Shown in pieces: positions 1 through 64,000 of a DNA stretch of 64,000 nt. Source of the stretch: Escherichia coli. GTDB taxonomy: Bacteria > Pseudomonadota > Gammaproteobacteria > Enterobacterales > Enterobacteriaceae. A program made the translations under genes and the position numbers. The notes beneath the pieces were generated by a model. That model was not told the origin of the DNA and searched no databases. It saw only the letters and a program-made list of their open reading frames with translations. Where the stretch lies: NCBI RefSeq assembly GCF_017348835.2, contig NZ_CP071375.1; one strand, 5' to 3'. How positions within the stretch are numbered: position 1 is the first letter of the stretch; each line of letters starts with the position of its first letter.

Positions 1-737
1 CCAAAGTTGAACAGCGTTTTGCGCCGCTTTCCATCAACCATCTGGATCAGTTCCCGGTAACGACCATCTCTTTTAACGTGCCAGATAACTATTCGCTGGG
101 CGATGCGGTGCAGGCGATTATGGACACCGAAAAGACGCTGAATCTGCCGGTGGATATCACCACGCAGTTCCAGGGCAGCACCCTCGCCTTCCAGTCGGCG
201 CTGGGCAGCACTGTCTGGCTGATTGTCGCGGCGGTGGTGGCGATGTATATCGTGCTCGGCATTCTATACGAGAGCTTTATTCACCCGATCACCATTCTCT
301 CGACGCTACCCACCGCAGGGGTCGGCGCACTGCTGGCGTTAATGATTGCCGGTAGCGAACTGGATGTGATTGCGATTATCGGCATTATTTTGCTGATCGG
401 TATCGTGAAGAAGAACGCCATCATGATGATCGACTTCGCGCTGGCTGCTGAGCGCGAGCAAGGCATGTCGCCGCGCGATGCAATCTACCAGGCTTGTCTG
501 TTGCGTTTTCGTCCGATCCTGATGACCACTCTGGCGGCTCTGCTTGGCGCGCTGCCGCTGATGTTGAGTACCGGGGTCGGCGCGGAACTGCGTCGTCCGT
601 TAGGTATCGGCATGGTCGGCGGCCTGATTGTCAGCCAGGTGCTGACGCTGTTCACCACGCCGGTGATTTATCTGCTGTTCGACCGCCTGGCATTGTGGAC
701 CAAAAGCCGCTTTGCCCGTCATGAAGAGGAGGCGTAA
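1..737 (+). CDS. mdtB: RND multidrug efflux permease MdtB, C-terminal part (5' end outside window)
   Basis: Frame open from window edge; translation shows typical RND C-terminal transmembrane block; stop TAA 735-737 immediately followed by mdtC start. Confidence 0.9.
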
Positions 738-3700
738 GTGAAGTTTTTTGCCCTCTTCATTTACCGCCCGGTGGCGACGATTTTACTGTCGGTCGCCATT
801 ACCCTGTGCGGCATACTGGGTTTCCGTATGCTGCCGGTCGCCCCGCTGCCGCAGGTCGATTTTCCGGTGATTATGGTCAGCGCCTCGCTGCCCGGTGCGT
901 CGCCGGAGACAATGGCGTCTTCCGTTGCCACGCCGCTGGAGCGCTCACTTGGGCGCATTGCCGGGGTCAGTGAAATGACCTCCAGCAGTTCGCTCGGCAG
1001 CACGCGTATTATTTTGCAGTTTGATTTTGACCGGGATATCAACGGTGCGGCGCGTGATGTGCAGGCGGCGATCAACGCCGCACAAAGTCTGCTGCCCAGT
1101 GGGATGCCCAGCCGCCCGACTTATCGCAAAGCGAACCCGTCGGATGCGCCAATTATGATCCTGACGCTAACCTCCGATACTTATTCGCAGGGTGAATTGT
1201 ACGATTTCGCCTCGACGCAGCTGGCTCCGACGATTTCGCAAATCGACGGCGTCGGTGATGTCGATGTCGGCGGCAGCTCGCTGCCCGCCGTGCGCGTCAG
1301 GCTGAACCCGCAGGCGCTGTTTAATCAGGGCGTGTCGCTGGACGACGTACGCGCTGCCATCAGCAATGCCAACGTGCGTAAACCGCAGGGGGCGCTGGAA
1401 GATGGCACTCACCGCTGGCAGATCCAGACCAACGATGAACTGAAAACCGCCGCTGAATATCAGCCGTTGATTATTCATTACAACAACGGCGGCGCGGTTC
1501 GTCTGGGCGATGTGGCGACGGTGACCGACTCAGTGCAGGATGTGCGCAACGCCGGGATGACCAACGCCAAACCGGCTATTTTGCTGATGATCCGCAAGCT
1601 GCCGGAAGCCAATATTATCCAGACGGTTGACAGCATCCGGGCAAAATTACCGGAGTTGCAGGAAACCATTCCGGCGGCGATTGATCTGCAAATTGCTCAG
1701 GATCGCTCCCCCACCATTCGCGCCTCGCTGGAAGAAGTCGAGCAAACGCTGATTATCTCGGTGGCGCTGGTGATTCTGGTGGTGTTTTTATTCCTGCGCT
1801 CGGGTCGCGCCACTATTATTCCCGCCGTTGCGGTGCCGGTTTCGCTGATTGGTACGTTTGCGGCGATGTACCTGTGCGGATTCAGTCTCAATAACCTGTC
1901 GTTAATGGCGCTCACCATCGCCACAGGCTTTGTGGTGGATGACGCCATCGTGGTGCTGGAAAACATTGCCCGTCATCTGGAAGCGGGGATGAAACCACTA
2001 CAGGCCGCGCTACAAGGTACTCGCGAAGTCGGTTTTACGGTGCTGTCGATGAGTCTGTCACTGGTGGCGGTGTTCCTGCCGCTGCTGTTGATGGGCGGAT
2101 TGCCGGGACGACTGTTACGCGAGTTTGCCGTAACGCTTTCTGTCGCCATTGGTATTTCGTTGCTGGTTTCCCTGACGCTAACGCCGATGATGTGTGGCTG
2201 GATGCTGAAAGCCAGCAAGCCGCGCGAGCAAAAGCGACTACGTGGTTTTGGTCGCATGTTGGTAGCCCTGCAACAAGGCTACGGCAAGTCACTGAAATGG
2301 GTGCTCAATCATACCCGTCTGGTGGGCGTGGTGCTGCTTGGCACCATTGCGCTGAATATCTGGCTATATATCTCGATCCCGAAAACCTTCTTCCCGGAGC
2401 AGGACACTGGCGTGTTGATGGGCGGGATTCAGGCGGATCAGAGTATTTCGTTTCAGGCGATGCGCGGTAAGTTGCAGGATTTCATGAAAATTATCCGTGA
2501 CGATCCGGCAGTGGATAATGTCACCGGATTTACCGGCGGTTCGCGAGTGAACAGCGGGATGATGTTTATCACCCTCAAGCCACGCGACGAACGCAGCGAA
2601 ACGGCGCAGCAAATTATCGACCGTCTGCGCGTGAAGCTGGCGAAAGAACCGGGGGCGAATCTGTTCCTGATGGCGGTACAGGATATTCGCGTTGGTGGGC
2701 GTCAGTCGAACGCCAGCTACCAGTACACGTTGTTATCCGACGACCTGGCGGCACTGCGCGAATGGGAGCCGAAAATCCGCAAAAAACTGGCGACGTTGCC
2801 GGAACTGGCGGACGTGAACTCCGATCAGCAGGATAACGGCGCGGAGATGAATCTGGTTTACGACCGCGACACCATGGCACGGCTGGGAATCGACGTACAG
2901 GCCGCCAACAGTCTGTTAAATAACGCCTTCGGTCAGCGGCAAATCTCGACCATTTACCAGCCGATGAACCAGTATAAAGTGGTGATGGAAGTGGATCCGC
3001 GCTATACCCAGGACATCAGCGCGCTGGAAAAAATGTTCGTTATCAATAACGAAGGCAAAGCGATCCCGCTGTCGTATTTCGCTAAATGGCAACCGGCGAA
3101 TGCCCCGCTGTCGGTGAATCATCAGGGATTATCGGCGGCCTCGACCATCTCGTTCAACCTACCGACCGGAAAATCGCTCTCGGACGCCAGTGCGGCGATC
3201 GATCGCGCAATGACCCAGCTTGGTGTGCCTTCGACGGTGCGCGGTAGTTTTGCCGGCACGGCGCAGGTGTTCCAGGAGACGATGAACTCGCAGGTGATCC
3301 TGATTATCGCCGCCATCGCTACGGTGTATATCGTGCTGGGTATCCTTTACGAGAGTTACGTACATCCGCTGACGATTCTCTCCACCCTGCCCTCGGCGGG
3401 CGTTGGAGCGCTGCTGGCGCTGGAGCTGTTCAATGCCCCGTTCAGCCTAATCGCCCTGATAGGGATCATGCTATTAATCGGCATCGTGAAGAAAAACGCC
3501 ATTATGATGGTCGATTTTGCGCTCGAAGCCCAACGGCACGGTAACCTGACGCCGCAGGAAGCTATTTTCCAGGCCTGTCTGCTGCGTTTTCGCCCGATTA
3601 TGATGACTACCCTGGCGGCGCTGTTTGGCACGCTGCCGCTGGTGTTGTCGGGCGGTGACGGCTCGGAGTTGCGCCAACCATTGGGGATCACCATTGTCGG

Positions 3701-3815
3701 CGGTCTGGTAATGAGCCAGCTCCTGACGCTGTATACCACGCCGGTGGTGTATCTCTTTTTCGACCGTCTGCGGCTGCGTTTTTCGCGTAAACCTAAACAA
3801 ACGGTAACCGAGTAA
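738..3815 (+). CDS. mdtC: RND multidrug efflux permease MdtC (1025 aa)
   Basis: 1025-aa ORF, GTG start one base after mdtB stop; RND AcrB-like sequence with two large periplasmic loops and 12 TM-type segments. Confidence 0.93.
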
Positions 3816-5231
3816 ATGACAGATCTTCCCGACAGCACCCGCTGGCAATTGTGGATTGTGGCTTTCGGCTTCTTTATGCAGTCGCTGGACACCACCATCG
3901 TAAACACCGCCCTTCCCTCAATGGCGCAAAGCCTCGGGGAAAGTCCGTTGCATATGCACATGGTCATTGTCTCTTATGTACTGACCGTGGCGGTGATGCT
4001 GCCCGCCAGCGGCTGGCTGGCGGACAAAGTCGGCGTGCGCAATATTTTCTTTACCGCCATCATGCTGTTTACTCTCGGTTCACTGTTTTGCGCGCTTTCC
4101 GGCACGCTGAACGAACTGTTGCTGGCACGCGCGTTACAGGGCGTGGGCGGTGCGATGATGGTGCCGGTCGGCAGGTTGACGGTGATGAAAATCGTACCGC
4201 GCGAGCAATATATGGCGGCGATGACCTTTGTCACGTTACCCGGTCAGGTCGGTCCGCTGCTCGGTCCGGCGCTTGGCGGTCTGCTGGTGGAGTACGCGTC
4301 GTGGCACTGGATCTTTTTGATCAACATTCCGGTGGGAATTATTGGTGCGATCGCCACATTGATGTTAATGCCGAACTATACCATGCAGACGCGGCGCTTT
4401 GATCTCTCCGGCTTTCTGTTGCTGGCGGTTGGCATGGCGGTATTAACCCTGGCGCTGGACGGCAGTAAAGGTACAGGTTTATCGCCGCTGGCGATTGCTG
4501 GCCTGGTCGCAGTTGGCGTGGTGGCACTGGTGCTTTATCTGCTGCACGCCAGAAATAACAACCGTGCCCTGTTCAGTCTGAAACTGTTCCGTACTCGTAC
4601 CTTTTCGCTGGGCCTGGCGGGGAGCTTTGCCGGACGTATTGGCAGTGGCATGTTGCCCTTTATGACACCGGTTTTCTTACAGATTGGCCTCGGTTTCTCA
4701 CCGTTTCATGCCGGACTGATGATGATCCCGATGGTGCTTGGCAGCATGGGAATGAAGCGAATTGTAGTTCAGGTGGTGAATCGCTTTGGTTATCGTCGGG
4801 TACTGGTAGCGACCACGCTGGGTCTGTCGCTGGTCACCCTACTGTTTATGACTACCGCTCTGCTGGGCTGGTACTATGTTTTGCCGTTCGTCCTGTTTTT
4901 ACAAGGAATGGTCAACTCGACGCGTTTCTCCTCTATGAACACCCTGACGCTGAAAGATCTCCCGGACAATCTGGCGAGCAGCGGCAACAGTCTGCTGTCG
5001 ATGATTATGCAATTGTCGATGAGTATCGGCGTCACCATCGCCGGGCTGTTGCTGGGACTTTTTGGTTCGCAGCATGTCAGCGTCGACAGCGGCACCACAC
5101 AAACCGTCTTTATGTACACCTGGCTTAGCATGGCGTTTATCATCGCCCTTCCGGCGTTCATCTTTGCCAGAGTGCCGAACGATACGCATCAAAATGTAGC
5201 TATTTCGCGGCGAAAAAGGAGCGCGCAATGA
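3816..5231 (+). CDS. mdtD: MFS transporter MdtD (471 aa)
   Basis: 471-aa ORF starting directly after mdtC stop; MFS-type hydrophobic profile; position in mdtABCD-baeSR operon. Confidence 0.9.
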
Positions 5232-6631
5232 AGTTCTGGCGACCCGGTATTACCGGCAAACTGTTTCTGGCGATTTTCGCCACCTGCATTGTCTTGCTGA
5301 TCAGTATGCACTGGGCGGTGCGTATCAGTTTTGAGCGTGGCTTTATTGATTACATCAAGCATGGTAATGAACAGCGATTACAACTGTTAAGTGATGCGCT
5401 TGGCGAGCAGTATGCGCAGCATGGCAACTGGCGCTTCCTGCGCAACAATGATCGCTTTGTCTTTCAGATCCTGCGTTCATTTGAACACGATAATTCGGAA
5501 GATAAACCCGGCCCGGGTATGCCACCACACGGCTGGCGTACTCAGTTCTGGGTGGTTGATCAAAACAACAAGGTGCTGGTTGGTCCGCGAGCGCCGATTC
5601 CACCTGACGGTACACGGCGACCCATTCTGGTCAACGGTGCGGAAGTGGGCGCGGTGATTGCCTCCCCCGTTGAGCGGCTGACCCGCAATACTGATATCAA
5701 TTTCGATAAACAACAGCGGCAAACCAGCTGGCTGATTGTCGCCCTGGCAACGTTACTCGCGGCGCTCGCCACCTTTCTGCTGGCGCGTGGTCTTTTGGCC
5801 CCGGTCAAACGGCTGGTGGACGGCACGCACAAACTGGCGGCGGGCGATTTCACAACCCGCGTGACGCCCACCAGTGAAGATGAACTGGGCAAACTGGCGC
5901 AAGACTTCAACCAGCTTGCCAGCACGCTGGAGAAAAACCAGCAAATGCGGCGCGATTTTATGGCCGATATTTCTCACGAACTGCGTACGCCATTAGCGGT
6001 GCTGCGCGGTGAACTAGAAGCTATTCAGGATGGCGTGCGCAAATTCACGCCGGAGACGGTGGCGTCTTTACAGGCGGAGGTCGGTACACTGACCAAACTG
6101 GTTGACGATCTTCATCAGTTGTCGATGTCTGATGAAGGCGCTCTCGCCTATCAAAAAGCACCGGTAGATTTGATCCCACTGCTGGAAGTGGCGGGCGGCG
6201 CATTTCGCGAACGATTCGCCAGCCGTGGCCTGAAACTGCAATTTTCCCTGCCAGACAGTATTACCGTATTTGGCGATCGCGACCGTTTAATGCAGTTGTT
6301 CAATAATTTACTGGAAAACAGCCTGCGCTACACTGACAGCGGCGGCAGCCTGAAAATCTCTGCCGAGCAGCACGACAAAACGGTGCGCCTGACCTTTGCC
6401 GACAGTGCGCCAGGTGTCAGTGACGATCAGCTACAAAAATTGTTTGAACGTTTTTATCGCACCGAAGGTTCCCGCAACCGTGCCAGCGGCGGTTCCGGGC
6501 TGGGGTTGGCGATTTGCCTGAACATTGTTGAAGCACATAATGGCCGCATTATTGCTGCCCATTCGCCTTTTGGCGGGGTAAGCATTACAGTAGAGTTACC
6601 GCTGGAACGGGATTTACAGAGAGAAGTATGA
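5228..6631 (+). CDS. baeS: Envelope-stress sensor histidine kinase BaeS (467 aa)
   Basis: ATGA overlap with mdtD stop; H-box motif ISHELRTPL and HATPase C-terminal motifs in translation. Confidence 0.92.
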
Positions 6632-7350
6632 CCGAGTTACCAATCGACGAAAACACACCGCGTATTTTGATCGTGGAAGATGAACCGAAGCTGGGGCAGT
6701 TGCTCATTGATTATCTGCGTGCTGCGAGCTATGCGCCGACGCTTATCAGCCACGGCGATCAGGTACTGCCGTATGTGCGCCAGACACCACCGGATCTGAT
6801 CCTGTTGGATCTGATGCTCCCTGGCACCGATGGCTTGACGCTGTGCCGGGAAATTCGTCGTTTTTCTGACATTCCTATCGTGATGGTCACGGCAAAAATC
6901 GAAGAGATCGACCGCCTGCTCGGACTGGAGATTGGCGCAGATGATTATATCTGTAAGCCGTACAGCCCACGGGAAGTGGTAGCGCGCGTCAAAACCATTT
7001 TGCGCCGTTGCAAACCGCAGCGTGAGTTGCAGCAACAGGATGCTGAAAGCCCGTTGATTATCGACGAAGGTCGTTTTCAGGCTTCATGGCGCGGTAAAAT
7101 GCTTGACCTGACGCCTGCGGAATTTCGTCTGCTGAAAACGCTCTCTCACGAACCAGGAAAAGTGTTCTCCCGCGAGCAATTGCTCAATCATCTTTATGAC
7201 GACTACCGCGTAGTAACCGACCGCACCATCGACAGCCACATTAAAAACCTGCGCCGCAAGCTGGAATCTCTCGACGCCGAACAGTCATTTATCCGCGCCG
7301 TTTACGGCGTTGGTTACCGCTGGGAAGCCGACGCCTGCCGCATCGTTTAG
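6628..7350 (+). CDS. baeR: OmpR-family response regulator BaeR (240 aa)
   Basis: ATGA overlap with baeS stop; receiver domain (ILIVEDEP...D) plus winged-helix C-terminus. Confidence 0.92.
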
Positions 7351-7540
7351 TTTTAGCGACATTACTTTGTTAGCCGGAGATGGCGTTCAGACCAGATCCG
7401 GCAACATTATCCCACGCATGGTCAGCAAACTGACATTATCTCTCCGCCCTGGCAGGCATCAGAAAATCGCTCATACTTTAATCGGTCAACAGCACCTTTA
7501 GATGCTGTTTTCGATAAGCAATTTCAATCAAGGAGTCATT

Positions 7541-7873
7541 ATGGCTGGTTGGTTTGAACTCAGTAAGAGCAGTGATAATCAGTTCCGGTTTGTGCTAAAA
7601 GCGGGCAATGGTGAGACTATCCTCACCAGCGAGCTGTATACCTCAAAAGCCTCTGCGGAAAAGGGCATCGCGTCGGTGCGTAGCAACAGCCCGCAAGAAG
7701 AACGCTATGAGAAAAAAACGGCAAGCAACGGCAAATTCTATTTCAATCTGAAAGCCGCCAATCATCAAATTATCGGCTCCAGCCAGATGTATGCTACCGC
7801 GCAATCTCGTGAAACCGGAATTGCCTCCGTTAAAGCCAATGGCACAAGCCAGACGGTGAAAGACAATACGTAA
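7541..7873 (+). CDS. yegP: UPF0339/DUF1508 family protein YegP (110 aa)
   Basis: ATG 7541 preceded by AGGAG at 7531-7535; internally duplicated DUF1508-like halves; ORF track frame starts earlier at 7502 but lacks an RBS. Confidence 0.85.
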   Translation: MAGWFELSKSSDNQFRFVLKAGNGETILTSELYTSKASAEKGIASVRSNSPQEERYEKKTASNGKFYFNLKAANHQIIGSSQMYATAQSRETGIASVKANGTSQTVKDNT

Positions 7874-7880
7874 TTACGAT

Positions 7881-7914
7881 GCCGGGCGTGGGTTGTTGGC
7901 GTCCGGCTTTATTT
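7881..7914 (+). terminator. Putative yegP terminator hairpin (8-bp stem with one GU) followed by TTTATTT
   Basis: Inverted repeat gccgggcg...cgtccggc 8 nt after yegP stop, followed by a T-rich tract. Confidence 0.4.
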
Positions 7915-8013
7915 CCAAATAACGCTTATTTATTTACCTGCGCCATTAAAATAGTGGACACTGATGAATACTCATTGTGCTTTCTTTGTTTAACATCTCC
8001 ATGCTTATCCTCC

Positions 8014-8025
8014 TGAACATGTTCA
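8014..8025. promoter_or_regulatory. Perfect 12-bp palindrome TGAACATGTTCA upstream of the parD-like gene (candidate operator)
   Basis: Read directly in the sequence; located about 90 bp upstream of the antitoxin start in an AT-rich region. Confidence 0.3.
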
Positions 8026-8116
8026 TCTGCCAAAATATCTTCTAATACTTTTCGTGACGCTATCCGGTTTATGACATACACTGATGTAAGATTTTTACTT
8101 ACAGGAGAGCATAAAC

Positions 8117-8368
8117 ATGGCCAGAACGATGACGGTTGATCTCGGCGATGAGTTGCGTGAATTTATCGAGTCCTTAATTGAATCCGGCGACTATCGCACC
8201 CAAAGCGAAGTGATCCGTGAGTCACTGCGCTTACTTCGAGAAAAGCAAGCAGAGTCTCGCCTGCAAGCGTTACGTGACATGCTTGCAGAAGGGTTGAGTA
8301 GTGGTGAAGCTCAGCCGTGGGAAAAGGACGCGTTTTTACGGAAGGTGAAAGCAGGGATAAGGAAATAA
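8117..8368 (+). CDS. ParD-family (ribbon-helix-helix, COG3609-like) type II antitoxin (83 aa)
   Basis: AGGAGAG RBS at 8103-8109; translation carries the ParD-like motif GDYRTQSEVIRESLRLL; stop 1 nt before toxin start. Confidence 0.75.
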   Translation: MARTMTVDLGDELREFIESLIESGDYRTQSEVIRESLRLLREKQAESRLQALRDMLAEGLSSGEAQPWEKDAFLRKVKAGIRK

Positions 8369-8369
8369 T

Positions 8370-8666
8370 GTGCGTATTATTAAACTCATGCCAAAAGCCA
8401 ATGAGGATTTAGAAGGCATCTGGTATTACAGTTATCACCATTTCGGCGAACCACAAGCCGACAGATATGTGGAACATCTTTCAGACGTTCTCCAGATTCT
8501 GAGTAACAATAATATAGGTACGCCCAGACCTGAATTAGGCGAAGGTATTTTTGTTCTTCCTTTTGAACGCCACGTAATTTATTTCCTGCAATCACCAGGG
8601 GAAATTATCGTCATTCGTACCCTTAACCAAAACCAGGACGCCACCAGACATTTACACTGGAGCTAA
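8370..8666 (+). CDS. ParE/RelE-superfamily type II toxin (98 aa from GTG 8370; alternative ATG at 8388)
   Basis: Small protein with ParE-like conserved pattern (DL..I..Y...FG...A..Y......L..L...P..G.P...LG.G.....F.RHVIYF......I.VIR.L....D); tightly coupled to the upstream antitoxin gene. Confidence 0.72.
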   Translation: MRIIKLMPKANEDLEGIWYYSYHHFGEPQADRYVEHLSDVLQILSNNNIGTPRPELGEGIFVLPFERHVIYFLQSPGEIIVIRTLNQNQDATRHLHWS

Positions 8667-8768
8667 ACCCGCCGATTGCGCTACAATGCCCGCCCTTAAA
8701 GTGGGGGCACTCCCCTAACCGCTTCATCAGGTGAAGCGGATCTGACCTGTCATCAGAACGAGAGAATT

Positions 8769-10130
8769 ATGTTTAAACCGGAACTCCTTTCCCCGGCGGG
8801 AACGCTGAAAAATATGCGTTACGCTTTCGCTTATGGCGCAGATGCTGTTTATGCGGGCCAGCCGCGTTACTCCCTGCGTGTGCGCAACAACGAATTCAAC
8901 CACGAAAACCTTCAGCTCGGCATCAATGAAGCCCACGCGCTGGGGAAAAAGTTTTATGTCGTGGTCAACATTGCACCGCACAACGCCAAGCTGAAAACCT
9001 TTATCCGTGACCTGAAACCGGTGGTGGAAATGGGGCCGGATGCGCTGATTATGTCCGATCCAGGGCTGATTATGCTGGTGCGTGAGCACTTCCCTGAAAT
9101 GCCGATCCACCTCTCGGTGCAGGCTAACGCCGTAAACTGGGCGACGGTGAAATTCTGGCAGCAAATGGGCCTGACCCGCGTGATCCTCTCTCGCGAGCTG
9201 TCGCTGGAAGAGATTGAAGAGATCCGTAATCAGGTGCCGGATATGGAGATCGAGATCTTCGTTCACGGCGCACTGTGCATGGCCTACTCCGGTCGCTGCC
9301 TGCTCTCTGGCTATATCAACAAGCGCGACCCGAACCAGGGTACCTGCACCAACGCCTGCCGCTGGGAGTACAACGTCCAGGAAGGGAAAGAAGATGAAGT
9401 TGGCAACATCGTACACAAGTACGAGCCGATTCCGGTGCAAAATGTTGAGCCGACGCTGGGTATCGGCGCGCCAACCGACAAAGTGTTTATGATCGAAGAG
9501 GCCCAGCGTCCGGGCGAGTATATGACCGCGTTTGAAGATGAGCACGGCACTTACATCATGAACTCGAAAGATCTGCGCGCCATCGCCCATGTAGAACGCC
9601 TTACCAAAATGGGCGTGCATTCGCTGAAAATCGAAGGTCGTACCAAATCTTTCTACTATTGCGCACGCACCGCACAGGTTTACCGCAAAGCTATCGATGA
9701 TGCCGCTGCGGGCAAACCGTTTGACACCAGCCTGCTGGAAACCCTGGAAGGTCTGGCGCATCGTGGCTATACCGAAGGTTTCCTGCGTCGTCATACTCAC
9801 GACGATTATCAGAACTACGAATACGGTTATTCAGTTTCTGACCGCCAGCAGTTTGTAGGTGAGTTTACCGGTGAGCGCAAGGGGGACCTCGCGGCGGTAG
9901 CGGTGAAAAATAAATTCTCCGTTGGCGACAGCCTTGAGCTGATGACGCCGCAAGGCAACATTAACTTTACCCTTGAGCACATGGAAAACGCCAAAGGTGA
10001 AGCGATGCCGGTCGCACCAGGCGATGGTTATACTGTGTGGCTCCCGGTCCCGCAGGATCTTGAGCTCAATTACGCTCTGCTGATGCGTAATTTCTCCGGG
10101 GAAACCACGCGTAACCCACACGGTAAGTGA
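8769..10130 (+). CDS. yegQ: Peptidase U32-family protein YegQ (453 aa)
   Basis: 453-aa ORF; U32 collagenase-like family sequence with conserved Cys cluster; synteny. Confidence 0.88.
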   Translation: MFKPELLSPAGTLKNMRYAFAYGADAVYAGQPRYSLRVRNNEFNHENLQLGINEAHALGKKFYVVVNIAPHNAKLKTFIRDLKPVVEMGPDALIMSDPGLIMLVREHFPEMPIHLSVQANAVNWATVKFWQQMGLTRVILSRELSLEEIEEIRNQVPDMEIEIFVHGALCMAYSGRCLLSGYINKRDPNQGTCTNACRWEYNVQEGKEDEVGNIVHKYEPIPVQNVEPTLGIGAPTDKVFMIEEAQRPGEYMTAFEDEHGTYIMNSKDLRAIAHVERLTKMGVHSLKIEGRTKSFYYCARTAQVYRKAIDDAAAGKPFDTSLLETLEGLAHRGYTEGFLRRHTHDDYQNYEYGYSVSDRQQFVGEFTGERKGDLAAVAVKNKFSVGDSLELMTPQGNINFTLEHMENAKGEAMPVAPGDGYTVWLPVPQDLELNYALLMRNFSGETTRNPHGK

Positions 10131-10214
10131 TTAATTTCGATTATTTTTCCCGGATGGAAAATTCTTAGAAACCGATCACATACAGCTGCATTTATTAAGG
10201 TTATCATCCGTTTC

Positions 10215-10301
10215 GCTGAAAAACATAACCCATAAAATGCTAGCTGTACCAGGAACCACCTCCTTAGCCTGTGTAATCTCCCTTACACGGGCTTATTTTT
10301 T
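10215..10301 (+). ncRNA. cyaR: CRP-dependent Hfq-binding sRNA CyaR (RyeE)
   Basis: Sequence GCTGAAAAACATAACCCATAAAATGCTAGCTGTACCAGGAACCACCTCCTTAGCC... ending in a hairpin and T-run matches my memory of CyaR, including the CCTCCTT anti-SD-like seed; located downstream of yegQ as in E. coli. Confidence 0.85.
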
Positions 10302-10459
10302 ATGCATAAGCCCTATCCCTGGTCACCGTCTTCCATTGACCACATCGATAGAATCTCCCTTCATAGCACGATGCCTTTCACGTAACGGCATCGTGCTCGC
10401 ACAGGTTCCGGCTAAGCACAACCAGAACGCGCATGTTTGACGCTTACCAAAAAATATTC

Positions 10460-10777
10460 TCACTCTCCACATTTGAATGTCAGACGAGCGACGCCATGTA
10501 ATCCTGCACCTTCTGTCTTCAGGTCAACTATCTGCATTTTTTTGCCCTGAGTAACACAGAAATGGGCTGCATCATTTTTTACTATATTTTCTGCACCAGA
10601 TATTCTACCCCTGGCTAAAGAAGCTTCGGCTTCGGTGTAGTATTGGTTATCGAGTTTACGCTGAATATTACTTTTATATGCAAGACCAAATTTACCGATA
10701 CTTGTCTCATCATTATGCACAGCACAACCAGACATAAGAAAAATACTAAATAATGATATAGCAACTATCTTTTTCAT
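10460..10777 (-). CDS. yegR: Lipoprotein-like uncharacterized protein YegR (105 aa)
   Basis: 105-aa ORF with signal peptide plus lipobox-like LMSGC; synteny. Confidence 0.8.
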   Translation of the reverse strand: MKKIVAISLFSIFLMSGCAVHNDETSIGKFGLAYKSNIQRKLDNQYYTEAEASLARGRISGAENIVKNDAAHFCVTQGKKMQIVDLKTEGAGLHGVARLTFKCGE

Positions 10778-11183
10778 CTCACCTTCCCCCCATTAAATAC
10801 CAACGACACGCCCTGGTGTTTAAATATAATAATGGCATGATTATTATAATTGAATAGGATTATAATAAATGTTCTGTACAACATTTCCTACATAAGTAGG
10901 AATTACGGACATGGAGGCCCTTCCGGGTAACTCTATGGGGGCTTTAATATATTATATTGAAGATGCCACTGTTTAGTTGAATATTAGGTATATGCTCTTT
11001 TTTGAAATTTATCGGTGGCTGCCGTTAGTATTCGCTGTCCCCATTGCAAGCTCCTGGTGGTAACCACTGAATCCTCCATACTTGAACTGACTATTTATCC
11101 TCCGACTTTCATCCTGTTCTGACTCCACCTTTTCTTTTCTGCTCTACACTATCTACAGACCAATCATAAAGGCACATACGATC

Positions 11184-12083
11184 ATGGCAGAATTTCCCGC
11201 CAGCTTACTGATTCTTAATGGCAAAAGTACTGACAATCTACCCTTGCGCGAAGCAATTATGCTGTTGCGTGAGGAAGGAATGACGATCCATGTGCGGGTC
11301 ACCTGGGAGAAAGGCGATGCCGCACGATATGTAGAGGAGGCCCGGAAGTTGGGCGTCGCAACGGTGATTGCCGGTGGTGGCGATGGCACCATTAATGAAG
11401 TTTCTACGGCGTTGATTCAGTGTGAGGGGGATGACATACCCGCGCTGGGAATTTTGCCATTAGGAACCGCCAATGATTTTGCCACCAGTGTAGGGATTCC
11501 TGAGGCACTGGATAAGGCGCTGAAACTGGCAATTGCCGGTAACGCCATTGCGATAGATATGGCGCAGGTCAACAAACAAACCTGTTTTATTAATATGGCG
11601 ACAGGCGGATTTGGGACGCGTATTACCACAGAAACGCCGGAAAAATTAAAAGCCGCGCTGGGTGGCGTCTCTTATATCATTCATGGCTTAATGCGCATGG
11701 ATACTCTGCAACCGGACCGTTGTGAAATCCACGGTGAAAACTTTCACTGGCAAGGTGACGCCCTGGTCATTGGTATTGGTAACGGGCGTCAGGCCGGTGG
11801 CGGTCAACAATTGTGCCCGAACGCGTTAATTAACGATGGCTTGCTGCAACTGCGCATTTTTACCGGCGATGAAATTCTTCCGGCTCTCGTATCAACCTTA
11901 AAATCTGACGAAGATAACCCGAATATTATCGAAGGCGCTTCGTCGTGGTTTGATATACAAGCCCCACACGAAATCACTTTTAATCTTGATGGCGAACCGT
12001 TGAGTGGGCAAAACTTCCATATTGAAATACTTCCGGCGGCGTTGCGTTGTCGATTACCACCAGATTGTCCATTATTGCGTTAA
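11184..12083 (+). CDS. yegS: Lipid kinase YegS (299 aa), DAGK-catalytic-domain family
   Basis: 299-aa ORF; GGDGT motif of the diacylglycerol kinase catalytic domain family. Confidence 0.88.
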
Positions 12084-12121
12084 TCAAACTATTCTCTCTT
12101 GAACCAGGGAGAATCCGTAAT

Positions 12122-12156
12122 GCCGGATGCGGTGTAAACACCTTATCCGGCATACA
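12122..12156. repeat. REP (repetitive extragenic palindrome) element
   Basis: GCCGGATGCGGTGTAAACACCTTATCCGGCATAC matches the E. coli REP consensus; lies in the yegS-gatR intergenic space. Confidence 0.65.
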
Positions 12157-12164
12157 GAACAATA

Positions 12165-12944
12165 CTACACCGTAATTAATTTTACCCGTGTCTTCTGCAA
12201 TGCCAGTTTATCCACCTCTGACACGGCATCATCGGTAATAATAATGTCAATTTTTTCGATTGGCAGTACCTGATTAAAACCGCGACGATTAAATTTCGAT
12301 GAATCGAGAACGGCAATCACTTTATTTGCGGCGGTGACCATCGCCCCGCTAATCGAATAACCTTCATTAAAGGTCGTAATACCATTAACCGCATCAATAC
12401 CATCAGCACCGACAAACATTAAATCGGCATTAATATCCTGCAATGAACGCTCGGCAATGGAACCATGCATCGAGCGCGTTTTATGGCGGACCGTGCCACC
12501 ACAGACGACCAGAGTAATGTCTTTATTTTCGGAAAGGGCAAACGCTGCCGGGAGACTGTTGGTAATCACCGTGATATTTTTGGCGGTCATTAATCCTTCG
12601 GCGATAAGCATTGTCGTACTTCCGCTGTCGAGAATAACGGTCATCCCTTCGTGGATCATTTTGACTGCCGCCTGCGCTATTCTGTTTTTTGGCGCGCTGG
12701 CGAGCTGAAATCGCTCTTTAAACCCGACTTCCTGGGTCTCGGTTTCACTATTACCGGACATTATTTTCGCCGCACCGCCATGAAAGCGCGTAACCACGCC
12801 TTTTTGTTCGAGAAAGCGCAAATCGGCACGGATTGTCGCTTCCGAGGCAGCAAATACTCCCGCCAGATCCTGAACAAGCACGGTTCCCTGTTCATTCACT
12901 AATTGGATGATCTTATTCCTTCGCTCGAATGAATTCATCGTCAT
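12165..12944 (-). CDS. gatR: DeoR-family galactitol operon repressor GatR, uninterrupted (259 aa)
   Basis: Continuous 259-aa ORF with N-terminal HTH and C-terminal DeoR sugar-binding domain; no IS sequence inside. Confidence 0.85.
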   Translation of the reverse strand: MTMNSFERRNKIIQLVNEQGTVLVQDLAGVFAASEATIRADLRFLEQKGVVTRFHGGAAKIMSGNSETETQEVGFKERFQLASAPKNRIAQAAVKMIHEGMTVILDSGSTTMLIAEGLMTAKNITVITNSLPAAFALSENKDITLVVCGGTVRHKTRSMHGSIAERSLQDINADLMFVGADGIDAVNGITTFNEGYSISGAMVTAANKVIAVLDSSKFNRRGFNQVLPIEKIDIIITDDAVSEVDKLALQKTRVKLITV

Positions 12945-13043
12945 TTACCCATATTCAATTGTGGCTAGTGTAAACGAAGGGGGACCATTGGTGAATGATC
13001 TGTTTTGCACAATACCGGGCCAGCATCACGCTGGCCCGCGGTT

Positions 13044-14084
13044 TCAGGGAATGAGCAACACTTTGCCCGGCATAGCATTACGAGCGATGTCACGCACCGC
13101 CTGGGCGAAGCATTCAAAGCTTCCACGGTGAGCGATTAATGGCTCCAGGCTTAACTTACGTTCTGTCAGCAACCGGCTCGCCGTTTCCCACTCCTGCCCC
13201 GGCCAAGGGCTGGAGTAGTTCATCCAACTGCCGATAACCGTCAGCTCTTTACGCAATATTTTGCCAAACGTTGCCGATGTTAAATGCAGATCCTGATGCA
13301 ACGTCCCCACCAGCGCCAGTTGGGCATGAGGACCGGCAATCTCTACCGCCAGTTCCACAGTTTGCGGTACGCCAGCCGTCTCGAGGATAAGCTGATTAAA
13401 GCGCAGCTCGCGTAAAACGCCCTGCATTTGCGGCGCGCTCATTTCGCTACTGTTAAATGTTTGCATCGCACCGAAAGATTTTGCCAGTGCCAGTTTTTCT
13501 GAGCTAATGTCGATCGCCGTCACACTCTTTGCTCCCAGCGCGACAGCGCACTGAATAGCCAGCAGACCAATGGTTCCGGCACCAATAATAATAACGTTTT
13601 TATTCTCACAACCTTGCGCTAAATGAAAAGCATGCAGGCCAACGGTAATCGGTTCAATAAAAGCCCCATCCTCAATAGGCATATCCGTGGGTAGAGCAAA
13701 GACATTTTTCCGCTTAACGACAATATATTCGGCAAATCCACCATCACGCCGTGAGCCAATAAAATCATATTTTGCGCACTGGGAATAAAACCCTTTCAGA
13801 CACTCTGGACAAGTAAAACAAGGTAATAACGGCACACAGGCAACCGCATCGCCAGGGTGTAAATCATCAACACCGGATCCCACCACATCAATATAGCCGC
13901 TAAATTCATGGCCTAACGTTATTGGATAATAATGTGCACCATTTTTAAATATCCTGGGTAAATCGGAACCACATAAGCCCGAGCTGGCAATTTTTACCCG
14001 CACCTCATCCTGATGTTTAATTTCAGGAATGACGCTTTCTGCAACGCGCACGATACCATCAGTATCATTCACCACTGATTTCAT
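13044..14084 (-). CDS. gatD: Galactitol-1-phosphate 5-dehydrogenase GatD (346 aa)
   Basis: Zn-dependent alcohol dehydrogenase family motifs (GHEFSG, GAGTIGL); synteny. Confidence 0.92.
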   Translation of the reverse strand: MKSVVNDTDGIVRVAESVIPEIKHQDEVRVKIASSGLCGSDLPRIFKNGAHYYPITLGHEFSGYIDVVGSGVDDLHPGDAVACVPLLPCFTCPECLKGFYSQCAKYDFIGSRRDGGFAEYIVVKRKNVFALPTDMPIEDGAFIEPITVGLHAFHLAQGCENKNVIIIGAGTIGLLAIQCAVALGAKSVTAIDISSEKLALAKSFGAMQTFNSSEMSAPQMQGVLRELRFNQLILETAGVPQTVELAVEIAGPHAQLALVGTLHQDLHLTSATFGKILRKELTVIGSWMNYSSPWPGQEWETASRLLTERKLSLEPLIAHRGSFECFAQAVRDIARNAMPGKVLLIP

Positions 14085-14131
14085 AAAAACTCCTGATTGT
14101 TAAGGGGGATAACCTCCCCCTCAGGTAAAAA

Positions 14132-15487
14132 TTATTCTGCGAGAACGGTTTTCTCTTGTTTAATAAAACCACGCGCTCTACGCCAGGTCATGAAAATACC
14201 GGTCAGATAAATTGCGCCGATAATAATGAAACCGGGAATATTTTGCGGGGAGAAAACCTGAATCAGTAACCAGGTAATGGGAGAACCGCCCTGATCCATT
14301 GAAGCCACCATACCCCCGGCTTTTAACGCCCCAGCATTAGCCGCCAGTTGGGTGTGCAAACCAATAGTTTGCGTCGCGATCCACAGGGTGATGCTCATAA
14401 TGATGACACCCGAGATTAAGGTGCGGAACAGATTTCCACGATGCACCGCGACCGCCATCGCCACGAAGAAGCCGATAGTGGCAAGATCGCCAAACGGCAG
14501 CACCTGATTACCCGGCACACAAACAGCAATTAAAATGGTGAGCGGGATAAAAATCAGGCTTGCCGATACCACCGCCGTATGCCCCAGCAGTAATGCGGGA
14601 TCCAGGCCAATCAGGAACTCCTGACCGCCGAACTTCGCCTGTAAACGACTACGGGCCTGCTTAGCGATGGGCGTTAAACCATCCATGATGGGTTTAATCA
14701 CCCGTGGCATTAGCAGCATCACCGCCGCCGTTTTTACCGCCAGCTGCAATACACCTTTGACATCGTAACCCGCGAGGATGCCGATAATCAGCCCCATCAC
14801 AAAACCCACGGTGACAGGCTCGCCAAAAGGGCCAAATTTGCGCTGAATATCATCGGCGCTAAATTTAATTCGGTTAACGCCTGGGATTTTCTCGATAATG
14901 GCATCGACCAGCACCGCAATCGGCCCCATATACGCCGACGTACCGTGCGGAATAGCAATGCCTTCCAGCTCAAAGAAATTTCGGGTATCGCGGGCAAACC
15001 AGTCGCCGAGCTTATAAACAAACGCCGCGTGAATTACCACACCCGCCATCCCTATCATCCATGAACCGGTTGCCAGGTGCAGCAACGCGCCGGTGAAGGT
15101 CATATGCCAGATATTCCAGATATCAACATTTACCACCCGCGTCATACGGGTCAGTAACATCGCCACGTTAACCAGAATCGCAATCGGAATCGCCACCAGC
15201 GCAATTTGCGACGCCCAGGTCATTGGTGAAGAGCCCGGCCAGCCAACATCGACCACATGCAGATTCAGGTCGAAATTTTCCGCCATCGCTTTCGCCGCCG
15301 GACCAATGGAATCCAGCATTAAGCCAATCACAAGGCCAATGCCAACAAAGCCAATCCCGATATGCAGACCCGCTTTAAAGCAATCGCCTGCCTTCATGCC
15401 TAATATTTTAGAAAAAATAATGATGACAATCGGCAGCATCACCGTAGGGCCGAGATCGAGAATATAACGCATGACTTCTGAAAACAT
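14132..15487 (-). CDS. gatC: PTS galactitol-specific EIIC GatC (451 aa)
   Basis: 451-aa polytopic membrane protein; synteny in gat operon. Confidence 0.92.
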   Translation of the reverse strand: MFSEVMRYILDLGPTVMLPIVIIIFSKILGMKAGDCFKAGLHIGIGFVGIGLVIGLMLDSIGPAAKAMAENFDLNLHVVDVGWPGSSPMTWASQIALVAIPIAILVNVAMLLTRMTRVVNVDIWNIWHMTFTGALLHLATGSWMIGMAGVVIHAAFVYKLGDWFARDTRNFFELEGIAIPHGTSAYMGPIAVLVDAIIEKIPGVNRIKFSADDIQRKFGPFGEPVTVGFVMGLIIGILAGYDVKGVLQLAVKTAAVMLLMPRVIKPIMDGLTPIAKQARSRLQAKFGGQEFLIGLDPALLLGHTAVVSASLIFIPLTILIAVCVPGNQVLPFGDLATIGFFVAMAVAVHRGNLFRTLISGVIIMSITLWIATQTIGLHTQLAANAGALKAGGMVASMDQGGSPITWLLIQVFSPQNIPGFIIIGAIYLTGIFMTWRRARGFIKQEKTVLAE

Positions 15488-15490
15488 AGG

Positions 15491-15775
15491 TCACCCCTGT
15501 AAGATAGTCAGAATTTTATTTTGTAATGCTTCGATACCGACACCAGAAACAAAAGGCATGCCGTGAACTAACGGAATATCGCCAAAACTACGATCCACCC
15601 TGGCAGTGGTACATATCAAATGCACACCATCCATATAGGTTTCTATTTCATTAACCCGACACTGGATTAATTCAACAGGAATATTATGACTCTGACACAA
15701 CTCTTTAATTTCTTCCGCCGCCATCGTAGAGGTCGCAACCGCGCCTCCGCAAGCGACAATAATCTTGCGTTTCAT
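15491..15775 (-). CDS. gatB: PTS galactitol-specific EIIB GatB (94 aa)
   Basis: 94-aa ORF with N-terminal active-site Cys ([10 protein letters not shown]); synteny. Confidence 0.92.
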
Positions 15776-15805
15776 AAATAGTCCTTTTTATTGTTACAGA
15801 GGGAT

Positions 15806-16258
15806 TTATTCGTCTGAATCTAAAACATACTTTGTGAAGTATTCCTTTAACTGGGTTTCAGGAAGAGTGATTAGTGTCTCGACGATATCGGGCTGTTGTA
15901 ACTTGCCAAATAAACAGCGTAAAAGTTTCAATTGCTGCTGCGGATTTTCCACAATCAACGCAATAACCAACGATACCGCCACGTCGTTATCATCATCCGC
16001 TTGCTGAAAATGAACTTTATTTGTTGGCCTTAACAGATAAATGGCTGACGACTTAGCATGAATCGCCTCACAATGCGGTATTGCAATGGCGTGCTGCTCA
16101 AGCATTATCCCGGTAGGGAATTCTGCTTCTCTGGCAATTAATGCCTGTGGCCAGGTATCATGAACCACACCTTTCGCGAGCATCTCATTACCGATATGGG
16201 TTAAAACTTCGCTACGATCGACAAAAGAAATTCCGCTACGAACAAACAGGTTAGTCAT
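15806..16258 (-). CDS. gatA: PTS galactitol-specific EIIA GatA (150 aa)
   Basis: 150-aa ORF; synteny. Confidence 0.92.
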   Translation of the reverse strand: MTNLFVRSGISFVDRSEVLTHIGNEMLAKGVVHDTWPQALIAREAEFPTGIMLEQHAIAIPHCEAIHAKSSAIYLLRPTNKVHFQQADDDNDVAVSLVIALIVENPQQQLKLLRCLFGKLQQPDIVETLITLPETQLKEYFTKYVLDSDE

Positions 16259-16267
16259 ATACCGTCC

Positions 16268-17530
<1,263 letters not shown>

Positions 17531-17531
17531 A

Positions 17532-18467
<936 letters not shown>

Positions 18468-18530
18468 TTAAATGTCGAGATAACGATCACAAAAACGACA
18501 ATATGAAAAATTGTTCGAGGAGTGAAAGGC

Positions 18531-18560
18531 AAAAAAAACGGCCTCCCGATAGGGAAGCCG
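18531..18560 (-). terminator. Rho-independent terminator downstream of fbaB and its REP cluster
   Basis: On the minus strand, hairpin cggcttccc-tatc-gggaggccg followed by an 8-nt U-run. Confidence 0.6.
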
Positions 18561-18583
18561 TAGCAAAGTGCGCGTTATTTTAT

Positions 18584-18698
18584 GCCGGATGCAGTGTAAA
18601 CATACGTGGCAGCGCTGTGTAGGCATGATAAGACGCTTCAGCGTCGCATCAGGCATAGGTTGCCGGATGCAGCGTAAACGCCTTATCCGTCCTACGGG
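18584..18698. repeat. BIME: cluster of three REP elements
   Basis: GCCGGATGCAGTGTAAACATACGTGGC / GTAGGCATGATAAGACGCTTCAGCGTCGCATCAGGCAT / GCCGGATGCAGCGTAAACGCCTTATCCGTCCTACG are typical REP consensus variants in alternating orientation. Confidence 0.75.
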
Positions 18699-18722
18699 GT
18701 GGTGTTGTTCGTATAAGGCGTA

Positions 18723-19775
18723 TCAGGCGATAGTAATTTTGCTATCGAGATAAACGTCCTGCACGGCGTTAATCAGTTTCACGCCGTCAGCCATCGATTT
18801 CTTGAACGCCTTACGTCCAAGAATCAGCCCCATTCCGCCAGCGCGTTTGTTGATAACCGCAGTACGCACTGCATCGCTGAGGTCAGTTTCACCGCCTGCA
18901 GCACCGCCGGAGTTTATCAACCCGGCCCGGCCCATATAGCAGTTAGCTAACTGATAACGCACCAGATCAATCGGGTTTTCGCTGGTCAACTTGCTGTACA
19001 CGCGATCGTCTGTATAACCGTAATTAACCGCTTTATAGCCGCCGTTATTTTCCGCCATTTTTTGTTTGACGATATCTGCACCTATGGTTGCCGCCAGATG
19101 GTTCGCCTGACCAGTCAGGTCGGCGGAGACATGGTAATCAACGCCATCTTTCTTAAAGGCGGAGTTACGCAAATAGGCCCACAGCACTGTCACCATGCCC
19201 AGCTCGTGCGCACGTTCAAAAGCCGCAGAAATTTCTTCAATCTGGCGACGTGACTCTTCCGAGCCAAAATAGATAGTCGCACCAACCGCCACCGCGCCCA
19301 TGTTGAACGCCTGCTCCACGCTGGCATACAGCGTTTGATCGTAGGTATTCGGGTAACTTAGCGTCTCGTTGTGATTAAGTTTGACGAGAAATGGAATGCG
19401 ATGCGCATAGCGCCGCGATACCGACGCCAACACGCCGTAAGTTGATGCCACACAGTTACAGCCCGCTTCGATCGCCAGTTCAACAATGTTTTTCGGGTCA
19501 AAGTAGAGCGGGTTAGCAGCAAATGAAGCTCCGGCAGAGTGCTCAACGCCCTGGTCAACCGGCAGAATAGAAAGATATCCTGTGCCAGCCAGACGCCCGG
19601 TGTTGTACAACGTCTGCATATTACGTAACACCGCTGGCGGGCGATTATTGTCAATCATCACGCGGTCTACGTAGTCATGTCCGGGGAGATAAAGCTGGTC
19701 AGAAGGAATAGTCATACAACGGTGCTGTAAAAGGTTGTCGGCGTCTTTGCCAAGCAACTGCGCAATATCTGTCAT
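18723..19775 (-). CDS. fbaB: Class I fructose-bisphosphate aldolase FbaB (350 aa)
   Basis: Start assigned to the internal ATG ([20 protein letters not shown]...) of the 374-aa track ORF; DhnA-type aldolase. Confidence 0.9.
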
Positions 19776-20031
19776 TACTATGCTCCCGTAAATTCCGATT
19801 GGATATCGGCTATGGATTGTCCTGGCCCGCCTTTTGCGGGCAATCATAATCCTGGTCGTTACGGGCGAGTTTTTCCATCTTTTGGATGTTTTTTCAGCGT
19901 TTTCTGTTGGCTCGATTCATCAGAAAAAATGTTAGCGCGGTCAAGTTTTCACCGCAAAGGTATTTAAAAGGTATTATTAAGTGGTATTGTCATCGCGTAC
20001 CTTACATTACCTGTCATGAAGGAATTAAAAG

Positions 20032-21309
20032 ATGAAAACAACAGCAAAGCTGTCGTTCATGATGTTTGTTGAATGGTTTATCTGGGGCGCGTGGTTTGTG
20101 CCATTGTGGTTGTGGTTAAGTAAAAGCGGTTTTAGTGCCGGAGAAATTGGCTGGTCCTATGCCTGTACCGCCATTGCGGCGATCCTGTCGCCAATTCTGG
20201 TTGGCTCCATCACTGACCGCTTTTTCTCGGCGCAAAAAGTGCTGGCGGTATTGATGTTCGCAGGCGCGCTGCTGATGTATTTCGCTGCGCAACAGACCAC
20301 TTTTGCCGGGTTCTTCCCGTTACTGCTGGCCTACTCGCTAACCTATATGCCGACCATTGCGCTGACTAACAGTATCGCTTTTGCCAACGTGCCGGATGTG
20401 GAGCGTGATTTCCCGCGCATTCGTGTGATGGGCACTATCGGTTGGATTGCCTCCGGTCTGGCATGTGGATTCTTGCCGCAAATGCTGGGGTATGCCGATA
20501 TCTCACCAACCAATATTCCATTACTGATTACCGCCGGAAGTTCTGCTCTACTCGGTGTGTTTGCGTTTTTCCTGCCCGACACGCCGCCAAAAAGCACCGG
20601 CAAAATGGATATTAAAGTCATGCTCGGCCTGGATGCGCTGATCCTGCTGCGCGATAAAAACTTCCTCGTTTTTTTCTTCTGTTCATTCCTGTTTGCGATG
20701 CCGTTGGCGTTCTATTACATCTTTGCCAATGGTTATCTGACCGAAGTCGGGATGAAAAACGCCACCGGCTGGATGACGCTCGGCCAGTTCTCTGAAATCT
20801 TCTTTATGCTCGCATTACCGTTTTTCACCAAACGCTTTGGTATCAAAAAGGTATTATTGCTTGGTCTGGTCACCGCTGCGATCCGCTATGGCTTCTTTAT
20901 TTACGGTAGTGCGGATGAATATTTCACCTACGCGTTACTGTTCCTCGGTATTTTGCTTCACGGCGTAAGTTACGATTTTTACTACGTTACCGCTTACATC
21001 TATGTCGATAAAAAAGCCCCCGTGCATATGCGTACCGCTGCGCAGGGGCTGATCACGCTCTGCTGCCAGGGCTTCGGCAGTTTGCTCGGCTATCGTCTTG
21101 GCGGTGTGATGATGGAAAAGATGTTCGCTTATCAGGAACCGGTAAACGGACTGACTTTCAACTGGTCCGGGATGTGGACTTTTGGCGCGGTGATGATTGC
21201 CATTATCGCCGTGCTGTTCATGATCTTTTTCCGCGAATCCGACAACGAAATTACGGCTATCAAGGTCGATGATCGCGATATTGCGTTGACACAAGGGGAA
21301 GTTAAATGA
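20032..21309 (+). CDS. yegT: MFS nucleoside transporter YegT (425 aa)
   Basis: 425-aa 12-TM protein; NupG/XapB-like; synteny. Confidence 0.88.
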   Translation: MKTTAKLSFMMFVEWFIWGAWFVPLWLWLSKSGFSAGEIGWSYACTAIAAILSPILVGSITDRFFSAQKVLAVLMFAGALLMYFAAQQTTFAGFFPLLLAYSLTYMPTIALTNSIAFANVPDVERDFPRIRVMGTIGWIASGLACGFLPQMLGYADISPTNIPLLITAGSSALLGVFAFFLPDTPPKSTGKMDIKVMLGLDALILLRDKNFLVFFFCSFLFAMPLAFYYIFANGYLTEVGMKNATGWMTLGQFSEIFFMLALPFFTKRFGIKKVLLLGLVTAAIRYGFFIYGSADEYFTYALLFLGILLHGVSYDFYYVTAYIYVDKKAPVHMRTAAQGLITLCCQGFGSLLGYRLGGVMMEKMFAYQEPVNGLTFNWSGMWTFGAVMIAIIAVLFMIFFRESDNEITAIKVDDRDIALTQGEVK

Positions 21310-22310
21310 AAACAGAACGTATTCTCGGTGCTCTTTATGGGCAGGCGTTAGGGGATGCGATGGGGATGCCCTCCGAGCTTTGGCCACGCAGCCGCGTTAA
21401 AGCATACTTTGGCTGGATTGACCGTTTTCTGCCTGGACCAAAGGAGAATAACGCGGCCTGTTATTTTAACCGCGCCGAATTCACCGACGATACCTCGATG
21501 GCGCTGTGTCTGGCGGATGCGTTGCTGGAACGTGAAGGCAAGATCGATCCGGATCTGATTGGGCGTAATATCCTCGACTGGGCGCTGCGTTTCGACGCCT
21601 TCAACAAAAACGTGCTAGGTCCGACCTCGAAGATTGCGCTTAACGCCATTCGCGACGGTAAACCCGTTGCTGAACTGGATAACAACGGCGTGACCAACGG
21701 CGCAGCGATGCGCGTCTCGCCATTAGGTTGTTTGCTTCCGGCGCGTGATGTTGATTCCTTTATTGATGATGTGGCGCTGGCGTCCAGCCCGACCCATAAA
21801 TCCGATCTGGCGGTTGCAGGTGCGGTAGTCATCGCATGGGCGATTTCTCGTGCCATTGACGGAGAAAGCTGGTCAGCAATTGTTGATTCACTGCCTTCAA
21901 TTGCGCGACATGCACAGCAAAAACGCATCACTACCTTCAGCGCCTCACTGGCGGCGCGGCTGGAGATTGCGCTGAAAATTGTGCGCAATGCAGACGGCAC
22001 TGAATCCGCCAGCGAACAGCTTTACCAGGTCGTTGGCGCAGGTACCAGCACTATTGAGTCCGTTCCGTGCGCCATTGCGCTGGTTGAACTGGCACAAACC
22101 GACCCGAACCGTTGCGCCGTCCTCTGCGCTAACCTTGGCGGCGATACAGACACCATCGGTGCTATGGCGACGGCAATCTGCGGCGCGTTGCATGGCATTA
22201 ACGCTATCGATCCTGCGTTAAAGGCGGAACTGGATGCGGTAAATCAGCTTGATTTCAACCGCTATGCCACAGCGCTGGCGAAGTATCGTCAACAACGGGA
22301 GGCGGCATGA
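21306..22310 (+). CDS. yegU: ADP-ribosylglycohydrolase-family protein YegU (334 aa)
   Basis: ATGA overlap with yegT stop; ADP-ribosylglycohydrolase family signature (GDAMG...TDDT). Confidence 0.85.
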   Translation: MKTERILGALYGQALGDAMGMPSELWPRSRVKAYFGWIDRFLPGPKENNAACYFNRAEFTDDTSMALCLADALLEREGKIDPDLIGRNILDWALRFDAFNKNVLGPTSKIALNAIRDGKPVAELDNNGVTNGAAMRVSPLGCLLPARDVDSFIDDVALASSPTHKSDLAVAGAVVIAWAISRAIDGESWSAIVDSLPSIARHAQQKRITTFSASLAARLEIALKIVRNADGTESASEQLYQVVGAGTSTIESVPCAIALVELAQTDPNRCAVLCANLGGDTDTIGAMATAICGALHGINAIDPALKAELDAVNQLDFNRYATALAKYRQQREAA

Positions 22311-23272
22311 GCGGCGCTCGATTACACACGCTGCTGCCTGAATTAACCACGCGTCAGCCGGTTATGGTGATTGGCGCGGCAGTCATTGATGTGATCGCCG
22401 ACGCTTATGCCCTCCCCTGGCGTGGGTGCGATATCGAACTGAAACAGCAGAGCGTTAACGTTGGCGGCTGCGCACTGAATATTGCCGTGGCGTTAAAGCG
22501 CCTCGGCATCGAAGCGGGTAAAGCCTTGCCGCTCGGTCAGGGCGTGTGGGCGGAGATTATTCGCAACCGGATGGCAAAAGAGGGCTTAATCAGCCTGATC
22601 GATAACGCCGAAGGTGATAACGGCTGGTGTCTGGCGCTGGTTGAGCCGGATGGCGAACGCACTTTTATGTCATTCAGCGGTGTGGAAAATCAGTGGAATC
22701 GCCAGTGGCTGGCGCGATTAACCGTTGCGCCTGGCAGCCTGCTCTATTTTTCCGGTTATCAACTGGCCTCGCCCTGCGGCGAATTGTTAGTGGAATGGCT
22801 GGAAAAGCTGCAAGACGTGACGCCGTTTATCGATTTTGGCCCACGTATTGGCGATATCCCGGACGCATTACTGGCGCGGATCATGGCCTGTCGACCTTTA
22901 GTGTCACTCAATCGTCAAGAGGCTGAGATTGCCGCCGAACGTTTTGCTTTATCCGCAGAGATAACAACACTTGGCAAGCAATGGCAGGAGAAATTTGCCG
23001 CGCCGTTGATCGTTCGTCTCGATAAAGAAGGCGCATGGTATTTCAGCAACGACGCTTCTGGCTGCATTCCGGCATATCCAAGGCAAGTTGTAGATACCAT
23101 TGGGGCGGGCGACAGTCATGCAGGTGGCGTACTTGCCGGGCTGGCTTCTGGTCTGCCACTGGCGGATGCCGTATTACTGGGCAATGCAGTGGCGTCGTGG
23201 GTTGTCGGGCATCGGGGCGGTGATTGTGCGCCAACGCGCGAGGAACTACTCCTCGCACACAAAAACGTATAG
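22307..23272 (+). CDS. yegV: PfkB/ribokinase-family sugar or nucleoside kinase YegV (321 aa)
   Basis: ATGA overlap with yegU stop; PfkB C-terminal motif DTIGAGDSHAGG. Confidence 0.85.
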   Translation: MSGARLHTLLPELTTRQPVMVIGAAVIDVIADAYALPWRGCDIELKQQSVNVGGCALNIAVALKRLGIEAGKALPLGQGVWAEIIRNRMAKEGLISLIDNAEGDNGWCLALVEPDGERTFMSFSGVENQWNRQWLARLTVAPGSLLYFSGYQLASPCGELLVEWLEKLQDVTPFIDFGPRIGDIPDALLARIMACRPLVSLNRQEAEIAAERFALSAEITTLGKQWQEKFAAPLIVRLDKEGAWYFSNDASGCIPAYPRQVVDTIGAGDSHAGGVLAGLASGLPLADAVLLGNAVASWVVGHRGGDCAPTREELLLAHKNV

Positions 23273-23992
23273 ATCGCTGCGACAGTGGCTAATGCTGTAC
23301 TCAATAGGCCGTTGCTGTTGGTCAAGCGCCACTTGCTTGATCACCAGCACCGGTATTTTGCTATCTAACTGAATATGTGACTGAAACTCGGCATCCGGCA
23401 TCCGGGCGCTAACGCGGGAACGCGTACGTTGTGGGTAAATGTGCTGGCTGCGGAAATAGTCATAAAGAGAAATTCCGATGGCATCAACATCATGAATTAA
23501 ATGCGCCGGAACCCACGATTCCTCAATCGATACCGCTTCTTCATCGACATAGCGAATACGCTTAAGCAAAAAGACATCACTTCCCGCTTCGACCGCCAGC
23601 TGCTGCGCGACTTCTTCGGGACATTTCACGACACGCTTGTTAACCCATAGCGTATCGGGCTTTTTCCCGCGCAATACCACCTGCTGAGAAAAACCTCGCG
23701 CTTCTTTCAACGAGTATTCGAAGATGTTGTTGATCTGCGTGCCGTAACCACGCGAACGCGTCACCACGCCCTCTTCTTCCAGCGCCTGCATCGCCTTGCG
23801 CACCGTAATGCGCGAAACGCCGGTTAACTGACTTAAATCACGCTCACCGGGCAAAATATTGCCATGCTCCAGCACCCCGCTGCGCACGGCATTTTTTACC
23901 GTTTCGGCAAACTTAATATAAAGCGGCGTGTTATCCGCCGCTAAAATACGCTCGTTCAGTTGGGCAATCAGCTGGGTATGCGCTTGTTCCAT
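23246..23992 (-). CDS. yegW: GntR-family transcriptional regulator YegW (248 aa)
   Basis: N-terminal GntR HTH, UTRA-like C-terminus; convergent 27-nt overlap with yegV. Confidence 0.85.
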   Translation of the reverse strand: MEQAHTQLIAQLNERILAADNTPLYIKFAETVKNAVRSGVLEHGNILPGERDLSQLTGVSRITVRKAMQALEEEGVVTRSRGYGTQINNIFEYSLKEARGFSQQVVLRGKKPDTLWVNKRVVKCPEEVAQQLAVEAGSDVFLLKRIRYVDEEAVSIEESWVPAHLIHDVDAIGISLYDYFRSQHIYPQRTRSRVSARMPDAEFQSHIQLDSKIPVLVIKQVALDQQQRPIEYSISHCRSDLYVFVCEE

Positions 23993-24039
23993 TTGTCTTT
24001 TTCCTGCCAGGGAGTCTGGTGGGAGTATATCACTGCTTC

Positions 24040-24870
24040 TTATTTAAGGCGTTTCTTTATCCCCTCAACGAATGCCTGCAACTCCTCCACCGTGCCATTA
24101 AATACATTAAAATCCACCGGACCATTGATGCCATCTACCTGTCCACGGTCGGAATGCTGCCAGAAGCGCCAGGCCATGCCGTCATTGTCCGGACGACGTT
24201 GATAGTAGTGCGCCACCCACCACGGATATTCATTGAAATAGCCCGCCAGATTGGTGTGATAAAAAACGGCTCCTGAGTAAATAATCGGCTTTTTTCCCGT
24301 ACTTTTTTCGACCATTTTTAGCCACTGACTTACCCGCTTGCGTAATTCTTTTGCCGATAATTTTCCCCGCTCTTCTACGTCCAGTACCGCAGGGAAATCG
24401 CCTTGTGAGAAATCCACCGTTTGCAGAAATAATCGCGCCTGAACCGGCGCTGCTACCGACGGGGAGAAATAATGATACGCCCCGCGCAGCAGGCCATTTT
24501 CGCGGCTTAGTTGCCAGTTACGCGAAAAATACGGGTCCACCAGCTTTTCGCCTTCCGTCGCCTTAATAAAAGCAAACTGTAAGCGGATACCGTTGTCGCG
24601 CATTTTTGCCACCCGCTGCCAGTCGATCCGCTCCTGCCAGCGCGAAACATCTATTCCGTGAATGGTGTAACTGGCAGGAATGCGAATAGCGAAAGATTTA
24701 ACCGGGCGATAACCGTAGAAGTGGATGTAGTCTTTAATCTGAATTGCTGTCGAATAGAAAAAATTCACCGTCTGACGCGGATAAATTGCAACGATGGAAA
24801 TTAGCCCAAGAGCGCATAATAGAGCGGTGAGTTTTTTTCGACTGGTAATGCTTAGCTGCATTGGTTTCAT
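24040..24870 (-). CDS. yegX: Glycoside hydrolase family 25 (lysozyme-like) protein YegX
   Basis: 276-aa ORF (true start may be a few codons downstream); GH25 muramidase-like sequence. Confidence 0.8.
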   Translation of the reverse strand: MKPMQLSITSRKKLTALLCALGLISIVAIYPRQTVNFFYSTAIQIKDYIHFYGYRPVKSFAIRIPASYTIHGIDVSRWQERIDWQRVAKMRDNGIRLQFAFIKATEGEKLVDPYFSRNWQLSRENGLLRGAYHYFSPSVAAPVQARLFLQTVDFSQGDFPAVLDVEERGKLSAKELRKRVSQWLKMVEKSTGKKPIIYSGAVFYHTNLAGYFNEYPWWVAHYYQRRPDNDGMAWRFWQHSDRGQVDGINGPVDFNVFNGTVEELQAFVEGIKKRLK

Positions 24871-24925
24871 CCCTGAATGTCAGTGCCAAAGGCTGACAAT
24901 AACCAAAGCAGCTATAGTACGGTGC

Positions 24926-25726
24926 TCACCACCAGGCGTGGAAGTGGTGAACCGGACCAATACCGTGACCAACTTCCAGCGTGTCGGCCTGTGCTAACGC
25001 CGATGAAAGCCAGCTTTTTGCCTCCTGTACGGTGTCAGCCCAGTTTGTATGGCGCGGGCGTAGTGCAGCCAACGCCGCAGAGAGCGTACAACCAGTGCCG
25101 TGGGTGTTTTTGGTCATAATGCGCGGTGCAGTAAATCGTTGTTCTCCCTCACGAGTAAACAGCCAGTCCGGGCTTTGTTCAGCATCCAGATGACCACCTT
25201 TCATTAGCACTGCGCCACAGCCCATCGCCAACAGCGATCGCCCTTGTTCCAGCATTTCCTGTTCGGTGCGCGCGTGTGGCGCGTCGAGCAAGGCGGCTGC
25301 TTCGGGCAAGTTTGGCGTTATTAATGAAACCTGTGGCAATAATCGACTGCGTAGCGTGGCAACTGCCGAGGGTGAAAGCAGTGGGTCGCCGCTTTTTGCC
25401 AGCATAACGGTGTCGAGTACCACGTTTTGGATCTGATAACGTTGCAACCGTTCTGCCACCGCTTCAACAATATCGGTTTCCGCCAACATACCGATTTTAG
25501 TGGTGTCGATTCGCACATCGCTGAACACCGAATCGAGCTGGGCAGCGACAAAATCAGGCTCAATGCGATACACCGACTGTACGCCACGGGTGTTTTGCGC
25601 CACCAGAGCAGTAATAACTGAGCAACCATAAGCGCCAAGTGCCGAGAAGGTTTTAAGATCGGCCTGAATCCCCGCACCACCACTCGGATCAGTACCGGCA
25701 ATCGTCAGAGCGTTAATTCGTTTCAT
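24926..25726 (-). CDS. thiD: Hydroxymethylpyrimidine/phosphomethylpyrimidine kinase ThiD (266 aa)
   Basis: 266-aa ORF; PfkB-like HMP kinase; overlaps thiM stop. Confidence 0.92.
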
Positions 25727-26511
25727 GCCTGCACCTCCTGCGTCAATTGCCAGAGCGCATCAAGGAAATGTGGAACAAAACTGCCTGGCCCCTCGCTTCT
25801 GGCGACTGCGCGTTCTCCGGCTTGTTTCATCCAGTGACAGGCAGATGCGACATTTTCCAGCGTATCGCCTGGTAACGCACAGCAGGCAGCGACAACCGCC
25901 GATAATGCACAGCCAGTTCCTACCACTTTGGTCATTAACGGATCGCCACCGTGAATACCAATGATACGATGTCCATCGGTAACATAATCCATCTCTCCAG
26001 TGACCACGACGATTGCGCCGGTTTCCCGTGCCAGTGTTTGTGCAGCGGGTATCGCGTTAGCTGCGGCGTCAGTGGTATCCACTCCCCGTCCGCCATTAGC
26101 AATGCCAGCTAATGCCATGATTTCCGAAGCATTACCACGTATCGCTGCCGGTTTAAAAGATAAAAGTTCATGACAAAAATGGCGGCGATAATCGAGCGCA
26201 CCAACCGCTACTGGATCAAGCGTCCAGGGTGTTTGAGAGCTTTTTGCTTGCTCAACGGCAGCACGCATCGCCTGTGCGCGTGGCTGCGTCAGTGTGCCAA
26301 CGTTAATCAACAAGGCACTGGCGATAGCCGCAAACTGACTGGCCTCTTCGGTTTCGATAACCATCGCTGGCGATGCACCGAGCGCCAGCAAGGTATTGGC
26401 AGTAAAGGTTTGCACCACATCGTTGGTCATGCAGTGCACAAGAGGGGAATGTTGGTGAAAAAGGTGTAACGTGTGCGCAGATTGCGCGGAACTCAGCAGG
26501 TCGACTTGCAT
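25723..26511 (-). CDS. thiM: Hydroxyethylthiazole kinase ThiM (262 aa)
   Basis: 262-aa ORF directly downstream of the thi-box riboswitch. Confidence 0.92.
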
Positions 26512-26645
26512 AGTTTGCTCCTGCCATAACGTGAAGAAGCAATGACCTGGTGGTCCGTGACTTCCCTACGCTGGCATTATCCAGATCAGGTGATACGGGT
26601 ATTTCTCAGCCTTCACGCAGAAGGGCACCCCGAGTCGTTTGGTTG
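26512..26645 (-). promoter_or_regulatory. TPP (thi-box) riboswitch in the thiM 5' leader
   Basis: Minus-strand sequence CGACTCGGGGTGCCCTTCTGCGTGAAGGCTGAGAAATACCCGTATCACCTGATCTGGATAATGCCAGCGTAGGGAAGTC followed by the SD-sequestering platform and ATG matches the classical thiM aptamer. Confidence 0.9.
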
Positions 26646-26733
26646 CGATGATAAATCGCAGAGGAGGATGGTAATGTCCAGCGCACCCGTTGTAAACGAG
26701 GAAAAACGGCAGTTTTACAATCGCGTTAATAAA

Positions 26734-27006
26734 TTATTTGATATATGAATCCAGCACCTTCAGAACGACATCCAGATCTTCTTCACGTTTTAGCTCATCC
26801 CCCTGGTGAACGATGTGTTCAGTTAGATGACCTTTAATCACTTCCCGCATCAGACCGTTTACCGCGCCACGGATAGCAGCAATCTGTTGTAAAACTGCAG
26901 CGCATTCGTGCGGCTCGTCGAGCATTTTCTTGAGCGCCACGACCTGGCCCTGAATCTTACTGGCACGTGCTTTCAGTTTCTGTTTATCACGGATTGTATG
27001 AGACAT
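26734..27006 (-). CDS. rcnR: Ni/Co-responsive repressor RcnR (90 aa), CsoR/RcnR family
   Basis: 90-aa ORF with CsoR/RcnR-family metal-ligand residues; divergent from rcnA. Confidence 0.9.
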
Positions 27007-27054
27007 GGCAACACCTGGTTAACAAGAACATGAAAAATCATAGCACTATTAATC

Positions 27055-27069
27055 TACTGGGGGGTAGTA
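27055..27069. promoter_or_regulatory. RcnR operator site 1 (TACT-G6-N-AGTA)
   Basis: TACTGGGGGGTAGTA in the rcnR-rcnA divergent intergenic region. Confidence 0.8.
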
Positions 27070-27074
27070 TCAGG

Positions 27075-27089
27075 TACTGGGGGGGAGTA
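27075..27089. promoter_or_regulatory. RcnR operator site 2 (TACT-G6-N-AGTA)
   Basis: TACTGGGGGGGAGTA, 5 bp downstream of site 1. Confidence 0.8.
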
Positions 27090-27126
27090 GAATCAGATTG
27101 CCGAATTAATACTAAGAATTATTATC

Positions 27127-27951
27127 ATGACCGAATTTACAACTCTTCTTCAGCAAGGAAACGCCTGGTTCTTCATCCCCAGCGCCATCTTACTTGGTGC
27201 GCTTCATGGCCTGGAACCAGGGCACTCAAAAACGATGATGGCGGCGTTTATCATCGCCATCAAAGGCACCATTAAACAGGCGGTGATGCTCGGACTGGCA
27301 GCAACCATTTCGCATACCGCAGTGGTCTGGTTGATTGCCTTTGGCGGGATGGTGATCAGCAAGCGCTTTACTGCTCAATCAGCAGAACCGTGGCTCCAGT
27401 TGATTTCCGCAGTGATCATTATTGGCACCGCGTTCTGGATGTTCTGGCGTACCTGGCGCGGCGAACGCAACTGGCTGGAGAATATGCACGAGCATGATCA
27501 TGAGCATCATCACCACGATCACGAAGATCACCACGACCAAGGACATCATCACCATCACGAACATGGCGAGTATCAGGATGCCCATGCACGAGCCCATGCC
27601 AATGACATTAAACGACGCTTTGATGGTAGAGAGGTCACCAACTGGCAAATTTTGCTATTTGGCTTAACCGGTGGCCTTATCCCCTGCCCGGCAGCAATTA
27701 CCGTGCTGTTGATTTGCATTCAGTTGAAAGCCCTGACACTGGGCGCAACACTGGTCGTCAGTTTCAGCATTGGCCTGGCGTTAACGCTTGTCACCGTAGG
27801 CGTTGGCGCAGCAATCAGCGTTCAGCAGGTCGCAAAACGCTGGAGCGGATTTAACACTCTCGCTAAACGCGCCCCCTATTTTTCCAGTCTGTTGATTGGC
27901 TTAGTTGGTGTGTATATGGGCGTACATGGCTTCATGGGCATAATGCGATAA
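27127..27951 (+). CDS. rcnA: Ni/Co efflux protein RcnA (274 aa) with histidine-rich loop
   Basis: Membrane protein with central His/Asp/Glu-rich tract (HEHDHEHHHHDHEDHHDQGHHHHHEH). Confidence 0.92.
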   Translation: MTEFTTLLQQGNAWFFIPSAILLGALHGLEPGHSKTMMAAFIIAIKGTIKQAVMLGLAATISHTAVVWLIAFGGMVISKRFTAQSAEPWLQLISAVIIIGTAFWMFWRTWRGERNWLENMHEHDHEHHHHDHEDHHDQGHHHHHEHGEYQDAHARAHANDIKRRFDGREVTNWQILLFGLTGGLIPCPAAITVLLICIQLKALTLGATLVVSFSIGLALTLVTVGVGAAISVQQVAKRWSGFNTLAKRAPYFSSLLIGLVGVYMGVHGFMGIMR

Positions 27952-28169
27952 CTCAATCCTTTAGGCTTGCATGTTATCTTCAGCCCAGGATGATTCTTAA
28001 ATCAGCTATTTCCGCAGACTCTCTGCTCGCTAAGGATGCTTTTAGGGCATCCTTTCATTTACACTTTTTACGAAATCATGGGATCACTAACAAAATATCG
28101 CTTGTCAGTTATATTGTATGGCAGGAAAGATATGCGACTGATATTACAGATCCCCAAAGTGGAGAGTTT

Positions 28170-28508
28170 ATGACCATTCAAAATAAGATGTTGCTGGGTG
28201 TGCTTTTGCTAGTTACCAGTGCCGCCTGGGCCGCACCAGCCACCGCGGGTTCGACCAATACCTCGGGAATTTCTAAGTATGAGTTAAGCAGTTTCATTGC
28301 TGACTTTAAGCATTTCAAACCAGGCGATACCGTCCCAGAGATGTACCGCACCGATGAGTACAACATTAAGCAGTGGCAGTTACGTAACCTGCCCGCACCT
28401 GATGCCGGGACGCACTGGACCTATATGGGTGGCGCGTACGTGTTGATCAGCGACACCGACGGTAAAATCATTAAAGCCTACGACGGTGAGATTTTTTATC
28501 ATCGCTAA
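28170..28508 (+). CDS. rcnB: Periplasmic Ni/Co homeostasis protein RcnB (YohN), 112 aa
   Basis: Start assigned to the ATG preceded by GGAGAG; signal peptide; the 172-aa track ORF is an upstream in-frame extension without RBS. Confidence 0.85.
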   Translation: MTIQNKMLLGVLLLVTSAAWAAPATAGSTNTSGISKYELSSFIADFKHFKPGDTVPEMYRTDEYNIKQWQLRNLPAPDAGTHWTYMGGAYVLISDTDGKIIKAYDGEIFYHR

Positions 28509-28514
28509 AAAAAG

Positions 28515-28533
28515 CCCCCTCATCATGAGGGGG
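28515..28533. terminator. Hairpin between convergent rcnB and yehA (8-bp stem CCCCCTCA/TGAGGGGG), bidirectional terminator candidate
   Basis: Perfect inverted repeat flanked by an A-run on the left, which gives a U-run for the minus-strand yehA transcript. Confidence 0.6.
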
Positions 28534-28589
28534 AAATGCAGACATCTTGTTATTTTTTATTATTAGCCACTTGCTCGTCTTGCTTGTTA

Positions 28590-29624
28590 TTAGTCGTATT
28601 TCACGTTGATTAGTGCGGTTGCCTGTAGTGCGCCAGATTTAACTTTGTTTGTATCGTAGACGTAGTAACTGGCTGTTATCGGAATTGAAACCGTTGTATC
28701 TGTAAGTTTTGACTTTGCCGCAATTTCTTTTAAATTTGTGTATCCTTTACTGCTGTTAGTGATATTTAAAAGTGTGACTGGCGAACCATTACTTTCAAGA
28801 ATAAATCCTACGCCATTATCTTCCGCACCTTTCAGTATTGTGTTGCTGTTGGTTAACAAGTCAGAACTTGATAAATACACCTGCATTTTCCGTGATGTTT
28901 GATTTTGTTGACCTAATAAATTTTTACAACGCAGAATAATATCCTCTTTTTTACTATTTATTGTTGCTTTGTTACCTGTCGCTGGTAATTGTGAAACGGG
29001 AATACTGTCTAAAGTAATTAATAAATCGTCCGGTTTGCAGGTTGTGGTTATCGGGTTGTATGACAATGTCAGATTAAAGGAATAGACACCTGCATTTTGT
29101 GCCAATGCATTTCTGTAGCTATTTACACATGCATCCCATGACTTACCACCTAATAAACACAGTAGAAATTGTACTGCGGCACTCCCGCGTGTCGATGATG
29201 AAGCACTGGATAATGTCGCAACTCCATTAATCATCACTGAACCGCCGCCCCCCGCAGAAACATTCACTTTTGCATTACTAGCCGCAGGTGTCACCGTTAC
29301 CGAATAACCACTGGTGAAACTGGTCTGATTATTTGACAACGTGATGTTGTTTTTATTGGTCCATTCAAAATGTAAATTTAATTTAATGGTATCGTTATAA
29401 AGTCCAACAATAATATCCGACGGGCTCATAGGGGTGATAGTATTTGTACTCACGCATGACGAATCATTAAAATTATGCTCATAGGTCGCCATTTGTGTTT
29501 GAGTAAGTGCAAAATCCCCCTGAACAACCAAGTTGTGCTGAACAGATAACTCACTATAACATGCTGCATAGCTCACTGGCATAACCATCATCATTAATAT
29601 AAATAGCATTATGCGAATTTTCAT
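28590..29624 (-). CDS. yehA: Fimbrial adhesin-like protein YehA (344 aa)
   Basis: Signal peptide; Ser/Thr/Asn-rich fimbrial-type sequence; last gene of the yehDCBA chaperone-usher operon. Confidence 0.85.
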   Translation of the reverse strand: MKIRIMLFILMMMVMPVSYAACYSELSVQHNLVVQGDFALTQTQMATYEHNFNDSSCVSTNTITPMSPSDIIVGLYNDTIKLNLHFEWTNKNNITLSNNQTSFTSGYSVTVTPAASNAKVNVSAGGGGSVMINGVATLSSASSSTRGSAAVQFLLCLLGGKSWDACVNSYRNALAQNAGVYSFNLTLSYNPITTTCKPDDLLITLDSIPVSQLPATGNKATINSKKEDIILRCKNLLGQQNQTSRKMQVYLSSSDLLTNSNTILKGAEDNGVGFILESNGSPVTLLNITNSSKGYTNLKEIAAKSKLTDTTVSIPITASYYVYDTNKVKSGALQATALINVKYD

Positions 29625-29639
29625 AGAACCACCTGACTA

Positions 29640-32120
29640 TTACTGGCAAATATAATTTCTACTTTCATCAATCTCTTTACCGAAGATGATTGTGCATGAA
29701 AGTCCTTGTTGCTTATTAATTGCCACATTAACCGATGGCGGTACTTCATTGGTGCGAATAAATAACTGACTTCCCTGGCCGACAACGCCAATATTATGAC
29801 CGTGGATATCATTGACTTCATAACCAAACGTTAATGGTTGCCCATCCGCTCTTAACGCTTTTATAAACCAAGGCTTGCGCTGATCGGTATCAAAATTGAC
29901 CAGTACAACCGCGCCGCGATAAGGTGCGGCAATTTTCCGGTTACCGCGCAATTCTGCTTCGCTATCGCTTTGCGACACATCCAGCATCAGGTGATTTTCC
30001 CGATAAGGTGTCATTCCGTCGTATACCACCACTCCATTACGGTTTGTTGTGCGATATTTTTGCCCATTGACATAAGCATCTTTAATTCCTGGTGCATTCA
30101 TCACAGCAAACGTTTCGGAAAGACGGTTCGCCAGATTAACGCCACCCGACCAGGCGACAATGCCCCCTGAAACACTGGCTCCAGCCTGTCGATAAGTACT
30201 CGACTGACTATAACTGCCATTCACTGTTGCCACCGGCGCGTTCCAGGTTAAATTCGCTCCAGCTGTCGTTTCATTTCCCTGATGTTGATGACTCAGGTTG
30301 ACGCCATAATTGAACTGATCCCGACTCCCTACTGTTCCTGATAATCCCGTATTATTTGAGGCAAAACCCTGATCATCAAACGTCGTTGAGTTAGACATAT
30401 ATATTTGCCGACGAGGCGTCGTAACGTCATCACCCCAATCAAAGGGAATCGATATAAAAATATTAAAACGTTTCTCTTCATGATGATTCTCGTCATACGC
30501 CTGGCTTGCCGCGAGGGTATAGCTTATCCGTCGCAGGTTGTTGGAATAACTCAACTGATAATCCTTACTGCTGCCACTACGCCCCCAGTAATCTCGCCAT
30601 AACGTACTTAATGACACAGACCCCCAGCCTTCTGGCAATGACTGGCTCATATTGGCAGAAAAGCTATTTTTACGGCCAAAATCGTTCTGGTAATAATCGG
30701 CAATGTCATAGATATCGTTTTCATCACGGCGATAATTATCTTTATTGTTTGCCCAAACGTGATCGTTAAATGTCCGGTAATCACGCGACGAATAACGCCA
30801 GGCCGCCAGACCAAAACGCGTCGACCTTTGGCTCACAAATTTGTTGTAGGCAATTTGATAACTTTGCCCGTCAAACACATCGCCGTTGTCTTGTTTACTA
30901 TGCGACTTCGTGGCATCGACGGAAATTGCGCCAATGCGCGTGTTCCAACCTGTTCCGAGGGTAAACGCATAGTAATTATTAGCAACCATCGTGCCGCCAT
31001 ACAGCGTCAATAAGTTATTAAAACCATACTGATAACCTGCCTGGACAAAATCACTTTGCTTGCTCGCACCTTCAATATGACTACGGCCCGCTGCAAAATC
31101 ATATTTTGATACGCCAGGTTGCAACATATTAGGTACTGCCGCATAAGGCACCAGATAGGTGGTTACCGAACCGTCCGCCTCTTTCACGCTGACATCAAGA
31201 TCTGCTCCACCACCGGCCAACTGCAAATCTGTAATCGCAAACGGGCCAGGAGGAACCTCTTTCTGATAAACCACAAAACCGTTCTGTTCAATAGTTACCA
31301 GCGCGTTACTCTGAGCAATCCCCTGCACCCGTGGCGTAAAATTTTGTTTCGAGTTAGGCAACATCTGCATATCACGAAACAACCGCACACCGCTGAAGCG
31401 AACAGAATCAAAAATATCGCTTGATGTGTACATATCACCCACGCGAAGCGTGCCGAGAAGTTGGGCAAATCCACGTTCCAGATACAGGGTATTGCTTTTC
31501 CACGCCCCTGGATTGTTATTTGTTTTACTGAAACTGGCATCAGAATGCAGTTGCCACCCCAGTAAATTTAACCCGCTGTTAAAACGTACATATGTACTCT
31601 TACTATTACCCGACGCTTTATAGTCGCTGTAATACTGACTTACGTAATAAGACGTATAAAACGCATTGATTCCCCGCTCCCAGTTTTCTGGCGGAACGTA
31701 ACCATTTTCCAGCTCTTCAACCCAGGCTTGCGGAACAGCGAGATCCAAACGAAAAATCCCAATATCCCAGGAGTAGCTTCCGCCCTGAACAAGTTGCTCA
31801 AATGTTAAACACTGATTTTCGCATGCAAAATTATCGCTATTTATACCTAACCGCTTTACAATTTCACGCGTCAGGCAAGTTTCATGTGGGTTATCTTTGA
31901 CGATAATCTCATATTTTCCACGCCATTGTTTATTGACATAAATATCAATGTCGTACTGCCCAGGTAAAGGCTGATTATCATCAAGACGCAAATTTGTTAC
32001 TTGCTCACCTTTCATTCCTCCCATCATAAAATGGGTGTCAAAGGTTTCTTCTGCTGCATGTGCTTCAATGCCGAGCAATAACGCGACTATTGCTGATGCA
32101 AGCGGGGTCATTCTCAACAT
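29640..32120 (-). CDS. yehB: Outer-membrane fimbrial usher YehB
   Basis: About 826 aa from MLRMTPLASA; usher family beta-barrel sequence. Confidence 0.9.
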   Translation of the reverse strand: MLRMTPLASAIVALLLGIEAHAAEETFDTHFMMGGMKGEQVTNLRLDDNQPLPGQYDIDIYVNKQWRGKYEIIVKDNPHETCLTREIVKRLGINSDNFACENQCLTFEQLVQGGSYSWDIGIFRLDLAVPQAWVEELENGYVPPENWERGINAFYTSYYVSQYYSDYKASGNSKSTYVRFNSGLNLLGWQLHSDASFSKTNNNPGAWKSNTLYLERGFAQLLGTLRVGDMYTSSDIFDSVRFSGVRLFRDMQMLPNSKQNFTPRVQGIAQSNALVTIEQNGFVVYQKEVPPGPFAITDLQLAGGGADLDVSVKEADGSVTTYLVPYAAVPNMLQPGVSKYDFAAGRSHIEGASKQSDFVQAGYQYGFNNLLTLYGGTMVANNYYAFTLGTGWNTRIGAISVDATKSHSKQDNGDVFDGQSYQIAYNKFVSQRSTRFGLAAWRYSSRDYRTFNDHVWANNKDNYRRDENDIYDIADYYQNDFGRKNSFSANMSQSLPEGWGSVSLSTLWRDYWGRSGSSKDYQLSYSNNLRRISYTLAASQAYDENHHEEKRFNIFISIPFDWGDDVTTPRRQIYMSNSTTFDDQGFASNNTGLSGTVGSRDQFNYGVNLSHQHQGNETTAGANLTWNAPVATVNGSYSQSSTYRQAGASVSGGIVAWSGGVNLANRLSETFAVMNAPGIKDAYVNGQKYRTTNRNGVVVYDGMTPYRENHLMLDVSQSDSEAELRGNRKIAAPYRGAVVLVNFDTDQRKPWFIKALRADGQPLTFGYEVNDIHGHNIGVVGQGSQLFIRTNEVPPSVNVAINKQQGLSCTIIFGKEIDESRNYICQ

Positions 32121-32135
32121 AGGCAGCTCCTGCAA

Positions 32136-32810
32136 TTAAATTTTGTCACTAATATAGTTGCCGTGATCATCGATAATGGTCAGTTGCCAGCCATTCGCAT
32201 TATTATTTTTTACACTAACATTCTGACTTTCTTGTGGTGCAATCATGATTGTTTCATAATTCACTTTGACGTTATTAGCCTTAACATCAGAAATCGTTAC
32301 CCAATTTGGCGAGTCATTTTTTATGACTACGTTATTACCGCTACGACTCACTCGTAATTTTTTAAAAGTCGTTTTATTTACCGGAGCAATACCAGCAGGA
32401 CGGTAAAACAACTTGATTCTGTTTTGCATGGCAAATTTTAACGCATTCTTTCCTTCATCTTCTGGGCTATTCGGTGGAATATCCAGAACATTAAGATAAA
32501 AAATACTTTCCTTATTACTGGGTAATTTATTAGGCATGATTTTAATTTTTATTTGTTGCCCAGAATTGGCCGCTACTTTCACTACTGGTGGCGTTAACAT
32601 GAAAGGAACCTGAATCTTTTCTGGCGGCAGAGACGTGTCGCCATCATCAATCCACGCCTGCATCAGCGAAGAGCGGTTTCCCTGATTCATCAGTTGTACC
32701 ATGACCTCTTTCTGCTCTGCCGGGTAAATGATACGGGTCCCGAAAATAACCATTCCGGCATGCACGGGGAATATCATAGAAGAGATGAGTAAAGATAATA
32801 ACCCTTTCAT
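32136..32810 (-). CDS. yehC: Periplasmic fimbrial chaperone YehC
   Basis: PapD-like chaperone; start assigned to MKGLLSLL with signal peptide. Confidence 0.88.
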   Translation of the reverse strand: MKGLLSLLISSMIFPVHAGMVIFGTRIIYPAEQKEVMVQLMNQGNRSSLMQAWIDDGDTSLPPEKIQVPFMLTPPVVKVAANSGQQIKIKIMPNKLPSNKESIFYLNVLDIPPNSPEDEGKNALKFAMQNRIKLFYRPAGIAPVNKTTFKKLRVSRSGNNVVIKNDSPNWVTISDVKANNVKVNYETIMIAPQESQNVSVKNNNANGWQLTIIDDHGNYISDKI

Positions 32811-32897
32811 CTTAATGCCTCTTATATTTATGCTGGCCGCCATGAATATGGCGGCCATTTTAACTTACTGAAAAAACAAGATGATTATTTTAAATAT

Positions 32898-33440
32898 TTA
32901 ATCCTGGGCAACACGCATAACCAATGAAGAGTTAACAGTACCAGATGCAACACCACTGTCAGTCAACTTCAGATATTTTGCCTTAAACGGTATTGCATAT
33001 TGTCCATCAGCAGTTTTATAACTTTCAATATTAAATGGTGCGGAAATATCCAGTACGTCACTGCTATCTCCCAAATAGAGATAGTATCCAACTGTGTCAT
33101 TACTACTGGATATTGCCTTATCATTACCAAGAATTTTCTCGTTGGTGATCAACGAAAGTTTTACGCCATCAATAGTCTTCGGACAAGTAATTTTCAGCAT
33201 ACTGCTGGTTACACCAACCGCGCCATCATAAGTTGAATATTTCGCTTTACCATCAAATACAGTGGTGGGTACAGTCGGCATATTAATACTGACTGAATCA
33301 CCGCCAGCGACAAATGTACATGGTGATTCAGCAATATTACCTTTAATGGTTAAAGTTCCGGTATCTACTTCAGCAGCGAAAATACCAGCACTCATAAATA
33401 CAGAAGATAAGACAGCGACAGCAATAATTGAATGTTTCAT
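32898..33440 (-). CDS. yehD: Fimbrial major subunit-like protein YehD (180 aa)
   Basis: Signal peptide and fimbrial subunit C-terminal beta-strand motif. Confidence 0.88.
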   Translation of the reverse strand: MKHSIIAVAVLSSVFMSAGIFAAEVDTGTLTIKGNIAESPCTFVAGGDSVSINMPTVPTTVFDGKAKYSTYDGAVGVTSSMLKITCPKTIDGVKLSLITNEKILGNDKAISSSNDTVGYYLYLGDSSDVLDISAPFNIESYKTADGQYAIPFKAKYLKLTDSGVASGTVNSSLVMRVAQD

Positions 33441-33669
33441 GATGCATTCCTTAATAAGTTTATTTTGTTTTGTTAAGAGTCTGTATCTCTTGGAAACAAA
33501 TTTCTCACATCAAAAAGGTTGCCGCAATGTAAACATATTGTTTTGTTGATTTAAAACAAATTAACTAATGCGATATAAATACAACAAATGATTCGCTATA
33601 ACAAACATTTTTGAAACTGATTAATTACCGTAAATTACCGTAAATAACATTTATGGGATGAATAAAAAA

Positions 33670-33704
33670 GCCAAAATCATTCATAGGAATGATTTTGGCT
33701 TTTT
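33670..33704 (-). terminator. Hairpin (12-bp stem GCCAAAATCATT/AATGATTTTGGC) flanked by A/T runs, terminator downstream of yehE
   Basis: Perfect inverted repeat with T-run on both strands. Confidence 0.6.
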
Positions 33705-33731
33705 AAATATGCTTAAAACGGTGTTGGCAAA

Positions 33732-34013
33732 TTAATCGTAGCGATTTAACACGATTTTGCGTTTGTCGTTATTACCCACAGCTACCACTTCTGTCGTAAC
33801 GCCTTTTGCAGTAGAAGAAGCACGATAGTTGGTTTCAACTCGTTGTAACAACTGCCCACAACGTTGCTGAAGATGATTATTAACAACATCCATACTGCAT
33901 GTAGGGGAACTAATTCTGCCATTGATGGTTAATGTTGCAGTATCAGAAGAGAACGCGGGTGATGCTAGTCCATAAGCAAGAAAAACAGCTCCTGACAGCC
34001 AATACTTATTCAT
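33732..34013 (-). CDS. yehE: Uncharacterized secreted protein YehE (93 aa)
   Basis: 93-aa ORF with signal peptide; synteny upstream of yehD. Confidence 0.8.
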   Translation of the reverse strand: MNKYWLSGAVFLAYGLASPAFSSDTATLTINGRISSPTCSMDVVNNHLQQRCGQLLQRVETNYRASSTAKGVTTEVVAVGNNDKRKIVLNRYD

Positions 34014-34274
34014 TGAACGTTATCCCTGTAGTAAAGGTTATGCCTGGATAGAATGAGTGCATAACAAACTATAGCTGTACATCCACTACACAGCACGAAG
34101 GATGATAATGAAGCATTGCCTGTACGATCAATCGACTTTGTAGAGTTTCGGACGAAGGTCCGCAGAATATTCGCAGTATTAAATAAGTGTTCATTAATGC
34201 GGCAAAAACAAATACACCGCATCAATGTAACATCTCTGCGGTGTATGAAGAATAACCAGAATGGTTAATAGGCG

Positions 34275-35384
34275 TTAGACCGCGCGGAAGGAAATCTCGC
34301 CTGGAATGACTTCACCCTGCCAGTAGAGCTGAGCTGCAACGCGGTCAGCCAGCTGGCGGTAGATAGCGGTAAATTCGCTCTCCGGACGGCTGATAACCGT
34401 TGGCGTGCCTTTATCGAGATCCTCACGTAAGGAGATGTGTAACGGCATCTGCCCCAGCAGCTGTGTATGGTATTTTTCAGCCAGTTTCTCTGCACCACCG
34501 GTACCGAAAATCGGTTCATGGTGACCACAGTTACTGCAAATATGCACACTCATGTTCTCGACAATACCGAGCACCGGAACCTCGACTTTCTCGAACATCA
34601 CAATGCCTTTTTTCGCATCGATCAACGCGATGTCCTGCGGGGTGGTGACCACAACTGCACCAGTTACTGGAATGTTTTGCGCCAGCGTCAATTGAATGTC
34701 ACCGGTGCCTGGCGGCATATCAAGCACCAGATAGTCGAGATCCGGCCACAAGGTTTCCTGCAACATCTGCATTAACGCCTTGCTCGCCATCGGTCCACGC
34801 CACACCATCGCATTGTCGTCAGTGACCAGATAACCAATTGAATTGGTTGCCAGGCCATGAGACATAATCGGTGCCATATGGGTACCGTCCGGCGAAGTTG
34901 GACGCTGATTTTCTGCGCCCAGCATGGTGGGAATTGATGGACCGTAGATATCGGCGTCCAGAATGCCGACTTTCGCCCCTTCCGCCGCCAGTGCCAGCGC
35001 CAGGTTTACCGCCGTGGAGGATTTACCCACGCCGCCTTTACCGGAACTGACCGCAATGATGTTCTTCACGCCATTAATACCCGGCTGATTCTTCACGCGT
35101 TTTAAGGTGGCGATATTGTGCGACAGTTTCCAGTCGATAGCTTTCGCCCCGGTGATACGCAGCAGTTCGGCGCTACATTGCTCTTTTAACTCTTCAAACG
35201 CGCTATGCCAGACGAATGGCATAACCAGTTCCACATGCAACGTGTCGTCCATCCAGGCGACATGGTGCAACGCTTTCAGCGTGGTGAGGTTATGCTTCAG
35301 GGTTGGGTGCTGAAAATTGGCCAGTGTCCCGGCGACCATTGCGCGCAAGGCTTCTGGTGATTTGGCCTGGGATTGTTCGTTCAT
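34275..35384 (-). CDS. apbC: Fe-S cluster carrier ATPase ApbC/Mrp (369 aa)
   Basis: P-loop GKGGVGKS; start assigned to MNEQSQAK with GGAG RBS. Confidence 0.92.
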   Translation of the reverse strand: MNEQSQAKSPEALRAMVAGTLANFQHPTLKHNLTTLKALHHVAWMDDTLHVELVMPFVWHSAFEELKEQCSAELLRITGAKAIDWKLSHNIATLKRVKNQPGINGVKNIIAVSSGKGGVGKSSTAVNLALALAAEGAKVGILDADIYGPSIPTMLGAENQRPTSPDGTHMAPIMSHGLATNSIGYLVTDDNAMVWRGPMASKALMQMLQETLWPDLDYLVLDMPPGTGDIQLTLAQNIPVTGAVVVTTPQDIALIDAKKGIVMFEKVEVPVLGIVENMSVHICSNCGHHEPIFGTGGAEKLAEKYHTQLLGQMPLHISLREDLDKGTPTVISRPESEFTAIYRQLADRVAAQLYWQGEVIPGEISFRAV

Positions 35385-35515
35385 CCCGACTCCTTTTTTG
35401 TATAGATAAACCATCAGCTGATAGTTTACCTGAAGAATATAGAGAAGTACTTACTTAACATTTTCCCATTTGGTACTATCTAACCCCTTTTCACTATTAA
35501 GAAGTAATGCCTACT

Positions 35516-37549
35516 ATGACTCAAGTCGCGAAGAAAATTCTGGTGACGTGCGCACTGCCGTACGCTAACGGCTCAATCCACCTCGGCCATATGCTGGAGC
35601 ACATCCAGGCTGATGTCTGGGTCCGTTACCAGCGAATGCGCGGCCACGAGGTCAACTTCATCTGCGCCGACGATGCCCACGGTACACCAATCATGCTGAA
35701 AGCTCAGCAGCTTGGTATCACCCCGGAGCAGATGATTGGCGAAATGAGTCAGGAGCATCAGACTGATTTCGCAGGCTTTAACATCAGCTATGACAACTAT
35801 CACTCGACGCACAGCGAAGAGAACCGCCAGTTGTCAGAACTTATCTACTCTCGCCTGAAAGAAAACGGTTTTATTAAAAACCGCACCATCTCTCAGCTGT
35901 ACGATCCGGAAAAAGGCATGTTCCTGCCGGACCGTTTTGTGAAAGGCACCTGCCCGAAATGTAAATCCCCGGATCAATACGGCGATAACTGCGAAGTCTG
36001 CGGTGCGACCTACAGCCCGACTGAACTGATCGAGCCGAAATCGGTGGTTTCTGGCGCCACCCCGGTAATGCGTGATTCTGAACACTTCTTCTTTGATCTG
36101 CCCTCTTTCAGCGAAATGCTGCAGGCATGGACCCGCAGCGGTGCGTTGCAGGAGCAGGTGGCAAATAAAATGCAGGAGTGGTTTGAATCTGGCCTGCAAC
36201 AGTGGGATATCTCCCGCGATGCCCCTTATTTCGGTTTTGAAATTCCGAACGCGCCGGGCAAATATTTCTACGTCTGGCTGGACGCACCGATTGGCTATAT
36301 GGGTTCTTTCAAGAATCTGTGCGATAAGCGCGGCGACAGCGTAAGCTTCGATGAATACTGGAAGAAAGACTCCACCGCCGAGCTGTACCACTTCATCGGT
36401 AAAGATATTGTTTACTTCCACAGCCTGTTCTGGCCTGCAATGCTGGAAGGCAGCAACTTCCGCAAGCCGACCAACCTGTTTGTTCATGGCTATGTGACGG
36501 TGAACGGCGCGAAGATGTCTAAGTCTCGCGGTACCTTTATTAAAGCCAGCACCTGGCTGAATCATTTTGACGCCGACAGCCTGCGTTACTACTACACTGC
36601 GAAACTCTCTTCGCGCATTGATGATATCGATCTCAACCTGGAAGATTTCGTTCAGCGCGTGAATGCCGATATCGTTAATAAAGTGGTTAACCTGGCCTCT
36701 CGTAATGCGGGCTTTATCAACAAGCGTTTTGACGGTGTGCTGGCAAGCGAACTGGCTGACCCGCAGTTGTACAAAACCTTCACTGATGCCGCTGAAGTGA
36801 TTGGTGAAGCGTGGGAAAGCCGCGAATTTGGTAAAGCAGTGCGCGAAATCATGGCGCTGGCTGACCTGGCTAACCGATATGTCGATGAACAGGCTCCGTG
36901 GGTGGTGGCGAAACAGGAAGGCCGCGATGCCGACCTGCAGGCAATTTGCTCAATGGGCATCAACCTGTTCCGCGTGCTGATGACTTACCTGAAACCGGTA
37001 CTGCCGAAACTGACCGAGCGTGCAGAAGCATTCCTCAATACAGAACTGACCTGGAATGGTATCCAGCAACCGCTGCTGGGCCACAAAGTGAATCCGTTCA
37101 AGGCGCTATATAACCGCATCGATATGAAGCAGGTTGAAGCACTGGTGGAAGCGTCTAAAGAAGAAGTGAAAGCAGCTGCCGCGCCAGTTACTGGCCCACT
37201 GGCAGATGATCCGATTCAGGAAACCATCACCTTTGACGACTTCGCCAAAGTTGACCTGCGCGTGGCGCTGATTGAAAACGCAGAGTTTGTTGAAGGTTCT
37301 GACAAACTGCTACGCCTGACGCTGGATCTCGGCGGCGAAAAGCGTAATGTCTTCTCCGGCATTCGTTCTGCTTACCCGGATCCGCAGGCACTGATCGGGC
37401 GTCACACCATTATGGTGGCCAACCTGGCGCCACGTAAAATGCGCTTTGGTATCTCCGAAGGCATGGTAATGGCTGCTGGTCCTGGCGGGAAAGATATTTT
37501 CCTGTTAAGCCCGGATGCTGGTGCTAAACCAGGCCATCAGGTGAAATAA
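35516..37549 (+). CDS. metG: Methionyl-tRNA synthetase MetG (677 aa)
   Basis: HLGH (as HIGH-class motif) and KMSKS motifs; Zn knuckles CPKC/CEVC; start at MTQVAKK. Confidence 0.95.
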
Positions 37550-37558
37550 TCCCCCTTC

Positions 37559-37588
37559 AAGGCGCTGCATCGACAGCGCCTTTTCTTT
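37559..37588 (+). terminator. Rho-independent terminator of metG
   Basis: Hairpin AAGGCGCTG-catcga-CAGCGCCTT followed by TTTTCTTT. Confidence 0.8.
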
Positions 37589-37689
37589 ATAAATTCCTAA
37601 AGTTGTTTTCTTGCGATTTTGTCTCTCTCTAACCCGCATAAATACTGGTAGCATCTGCATTCAACTGGATAAAATTACAGGGATGCAGA

Positions 37690-40600
37690 ATGAGACACTT
37701 TATCTATCAGGACGAAAAATCACATAAATTCTGGGCGGTTGAGCAACAGGATAATGAGCTTCATATTAGATGGGGTAAAGTCGGTACTAACGGGCAAAGT
37801 CAGATAAAAAGTTTTTCAGATGCTGCTGCAGCGGCAAAAGCGGAGCTTAAGCTGATCGCAGAGAAAACGAAAAAAGGCTATGTGGAAAATGCTTCAGCAA
37901 ACGTGCATATCTCCCCCATCACCAAAGCCACTCCTGAAGTTGAAACTTCCCCTGAGAGTAAAAACCAACGCCCGTGGCTGGCTGATGATGCAGTTATTCC
38001 GGTAACTGACGATATTAACCGATTTGCTTTTCCTCATCGCTCTCGCCCCAGAGAGATCAATTATCTGCGCAAAGACGGTGAGATATGGAAGCGTATTGCA
38101 GATAACACCAGGGCATATGATCCCGACAACAATTACCGCTCTTATCCTGAAAACTGGCAGCAGGCTTTTGCTGAGTTACAAAGGCGAATTCTGGATAATC
38201 AACAGACAGGGAGTGCGCAATCTGATGCAGCATTGCTCTGGAGTTTTTGGAACTCTTACTCTGCAGATGAACTGGTCGATGACTTAGTCATTCGCTGTGG
38301 TCTGGAAAGCGCCGTTGAAATCGCCCTTTTTGCCCTTCAACTCAAATATAAACCAGTAAAAGGCGCAGTAACCACCATCATTCCACCTAATCACGAAGCA
38401 GAATCGCTACCTAGTTGGCATCAACGTCTATGTCATCATCTTTCACTCGCTTCAGAAGATGAGTGGCAACGCTGTGTAGATAAAGTACTCACCGCCATTC
38501 CGACGCTATCCCCCGCACGGCAACCTTTTGCGGCGCTACTGCTCCCTGAACGCCCGGATATCGCCCATGCTATAGCTCTACGCTATGCAGACCAAAACGT
38601 CCCGGCGATCACCTGGTTAAGTATGATGGTAAGCGATGATGTTGCCCTGGCCATCCAGGAAATATATGGTTTCCCACCGCTATATAATGATTTCCGCAAA
38701 TATCTGGCTACGTTGCTGGCAAATAATGGAATGCGTGGTGTAAGCCGGATTCTTCTCAAGCTACCTGTCGACTATCCCGTAAAATACACGGACCTTTTCA
38801 CTCACATACACGCCAATGCTGAAGATCTTGTCAAATGGCTATGGAAAACGAATCACCCGGATGCGATTCAAATTCTGATCCTCGGTGTAAATGGCAAGAA
38901 AAAGCACCTGGAATACTTAAGCAAAGCCTGCCAAAAACATCCCGCTGCGGCTATTGCCGCTTATGCTACTTTGCTGGCAATACATGAAAATAATGAGTGG
39001 CGTAAAGCGCTTGTCAAACTGATTACTGCCACGCCAGAGTTAGTATGCGAGGTCATTCCCTGGGTTAATGCTAAGGCGGCAGGCATCTTATCTGAATGTC
39101 GTCCGCTGCCAGTAGCTGAAGAATGTGAATATGCCACTGTGGATATGTTGCCGGAGCTGCTTGTCGCTCCACCGTGGATAATAAATAAGAAAAAGAATGT
39201 CATACCCGTATTTGATTTACCGGTACTTCCCATTCCTGCCGTCACGGATATCACACCAGGAATTACAGAGTTAATCAGTCATACTGACATATCCAGATTC
39301 AGTGAAATCGCGCAATATCAGGCATCACAGCAAACCTTATTTACCGATCTGCCACTAATTGAAAAAGAAAGCTGGGAGACATCTTTCATTCCTTTTACAC
39401 CAGAACAACAAATCCTTTGGCAATTAGGTTTTAATGAATGGCTGCATTGCGAAAATGACTTACATGAAAAAAAATATATACCGCAAAGCGCTGTTGATGC
39501 CTTGTTGCGCTTTGATTTTCCAGCACTAAAAGCTGAGTTTGCGAAATATCACAACAATGCCAACAAAAGCTGGAATCTATCTGCGCTTTGTTACTTACCG
39601 GGACAACAGGCGATCTCATTTCTCAACCAAATAATCATTGAGGAGCGATATTCAGGTGAGAAAGAGATTCTGGCGGTTTTTGGTAGTACGGCCATTCCTG
39701 CGTTTATGACCTGCTTGCAACGAGATCATCAACGCCTGTGGATATTCACCCTTTTTATTGGAGCCAGTGAACTAGCCTTACCAATGGCGCAGCGGTTACA
39801 GAAAAAAATGGGTTACAAGGATGCCGTTAATTGGCTGGCAAATAACCCGCGCCATGCCGCCGCCGGGCTACTGCCTTTGGCGCTGGGCAAACCGTGCCAA
39901 AATCGGGAATATGCCCGCCAGGCACTCCTCCTGCTAGTGAAATTAAACCAGCGAGAAACGATTGAGGAAATCACCCAAGGATATAATCAACCTGATGTTT
40001 TAGCTGCGCTGGCAACATTATTTGATAGCGACCCACTGGAAGAATATCCTGCAAAAATCGCCCCACTGCCCGGCTTTTATCAGTTCCCCTTATGGCGCAG
40101 ACCTCGGCTTAAAAGTAACAACCTGCCTCTGCCAGATGACACTATGCGCCACCTCGGCACAATGTTGAGCTTTCCACGCGACATTACCTCCTACGCTGGG
40201 CTGGCGATCATCAAAGAGACCTTCACCCGCGAATCACTGGCTGACTTTGGCTGGGATCTCTACACGGCATGGACAGAAGCTGGCGCACCCGCAAAAGAGA
40301 ACTGGGCATTTACCTCGCTGGGGATTCTAGGCAATGACGACACCGCGCGTAAACTAACCCCGCTCATCCGCGCCTGGCCGGGTGAATCCCAGCATAAACG
40401 CGCGGTTTACGGGCTGGATGTGTTAGCCAGTATCGGTAGCGACATTGCGCTTATGTTGCTTAATGGCATTGCGCAAAAGATTAAATTCGTTGCATTACAG
40501 GAACATGCCAGCGACAGAATCAATATGGTCGCCGAAAATCGCGGACTGACAATGGCCGAACTGGAAGATCGCCTGGCGCCGGATTTAGGGCTTGATAGCA

Positions 40601-41490
40601 GTGGCTCGCTGATACTGGATTTCGGCCCCCGCAAATTCACCGTTGGTTTTGACGAAACCTTAAAACCTGTAGTGTGCGATGCAAACGGCAAAGTCCTGAA
40701 AGATTTACCTAAGCCAAACCAGAGCGATGATAAAACACTGGCAACTGACGCAGTTAATCTCTTCAAACAGTTGAAAAAAGATGTTCGTGCTATCGCCAGC
40801 CAGCAAATTACCCGTCTGGAACAGGCTATGTGCCAGCGCAGACGCTGGACGGCAGAGCAGTTCCGCCTGTTTCTGGTGGAGCATCCGCTGGTACGTCACT
40901 TAACCCGACGGCTGTTATGGGGAGTATATACTGAGGAAAACACGCTGATTGCCTGCTTCCGGGTCGCAGAAGATAGCACTTACAGCGATGCGCAGGAAGA
41001 GCTATTCACGTTACCAGCAGGAAACATCGGTATTCCGCATGTGCTGGAAATATCCCCTGAATCCGCCGCTGCATTCAGGCAAATTTACGCTGATTACGAA
41101 CTGCTTCCCCCTTTCCAACAGCTCGAGCGAGGTAGCTATCACCTTGCTGATAATGAACGTAATACTCACGAACTGACACGCTGGCAAGGACGGCTTTGCC
41201 AGGCCGGACGCATTGTCGGGCTGGAACGCCGAGGCTGGCAACGTCTGGAAGAAAGCGGCAGCGTTTATGCGATGCGCAAAACAACCCCTCATGGCGATCT
41301 CGAACTTGAAACGGAACCTTTTTCATTAATTTATGGTGAAACGGGGTATGGCGACCAGCTACCGGTTGAAAGCGTAAAAATCACCTCGCCAGATGATCGC
41401 TACGGTAAACAATCCTCACTCACTTTCTCCATGCTCGACGACATCACCGCCAGCGAGCTGATTAACGACATCGAATCACTGTTTGATTAA
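37690..41490 (+). CDS. molR: MolR-like large protein, paralog 1 (1266 aa): N-terminal WGR domain + long DUF4132-type body
   Basis: N-terminus MRHFIYQDEKSHKFWAVEQQDNELHIRWGKVGTNGQSQ is a WGR-domain signature; remainder recognised as the YehI/MolR family; apparently intact here. Symbol assignment is from memory and tentative. Confidence 0.7.
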   Translation: MRHFIYQDEKSHKFWAVEQQDNELHIRWGKVGTNGQSQIKSFSDAAAAAKAELKLIAEKTKKGYVENASANVHISPITKATPEVETSPESKNQRPWLADDAVIPVTDDINRFAFPHRSRPREINYLRKDGEIWKRIADNTRAYDPDNNYRSYPENWQQAFAELQRRILDNQQTGSAQSDAALLWSFWNSYSADELVDDLVIRCGLESAVEIALFALQLKYKPVKGAVTTIIPPNHEAESLPSWHQRLCHHLSLASEDEWQRCVDKVLTAIPTLSPARQPFAALLLPERPDIAHAIALRYADQNVPAITWLSMMVSDDVALAIQEIYGFPPLYNDFRKYLATLLANNGMRGVSRILLKLPVDYPVKYTDLFTHIHANAEDLVKWLWKTNHPDAIQILILGVNGKKKHLEYLSKACQKHPAAAIAAYATLLAIHENNEWRKALVKLITATPELVCEVIPWVNAKAAGILSECRPLPVAEECEYATVDMLPELLVAPPWIINKKKNVIPVFDLPVLPIPAVTDITPGITELISHTDISRFSEIAQYQASQQTLFTDLPLIEKESWETSFIPFTPEQQILWQLGFNEWLHCENDLHEKKYIPQSAVDALLRFDFPALKAEFAKYHNNANKSWNLSALCYLPGQQAISFLNQIIIEERYSGEKEILAVFGSTAIPAFMTCLQRDHQRLWIFTLFIGASELALPMAQRLQKKMGYKDAVNWLANNPRHAAAGLLPLALGKPCQNREYARQALLLLVKLNQRETIEEITQGYNQPDVLAALATLFDSDPLEEYPAKIAPLPGFYQFPLWRRPRLKSNNLPLPDDTMRHLGTMLSFPRDITSYAGLAIIKETFTRESLADFGWDLYTAWTEAGAPAKENWAFTSLGILGNDDTARKLTPLIRAWPGESQHKRAVYGLDVLASIGSDIALMLLNGIAQKIKFVALQEHASDRINMVAENRGLTMAELEDRLAPDLGLDSSGSLILDFGPRKFTVGFDETLKPVVCDANGKVLKDLPKPNQSDDKTLATDAVNLFKQLKKDVRAIASQQITRLEQAMCQRRRWTAEQFRLFLVEHPLVRHLTRRLLWGVYTEENTLIACFRVAEDSTYSDAQEELFTLPAGNIGIPHVLEISPESAAAFRQIYADYELLPPFQQLERGSYHLADNERNTHELTRWQGRLCQAGRIVGLERRGWQRLEESGSVYAMRKTTPHGDLELETEPFSLIYGETGYGDQLPVESVKITSPDDRYGKQSSLTFSMLDDITASELINDIESLFD

Positions 41491-41502
41491 AAGGATTTAA
41501 CA

Positions 41503-44500
41503 ATGAAAACCTATATTTATCAGGACGAAAAATCACATAAATTCTGGGCGGTGGAGCAGCAGAGAAACGAGCTGCATATTACCTGGGGTAAAGTCGGCAC
41601 TAACGGGCAAAGTCAGGTAAAAAGCTTTGCAGATGCTGCGGCGGCGGAAAAAGCGGAACTGAAGCTGATTGCGGAGAAGGTGAAGAAGGGGTATGTGGAG
41701 CAAGTAGACGCTAACGCTCACTCACATGATGCCTCAGCAAAGAAAGTCCTGGTCACAGAGGAAAAAGCCTCAATAAATCACCAGGCAGCAACTAATGGTT
41801 TACCCTGGCTGGCAGATAACGATCCCATTATTCTTCCCCCGAATATTGCCCGCCATGCCCTCAGCCACCGCCTTTGGCCGGGAGAGCCAGTAAAAAAGCC
41901 AACCAAACCCGAGAAACAAAATTTAATTTCCCGATTGGCAAATCGTACTTATCATTATTATAAAAATCTGACTTTCGATTACAGCTCATGCTCTGATGAA
42001 TGGGCTGATGCGATTAGCCAGGCAATCAGCTTAATTAAGGCCCAAAAGACTGAGATACCCGCGCGTACTATGGCGGTACTTACTTTTCTGGAAATATGTT
42101 TTTGTCAGGGCTGGAATGATGAAACCTCACCCGAGTTGCTGGATGAAATTGTAAGCACCTTCGGTATCGAATACGCAACTGAAACTGTCATCTTCTGGTG
42201 GCAAATTGATTTCGATTTTGACTATAAAGATGAACATTTGACTTTCTTTATTAATTATGGAGATAGCAGCAAGGACAGTTATAGAAGGAATAACGACAAA
42301 TTTAGTTTACGTCTGCGTAAACATTTATCACTAGCAGAAGAAGAAGTATGGCAAAATTGCATTGCAAAATTACTCGTTGCGTTACCAGATATATCACTCT
42401 ATCGCCAACCGTTAATTGCCATTTTAATGCCAGAAATACCCGAAGTGGCCCATGAGATCGTACATCGTTTACACCAGGTCGCAGATGTTCCACAACTTGA
42501 AATGTTGAAACTGGTAGCGACAGATCCATTCACGCTCGAAATACTGGAGAACTATCAATACATTGATGTATTTAACACCTATGGTGCCAGTTGGTCAGCT
42601 ACGGTATTACGGGAGCAAGGTATAGCGGCACTGGCTCGCCTGGCTCCCTATGCTGAAGAAGATAATTGCGGTGACGTACTGAAATGTATTAATCATCCGT
42701 TGGCCATTACGGCACTCATCGAAGCCGCCGATACTAATAAACGCTGTTATGAACGACTAATAAAAAGTGCCGAAAATTTTCCTTCTGCAACGATAGTGGC
42801 ATTAGCCGAAGCATTGGTAAAAAAAGATGATAAACGCAAACATATGTTGCTGGTTTCATTACTTAATGCAAATCCTTTATTGGTCGAAAAATTAGTCATC
42901 GGATTATCGTCGCAAGCGGCAAATTTATTGCAACAATGTCAGCAATTGCTGAATAGTCGCAATGAAGATTTTGCAAACTCAGAAATTCTACCAATGGTAC
43001 TAGTCTCGCCGCCCTGGGAAACTCAAAATAAAAATAACGACAACAGTCCTGTGGGTAAATACCCGGCGAAAATCCCCCCTTTGCCGTTGTTTTATCAACC
43101 TCCATTATGGACTCGCCCGAAACTCAAAAATAGCAGCAAGGTACTGCCAGATAGCGCCCTCCTCCACCTCGGTGAAATGCTCCGCTTCCCTCAGGAAGAG
43201 GCTCTGTATCCGGGATTATTGCAGGTGAAAGATGCCTGTACCGCCGACTCACTGGCTGAATTTGCCTGGGATCTGTTTACCGCCTGGCTGACTGCGGGCG
43301 CACCGTCGAAAGAGAGTTGGGCGTTCACTGCGTTAGGCGTTCTTGGTAACGATGACACCGCTCGCAAACTGACGCCATTAATCCGCGCCTGGCCTGGTGA
43401 ATCCCAGCATAAACGCGCCACCGTCGGGCTTGATATCCTCGCCGCTATCGGTAGTGATATCGCCCTGATGCAGCTTAACGGCATTGCTCAGAAACTGAAA
43501 TTCAAAGCTTTACAGGAGCGGGCGAAAGAGAAAATTGCCGACATTGCTGAAAGCCGCGAACTCACGGTGGCGGAGCTTGAAGATCGGTTAGCACCAGATC
43601 TCGGTCTGGATGATAACGGTTCGTTGCTGCTGGATTTCGGCTCACGCCAGTTCACCGTCAGCTTTGATGAAACCTTAAAACCGTTTGTGCGTGATGTTTC
43701 TGGCAGCCGTCTGAAAGACCTGCCCAAACCAAACAAAAGCGATGATGAATCACAGGCGAACGATGCTGTTAACCGCTACAAACTGCTGAAAAAAGATGCG
43801 CGTACCGTCGCCGCCCAGCAGGTAGCAAGGCTGGAATCCGCCATGTGCCTGCGTCGCCGCTGGTCACCGGAAAACTTTCAGCTCTTCCTGGTTGAGCATC
43901 CGCTGGTTCGCCACTTAACCCGCCGTCTGATTTGGGGCGTTTATAGCGCCGAAAACCAGCTGCAGGCTTGCTTTCGCGTAGCGGAAGATAACAGCTACAG
44001 CACCGCTGACGATGATCTTTTCACCCTGCCGGAAGGCGATATCTCTATTGGTATTCCTCACGTTCTGGAAATATCACCGACGGATGCTGCCGCCTTTGGT
44101 CAGCTTTTTGCCGACTACGAACTGTTACCACCGTTCCGCCAGCTTGACCGTAACAGTTACGCCCTGACAGAAGCCGAGCGCAACGCCAGCGAACTGACCC
44201 GCTGGGCAGGCAGAAAATGCCCGAGCGGTCGGGTAATGGGGCTGGCGAATAAAGGCTGGATAAAGGGCGAACCACAGGATGGAGGCTGGATCGGCTGGAT
44301 GATCAAACCTCTGGGCCGCTGGTCGTTAATCATGGAAATCGATGAAGGCTTTGCAGTGGGTATGTCACCAGCCGAACTTAGCGCTGAGCAGCTCTTAAGC
44401 AAGCTGTGGCTATGGGAAGGCAAAGCGGAAAGCTATGGCTGGGGGAGTAATTCAACACAGGAAGCGCAGCTCTCCGTACTCGATGCCATCACCGCCAGCG

Positions 44501-44535
44501 AGCTAATTAACGATATTGAAGCCCTGTTTGAATAA
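41503..44535 (+). CDS. MolR/YehI-family paralog 2 (1010 aa): WGR domain + DUF4132-type body lacking an internal segment of about 240 aa
   Basis: N-terminal WGR nearly identical to paralog 1; conserved C-terminal motif ITASELINDIEALFE; internal module absent relative to paralogs 1 and 3. Confidence 0.7.
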   Translation: MKTYIYQDEKSHKFWAVEQQRNELHITWGKVGTNGQSQVKSFADAAAAEKAELKLIAEKVKKGYVEQVDANAHSHDASAKKVLVTEEKASINHQAATNGLPWLADNDPIILPPNIARHALSHRLWPGEPVKKPTKPEKQNLISRLANRTYHYYKNLTFDYSSCSDEWADAISQAISLIKAQKTEIPARTMAVLTFLEICFCQGWNDETSPELLDEIVSTFGIEYATETVIFWWQIDFDFDYKDEHLTFFINYGDSSKDSYRRNNDKFSLRLRKHLSLAEEEVWQNCIAKLLVALPDISLYRQPLIAILMPEIPEVAHEIVHRLHQVADVPQLEMLKLVATDPFTLEILENYQYIDVFNTYGASWSATVLREQGIAALARLAPYAEEDNCGDVLKCINHPLAITALIEAADTNKRCYERLIKSAENFPSATIVALAEALVKKDDKRKHMLLVSLLNANPLLVEKLVIGLSSQAANLLQQCQQLLNSRNEDFANSEILPMVLVSPPWETQNKNNDNSPVGKYPAKIPPLPLFYQPPLWTRPKLKNSSKVLPDSALLHLGEMLRFPQEEALYPGLLQVKDACTADSLAEFAWDLFTAWLTAGAPSKESWAFTALGVLGNDDTARKLTPLIRAWPGESQHKRATVGLDILAAIGSDIALMQLNGIAQKLKFKALQERAKEKIADIAESRELTVAELEDRLAPDLGLDDNGSLLLDFGSRQFTVSFDETLKPFVRDVSGSRLKDLPKPNKSDDESQANDAVNRYKLLKKDARTVAAQQVARLESAMCLRRRWSPENFQLFLVEHPLVRHLTRRLIWGVYSAENQLQACFRVAEDNSYSTADDDLFTLPEGDISIGIPHVLEISPTDAAAFGQLFADYELLPPFRQLDRNSYALTEAERNASELTRWAGRKCPSGRVMGLANKGWIKGEPQDGGWIGWMIKPLGRWSLIMEIDEGFAVGMSPAELSAEQLLSKLWLWEGKAESYGWGSNSTQEAQLSVLDAITASELINDIEALFE

Positions 44536-44544
44536 GGAAAGAGC

Positions 44545-47500
44545 ATGGACAAGGAATTACCGTGGCTGGCTGATAACGCCCAACTGGAACTGAAATATAA
44601 AAAGGGTAAAACACCACTCAGCCATCGCAATTGGCCGGGCGAACCAGTGCCTGTTATCACTGAAAGCATCATTCAGACACTGGGTGATGAATTGCTACAA
44701 AAAGCTGAGAAGAAAAAAAACATTGTCTGGCGTTATGAAAATTTTTCACTGGAGTGGCAGTCCGCCATCACGCAGGCCATCAACTTGATCGGCGAACACA
44801 AACCCTCAATCCCGGCCCGGACAATGGCGGCGCTAGCCTGTATCGCGCAAAATGACAGCCAACAGTTGCTCGACGAAATCGTCCAACAAGAGGGGCTGGA
44901 ATATGCGACTGAGGTGGTGATTGCACGCCAGTTTATTGCGCGGTGTTATGAGAGTGATCCTCTGGTAGTGACATTGCAGTATCAGGACGAGGATTATGGC
45001 TATGGTTATCGCTCAGAAACCTATAACGAATTCGATCTCCGACTGCGTAAGCATCTCTCTCTGGCAGAGGAAAGCTGCTGGCAGCGTTGCGCCGACAAAC
45101 TCATTGCCGCACTACCAGGAATAACCAAAGTTCGCCGCCCTTTTATTGCGCTGATCCTCCCGGAAAAACCAGAAATAGCCAATGAGTTGGTAGGCCTTGA
45201 ATGCCCGCGAACTCATTTTCATTCTAAGGAGTGGTTAAAAGTTGTTGCTAATGACCCCACAGCGGTGAGAAAACTCGAACACTACTGGAGCCAGGATATA
45301 TTTAGCGATCGAGAAGCCAGCTACATGTCGCATGAAAACCACTTCGGCTACGCGGCCTGCGCCTCCCTTTTGCGCGAACAAGGACTGGCAGCCGTTCCGC
45401 GCCTGGCAATGTATGCTCATAAAGAAGATTGCGGCAGTCTGCTGGTACAAATTAACCATCCGCAAGTCATCCGCACCTTGCTGTTAGTTGCTGATAAAAA
45501 CAAACCCAGCCTGCAACGTGTGGCTAAATACAGTAAAAACTTCCCCCATGCGACGCTCGCCGCACTGGCAGAACTGCTGGCGTTAAAAGAACCACCAGCC
45601 CGCCCTGGTTATCCAATCATCGAAGACAAAAAGCTGCCTGCACAGCAAAAAGCTCGAGATGAATACTGGCGTACGCTGTTACAAACGCTGATGGCATCGC
45701 AGCCACAACTGGCAGCAGAAGTGATGCCGTGGTTAAGTACTCAAGCCAGGGCAGTGCTGAAGAGTTATTTATCGGCACTGCCAAAACCGGTTATTGATGG
45801 CACCGATAACAGCAATCTGCCTGAAATCCTCGTTTCACCACCGTGGCGTAGTAAGAAAAAAATGACAGCTCCACGTCTTGATTTGGCACGGCTCGAATTA
45901 ACTCCGCAAGTTTACTGGCAACCAGGCGAACGAGAGAGGCTTGCCGCCACTGAGCCTGCCCGTTATTTCAGCACGGAATCTCTTGCGGAACGCATGGAAC
46001 AAAAAAGTGGACGAGTTGTATTACAGGAACTGGGTTTTGGGGATGATGTATGGCTGTTTTTGAATTATATACTCCCCGGAAAACTGGATGCTGCACGCAA
46101 TTCACTCATTGTTGAGTGGCATTACTACCAGGGGCGGGTTGAAGAGATCCTGAATGGCTGGAACTCCCCGGAAGCACAATTAGCAGAACAGGCGCTTCGC
46201 AGCGGTCACGTAGAAGCGTTAATTAACATATGGGAAAATGACAACTACTCACGTTATCGTCCGGAAAAGAGTGTCTGGAACCTGTATTTATTGGCACAGT
46301 TGCCGCGTGAGATGGCTTTGACCTTCTGGCTGCGTATCAATGAGAAAAAACATCTGTTCGCGGGTGAGGACTATTTTCTCAGTATCCTCGGATTGGATGC
46401 GCTACCAGGTCTGCTGTTGGCTTTTTCACATCGTCCAAAAGAAACATTTCCGTTAATTTTAAATTTTGGCGCAACAGAACTGGCCCTGCCTGTTGCCCGC
46501 GTCTGGCGACGTTTCGCGGTGCAGCGTGATCTGGCTCGCCAGTGGATTTTACAATGGCCGGAACATACGGCTACTGCACTTATCCCTCTTGTCTTCACCA
46601 AATCTAGCGATAAAAGCGAAGCTGCATTACTTGCCCTGCGTTTACTTTACGAACATGGGCATGGCGAATTGCTACAAACTGTAGCCAATCGTTGGCAGCG
46701 TACAGATCTATGGCCTGCCCTGGAACAATTACTTAAACAGAGTCCAATAGAGATTTACCCGGCACGCATTCCAAAAGCCCCTGATTTCTGGCATCCGCAA
46801 ATGTGGTCCAGGCCGCGCCTTATCACTAATAATCAAACTGTTACCGATGACGCTCTGGAAATTATCGGCGAAATGCTGCGCTTTACCCAGGGGGGACGTT
46901 TTTATAGCTGGCTGGAACAACTGAAAACGTTCTGCCAGCCACAAACGCTGGCAGCTTTTGCCTGGGATCTCTTCACTGCGTGGCAACAAGCTGGTGCCCC
47001 CGCAAAAGACAACTGGGCATTTCTGGCGTTAAGTCTCTTTGGTGACGAAAGCACGGCACGGGATCTGACGACACAGATCCTCGCCTGGCCACAAGAAGGC
47101 AAATCTGCCCGTGCTGTCAGCGGCCTGAACATCCTTACCCTGATGAATAATGATATGGCGCTGATACAGCTGCATCATATATCGCAACGGGCTAAATCCC
47201 GCCCCTTACGTGATAACGCGGCGGAATTTCTTCAGGTGGTCGCAGAAAATCGCGGGCTAAGCCAGGAAGAGCTAGCGGACAGATTAGTCCCAACCCTGGG
47301 CCTTGATGATCCGCAGGCGTTGAGTTTTGATTTTGGTCCCCGGCAGTTTACCGTTCGCTTCGATGAAAACCTCAACCCGGTTATCTTTGATCAGCAAAAC
47401 GTTCGCCAGAAAAGCGTTCCCCGGTTGCGCGCCGATGACGATCAACTGAAAGCGCCCGAGGCACTGGCCCGACTAAAAGGGCTAAAAAAAGATGCCACTC

Positions 47501-48177
47501 AGGTGAGCAAAAACCTGCTCCCGCGTCTTGAAACGGCCCTACGTACCACCCGACGCTGGTCGCTGGCAGATTTTCATTCTCTGTTTGTTAATCATCCCTT
47601 TACCCGTCTGGTTACCCAGCGATTAATATGGGGGGCTTATCCGGCAAATGAACCGCGTTGTTTACTCAACGCCTTTCGTGTGGCCGCAGAGGGGGAGTTC
47701 TGCAATGCGCAAGATGAGCCCATTGGCCTGCCTGCGGATGCTCTGATTGGCATTGCCCACCCGTTAGAAATGGCAGCAGAAATGCGCAGTGAATTTGCAC
47801 AGCTTTTTGCCGATTACGAAATTATGCCGCCTTTTCGCCAGTTGGCGCGGCGCACGGTGCTGCTGACGCCTGACGAGTCAGCCAGTAACAGCCTGACTCG
47901 CTGGGAAGGTAAATCCGCTACCGTTGGGCAACTTATGGGAATGCGATACAAAGGCTGGGAGTCAGGCTATGAGGACGCATTTGTCTATGACTTAAGTGAA
48001 TACCGGCTGGTCCTTAAGTTTTCACCCGGTTTTAACCACTACAATGTTGATAGCAAAGCGCTAATGAGCTTCCGTTCTCTTCGAGTGTACCGTGACAATA
48101 AATCCGTCACTTTTGCCGAACTTGATGTGTTTGATTTGAGTGAGGCGTTAAGCGCACCTGACGTCATTTTCCATTAA
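44545..48177 (+). CDS. yehI: DUF4132-family protein YehI (1210 aa), paralog 3, no WGR domain
   Basis: Begins at the conserved LPWLADN motif that lies about 95 aa into paralogs 1 and 2; 1210 aa as I remember for YehI. Confidence 0.8.
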   Translation: MDKELPWLADNAQLELKYKKGKTPLSHRNWPGEPVPVITESIIQTLGDELLQKAEKKKNIVWRYENFSLEWQSAITQAINLIGEHKPSIPARTMAALACIAQNDSQQLLDEIVQQEGLEYATEVVIARQFIARCYESDPLVVTLQYQDEDYGYGYRSETYNEFDLRLRKHLSLAEESCWQRCADKLIAALPGITKVRRPFIALILPEKPEIANELVGLECPRTHFHSKEWLKVVANDPTAVRKLEHYWSQDIFSDREASYMSHENHFGYAACASLLREQGLAAVPRLAMYAHKEDCGSLLVQINHPQVIRTLLLVADKNKPSLQRVAKYSKNFPHATLAALAELLALKEPPARPGYPIIEDKKLPAQQKARDEYWRTLLQTLMASQPQLAAEVMPWLSTQARAVLKSYLSALPKPVIDGTDNSNLPEILVSPPWRSKKKMTAPRLDLARLELTPQVYWQPGERERLAATEPARYFSTESLAERMEQKSGRVVLQELGFGDDVWLFLNYILPGKLDAARNSLIVEWHYYQGRVEEILNGWNSPEAQLAEQALRSGHVEALINIWENDNYSRYRPEKSVWNLYLLAQLPREMALTFWLRINEKKHLFAGEDYFLSILGLDALPGLLLAFSHRPKETFPLILNFGATELALPVARVWRRFAVQRDLARQWILQWPEHTATALIPLVFTKSSDKSEAALLALRLLYEHGHGELLQTVANRWQRTDLWPALEQLLKQSPIEIYPARIPKAPDFWHPQMWSRPRLITNNQTVTDDALEIIGEMLRFTQGGRFYSWLEQLKTFCQPQTLAAFAWDLFTAWQQAGAPAKDNWAFLALSLFGDESTARDLTTQILAWPQEGKSARAVSGLNILTLMNNDMALIQLHHISQRAKSRPLRDNAAEFLQVVAENRGLSQEELADRLVPTLGLDDPQALSFDFGPRQFTVRFDENLNPVIFDQQNVRQKSVPRLRADDDQLKAPEALARLKGLKKDATQVSKNLLPRLETALRTTRRWSLADFHSLFVNHPFTRLVTQRLIWGAYPANEPRCLLNAFRVAAEGEFCNAQDEPIGLPADALIGIAHPLEMAAEMRSEFAQLFADYEIMPPFRQLARRTVLLTPDESASNSLTRWEGKSATVGQLMGMRYKGWESGYEDAFVYDLSEYRLVLKFSPGFNHYNVDSKALMSFRSLRVYRDNKSVTFAELDVFDLSEALSAPDVIFH

Positions 48178-48237
48178 AACACAGCGGGCAGTGATGCAAC
48201 TGCCCGTTATCAACACGACTTACCAGCGGGGAAAGCG

Positions 48238-48555
48238 ATGATCGTGCAAAAAGAGCTGGTTGCTATTTACGATTATGAGGTCCCTGTACCTGAAGATCCG
48301 TTTTCCTTCAGACTTGAGATCCATAAATGCTCTGAATTATTTACAGGTTCCGTCTATCGACTGGAGCGATTCCGGCTACATCCAACATTTCGTCAACGTG
48401 ATCGAGAAGATGCTGACCCGCTAATAAATGATGCGTTGATTTATATAAGAGATGAGTGTATTGATGAGCGGAAATTACGAGGTGAATCACCTGAAACTGT
48501 AATAGCAATTTTTAATCGTGAACTACAGAATATATTCAACCAAGAAATAGAATAA
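48238..48555 (+). CDS. yehK: Uncharacterized protein YehK (105 aa)
   Basis: 105-aa ORF; synteny. Confidence 0.75.
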   Translation: MIVQKELVAIYDYEVPVPEDPFSFRLEIHKCSELFTGSVYRLERFRLHPTFRQRDREDADPLINDALIYIRDECIDERKLRGESPETVIAIFNRELQNIFNQEIE

Positions 48556-48664
48556 TATACTCTAGATAATTCAAGTCGCAGCACATGCAACTTGAAGTAT
48601 GACGAGTATAGCTTTATTAAAGGGGGAAGCGGTTTTCCCCCTTAGATGCGTTTCAATTTGCCCG

Positions 48665-48754
48665 TTACTTCAACAAATCAATCAACCGTAACAGAGCTAC
48701 TAATAGCTCCAGTACAGCAATGAGCACGGTTAACTTTTGTGTCAGCGTGTCCAT
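48665..48754 (-). CDS. zorO: Type I toxin, ShoB/Zor-like small hydrophobic peptide (29 aa: MDTLTQKLTVLIAVLELLVALLRLIDLLK)
   Basis: Not in the ORF track (below size cutoff). ATG with AGGAGA SD 4 nt upstream; single predicted TM helix with charged C-terminus; about 175-nt 5' UTR; divergent antisense sRNA upstream. Symbol from my recollection of the EHEC zorO-orzO locus, unverified. Confidence 0.65.
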   Translation of the reverse strand: MDTLTQKLTVLIAVLELLVALLRLIDLLK

Positions 48755-48935
48755 CCGCTCTCCTTATTAAGGAGCGCAACACCAGCACCTTACCCTTACA
48801 CTGCCTGTCGATACTGGTTTACGTATGTTGGACCACGATGTTGCACTCCGGATCAGGGCACCACCTGCAGCACCACCCGTCCGGTAGCCAGGACTTGAAA
48901 TAGGTTCGATCCGGCGCAACGTCCCAACGGTCTGG

Positions 48936-48963
48936 ATTATAAATCTCATTATCTTAATTGCAA
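48936..48963 (-). promoter_or_regulatory. Sigma70-type promoter for the toxin mRNA (-35 TTGCAA, 16-bp spacer, -10 TATAAT)
   Basis: Hexamers read on the minus strand; -35 shares the palindromic TTGCAA with the divergent sRNA promoter. Confidence 0.5.
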
Positions 48964-48986
48964 CGGGGTCCAGCCGTGGTTATAAT
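48958..48986 (+). promoter_or_regulatory. Sigma70-type promoter for the antisense sRNA (-35 TTGCAA, 17-bp spacer, -10 TATAAT)
   Basis: Hexamers read on the plus strand directly upstream of the sRNA. Confidence 0.5.
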
Positions 48987-48992
48987 TCGTTC

Positions 48993-49075
48993 GTTGGAAC
49001 ACGATGTTGCACAGGCTGTGGTGTTAGGCCTGAAAATAGTAAATAAAAGAACCTGCCTCACCAGCAGGTTTTTTT
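48993..49075 (+). ncRNA. orzO: Antitoxin sRNA (OrzO/OhsC-like) divergent from the toxin gene
   Basis: Short transcript bounded by the promoter and a rho-independent terminator (CCTGC-ctcacca-GCAGG + T7 at 49053-49075); its first 20 nt (48993-49012) repeat 48827-48846 within the toxin 5' UTR with 19/20 identity, giving antisense complementarity. Confidence 0.6.
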
Positions 49076-49186
49076 ATTTACTGTGATCTGCTTTCCAGAT
49101 ATTTTTCGCTCAAACAACTAATGCGCCAAACATTTATTGCGCGTAAAATATCGTTTATTTCATTAATACATTTCAGGGATGAATAT

Positions 49187-50275
49187 ATGTCACCGCAGAA
49201 TAATCATCTGCAGCGTCCGCCTGCTGCTGTGTTATACGCCGATGAACTGGCAAAATTAAAACAAAATGATACCGCACCTTGCCCGCCCGGTTGGCAGTTA
49301 AGTTTGCCTGCGGCCCGTGCTTTTATCCTTGGCGATAGCGCGCAAAATATTAGCCGTAAAGTGGTGATTAGTCCCTCCGCTGTCGAACGTATGTTAGTCA
49401 CTCTTGCCACCGGACGCGGTTTGATGTTGGTGGGGGAACCTGGCAGCGCAAAATCTCTCCTGTCTGAATTACTGGCAACCGCTATTAGCGGCGATGCCGG
49501 GTTAACCATCCAGGGCGGCGCATCTACTACCGAAGATCAAATCAAGTACGGCTTGAACTACGCCCTGCTTATCAATCATGGTCCATCAACGGAAGCGCTG
49601 GTCCCTGCCCCGCTTTACCAGGGAATGCGCGACGGCAAAATCGTCCGTTTTGAAGAGATAACGCGTACACCGCTGGAAGTGCAAGACTGTCTGTTAGGTA
49701 TGCTTTCTGACAGGGTGATGACGGTGCCGGAACTCACTGGTGAAGCCAGTCAGCTCTATGCGCGAGAAGGCTTTAATATTATTGCCACTGCCAATACCCG
49801 CGATCGCGGCGTCAATGAAATGAGTGCTGCGCTAAAGCGTCGCTTCGATTTTGAAACTGTCTTTCCGATTATGGATTTCGTCCAGGAGCTGGAGCTTGTC
49901 GCCAGTGCTTCGGCGCGTTTGCTGGCCCATAGCGGTATTCCGCATAAAGTGCCTGACGCGGTACTGGAGTTACTGGTCCGCACCTTCCGCGATCTGCGTG
50001 CCAACGGCGAAAAGAAAACGTCAATGGATACACTAACAGCGATTATGTCCACCGCTGAAGCCGTGAACGTGGCCCACGCTGTGGGCGTCCGCGCCTGGTT
50101 TTTAGCGAATCGCGCAGGTGAGCCAGCCGATCTGGTGGACTGTATTGCCGGAACCATCGTCAAAGATAACGAAGAAGATCGCGCTCGTCTGCGCCGTTAC
50201 TTCGAACAGCGAGTCGCCATACATAAAGAAGCTCACTGGCAGGCTTATTATCAAGCCCGCCACCGCCTGCCGTGA
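49187..50275 (+). CDS. yehL: MoxR-type AAA+ ATPase YehL (362 aa)
   Basis: Walker A GEPGSAKS; MoxR/CbbQ-like; start at MSPQNNHLQRP. Confidence 0.85.
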   Translation: MSPQNNHLQRPPAAVLYADELAKLKQNDTAPCPPGWQLSLPAARAFILGDSAQNISRKVVISPSAVERMLVTLATGRGLMLVGEPGSAKSLLSELLATAISGDAGLTIQGGASTTEDQIKYGLNYALLINHGPSTEALVPAPLYQGMRDGKIVRFEEITRTPLEVQDCLLGMLSDRVMTVPELTGEASQLYAREGFNIIATANTRDRGVNEMSAALKRRFDFETVFPIMDFVQELELVASASARLLAHSGIPHKVPDAVLELLVRTFRDLRANGEKKTSMDTLTAIMSTAEAVNVAHAVGVRAWFLANRAGEPADLVDCIAGTIVKDNEEDRARLRRYFEQRVAIHKEAHWQAYYQARHRLP

Positions 50276-50285
50276 GGAAAGATGC

Positions 50286-52565
50286 ATGAGCGAGCCGTTA
50301 ATTGTCGGCATCCGGCATCATAGCCCGGCCTGCGCCCGGCTGGTGAAATCGTTAATCGAAAGCCAGCGGCCACGATACGTGTTGATTGAAGGCCCGGCTG
50401 ATTTTAATGACCGGGTATACGAACTGTTTTTAGCCCACCAGCTTCCGGTAGCTATTTACAGTTATTGCCAGTATCAGGACGGTACGGCCCCCGGGCGCGG
50501 TGCCTGGACGCCATTTGCTGAATTTTCGCCGGAGTGGCAGGCGCTACAAGCCGCACGTCGTATTCAGGCACAAACTTACTTCATCGATTTGCCTTGCTGG
50601 GCACAGAGTGAAGAAGAGGACGATTCGCCTGATACGCAAGATGAAAGCCAGGCCTTACTGCTGCGTGCCACCCGCATGGATAACAGCGATACCCTGTGGG
50701 ATCACTTGTTCGAAGATGAAAGCCAGCAAACTGCATTACCCTCTGCGCTGGCGCACTATTTTGCCCAACTGCGGGGCGACTCCCCCGGAGATGCACTCAA
50801 TCGTCAGCGCGAAGCCTTTATGGCCCGCTGGATTGGATGGGCGATGCAGCAAAATAATGGCGACGTGTTAGTTGTCTGCGGTGGCTGGCACGCTCCGGCA
50901 CTGGCAAAAATGTGGCGCGAATGTCCGCAGGAAATTAACACGCCAGAATTGCCGTCGCTGGCAGATGCCGTTACAGGTTGTTATCTCACACCCTACAGTG
51001 AAAAGCGCCTTGATGTGCTGGCAGGATACCTTTCCGGAATGCCTGCCCCGGTCTGGCAAAGCTGGTGCTGGCAGTGGGGCTTACAGCAGGCGGGAGAACA
51101 ACTGCTAAAAACGGTTCTTACCCGTTTGCGCCAACACCACTTGCCTGCTTCGACCGCGGATATGGCTGCCGCTCATCTGCATGCGATGGCGCTGGCACAG
51201 TTGCGCGGACATAAACTACCGTTACGCATTGACTGGCTGGATGCCATAGCAGGCTCGCTGATTAAAGAAGCCCTGAACGCGCCGTTGCCGTGGAGCTATC
51301 GCGGCGTTATTCATCCCGACACCGATCCGATTCTGCTAACGTTGATAGACACATTAGCGGGTGACGGATTCGGTAAACTTGCCCCTTCTACGCCACAACC
51401 GCCTCTGCCAAAAGATGTCACCTGCGAACTGGAACGTACCGCAATCTCTCTTCCGGCGGAGCTTACCTTAAATCGCTTTAACCCCAATGGACTAGCGCAA
51501 AGTCAGGTGTTACATCGGCTGGCAATACTGGAGATCCCAGGGATTGTACGCCAGCAGGGAAGCACACTGACACTTGCAGGCAACGGTGAAGAACGCTGGA
51601 AATTAACCCGCCCGCTTAGCCAGCATGCGGCATTGATTGAGGCCGCCTGCTTTGGTGCCACACTCCAGGAAGCCGCACGCCATAAATTAGAAGCCGATAT
51701 GCTGGACGCGGGTGGAATCGGCAGTATCACCACATGTCTTAGCCAGGCGGCGTTAGCGGGTCTGGCGTCCTTCAGTCAACAATTACTGGAGCAACTCACA
51801 TTATTAATCGCCCAGGAAAATCAATTTGCCGAAATGGGCCAGGCGCTGGAAGTGCTATATGCCTTATGGCGGCTGGATGAAATTAGCGGTATGCAAGGCG
51901 CGCAGATATTACAAACGACGTTATGCGCGGCTATCGATCGCACGCTCTGGCTGTGTGAATCCAACGGCAAACCGGATGAAAAGGAGTTTCACGCTCACCT
52001 GCATAGCTGGCAGGCGCTTTGCCATATCCTGCGCGATCTACATAGCGGCGTTAATTTACCCGGCGTTTCTCTTTCTGCGGCGGTAGCCTTACTGGAGCGA
52101 CGCAGTCAGGCAATCCATGCCCCGGCGCTGGATCGCGGCGCGGCTCTTGGCGCACTGATGCGTCTGGAACATCCCAACGCCAGTGCCGAAGCGGCGCTGA
52201 CGATGCTGGCACAGTTTTTCCCGGCACAATCCGGCGAAGCGCTGCACGGTTTGCTGGCGCTGGCCCGCCATCAACTGGCCTGTCAGCCGGCATTTATCGC
52301 CGGTTTCAGCAGTCATTTAAATCAACTAAGTGATGCCGATTTTATCAATGCCCTGCCCGATTTACGCGCGGCGATGGCCTGGCTACCGCCACGAGAACGC
52401 GGGACGCTGGCGCATCAGGTGCTTGAACATTATCAACTGGCGCAACTTCCCGTTTCGGCGCTGCAAATGCCGTTGCATTGCCCACCACAAGCCATTGCAC
52501 ATCATCAACAACTCGAACAGCAGGCACTGGCATCGCTGCAAAACTGGGGAGTTTTCCATGTCTGA
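50286..52565 (+). CDS. yehM: Uncharacterized large protein YehM (759 aa)
   Basis: Start MSEPLIVGIRHHSP 11 nt after yehL stop; no recognisable catalytic motif. Confidence 0.8.
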   Translation: MSEPLIVGIRHHSPACARLVKSLIESQRPRYVLIEGPADFNDRVYELFLAHQLPVAIYSYCQYQDGTAPGRGAWTPFAEFSPEWQALQAARRIQAQTYFIDLPCWAQSEEEDDSPDTQDESQALLLRATRMDNSDTLWDHLFEDESQQTALPSALAHYFAQLRGDSPGDALNRQREAFMARWIGWAMQQNNGDVLVVCGGWHAPALAKMWRECPQEINTPELPSLADAVTGCYLTPYSEKRLDVLAGYLSGMPAPVWQSWCWQWGLQQAGEQLLKTVLTRLRQHHLPASTADMAAAHLHAMALAQLRGHKLPLRIDWLDAIAGSLIKEALNAPLPWSYRGVIHPDTDPILLTLIDTLAGDGFGKLAPSTPQPPLPKDVTCELERTAISLPAELTLNRFNPNGLAQSQVLHRLAILEIPGIVRQQGSTLTLAGNGEERWKLTRPLSQHAALIEAACFGATLQEAARHKLEADMLDAGGIGSITTCLSQAALAGLASFSQQLLEQLTLLIAQENQFAEMGQALEVLYALWRLDEISGMQGAQILQTTLCAAIDRTLWLCESNGKPDEKEFHAHLHSWQALCHILRDLHSGVNLPGVSLSAAVALLERRSQAIHAPALDRGAALGALMRLEHPNASAEAALTMLAQFFPAQSGEALHGLLALARHQLACQPAFIAGFSSHLNQLSDADFINALPDLRAAMAWLPPRERGTLAHQVLEHYQLAQLPVSALQMPLHCPPQAIAHHQQLEQQALASLQNWGVFHV

Positions 52566-53694
52566 ACTGAACGATCTTCTGACCACCCGTGAGCTACAAC
52601 GCTGGCGATTAATTCTTGGCGAAGCGGCAGAAACGACGCTTTGTGGGCTGGATGACAACGCCCGGCAGATAGACCACGCGCTGGAATGGCTGTATGGGCG
52701 CGATCCTGAACGGCTCCAGCGTGGTGAACGCTCCGGTGGATTAGGTGGCTCAAATCTCACCACCCCTGAGTGGATCAACAGTATTCACACGCTGTTTCCG
52801 CAACTGGTGATTGAGCGGCTGGAAAGCGATGCCGTACTGCGCTATGGCATTGAAGATGTGGTGACGAATCTCGACGTGCTGGAACGTATGCAGCCTTCTG
52901 AAAGCCTGCTACGCGCCGTTTTGCACACCAAACATCTGATGAACCCCGAAGTACTGGCTGCCGCCCGCCGGATAGTGCGCCAGGTTGTTGAAGAAATTAT
53001 GGCTCGACTGGCAAAGGAAGTTCGTCAGGCTTTTTCTGGTGTCCGCGATCGCCGTCGCCGCTCATTTATTCCACTGGCGCGAAACTTTGATTTCAAAAGT
53101 ACTCTTCGCGCCAACCTGCAACACTGGCACCCGCAACACGGCAAGTTGTATATCGAATCCCCCCGCTTTAACAGCCGCATTAAACGCCAAAGCGAACAAT
53201 GGCAACTGGTCTTACTGGTTGATCAAAGCGGCTCGATGGTCGATTCGGTGATCCACTCTGCGGTGATGGCGGCCTGTTTATGGCAGTTACCCGGCATTCG
53301 TACCCATCTGGTGGCGTTTGACACAAGCGTCGTTGATCTCACGGCAGACGTTGCCGATCCGGTAGAGTTATTAATGAAAGTGCAATTAGGCGGCGGAACC
53401 AATATCGCCAGTGCCGTGGAATATGGTCGGCAACTTATTGAACAACCAGCGAAAAGCGTCATTATCCTCGTGAGCGATTTTTACGAAGGGGGTTCATCAT
53501 CATTACTGACGCATCAGGTGAAAAAGTGTGTCCAGAGCGGCATCAAAGTGCTGGGACTGGCGGCGCTCGATAGCACCGCAACACCTTGCTATGACCACGA
53601 TACGGCCCAGGCGCTGGTAAATGTCGGCGCACAAATAGCCGCCATGACGCCGGGCGAGCTGGCATCATGGCTTGCGGAGAATCTTCAGTCATGA
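52558..53694 (+). CDS. yehP: von Willebrand factor A (VWA) domain protein YehP (378 aa)
   Basis: ATGTCTGA overlap with yehM stop; MIDAS motif LLVDQSGSM. Confidence 0.85.
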   Translation: MSELNDLLTTRELQRWRLILGEAAETTLCGLDDNARQIDHALEWLYGRDPERLQRGERSGGLGGSNLTTPEWINSIHTLFPQLVIERLESDAVLRYGIEDVVTNLDVLERMQPSESLLRAVLHTKHLMNPEVLAAARRIVRQVVEEIMARLAKEVRQAFSGVRDRRRRSFIPLARNFDFKSTLRANLQHWHPQHGKLYIESPRFNSRIKRQSEQWQLVLLVDQSGSMVDSVIHSAVMAACLWQLPGIRTHLVAFDTSVVDLTADVADPVELLMKVQLGGGTNIASAVEYGRQLIEQPAKSVIILVSDFYEGGSSSLLTHQVKKCVQSGIKVLGLAALDSTATPCYDHDTAQALVNVGAQIAAMTPGELASWLAENLQS

Positions 53695-55694
53695 ATTCAC
53701 TACGTCCGGAATTATTAGAACTGACACCGCAGGCACTGACGGCGTTAAGCAATGCCGGTTTTGTTAAGCGCAGCCTTAAGGAACTGGAAAATGGCAACGT
53801 CCCGGAAATCAGCCATGAGAACGGCGCTTTAATCGCCACCTTCAGTGACGGTGTCCGTACCCAGCTGGCGAACGGTCAGGCACTGAAAGAGGCTCAGTGC
53901 AGCTGCGGGGCCAGCGGCATGTGCCGTCATCGCGTGATGCTGGTGTTAAGTTATCAACGACTTTGTGCCACCGTCCAGCCCACGGAAAAAGAAGAAGAGT
54001 GGGATCCGGCAATCTGGCTGGAAGAACTGGCTACCCTGCCCGATGCCACCCGCAAACGCGCACAGGCGCTGGTCGCTAAAGGCATCACCATTGAGTTGTT
54101 CTGTACGCCGGGCGAAATTCCCTCTGCCCGCTTACCGATGAGCGATGTGCGTTTTTATTCCCGTAGCAGCATTCGTTTCGCCCGTTGTGATTGTATTGAA
54201 GGCACACTTTGCGAACATGTCGTACTGGCAGTACAGGCCTTTGTCCAGGCAAAAGCGCAGCAAGCGGAATTGACTCATTTAATCTGGCAGATGCGCAGCG
54301 AACACGTCACATCATCTGACGATCCGTTTGCCAGCGAAGAAGGCAACGCGTGTCGTCAATATGTTCAGCAATTAAGCCAGGCATTATGGCTTGGCGGCAT
54401 CAGCCAGCCGCTCATCCATTACGAGGCAGCATTCAACCGCGCATTGCAGGCGGCAGAGGCCTGCAACTGGCGCTGGATGAGTGAGTCACTACGACAGCTA
54501 CGGGCAAGCGTTGATGCCTTCCATGCCCGCGCCAGCCACTATCATGCCGGAGAATGCTTACGTCAGCTTGCGGCATTAAACAGTCGATTAAATTGCGCAC
54601 AAGAGATGGCGCGCCGCGACAGTATCAGTGAAGTTCCTCCCATGCCGTGGCGAACGGTGGTTGGCGCAGGCATTGCTGGCGAAGCAAAGCTTGATCATTT
54701 GCGGCTGGTGTCGCTAGGTATGCGTTGCTGGCAGGATATTGAGCAGTATGGTTTACGCATCTGGTTTACCGATCCCGACACCGGCAGTATTTTGCACCTT
54801 TCGCGCAGTTGGCCGCGAAGTGAACAGGAAAACTCACCGGCAGCGACGCGTCGGCTATTTAGTTTTCAGGCAGGCGCGCTGGCGGGTGGGCAAATTGTTT
54901 CACAAGCAGCAAAACGCAGTGCCGATGGCGAGCTGCTGTTAGCTACCCGCAACCGCTTGAGTAGTGTTATTCCACTGTCGCCAGACGCCTGGAAAATGCT
55001 GAGTACGCCGCTGCGCCAGCCGGGCATTGTGGCTTTGCGGGAATATTTACGCCAGCGTCCCCCCTCCTGCATACGGCCTCTTAATCAGGTCGATAACTTA
55101 TTTATTCTGCCGGTCGCTGAGTGTATTTCGCTCGGTTGGGATAGCAGCCGCCAGACGCTGGATGCGCAGGTAATCAGCGGCGAAGGTGAAGATAATCTGC
55201 TGACGTTATCACTGCCAGCCTCAGCCAGCGCGCCTTATGCCGTTGAACGCATGGCGGCGCTTTTGCAACAAACAGACGACCCCGTGTGTCTGGTTTCTGG
55301 CTTTGTCAGTTTTGTTGATGGGCAATTGACACTGGAACCACAGGTAATGATGACAAAGACTCGAGCCTGGGCGCTGGACGCAGAAACTGCGCCTGTGGTG
55401 GCATCACTACCTTCTGCCAGCGTTCTGCCTGTGCCGTCTACTGCTCATCAGTTGCTGATGCGCTGCCAGGCATTACTTATTCAACTGCTCCATAACGGCT
55501 GGCGCTATCAGGAACAGAGTGCTATTGGTCAGGCAGAGTTGCTGGCGAATGACCTCACCGCGGTGGGTTTTTATCGGCTGGCACATATGTTGGGACAATT
55601 TCGTAATACAGAAAGCGAGGCATGGGTAGAAGCAATGAATAACGGTGTTTTGCTGTGCGAACAATTATTCCCCATGCTTCAGCAACAAGGATGA
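53691..55694 (+). CDS. yehQ: SWIM zinc-finger protein YehQ (667 aa from the ATG overlapping the yehP stop)
   Basis: ATGA overlap with yehP stop; two CxCx5CxH SWIM motifs at 53898-53930 (CSCGASGMCRH) and 54186-54218 (CDCIEGTLCEH). Confidence 0.8.
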   Translation: MNSLRPELLELTPQALTALSNAGFVKRSLKELENGNVPEISHENGALIATFSDGVRTQLANGQALKEAQCSCGASGMCRHRVMLVLSYQRLCATVQPTEKEEEWDPAIWLEELATLPDATRKRAQALVAKGITIELFCTPGEIPSARLPMSDVRFYSRSSIRFARCDCIEGTLCEHVVLAVQAFVQAKAQQAELTHLIWQMRSEHVTSSDDPFASEEGNACRQYVQQLSQALWLGGISQPLIHYEAAFNRALQAAEACNWRWMSESLRQLRASVDAFHARASHYHAGECLRQLAALNSRLNCAQEMARRDSISEVPPMPWRTVVGAGIAGEAKLDHLRLVSLGMRCWQDIEQYGLRIWFTDPDTGSILHLSRSWPRSEQENSPAATRRLFSFQAGALAGGQIVSQAAKRSADGELLLATRNRLSSVIPLSPDAWKMLSTPLRQPGIVALREYLRQRPPSCIRPLNQVDNLFILPVAECISLGWDSSRQTLDAQVISGEGEDNLLTLSLPASASAPYAVERMAALLQQTDDPVCLVSGFVSFVDGQLTLEPQVMMTKTRAWALDAETAPVVASLPSASVLPVPSTAHQLLMRCQALLIQLLHNGWRYQEQSAIGQAELLANDLTAVGFYRLAHMLGQFRNTESEAWVEAMNNGVLLCEQLFPMLQQQG

Positions 55695-55818
55695 AATAGT
55701 GCTTTTTACTAAGAGTTCTACTCCAGTTCCGGACTGCTCACGCCACGGTATTAGGCATATCCTATATAGCCCCTGGTGAGAGTCACCAGTTCCTTGATTA
55801 AATAAAATGGAGTTTTAC

Positions 55819-56280
55819 ATGAAGGCTTTCAATAAGCTGTTTTCCCTTGTTGTTGCATCTGTTCTGGTTTTCTCTCTTGCTGGCTGCGGTGACAAAGAAG
55901 AATCGAAGAAATTCAGCGCCAATCTGAACGGCACTGAAATTGCCATTACCCATGTCTACAAAGGTGACAAGGTGCTTAAGCAATCTTCTGAAACCAAAAT
56001 TCAATTTGCCTCCATTGGTGCAACCACCAAAGAAGACGCTGCCAAGACACTTGAGCCGTTAAGCGCCAAATACAAAAACATCGCGGGTGTTGAAGAAAAA
56101 TTAACCTATACCGATACCTACGCGCAGGAAAACGTGACTATCGATATGGAAAAAGTGGATTTTAAAGCCCTGCAGGGTATTTCAGGAATCAACGTTTCTG
56201 CTGAAGATGCCAAAAAAGGTATCACTATGGCGCAAATGGAACTGGTGATGAAAGCCGCTGGTTTTAAAGAAGTGAAATAA
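55819..56280 (+). CDS. yehR: Lipoprotein YehR (153 aa), DUF1307
   Basis: Signal peptide with lipobox LAGC; GGAG RBS. Confidence 0.85.
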   Translation: MKAFNKLFSLVVASVLVFSLAGCGDKEESKKFSANLNGTEIAITHVYKGDKVLKQSSETKIQFASIGATTKEDAAKTLEPLSAKYKNIAGVEEKLTYTDTYAQENVTIDMEKVDFKALQGISGINVSAEDAKKGITMAQMELVMKAAGFKEVK

Positions 56281-56320
56281 TCTGTCGGCGGCCATGTTTC
56301 GCATGGCCGCCATACCCGTC

Positions 56321-56791
56321 TTAGCTTTTCTTCACATGCTGGCGCGCTGCCAGTCCACGCAGAAAATAACGTAAAAATTGATCGCCGCATTCGCGAAAGT
56401 TTTTATGATCCGGTGCGCGCATCATCGCTGTAATTTCCGGCATCGAAACGCGGAACTGCTGTTCGGTGAGGATCGCCAGAATGTCATCGGTTTTCAGCGA
56501 AAACGCGATGCGTAATTTTTTCAGCACGATGTTGTTATTAATGCGACGTTCCGGCTCCAGTGCCGGAGCAGACTCATCCTTGCCGCGTTTTTCATAAATC
56601 AGGCCATTGAGGAATGACGACAAAACAATGTCCGGACAACGCTGAAAACCCTCTTCGTCTTCTTTACGTAGCCAGACGGCGATCTGTTCCGCGGTGGCTT
56701 CGACATTACCCAGCGCCAGAATACGCACCAGGTCATTATTATTGGCTTTCAAAATGTAGCGCACGCTGCGCAGAATATCGTTACTTAGCAT
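56321..56791 (-). CDS. yehS: DUF1456-family protein YehS (156 aa)
   Basis: Internally duplicated DUF1456-like halves; start at MLSNDILRSVRY. Confidence 0.8.
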   Translation of the reverse strand: MLSNDILRSVRYILKANNNDLVRILALGNVEATAEQIAVWLRKEDEEGFQRCPDIVLSSFLNGLIYEKRGKDESAPALEPERRINNNIVLKKLRIAFSLKTDDILAILTEQQFRVSMPEITAMMRAPDHKNFRECGDQFLRYFLRGLAARQHVKKS

Positions 56792-56837
56792 GAGGCCTTC
56801 AGGTGTTGATGAGGCAAAAAGCCATTTTAGCAGTCTT

Positions 56838-57557
56838 TTACAGGCCAATCGCCTCTTTTAAGCTTTTCAGATAACGGCGGCTGACCGGCACGGTTAAGCC
56901 ATTACGCAAAATCAACTCGGCCTGGCCGTTATCTTCCAGACGAATCTCCTGTAAATGCGCGAGGTTAACCAGATACTGACGATGGCAGCGCAGTAGTGGT
57001 GTACGACTTTCCAGGGTACGTAATGTCAATTCGGTAAAGCCCTCTTTCCCTTCGTGGCTGGTAACGTAGACACCGCTCATCCGACTGCTGACAAATGCCA
57101 CATCTTTCATTTGCAACAAATAAATCCGACTATGCCCCGTACAAGGGATAAATTTCAGCGCCTGTTGATTTTCCGGTAACAGCGAAACATCCTGCTTGCT
57201 GCGTTCCTGACGCAAACGCGCCAGCGTTTTCTCCAGTCGCGCTTCATCAATTGGCTTCAGCAGATAGTCAAAGGCATGTTCTTCAAAGGCTTTAATAGCG
57301 TATTCGTCAAACGCGGTGAGAAAAACAATATACGGACGATGTTCCGGGTCGAGCATCCCCACCATTTCCAGACCACTGATGCGCGGCATCTGGATATCGA
57401 GAAACAGCACATCCGGGCGCAGTTTATGCACCGCGCCGATCCCTTCCACGGCGTTTGAACACTCACCAACGATTTCAATATCGCTCTGCTCCTGCAAAAA
57501 TACGCGCAGGTTCTCCCGTGCTAACGGTTCATCATCGACAATTAAGACTTTAATCAT
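56838..57557 (-). CDS. btsR: LytTR-family response regulator BtsR (YehT), 239 aa
   Basis: Receiver domain ([11 protein letters not shown]) plus LytTR DNA-binding domain. Confidence 0.9.
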
Positions 57558-59239
57558 GCCTCGTCCCTCCATGGTAGTCGTAACGTTATTCGGGTGTAAC
57601 TATCAGGCTCACAGGCGACGCTTATCCCATAGTCATCGCCAAACCGTTCACGTAAACGCTTATCCACCAGATTCATACCCAGCCCACTGGCATTGGTTAC
57701 CGGTTGATACAAACCGGCATTGTCTTCGATCTCCAGCATCAAATGTTGCCCCTCACGTCGGGCGCTGATTGCCACTCGCCCTGTATCCAGCAGTTGTGAT
57801 GTCCCATGTTTAATGGCGTTTTCCACTATCGGTTGCAGGGTAAACGCGGGCAATTGCTGCTGGGATAATTCTTGCGGAATAGCAATGTTGACCTGCAACC
57901 GCGACTGGAAGCGCGCCTTTTCAATTTGCAGATAAGCGTTCACATGTTCAATTTCGTCGGCGAGAGTAACAAACTCCGAAGGCCGCTTTAAGTTTTTGCG
58001 GAAAAAAGTGGAAAGATACTGCACCAGCTGGCTGGCCTGTTCGCTGTCGCGACGGATCACAGCTTTAATGGTGTTAAGCGCATTAAACAAAAAATGGGGG
58101 TTCACCTGGGCGTGAAGCAGTTTGATCTCTGACTGGGTGAGCATCGCTTTTTGCCGCTCATATTGCCCGGCGAGGATCTGCGCCGAAAGCAGTTGCGCAA
58201 TCCCCTCGCCCAGCGTGCGGTTGATTGAACTGAATAAACGGTTTTTGGCTTCATACAATTTGATGGTGCCCATCACCCGCTGATTTTCACCACGCAACGG
58301 AATTACCAGCGTCGACCCCAGTTTGCATTGCGGATGCAAAGAGCAACGATAAGGTACTTCGTTGCCATCAGCGTAGACCACTTCACCGGTTTCAATCGCT
58401 TTTAAAGTATAAGTTGAAGAAATCGGTTTGCCGGGTAAATGGTGGTCGTCACCAATTCCGGTAAAGGCCAGCAATTTCTCTCGATCGGTAATCGCGACTG
58501 CACCAATATCCAGCTCCTGATACAGCACCTGAGCCACTTTCATGCTGTTCACTTCGTTAAACCCCTGTCGCAAAATGCCTTCCGTCGAGGCTGCCACTTT
58601 CAGCGCAGTGGCAGAAAAAGCCGAAGTGTATTTTTCAAACATCGCGCGTTTATCGAGCAATATACGCATAAACAGCGCCGCGCCGACGGTATTGGTGACC
58701 ATCATTGGCGCAGCAATATTACTCACCAGACGCACCGCATCTTCATAAGGTCGGGCGATCGCCAGGATGATCAGCATTTGCACCATTTCAGCGACGAACG
58801 TGACGGCACCGGCGGTAATGGGGTTAAAGACTTTATCAGTGCGCCCGCGGCGGATCAGGATGCTGTGTACCAGGCCACCGAGCAATCCTTCAACGATGGT
58901 CGAGATCATGCAACTTAACGCGGTCATGCCCCCCATCGAATATCGATGTAACCCGCCGGTCAGACCAACCAGCCCACCGACGACCGGACCGCCGAGTAAG
59001 CCGCCCATTACCGCGCCTATCGCACGGGTATTGGCAATAGAATCGTCAATGTGCAACCCAAACCAGGTGCCCATGATGCAGAAGATGGAAAAGACGATGT
59101 AGCAGAGAAATTTATGCGGCAGACGAACCGTGACCTGCATTAACGGTATGAATAATGGCGTTTTACTCATTAACCACGCAATGACTAAAAAAACGCACAT
59201 CTGCTGAAGCAGCAGCAACACCAGATTAAAATCGTACAT
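57554..59239 (-). CDS. btsS: LytS-type sensor histidine kinase BtsS (YehU), 561 aa
   Basis: 5TM LytS-type N-terminus, GAF-like region, His-kinase C-terminus; overlaps btsR start. Confidence 0.9.
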
Positions 59240-59460
59240 ACCCGCAAACCACACTTCCCTTTAAAACGCGTAACATACATTGCCTGCGTTTAACTTTCTT
59301 TGAACTCTTGCAGAAAAATGAGAATTCGTGAGTACGATCACTCAAAATCGCCTGGCAAAAATAAAATCACCCTATAGATGCACAAAAAACGGGCAAAACT
59401 ACCTGGTTCGCAAAACTGCGTCTAAAGTTAAACCGGGACCTCGCGAGCAAGGGTGAGACG

Positions 59461-60192
59461 ATGGCGCTTTACACAATTGGTGAAGTGGCGTTGCTTTGTG
59501 ATATTAACCCTGTCACGTTACGCGCGTGGCAGAGGCGTTACGGATTGCTGAAACCGCAACGGACAGACGGCGGTCATCGGCTGTTCAACGATGCCGATAT
59601 TGACCGGATCCGCGAGATCAAACGCTGGATCGACAACGGCGTACAGGTCAGCAAAGTTAAAATGCTGCTCAGTAATGAAAATGTTGATGTGCAGAACGGC
59701 TGGCGCGATCAGCAAGAAACATTACTGACTTACTTGCAAAGCGGCAATCTGCATAGCCTGCGAACGTGGATCAAAGAGCGCGGTCAGGATTACCCCGCCC
59801 AGACGCTCACCACGCATTTGTTTATTCCTCTGCGTCGACGGCTTCAGTGCCAACAACCGACTCTCCAGGCGCTGCTGGCGATCCTCGACGGCGTACTGAT
59901 CAACTACATCGCCATTTGTCTGGCTTCGGCACGTAAAAAACAGGGTAAAGATGCGCTGGTGGTTGGCTGGAATATTCAGGATACCACCCGTCTGTGGCTG
60001 GAGGGCTGGATTGCCAGTCAACAAGGATGGCGCATTGATGTCCTCGCCCACTCGCTCAATCAACTACGCCCTGAACTATTCGAAGGCCGTACATTGCTGG
60101 TGTGGTGCGGTGAAAATCGAACCTCCGCCCAACAGCAGCAACTCACCAGTTGGCAAGAACAAGGCCATGATATTTTCCCACTCGGCATTTAA
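59461..60192 (+). CDS. mlrA: MerR-family transcriptional regulator MlrA (243 aa)
   Basis: N-terminal MerR HTH (YTIGEVALLCDINPVTLRAWQRRYGLL). Confidence 0.9.
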   Translation: MALYTIGEVALLCDINPVTLRAWQRRYGLLKPQRTDGGHRLFNDADIDRIREIKRWIDNGVQVSKVKMLLSNENVDVQNGWRDQQETLLTYLQSGNLHSLRTWIKERGQDYPAQTLTTHLFIPLRRRLQCQQPTLQALLAILDGVLINYIAICLASARKKQGKDALVVGWNIQDTTRLWLEGWIASQQGWRIDVLAHSLNQLRPELFEGRTLLVWCGENRTSAQQQQLTSWQEQGHDIFPLGI

Positions 60193-60251
60193 TGATTCGT
60201 TAACAAATGCGCTTTACTGTACAATCCTTTCGTTAACATAAGGAGTGCATT

Positions 60252-60359
60252 ATGCGCATAGCTAAAATTGGGGTCATCGCCCTGTTCCTGTTTATGGCGT
60301 TAGGCGGAATTGGTGGCGTCATGCTCGCAGGTTATACCTTTATTTTGCGTGCTGGCTAA
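60252..60359 (+). CDS. yohO: Small membrane protein YohO (35 aa)
   Basis: ATG with AGGAGTG RBS; 35-codon hydrophobic [38 protein letters not shown]; below ORF-track cutoff. Confidence 0.75.
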
Positions 60360-61071
60360 GCGCCTGCACCAGCCTTTCAAACAGGCGGTCTGCGATGATC
60401 GCCGCCAGTGCCACCAGTAACGCCCCCTGGATCACATACGCGGTATTAAATCCGCTAAGCCCGATGATGATGGGCGTACCCAGCGTGCTGGCCCCTACCG
60501 TTGAGGCGATCGTCGCCGTACCAATGTTGATAATCACCGAAGTTCGCACGCCCGCCAGAATCACCGGAGCCGCCAGCGGTAGCTCGACCTTACGCAGTCG
60601 CTGACCACGACTCATTCCCATACCCTTCGCAACTTCTGTCACGCTGGCATCAATCGCTCCCAGCCCGGCAAGTGTCGCCTGCAGGACGGGCAGCACACCG
60701 TACAGGATCAAGGCGATAATCGCCGGTTGCAGGCCAAAGCCGATCACCGGAACGGCAATCGCCAGCACCGCAACGGGCGGAAAAGTCTGCCCAACGGCGG
60801 CAATAGTTTCCACCAGTGGGCGAAATTCCGCGCCCCACGGGCGAGTGACAGCAATTCCGGCACCAGTACCAATGATCACCGCAAACAAACTCGAAATTCC
60901 CACCAGCCAGAAATGAGCCAGTGCCAGAGCTGCAAAACTTTCTTGCTGATAAACGGGTCGTGGCAGTTGTGGGAACAAGGCAGCAAACAGCGGCTGGCTG
61001 TAAGGCAGCCAGAAAATCAGTGCCACAAACAAAGCAATGAGCCAGAACAGCGGATCGCGCAACATCTTCAT
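60340..61071 (-). CDS. yehW: Osmoprotectant ABC transporter permease YehW (243 aa)
   Basis: ABC permease with EAA-like loop; synteny. Confidence 0.9.
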
Positions 61072-61075
61072 ACGC

Positions 61076-62002
61076 TTACGCCTCCACCAGCAGATCCCGA
61101 AAATGCAGCGTGCCGCAAGGCTGGCCCTGCGTGTTCACCACCGGCAGCACCTCGCATCCCCGCGCGACAAACAGAGAGAGCGCATCGCGCAGCGTCATCT
61201 CTTCTGCCAGTGCCTCACCTTCTGCCCGTTCTTCGCGACGCACGTAATCCGCCACACTACGTAACGAAAGCAGGCGCACCCCCAGTTCACTACGTCCAAA
61301 AAACTGGCGGACAAAATCATTCGCCGGACGAGTCAGCATCGTCAGCGGATTCCCCTGCTGCACCACTTCACCGTGATCCATCAATACCAGATGTTCTGCC
61401 AGCCGTAGCGCCTCATCAATATCATGAGTGACCAGCACAATAGTGCGCCCCAGCAAACGGTGAATGCGCGTCATCTCTTGTTGCAACGCGCCGCGCGTTA
61501 CCGGGTCCAGTGCGCCAAAAGGTTCATCCATCAGTAAGACTTGCGGATCGGCAGCCAGTGCGCGCGCCACTCCCACACGTTGCTGCTGACCACCGGAAAG
61601 CTGATGCGGATAACGCTCACGCAAATTTGACTCCAGCCCCAGTAGCGCCATTAATTCGTCGATACGATCGTCAATCCTCGCCCGCGACCATTTTTGTAAT
61701 TGCGGCACGGTAGCGATGTTTTGCGCCACGCTCCAGTGGGGGAACAGGCCAATAGATTGAATGGCATAGCCCATTCGGCGGCGCAACTCCAGTACTGGCA
61801 GCGAGCGAATTTCTTCTCCGGCAAAGCGGATCTCTCCGCTGTCATGCTCCACCAGGCGGTTAATCATTTTCAGGGTGGTGGATTTGCCGGAACCAGATGT
61901 GCCAATCAGCACCGAAAAACTCCCTTCCTGAAAATTGAGATTGAGATCGTTAACGGCTTTTTGTGCGCCGAACAGTTTGCTGACATGGCTAAATTCAATC
62001 AT
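61076..62002 (-). CDS. yehX: Osmoprotectant ABC transporter ATP-binding protein YehX (308 aa)
   Basis: Walker [10 protein letters not shown], signature LSGGQQQR, Walker B LLMDEP. Confidence 0.92.
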
Positions 62003-63152
62003 TACGTTTCACCTTCAGCAGTGCGATAAGCAAATCGAACAGCGCGTCGGTAAGCACCGCCAGAACAATTACCGGGATCACCCCCAGCAACACTAAATCA
62101 ATGGCGCTGCTTAGCAGCCCCTGGAAAACCAGCGCACCAAAACCGCCTGCGCCGATTAACGCCGCAATCACCGCCATACCTACAGTTTGTACCATCACCA
62201 CCCGCAGGCTGCGCAGAAATACCGGTAACGCCAGTGGTAACTGAACATGCAGGAATCGCTGCGCCCCGCTCATCCCCATCGCTCTGGCGCTTTCCAGCAC
62301 ATCGCGCGGGATCTGGTTCAAACCGACTACCACGCCGCGCACCAGCGGCAGCAAGGCATAGAGCACCAGCGCAATCAGTGCGGGTGTCATTCCGGTTCCT
62401 GCTATGCCGAGCTTCCCCAGCCACGGAAAGGCCGTCACCAGCGCGGCAAGCGGCGCAATCAACAGGCCAAAGAGCGCCACCGAAGGCACGGTCTGAATGA
62501 CATTGAGCAGAGAAAAAATCGCCCCCTGCCGCGCGGTGGAAAAGTAGCACCAGATGCCCAATGGCACACCAATCACTAACGCAGGCAGCACCGCACCAAA
62601 CAGCAACGTCAGATGTTGTGCCAGCGCGTCGTCAAACACATCCTGACGGTTGGCGTATTCTTTCATTAGCGAGAGATCGTTAAGCGTGCCGGAGTAAAGC
62701 AACCACAGCGGAATAATGGCAATCTGCATATGCAACAACCAGCGCCACAGCGGATGCGTGGAGATTCGGCGGATGGCATCGCTACAGGCCAGCAATGCCA
62801 GCGCCGCAGCCAGCCAGAAACCACTGCCGAGGCTGGTACGCGCCAGCGCACTGCCATTTTGCGCCAGTTGGGTCGCCGCCTTTCCAGCTCCCCACACCAG
62901 CAATACGAAGACGAATTGCGCCAGAATGAGTGCAAAAATGCTGCCTTTTTTAGCGGGAATAAAACAGGCTGTCAGCCAGGCGCAACCAACGCCCACCAGC
63001 ATCCAGATCGTTTGCGGCCACAGTTGCCAGAGATGACGCCCTTCACCCGAGACTAAACGATTAGGCGCGTAACTGATAAACGGCAGCGCCGCTGCGATTG
63101 CCGTCAGCAACATCAGCAGCGCCAGAACAGGATTAATACGTAGATAAGTCAC
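61995..63152 (-). CDS. yehY: Osmoprotectant ABC transporter permease YehY (385 aa)
   Basis: ABC permease; 8-nt overlap with yehX start. Confidence 0.9.
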
Positions 63153-63158
63153 GGGAAA

Positions 63159-64000
63159 TTACTTCGTCCACCCTTTTTGTTTCAGGTAGTCGGCAGCCAC
63201 TTTTTTGGCATCCAGTCCTTCAACTGCAATGCTGGCATTCAGTTGCTGCAATGTTTTTGCATCGAGGCTGGCGAAGACTGGCTGTAGCCACTGTGCCATT
63301 TGCGGATACTCTTTCAGCACCGACTCACGCACCACTGGTGCAGGCGCGTAGATAGGTTGCACGCCTTGCGGATCGCTTAAGGTTTGCAGCCCCAGCGCCG
63401 CGACCGGACCGTCAGTGCCGTAAGCCATTGCGGCATTAACGCCAGAAGTTTGCTGGGCAGCGGCTTTAATCGTTACCGCCGTGTCGCCGCCAGCCAGTGA
63501 CAGTAACTGATCCTGATCGAGTTTAAAGTCGTAGGCTTTTTCAAACGCAGGTAACGCATCGGCGCGTTCGATAAACTCTGCCGAGGCTGCCAGTTTGAAG
63601 GTGCCGCCCTCTTTCAGATAACGACTCAGGTCAGCAAGCGAAGTGAGTTTGTTTTTCTCTGCCACATCCTGACGCACGGCGATAGTCCAGGTGTTATTTG
63701 CAGGCGCGGGCGTCAGCCAGATTAACTTGTTGTGCTCCGCATCGAGCTTTTTGACTTTCTCGTAGCCCTGCCCGGCATTTTTCCACGCTGCATCGTTTTC
63801 ATCTTTAAAGAAGAAAGCGCCATTGCCGGTATATTCCGGATAGATATCCAGTTCACCGGAAGTAATCGCCCCGCGCACCACAGGAGTCGTTCCGAGTTGC
63901 ACTTTATTGACCGTCGGTACGCCGTGACTTTCGAGTACCTGCAAGATGATGTTGCCGAGCAGCGCGCCTTCGGTATCGATTTTTGAACCGACTTTAACGG
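63159..64000 (-). CDS. osmF: Periplasmic glycine betaine-binding protein OsmF (YehZ), C-terminal part (5' end outside window)
   Basis: Reading frame stays open to the window edge beyond the track's first start codon; substrate-binding protein sequence. Confidence 0.88.
   Translation of the reverse strand, partial: VKVGSKIDTEGALLGNIILQVLESHGVPTVNKVQLGTTPVVRGAITSGELDIYPEYTGNGAFFFKDENDAAWKNAGQGYEKVKKLDAEHNKLIWLTPAPANNTWTIAVRQDVAEKNKLTSLADLSRYLKEGGTFKLAASAEFIERADALPAFEKAYDFKLDQDQLLSLAGGDTAVTIKAAAQQTSGVNAAMAYGTDGPVAALGLQTLSDPQGVQPIYAPAPVVRESVLKEYPQMAQWLQPVFASLDAKTLQQLNASIAVEGLDAKKVAADYLKQKGWTK

Follow-up and report, generated by a model that had tools for sequence, protein, structure and literature searches.

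A conserved tail-to-tail overlap between the small-protein gene yohO and yehW, the last gene of the osmF-yehYXW operon of Escherichia coli

The window analyzed here is a stretch of 64,000 nucleotides of contig NZ_CP071375.1 from Escherichia coli, and positions are those of the window unless a genome coordinate is named. Near the end of the window, the RefSeq gene order is mlrA, yohO, yehW, yehX, yehY, and osmF. The open reading frames of yohO, on the plus strand, and yehW, on the minus strand, converge and have exactly 20 nt in common. The TAA stop codon of yehW is the reverse complement of 60340-60342 (TTA on the plus strand) and lies inside the yohO codons for Phe30 and Ile31, and the TAA stop codon of yohO at 60357-60359 falls across the yehW codons for Leu and Ser. 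Because stop codons set both ends, the overlap is independent of the choice of start codon. The first-pass annotation had reported this tail-to-tail overlap, and its coordinates agree with both the list of open reading frames and RefSeq, where a 100%-identical E. coli record (L001) carries yohO at 3853-3960 on the plus strand and yehW at 3941-4672 on the minus strand. The interval 59400-61200 is 100% identical to E. coli strain PE164, and the region was found in 5422 of 5426 complete E. coli genomes. Elsewhere, the PE164 record labels gatY a pseudogene interrupted by an internal stop (1733410-1734264, corresponding to window positions ~17559-18413).

YehW corresponds to RefSeq WP_000783120.1, encoded in the context osmF-yehY-yehX-yehW in a record 100% identical over the region, and its homologs carry the Pfam domain BPD_transp_1. 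Identification as ChoW or ProW was considered and rejected, as YehW scored under both equivalog cut-offs and is thus a member of neither family. A genomic SELEX peak lies within yehW at coordinate 2214150 (window ~60724, with U00096.2 assumed), with an intensity of 4.0 and the listed context yohO > yehW < yehX; it comes from a table of "constitutive promoters" of minor sigma factors, the sigma factor probably being RpoE.

YohO matched the NCBIfam equivalog NF010225, "protein YohO", over its full length (residues 1-35) with 80.1 bits against a cut-off of 57, and YohO homologs carry a precomputed assignment to Pfam PF27791 (UPF0387_membrane). The protein has been detected at native levels by top-down mass spectrometry (PMC12529367). 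A small-protein prediction study found in-frame Ribo-seq coverage of yohO, and for the membrane-bound nature of this small protein it refers to Hemm et al. (2008). In an alignment of ~85 loci, the entropy of yohO outside the overlap was 0.45-0.57, 0.08-0.28, and 1.10-1.16 at codon positions 1, 2, and 3. The mass spectrometry, Ribo-seq, and codon-position entropy together establish that yohO is translated and under purifying selection, and so dispose of the possibility, raised in the first-pass annotation, that it is not translated. Among 49 distinct YohO proteins, a 10-residue glycine-rich core was nearly invariant. The family is tiny and lineage-restricted; an exhaustive search of 1.84 billion representative proteins returned 17 matches, most of which were frameshifted or fused fragments of enterobacterial YohO.

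Table 1. Positions of genes, sequence elements, and mapped transcript features around the yohO-yehW overlap
Feature	Position	Strand	Basis and remarks
Promoter-like block of yohO	60196..60225	+	TTCGTTAACA (60196-60205), 14 nt, then -10-like TACAAT (60220-60225); alignment of ~85 loci
Shine-Dalgarno sequence of yohO	60240..60245	+	AAGGAG, 6 nt before ATG; (A)AGGAG in nearly all loci
yohO CDS	60252..60359	+	35-aa ATG open reading frame; UPF0387 / NF010225; single-helix small membrane protein
Convergent CDS overlap	60340..60359	both	20 nt; open reading frames, sequence, RefSeq
yehW CDS	60340..61071	-	243-aa open reading frame; permease; last gene of the osmF-yehYXW glycine betaine ABC transporter operon
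yehX	61076-62002	-	Upstream gene of the yehW operon; list of open reading frames, RefSeq
yehY	61995-63152	-	Upstream gene of the yehW operon; osmF runs past the window end
3' extension of the osmF-yehYXW transcript past the yehW stop	60234..60339	-	Antisense to the entire yohO CDS, Shine-Dalgarno sequence, and 5' UTR; Conway et al. as tabulated by Huang et al.
dsRNA cluster S-173	60264..60555	both	U00096.2 2213690-2213981; Huang et al. 2020, Table S1e
3' UTR of yohO	60360..60408	+	Term-seq end; wholly antisense to yehW codons
7-bp hairpin	60384..60403	+	GGCGGUC / GAUCGCC with 6-nt loop; minimum free energy fold; ends 5 nt before the mapped 3' end
Untranslated stretch antisense to yehW	60409..60600	+	C-rich (C/G 1.30); holds the Rho region (~60590) and the Conway et al. 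terminator (60488)

The conservation of the overlap was examined in 80 yehW loci, one per species, with Escherichia, Citrobacter, Salmonella, Enterobacter, Klebsiella, Kosakonia, Leclercia, Buttiauxella, Cedecea, and Pantoea among the genera represented. A convergent YohO homolog overlapped the yehW CDS in 79 of the 80 Enterobacterales species, the sole exception (L079) being a locus without yohO altogether. The overlap measured 20 nt in 34 loci, 26 nt in 42, 17 nt in two, and 14 nt in Pantoea. The yehW stop codon was always at the homologous place in the 20-nt and 26-nt groups alike, where it reads as TTA or TCA within the yohO codons for F/V-I, and the difference between the two groups is a two-codon indel by which both tails were lengthened. 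In one Citrobacter amalonaticus locus (strain AUH_CA_2023_1, L007, ~3213-3320), the N-terminal half of the YohO homolog is disrupted and only residues 12-35 align. The cause is either a frameshift that made the gene a pseudogene or a fault in the assembly, and the locus retains a 20-nt overlap with yehW.

Within the overlap, position 3 of the yohO codon coincides with position 2 of the yehW codon, and position 2 of yohO with position 3 of yehW, so that the variation at each site can be assigned to the constraint of one frame or the other. By yohO codon position, the entropy of the overlap was 0.08, 0.09, and 0.73 in the 26-nt group and 0.46, 0.56, and 0.75 in the 20-nt group. Position 2 of yehW therefore varies more than position 3 inside the overlap, whereas in the next 90 nt yehW displays its normal pattern of 0.33, 0.06, and 1.15. 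The 12 nt of yehW lying beyond the yohO stop codon vary at all three positions (1.0-1.6). Since substitutions in the overlap follow the codon phase of yohO and the adjoining 12 nt are variable throughout, the last ~11 residues of YehW, following the conserved ...FER(L), appear from the alignments to be an unconstrained passenger tail with its final codons dictated by yohO.

The first-pass annotation had suggested that the overlap could couple an "MlrA-side transcript" to the osmoprotectant transporter operon. Upstream of yohO, the aligned loci share a conserved block, TTCATTAACA-N14-TATAAT, with TATAAT in most species and TACAAT in E. coli. AAGGAG and the ATG follow ~20 nt after the -10-like element and are conserved in all upstream contexts, and the block itself is present also where the gene upstream is other than mlrA (L082-L087). 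The transcript start of yohO in the map of Conway et al., given by Huang et al. (PMC7373196) as U00096.2 2213660, corresponds to window position 60234, which fits the position of the block. A simple sigma-70 scan did not call this block as a promoter, because its match to the -35 element is poor.

Examination of the gene neighborhoods likewise separated yohO from mlrA. The mlrA gene was upstream of yohO in 75 of the 80 loci; the overlap with yehW was kept in four loci with no mlrA in the flank (L035, L048, L057, and L076), as well as in Klebsiella loci and Pantoea, where mlrA is displaced by 0.3-1.8 kb. The two most divergent true homologs of YohO again had a 20-nt convergent overlap with a yehW homolog; in one group the gene upstream is metG or encodes an HTH regulator, and in the other it encodes a TonB-dependent receptor. 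With its own conserved promoter-like block, and with the overlap kept in loci without mlrA upstream, yohO appears to be an autonomous transcription unit tied to yehW rather than to mlrA. The proposed partnership with an MlrA-side transcript is thus not upheld, given the promoter-like block, the separately mapped start, and the persistence of the overlap next to upstream genes other than mlrA.

Several further elements were observed around the start of yohO. An MlrA-type palindrome around TGTACAAT (60218-60225) was sought by eye and discarded, as only one half-site-like match was present and it coincided with the -10 element. An exact 10-nt direct repeat of TTCGTTAACA occurs at 60196-60205 and 60229-60238, each copy holding the palindrome GTTAAC; one copy is located at the -35 region of yohO and the other between the -10 element and the Shine-Dalgarno sequence. 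Both copies are conserved across genera as (T)TAACA, and the second is the center of an imperfect palindrome (60222-60247) that takes in the Shine-Dalgarno sequence. The repeat and palindrome could be a binding site for a regulator or a 5' structure.

On the minus strand, a sigma-70-like promoter was predicted at 60249-60277 within the 5' end of yohO (ATGACC, 17 nt, CATAAT; transcription start ~60242), its -10 element overlapping the yohO start codon. Exactly 7 nt downstream of this prediction, the table of Huang et al. (PMC7373196) gives an antisense transcription start of Thomason et al. at U00096.2 2213668(-). The predicted promoter would yield an RNA complementary to the yohO 5' UTR and to mlrA. 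RNA duplexes bound by the p19 protein were also captured inside mlrA, at window positions 59867-59900 (PMC7373196). Close to the start of mlrA, Term-seq placed a 3' end 38 nt into the open reading frame (MG1655 2214904, window 59499; PMC7815308), directly after a hairpin and T-run found by the terminator scan at 59465-59487, which could reflect premature termination or attenuation.

The 3' end of the yohO transcript was located from the Term-seq data for MG1655 of Adams et al. (2021, PMC7815308), in which position 2215813(+) is listed three times and classified as "primary" for yohO and "antisense" to yehW. Each 61-nt string of that data set runs from 50 nt upstream of the end base to 10 nt downstream of it, as checked on the row for SgrS, and the offset between MG1655 and the window was confirmed on the internal end of mlrA. 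The yohO end falls at window position 60408, 49 nt past the yohO stop codon and 69 nt inside the yehW CDS; its counts were low, from 861 to 1115 (PMC7815308). In the bicyclomycin experiment of the same study, a region of Rho-dependent termination was called on the plus strand with a peak at 2215995, a Rho score of 5.64, and a p value of 9.4e-16 (PMC7815308). This peak corresponds to window position ~60590, ~230 nt past the yohO stop codon.

Intrinsic termination was also considered. The consensus scan found no terminator-like site on either strand between 60285 and 61200; the only match nearby was a weak plus-strand site within yohO (60269-60284), and the total found was no greater than in shuffled sequences. 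The longest runs of T or A around the ends of yohO and yehW were 4 nt. A shared bidirectional intrinsic terminator was rejected, as the scan yielded no site in the overlap zone and none beyond the shuffles, and the plus-strand end is Rho-dependent. The predicted fold of 60340-60420 was no more stable than its shuffles (z -0.95). For the hairpin just upstream of the mapped end, 78% of cells in an alignment of 76 distinct sequences were paired, as compared to 22-63% in slid controls, with some exchanges of G-C for C-G and of G-C for U-A. Its position, together with a moderate conservation within coding sequence, is suggestive of a hairpin that probably blocks trimming by 3' exonucleases.

For the opposite strand, no minus-strand 3' end of yehW was mapped by Term-seq. 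A Rho-dependent region was reported inside osmF in exponential LB cultures at MG1655 2219421 (-), ~window 64016, just past the window end (PMC7815308), which suggests that the osmF-yehYXW operon is attenuated early in exponential LB. Because of this region, few operon transcripts may reach yohO under those conditions.

Double-stranded RNA from the overlap was demonstrated directly by Huang et al. (2020; PMC7373196), who captured RNase III products with p19. Their stationary-phase cluster S-173 is named "yehW yohO" and typed "Full"; its coordinates were transferred to the window with an offset checked on the UAA stop codon at 2213783. The cluster amounts to 367.9 RPM, made up of 194.0 sense and 173.9 antisense, with 57.1 and 238.9 RPM in the replicates. 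This abundance of 368 RPM is modest, as the top coding-gene clusters in the list reach several thousand to ~18,000 RPM. The reads cover >50% of the yohO CDS, and paired 21-nt duplexes were found on both strands at 60357-60416, the first of them starting at the yohO stop codon (UAAGCGCCUGCACCAGCCUUU).

The coverage-based transcript map of Conway et al. (2014), as reproduced by Huang et al. (PMC7373196), holds an operon of 3884 nt at 2213660-2217544, which we read as the minus-strand osmF-yehYXW transcript at window 60234-64118. The same source gives a plus-strand transcript of 254 nt, from the promoter at 2213660 to a terminator at 2213914 (window 60234-60488), with the comment "Overlap cds annotated yohO". 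The extension of the operon transcript past the yehW stop codon is supported by the dsRNA reads, which reach down to 60264, and the terminator scan gave no minus-strand site within this extension (60234-60339). Conway et al. (2014) counted 18 coding transcripts completely within an opposite-strand operon transcript, and yohO would be one of these sense transcripts if the reproduced columns are read correctly. In addition, yohO-yehW is among the 165 convergent excludons detected by ExcludonFinder in at least 50% of 58 RNA-seq samples (2025; PMC12288877).

The antisense overlap of the two mRNAs put forward in the first-pass annotation is therefore real and extends far beyond 20 nt, as indicated by the Term-seq end, the Rho region, the p19-captured dsRNA, and the excludon list. 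That annotation had also allowed that the transcripts might terminate before overlapping, which is contradicted by the yohO end 69 nt into yehW and by the capture of dsRNA. The overlap is already known, being present in the standard annotation, mapped at the transcript level, captured as dsRNA, and catalogued as an excludon. What this work adds is confined to the depth of conservation, the frame of constraint, and the shift of the linkage of yohO from mlrA to yehW.

The published transcript data show for yohO and yehW the features of a convergent excludon (Conway et al. 2014; ExcludonFinder 2025), that is, neighboring genes converging on opposite strands, transcripts that overlap by 3' read-through, and dsRNA cut by RNase III. 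Most pairs on the excludon list have an intergenic spacer (mean, 95 nt), whereas the coding sequences of yohO and yehW themselves overlap (PMC12288877). A functional excludon is defined by opposite expression, and the placement of yohO-yehW is by transcript overlap and dsRNA. The wholly embedded transcripts of Conway et al. and the "Full" class of Huang et al., such as tpx within mpaA-ycjG, offer a closer likeness, as the ~254-nt yohO transcript is likewise fully covered in the reproduced map. The arrangement differs from a noncontiguous operon, in which the embedded gene lies between genes of the operon; no operon gene lies beyond yohO, and the covering RNA is a long 3' UTR.

The hok/sok, ibs/sib, and ldr/rdl type I toxin-antitoxin systems also pair a small hydrophobic protein with an mRNA fully complementary to an opposite-strand RNA. 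In contrast to these, yohO is a single-copy core gene across Enterobacteriaceae whose protein is detectable at native levels. A type I toxin-antitoxin reading was set aside, as the antisense RNA is the 3' UTR of an operon with no dedicated sRNA gene, and the locus is single and conserved in 79 of 80 species. A search of Rfam found no family in 58000-62000.

Taken together, the observations are probably best explained by a nested antisense pair: with both genes expressed, their RNAs would form a duplex that RNase III cuts. The yohO gene would be a small, independently transcribed gene nested tail to tail in the 3' end of the osmF-yehYXW operon, with the yehW frame reading through the antisense of the C-terminal yohO codons until it meets a stop in the Phe/Val-Ile codons. 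The 20-nt overlap of coding sequences would exist because the last ~11 residues of YehW are without sequence constraint. Polymerases from the yohO promoter would run ~150-230 nt into antisense yehW and be stopped there by Rho, and the RNA may then be trimmed by exonucleases back to the hairpin at +49. Operon transcripts, in turn, would extend across all of yohO, roughly as far as its promoter. If both RNAs are present, as seen in stationary phase, the complementary strands would pair and RNase III would cut the duplex.

Such pairing would likely produce a reciprocal and asymmetric damping, and we infer its direction and size at the level of YohO and YehW from the transcript layout. Read-through of the operon should lower YohO synthesis because the operon RNA covers the entire yohO mRNA including the ribosome-binding site. 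Only the final 69 to ~250 nt of yehW are complementary to the yohO RNA, and transcription of yohO should clip or destabilize only the 3' end of the operon mRNA, such that yehW would be affected. Head-on collisions of polymerases may add to the damping. Any selective value of the nested arrangement is likewise a matter of inference.

The nested antisense pair must be weighed against a neutral origin, in which the overlap and read-through were tolerated as by-products of compact packing and weak termination and inherited with no regulatory role. The yohO 3' end would simply have come to lie inside the dispensable YehW tail, embedding each stop codon in the other gene. Since most convergent operons in E. 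coli (276 of 370, or 75%) read into each other, by a mean of 286 nt (Conway et al. 2014), overlapping convergent transcription alone does not imply regulation. Convergent CDS overlaps are also frequent locally, being found in two of the four convergent pairs in 50 kb of the window. The second such pair is yegV (22307-23272, +) and yegW (23246-23992, -), which share 27 nt at 23246-23272 in the same tail-to-tail overlap of a few codons between annotated genes, differing from yohO-yehW in that both genes are of ordinary size. A neutral origin also fits the lack of constraint on the YehW tail, the drift of the overlap by codon indels through 14, 17, 20, and 26 nt, the low levels of dsRNA and transcript, and the similar tail length kept by the yehW homolog of the one species lacking yohO.

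Set against a neutral origin is the retention of the overlap throughout 79 species, even with an adjoining spacer that is free to change, together with the conservation of the promoter-like block and of the 3' hairpin. Stop codons by which yehW would escape the overlap at an earlier point numbered 0 versus ~10 expected in 71 distinct sequences, a weak one-codon signal obtained with a column-independent model from related sequences. Excludon pairs taken as a class, which is the only level at which the comparison was made, have higher synteny and lower single-cell co-expression than controls (PMC12288877). We consider a purely neutral origin the main rival reading, possible but the less likely one. 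As a kind of event, a convergent overlap such as that of yohO and yehW is no more than expected by chance; this particular overlap is nevertheless not accidental.

Another possibility is that the partnership lies in the proteins, with YohO as an accessory or regulatory subunit of OsmF-YehYXW and the DNA overlap secondary. In every context recovered, whether mlrA, metG, an HTH regulator, or a TonB-dependent receptor is upstream, yohO occurs only beside yehW, and the restriction of the family to 17 representatives among 1.84 billion proteins would suit a dedicated subunit. GxxxG and glycine-zipper motifs serve helix packing, and the invariant glycine-rich face of the YohO helix is a motif of this kind. 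KdpF, AcrZ, MgtS, MntS, and SgrT are small membrane proteins that modulate transporters. They are like YohO in having fewer than 50 aa and a single hydrophobic helix and in being encoded beside transporter genes; yohO, however, is convergent with the transporter genes rather than being co-transcribed, as for KdpF, or under separate regulation elsewhere in the genome, and any functional likeness of YohO to them would be by analogy.

The physical overlap by itself makes the two genes inseparable by rearrangement, and their synteny is consequently not independent evidence of a protein partnership. The genes are moreover convergent and not co-transcribed, with a transcript layout from which antagonism would be expected and not co-expression; one species (L079) has the transporter but lacks yohO, and the literature examined reports no interaction or transport phenotype for YohO. 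We regard a subunit role as unlikely. A bolder proposal, which we offer as highly speculative, is that YohO is a lineage-specific modulator of OsmF-YehYXW that arose downstream of yehW in an ancestor of Enterobacteriaceae and Erwiniaceae, with read-through from the operon silencing yohO as a built-in switch. If this were true, the transporter and its YohO modulator would be made at different times.

The yohO-yehW overlap is in itself an ordinary arrangement and matters little. It is nonetheless ancient, extending from Escherichia to Pantoea, and it evolves under the frame of yohO, making it a clean and small example of a convergent overlap that persists. The tie of yohO to yehW points the search for the function of YohO to the betaine transporter or to its mRNA.
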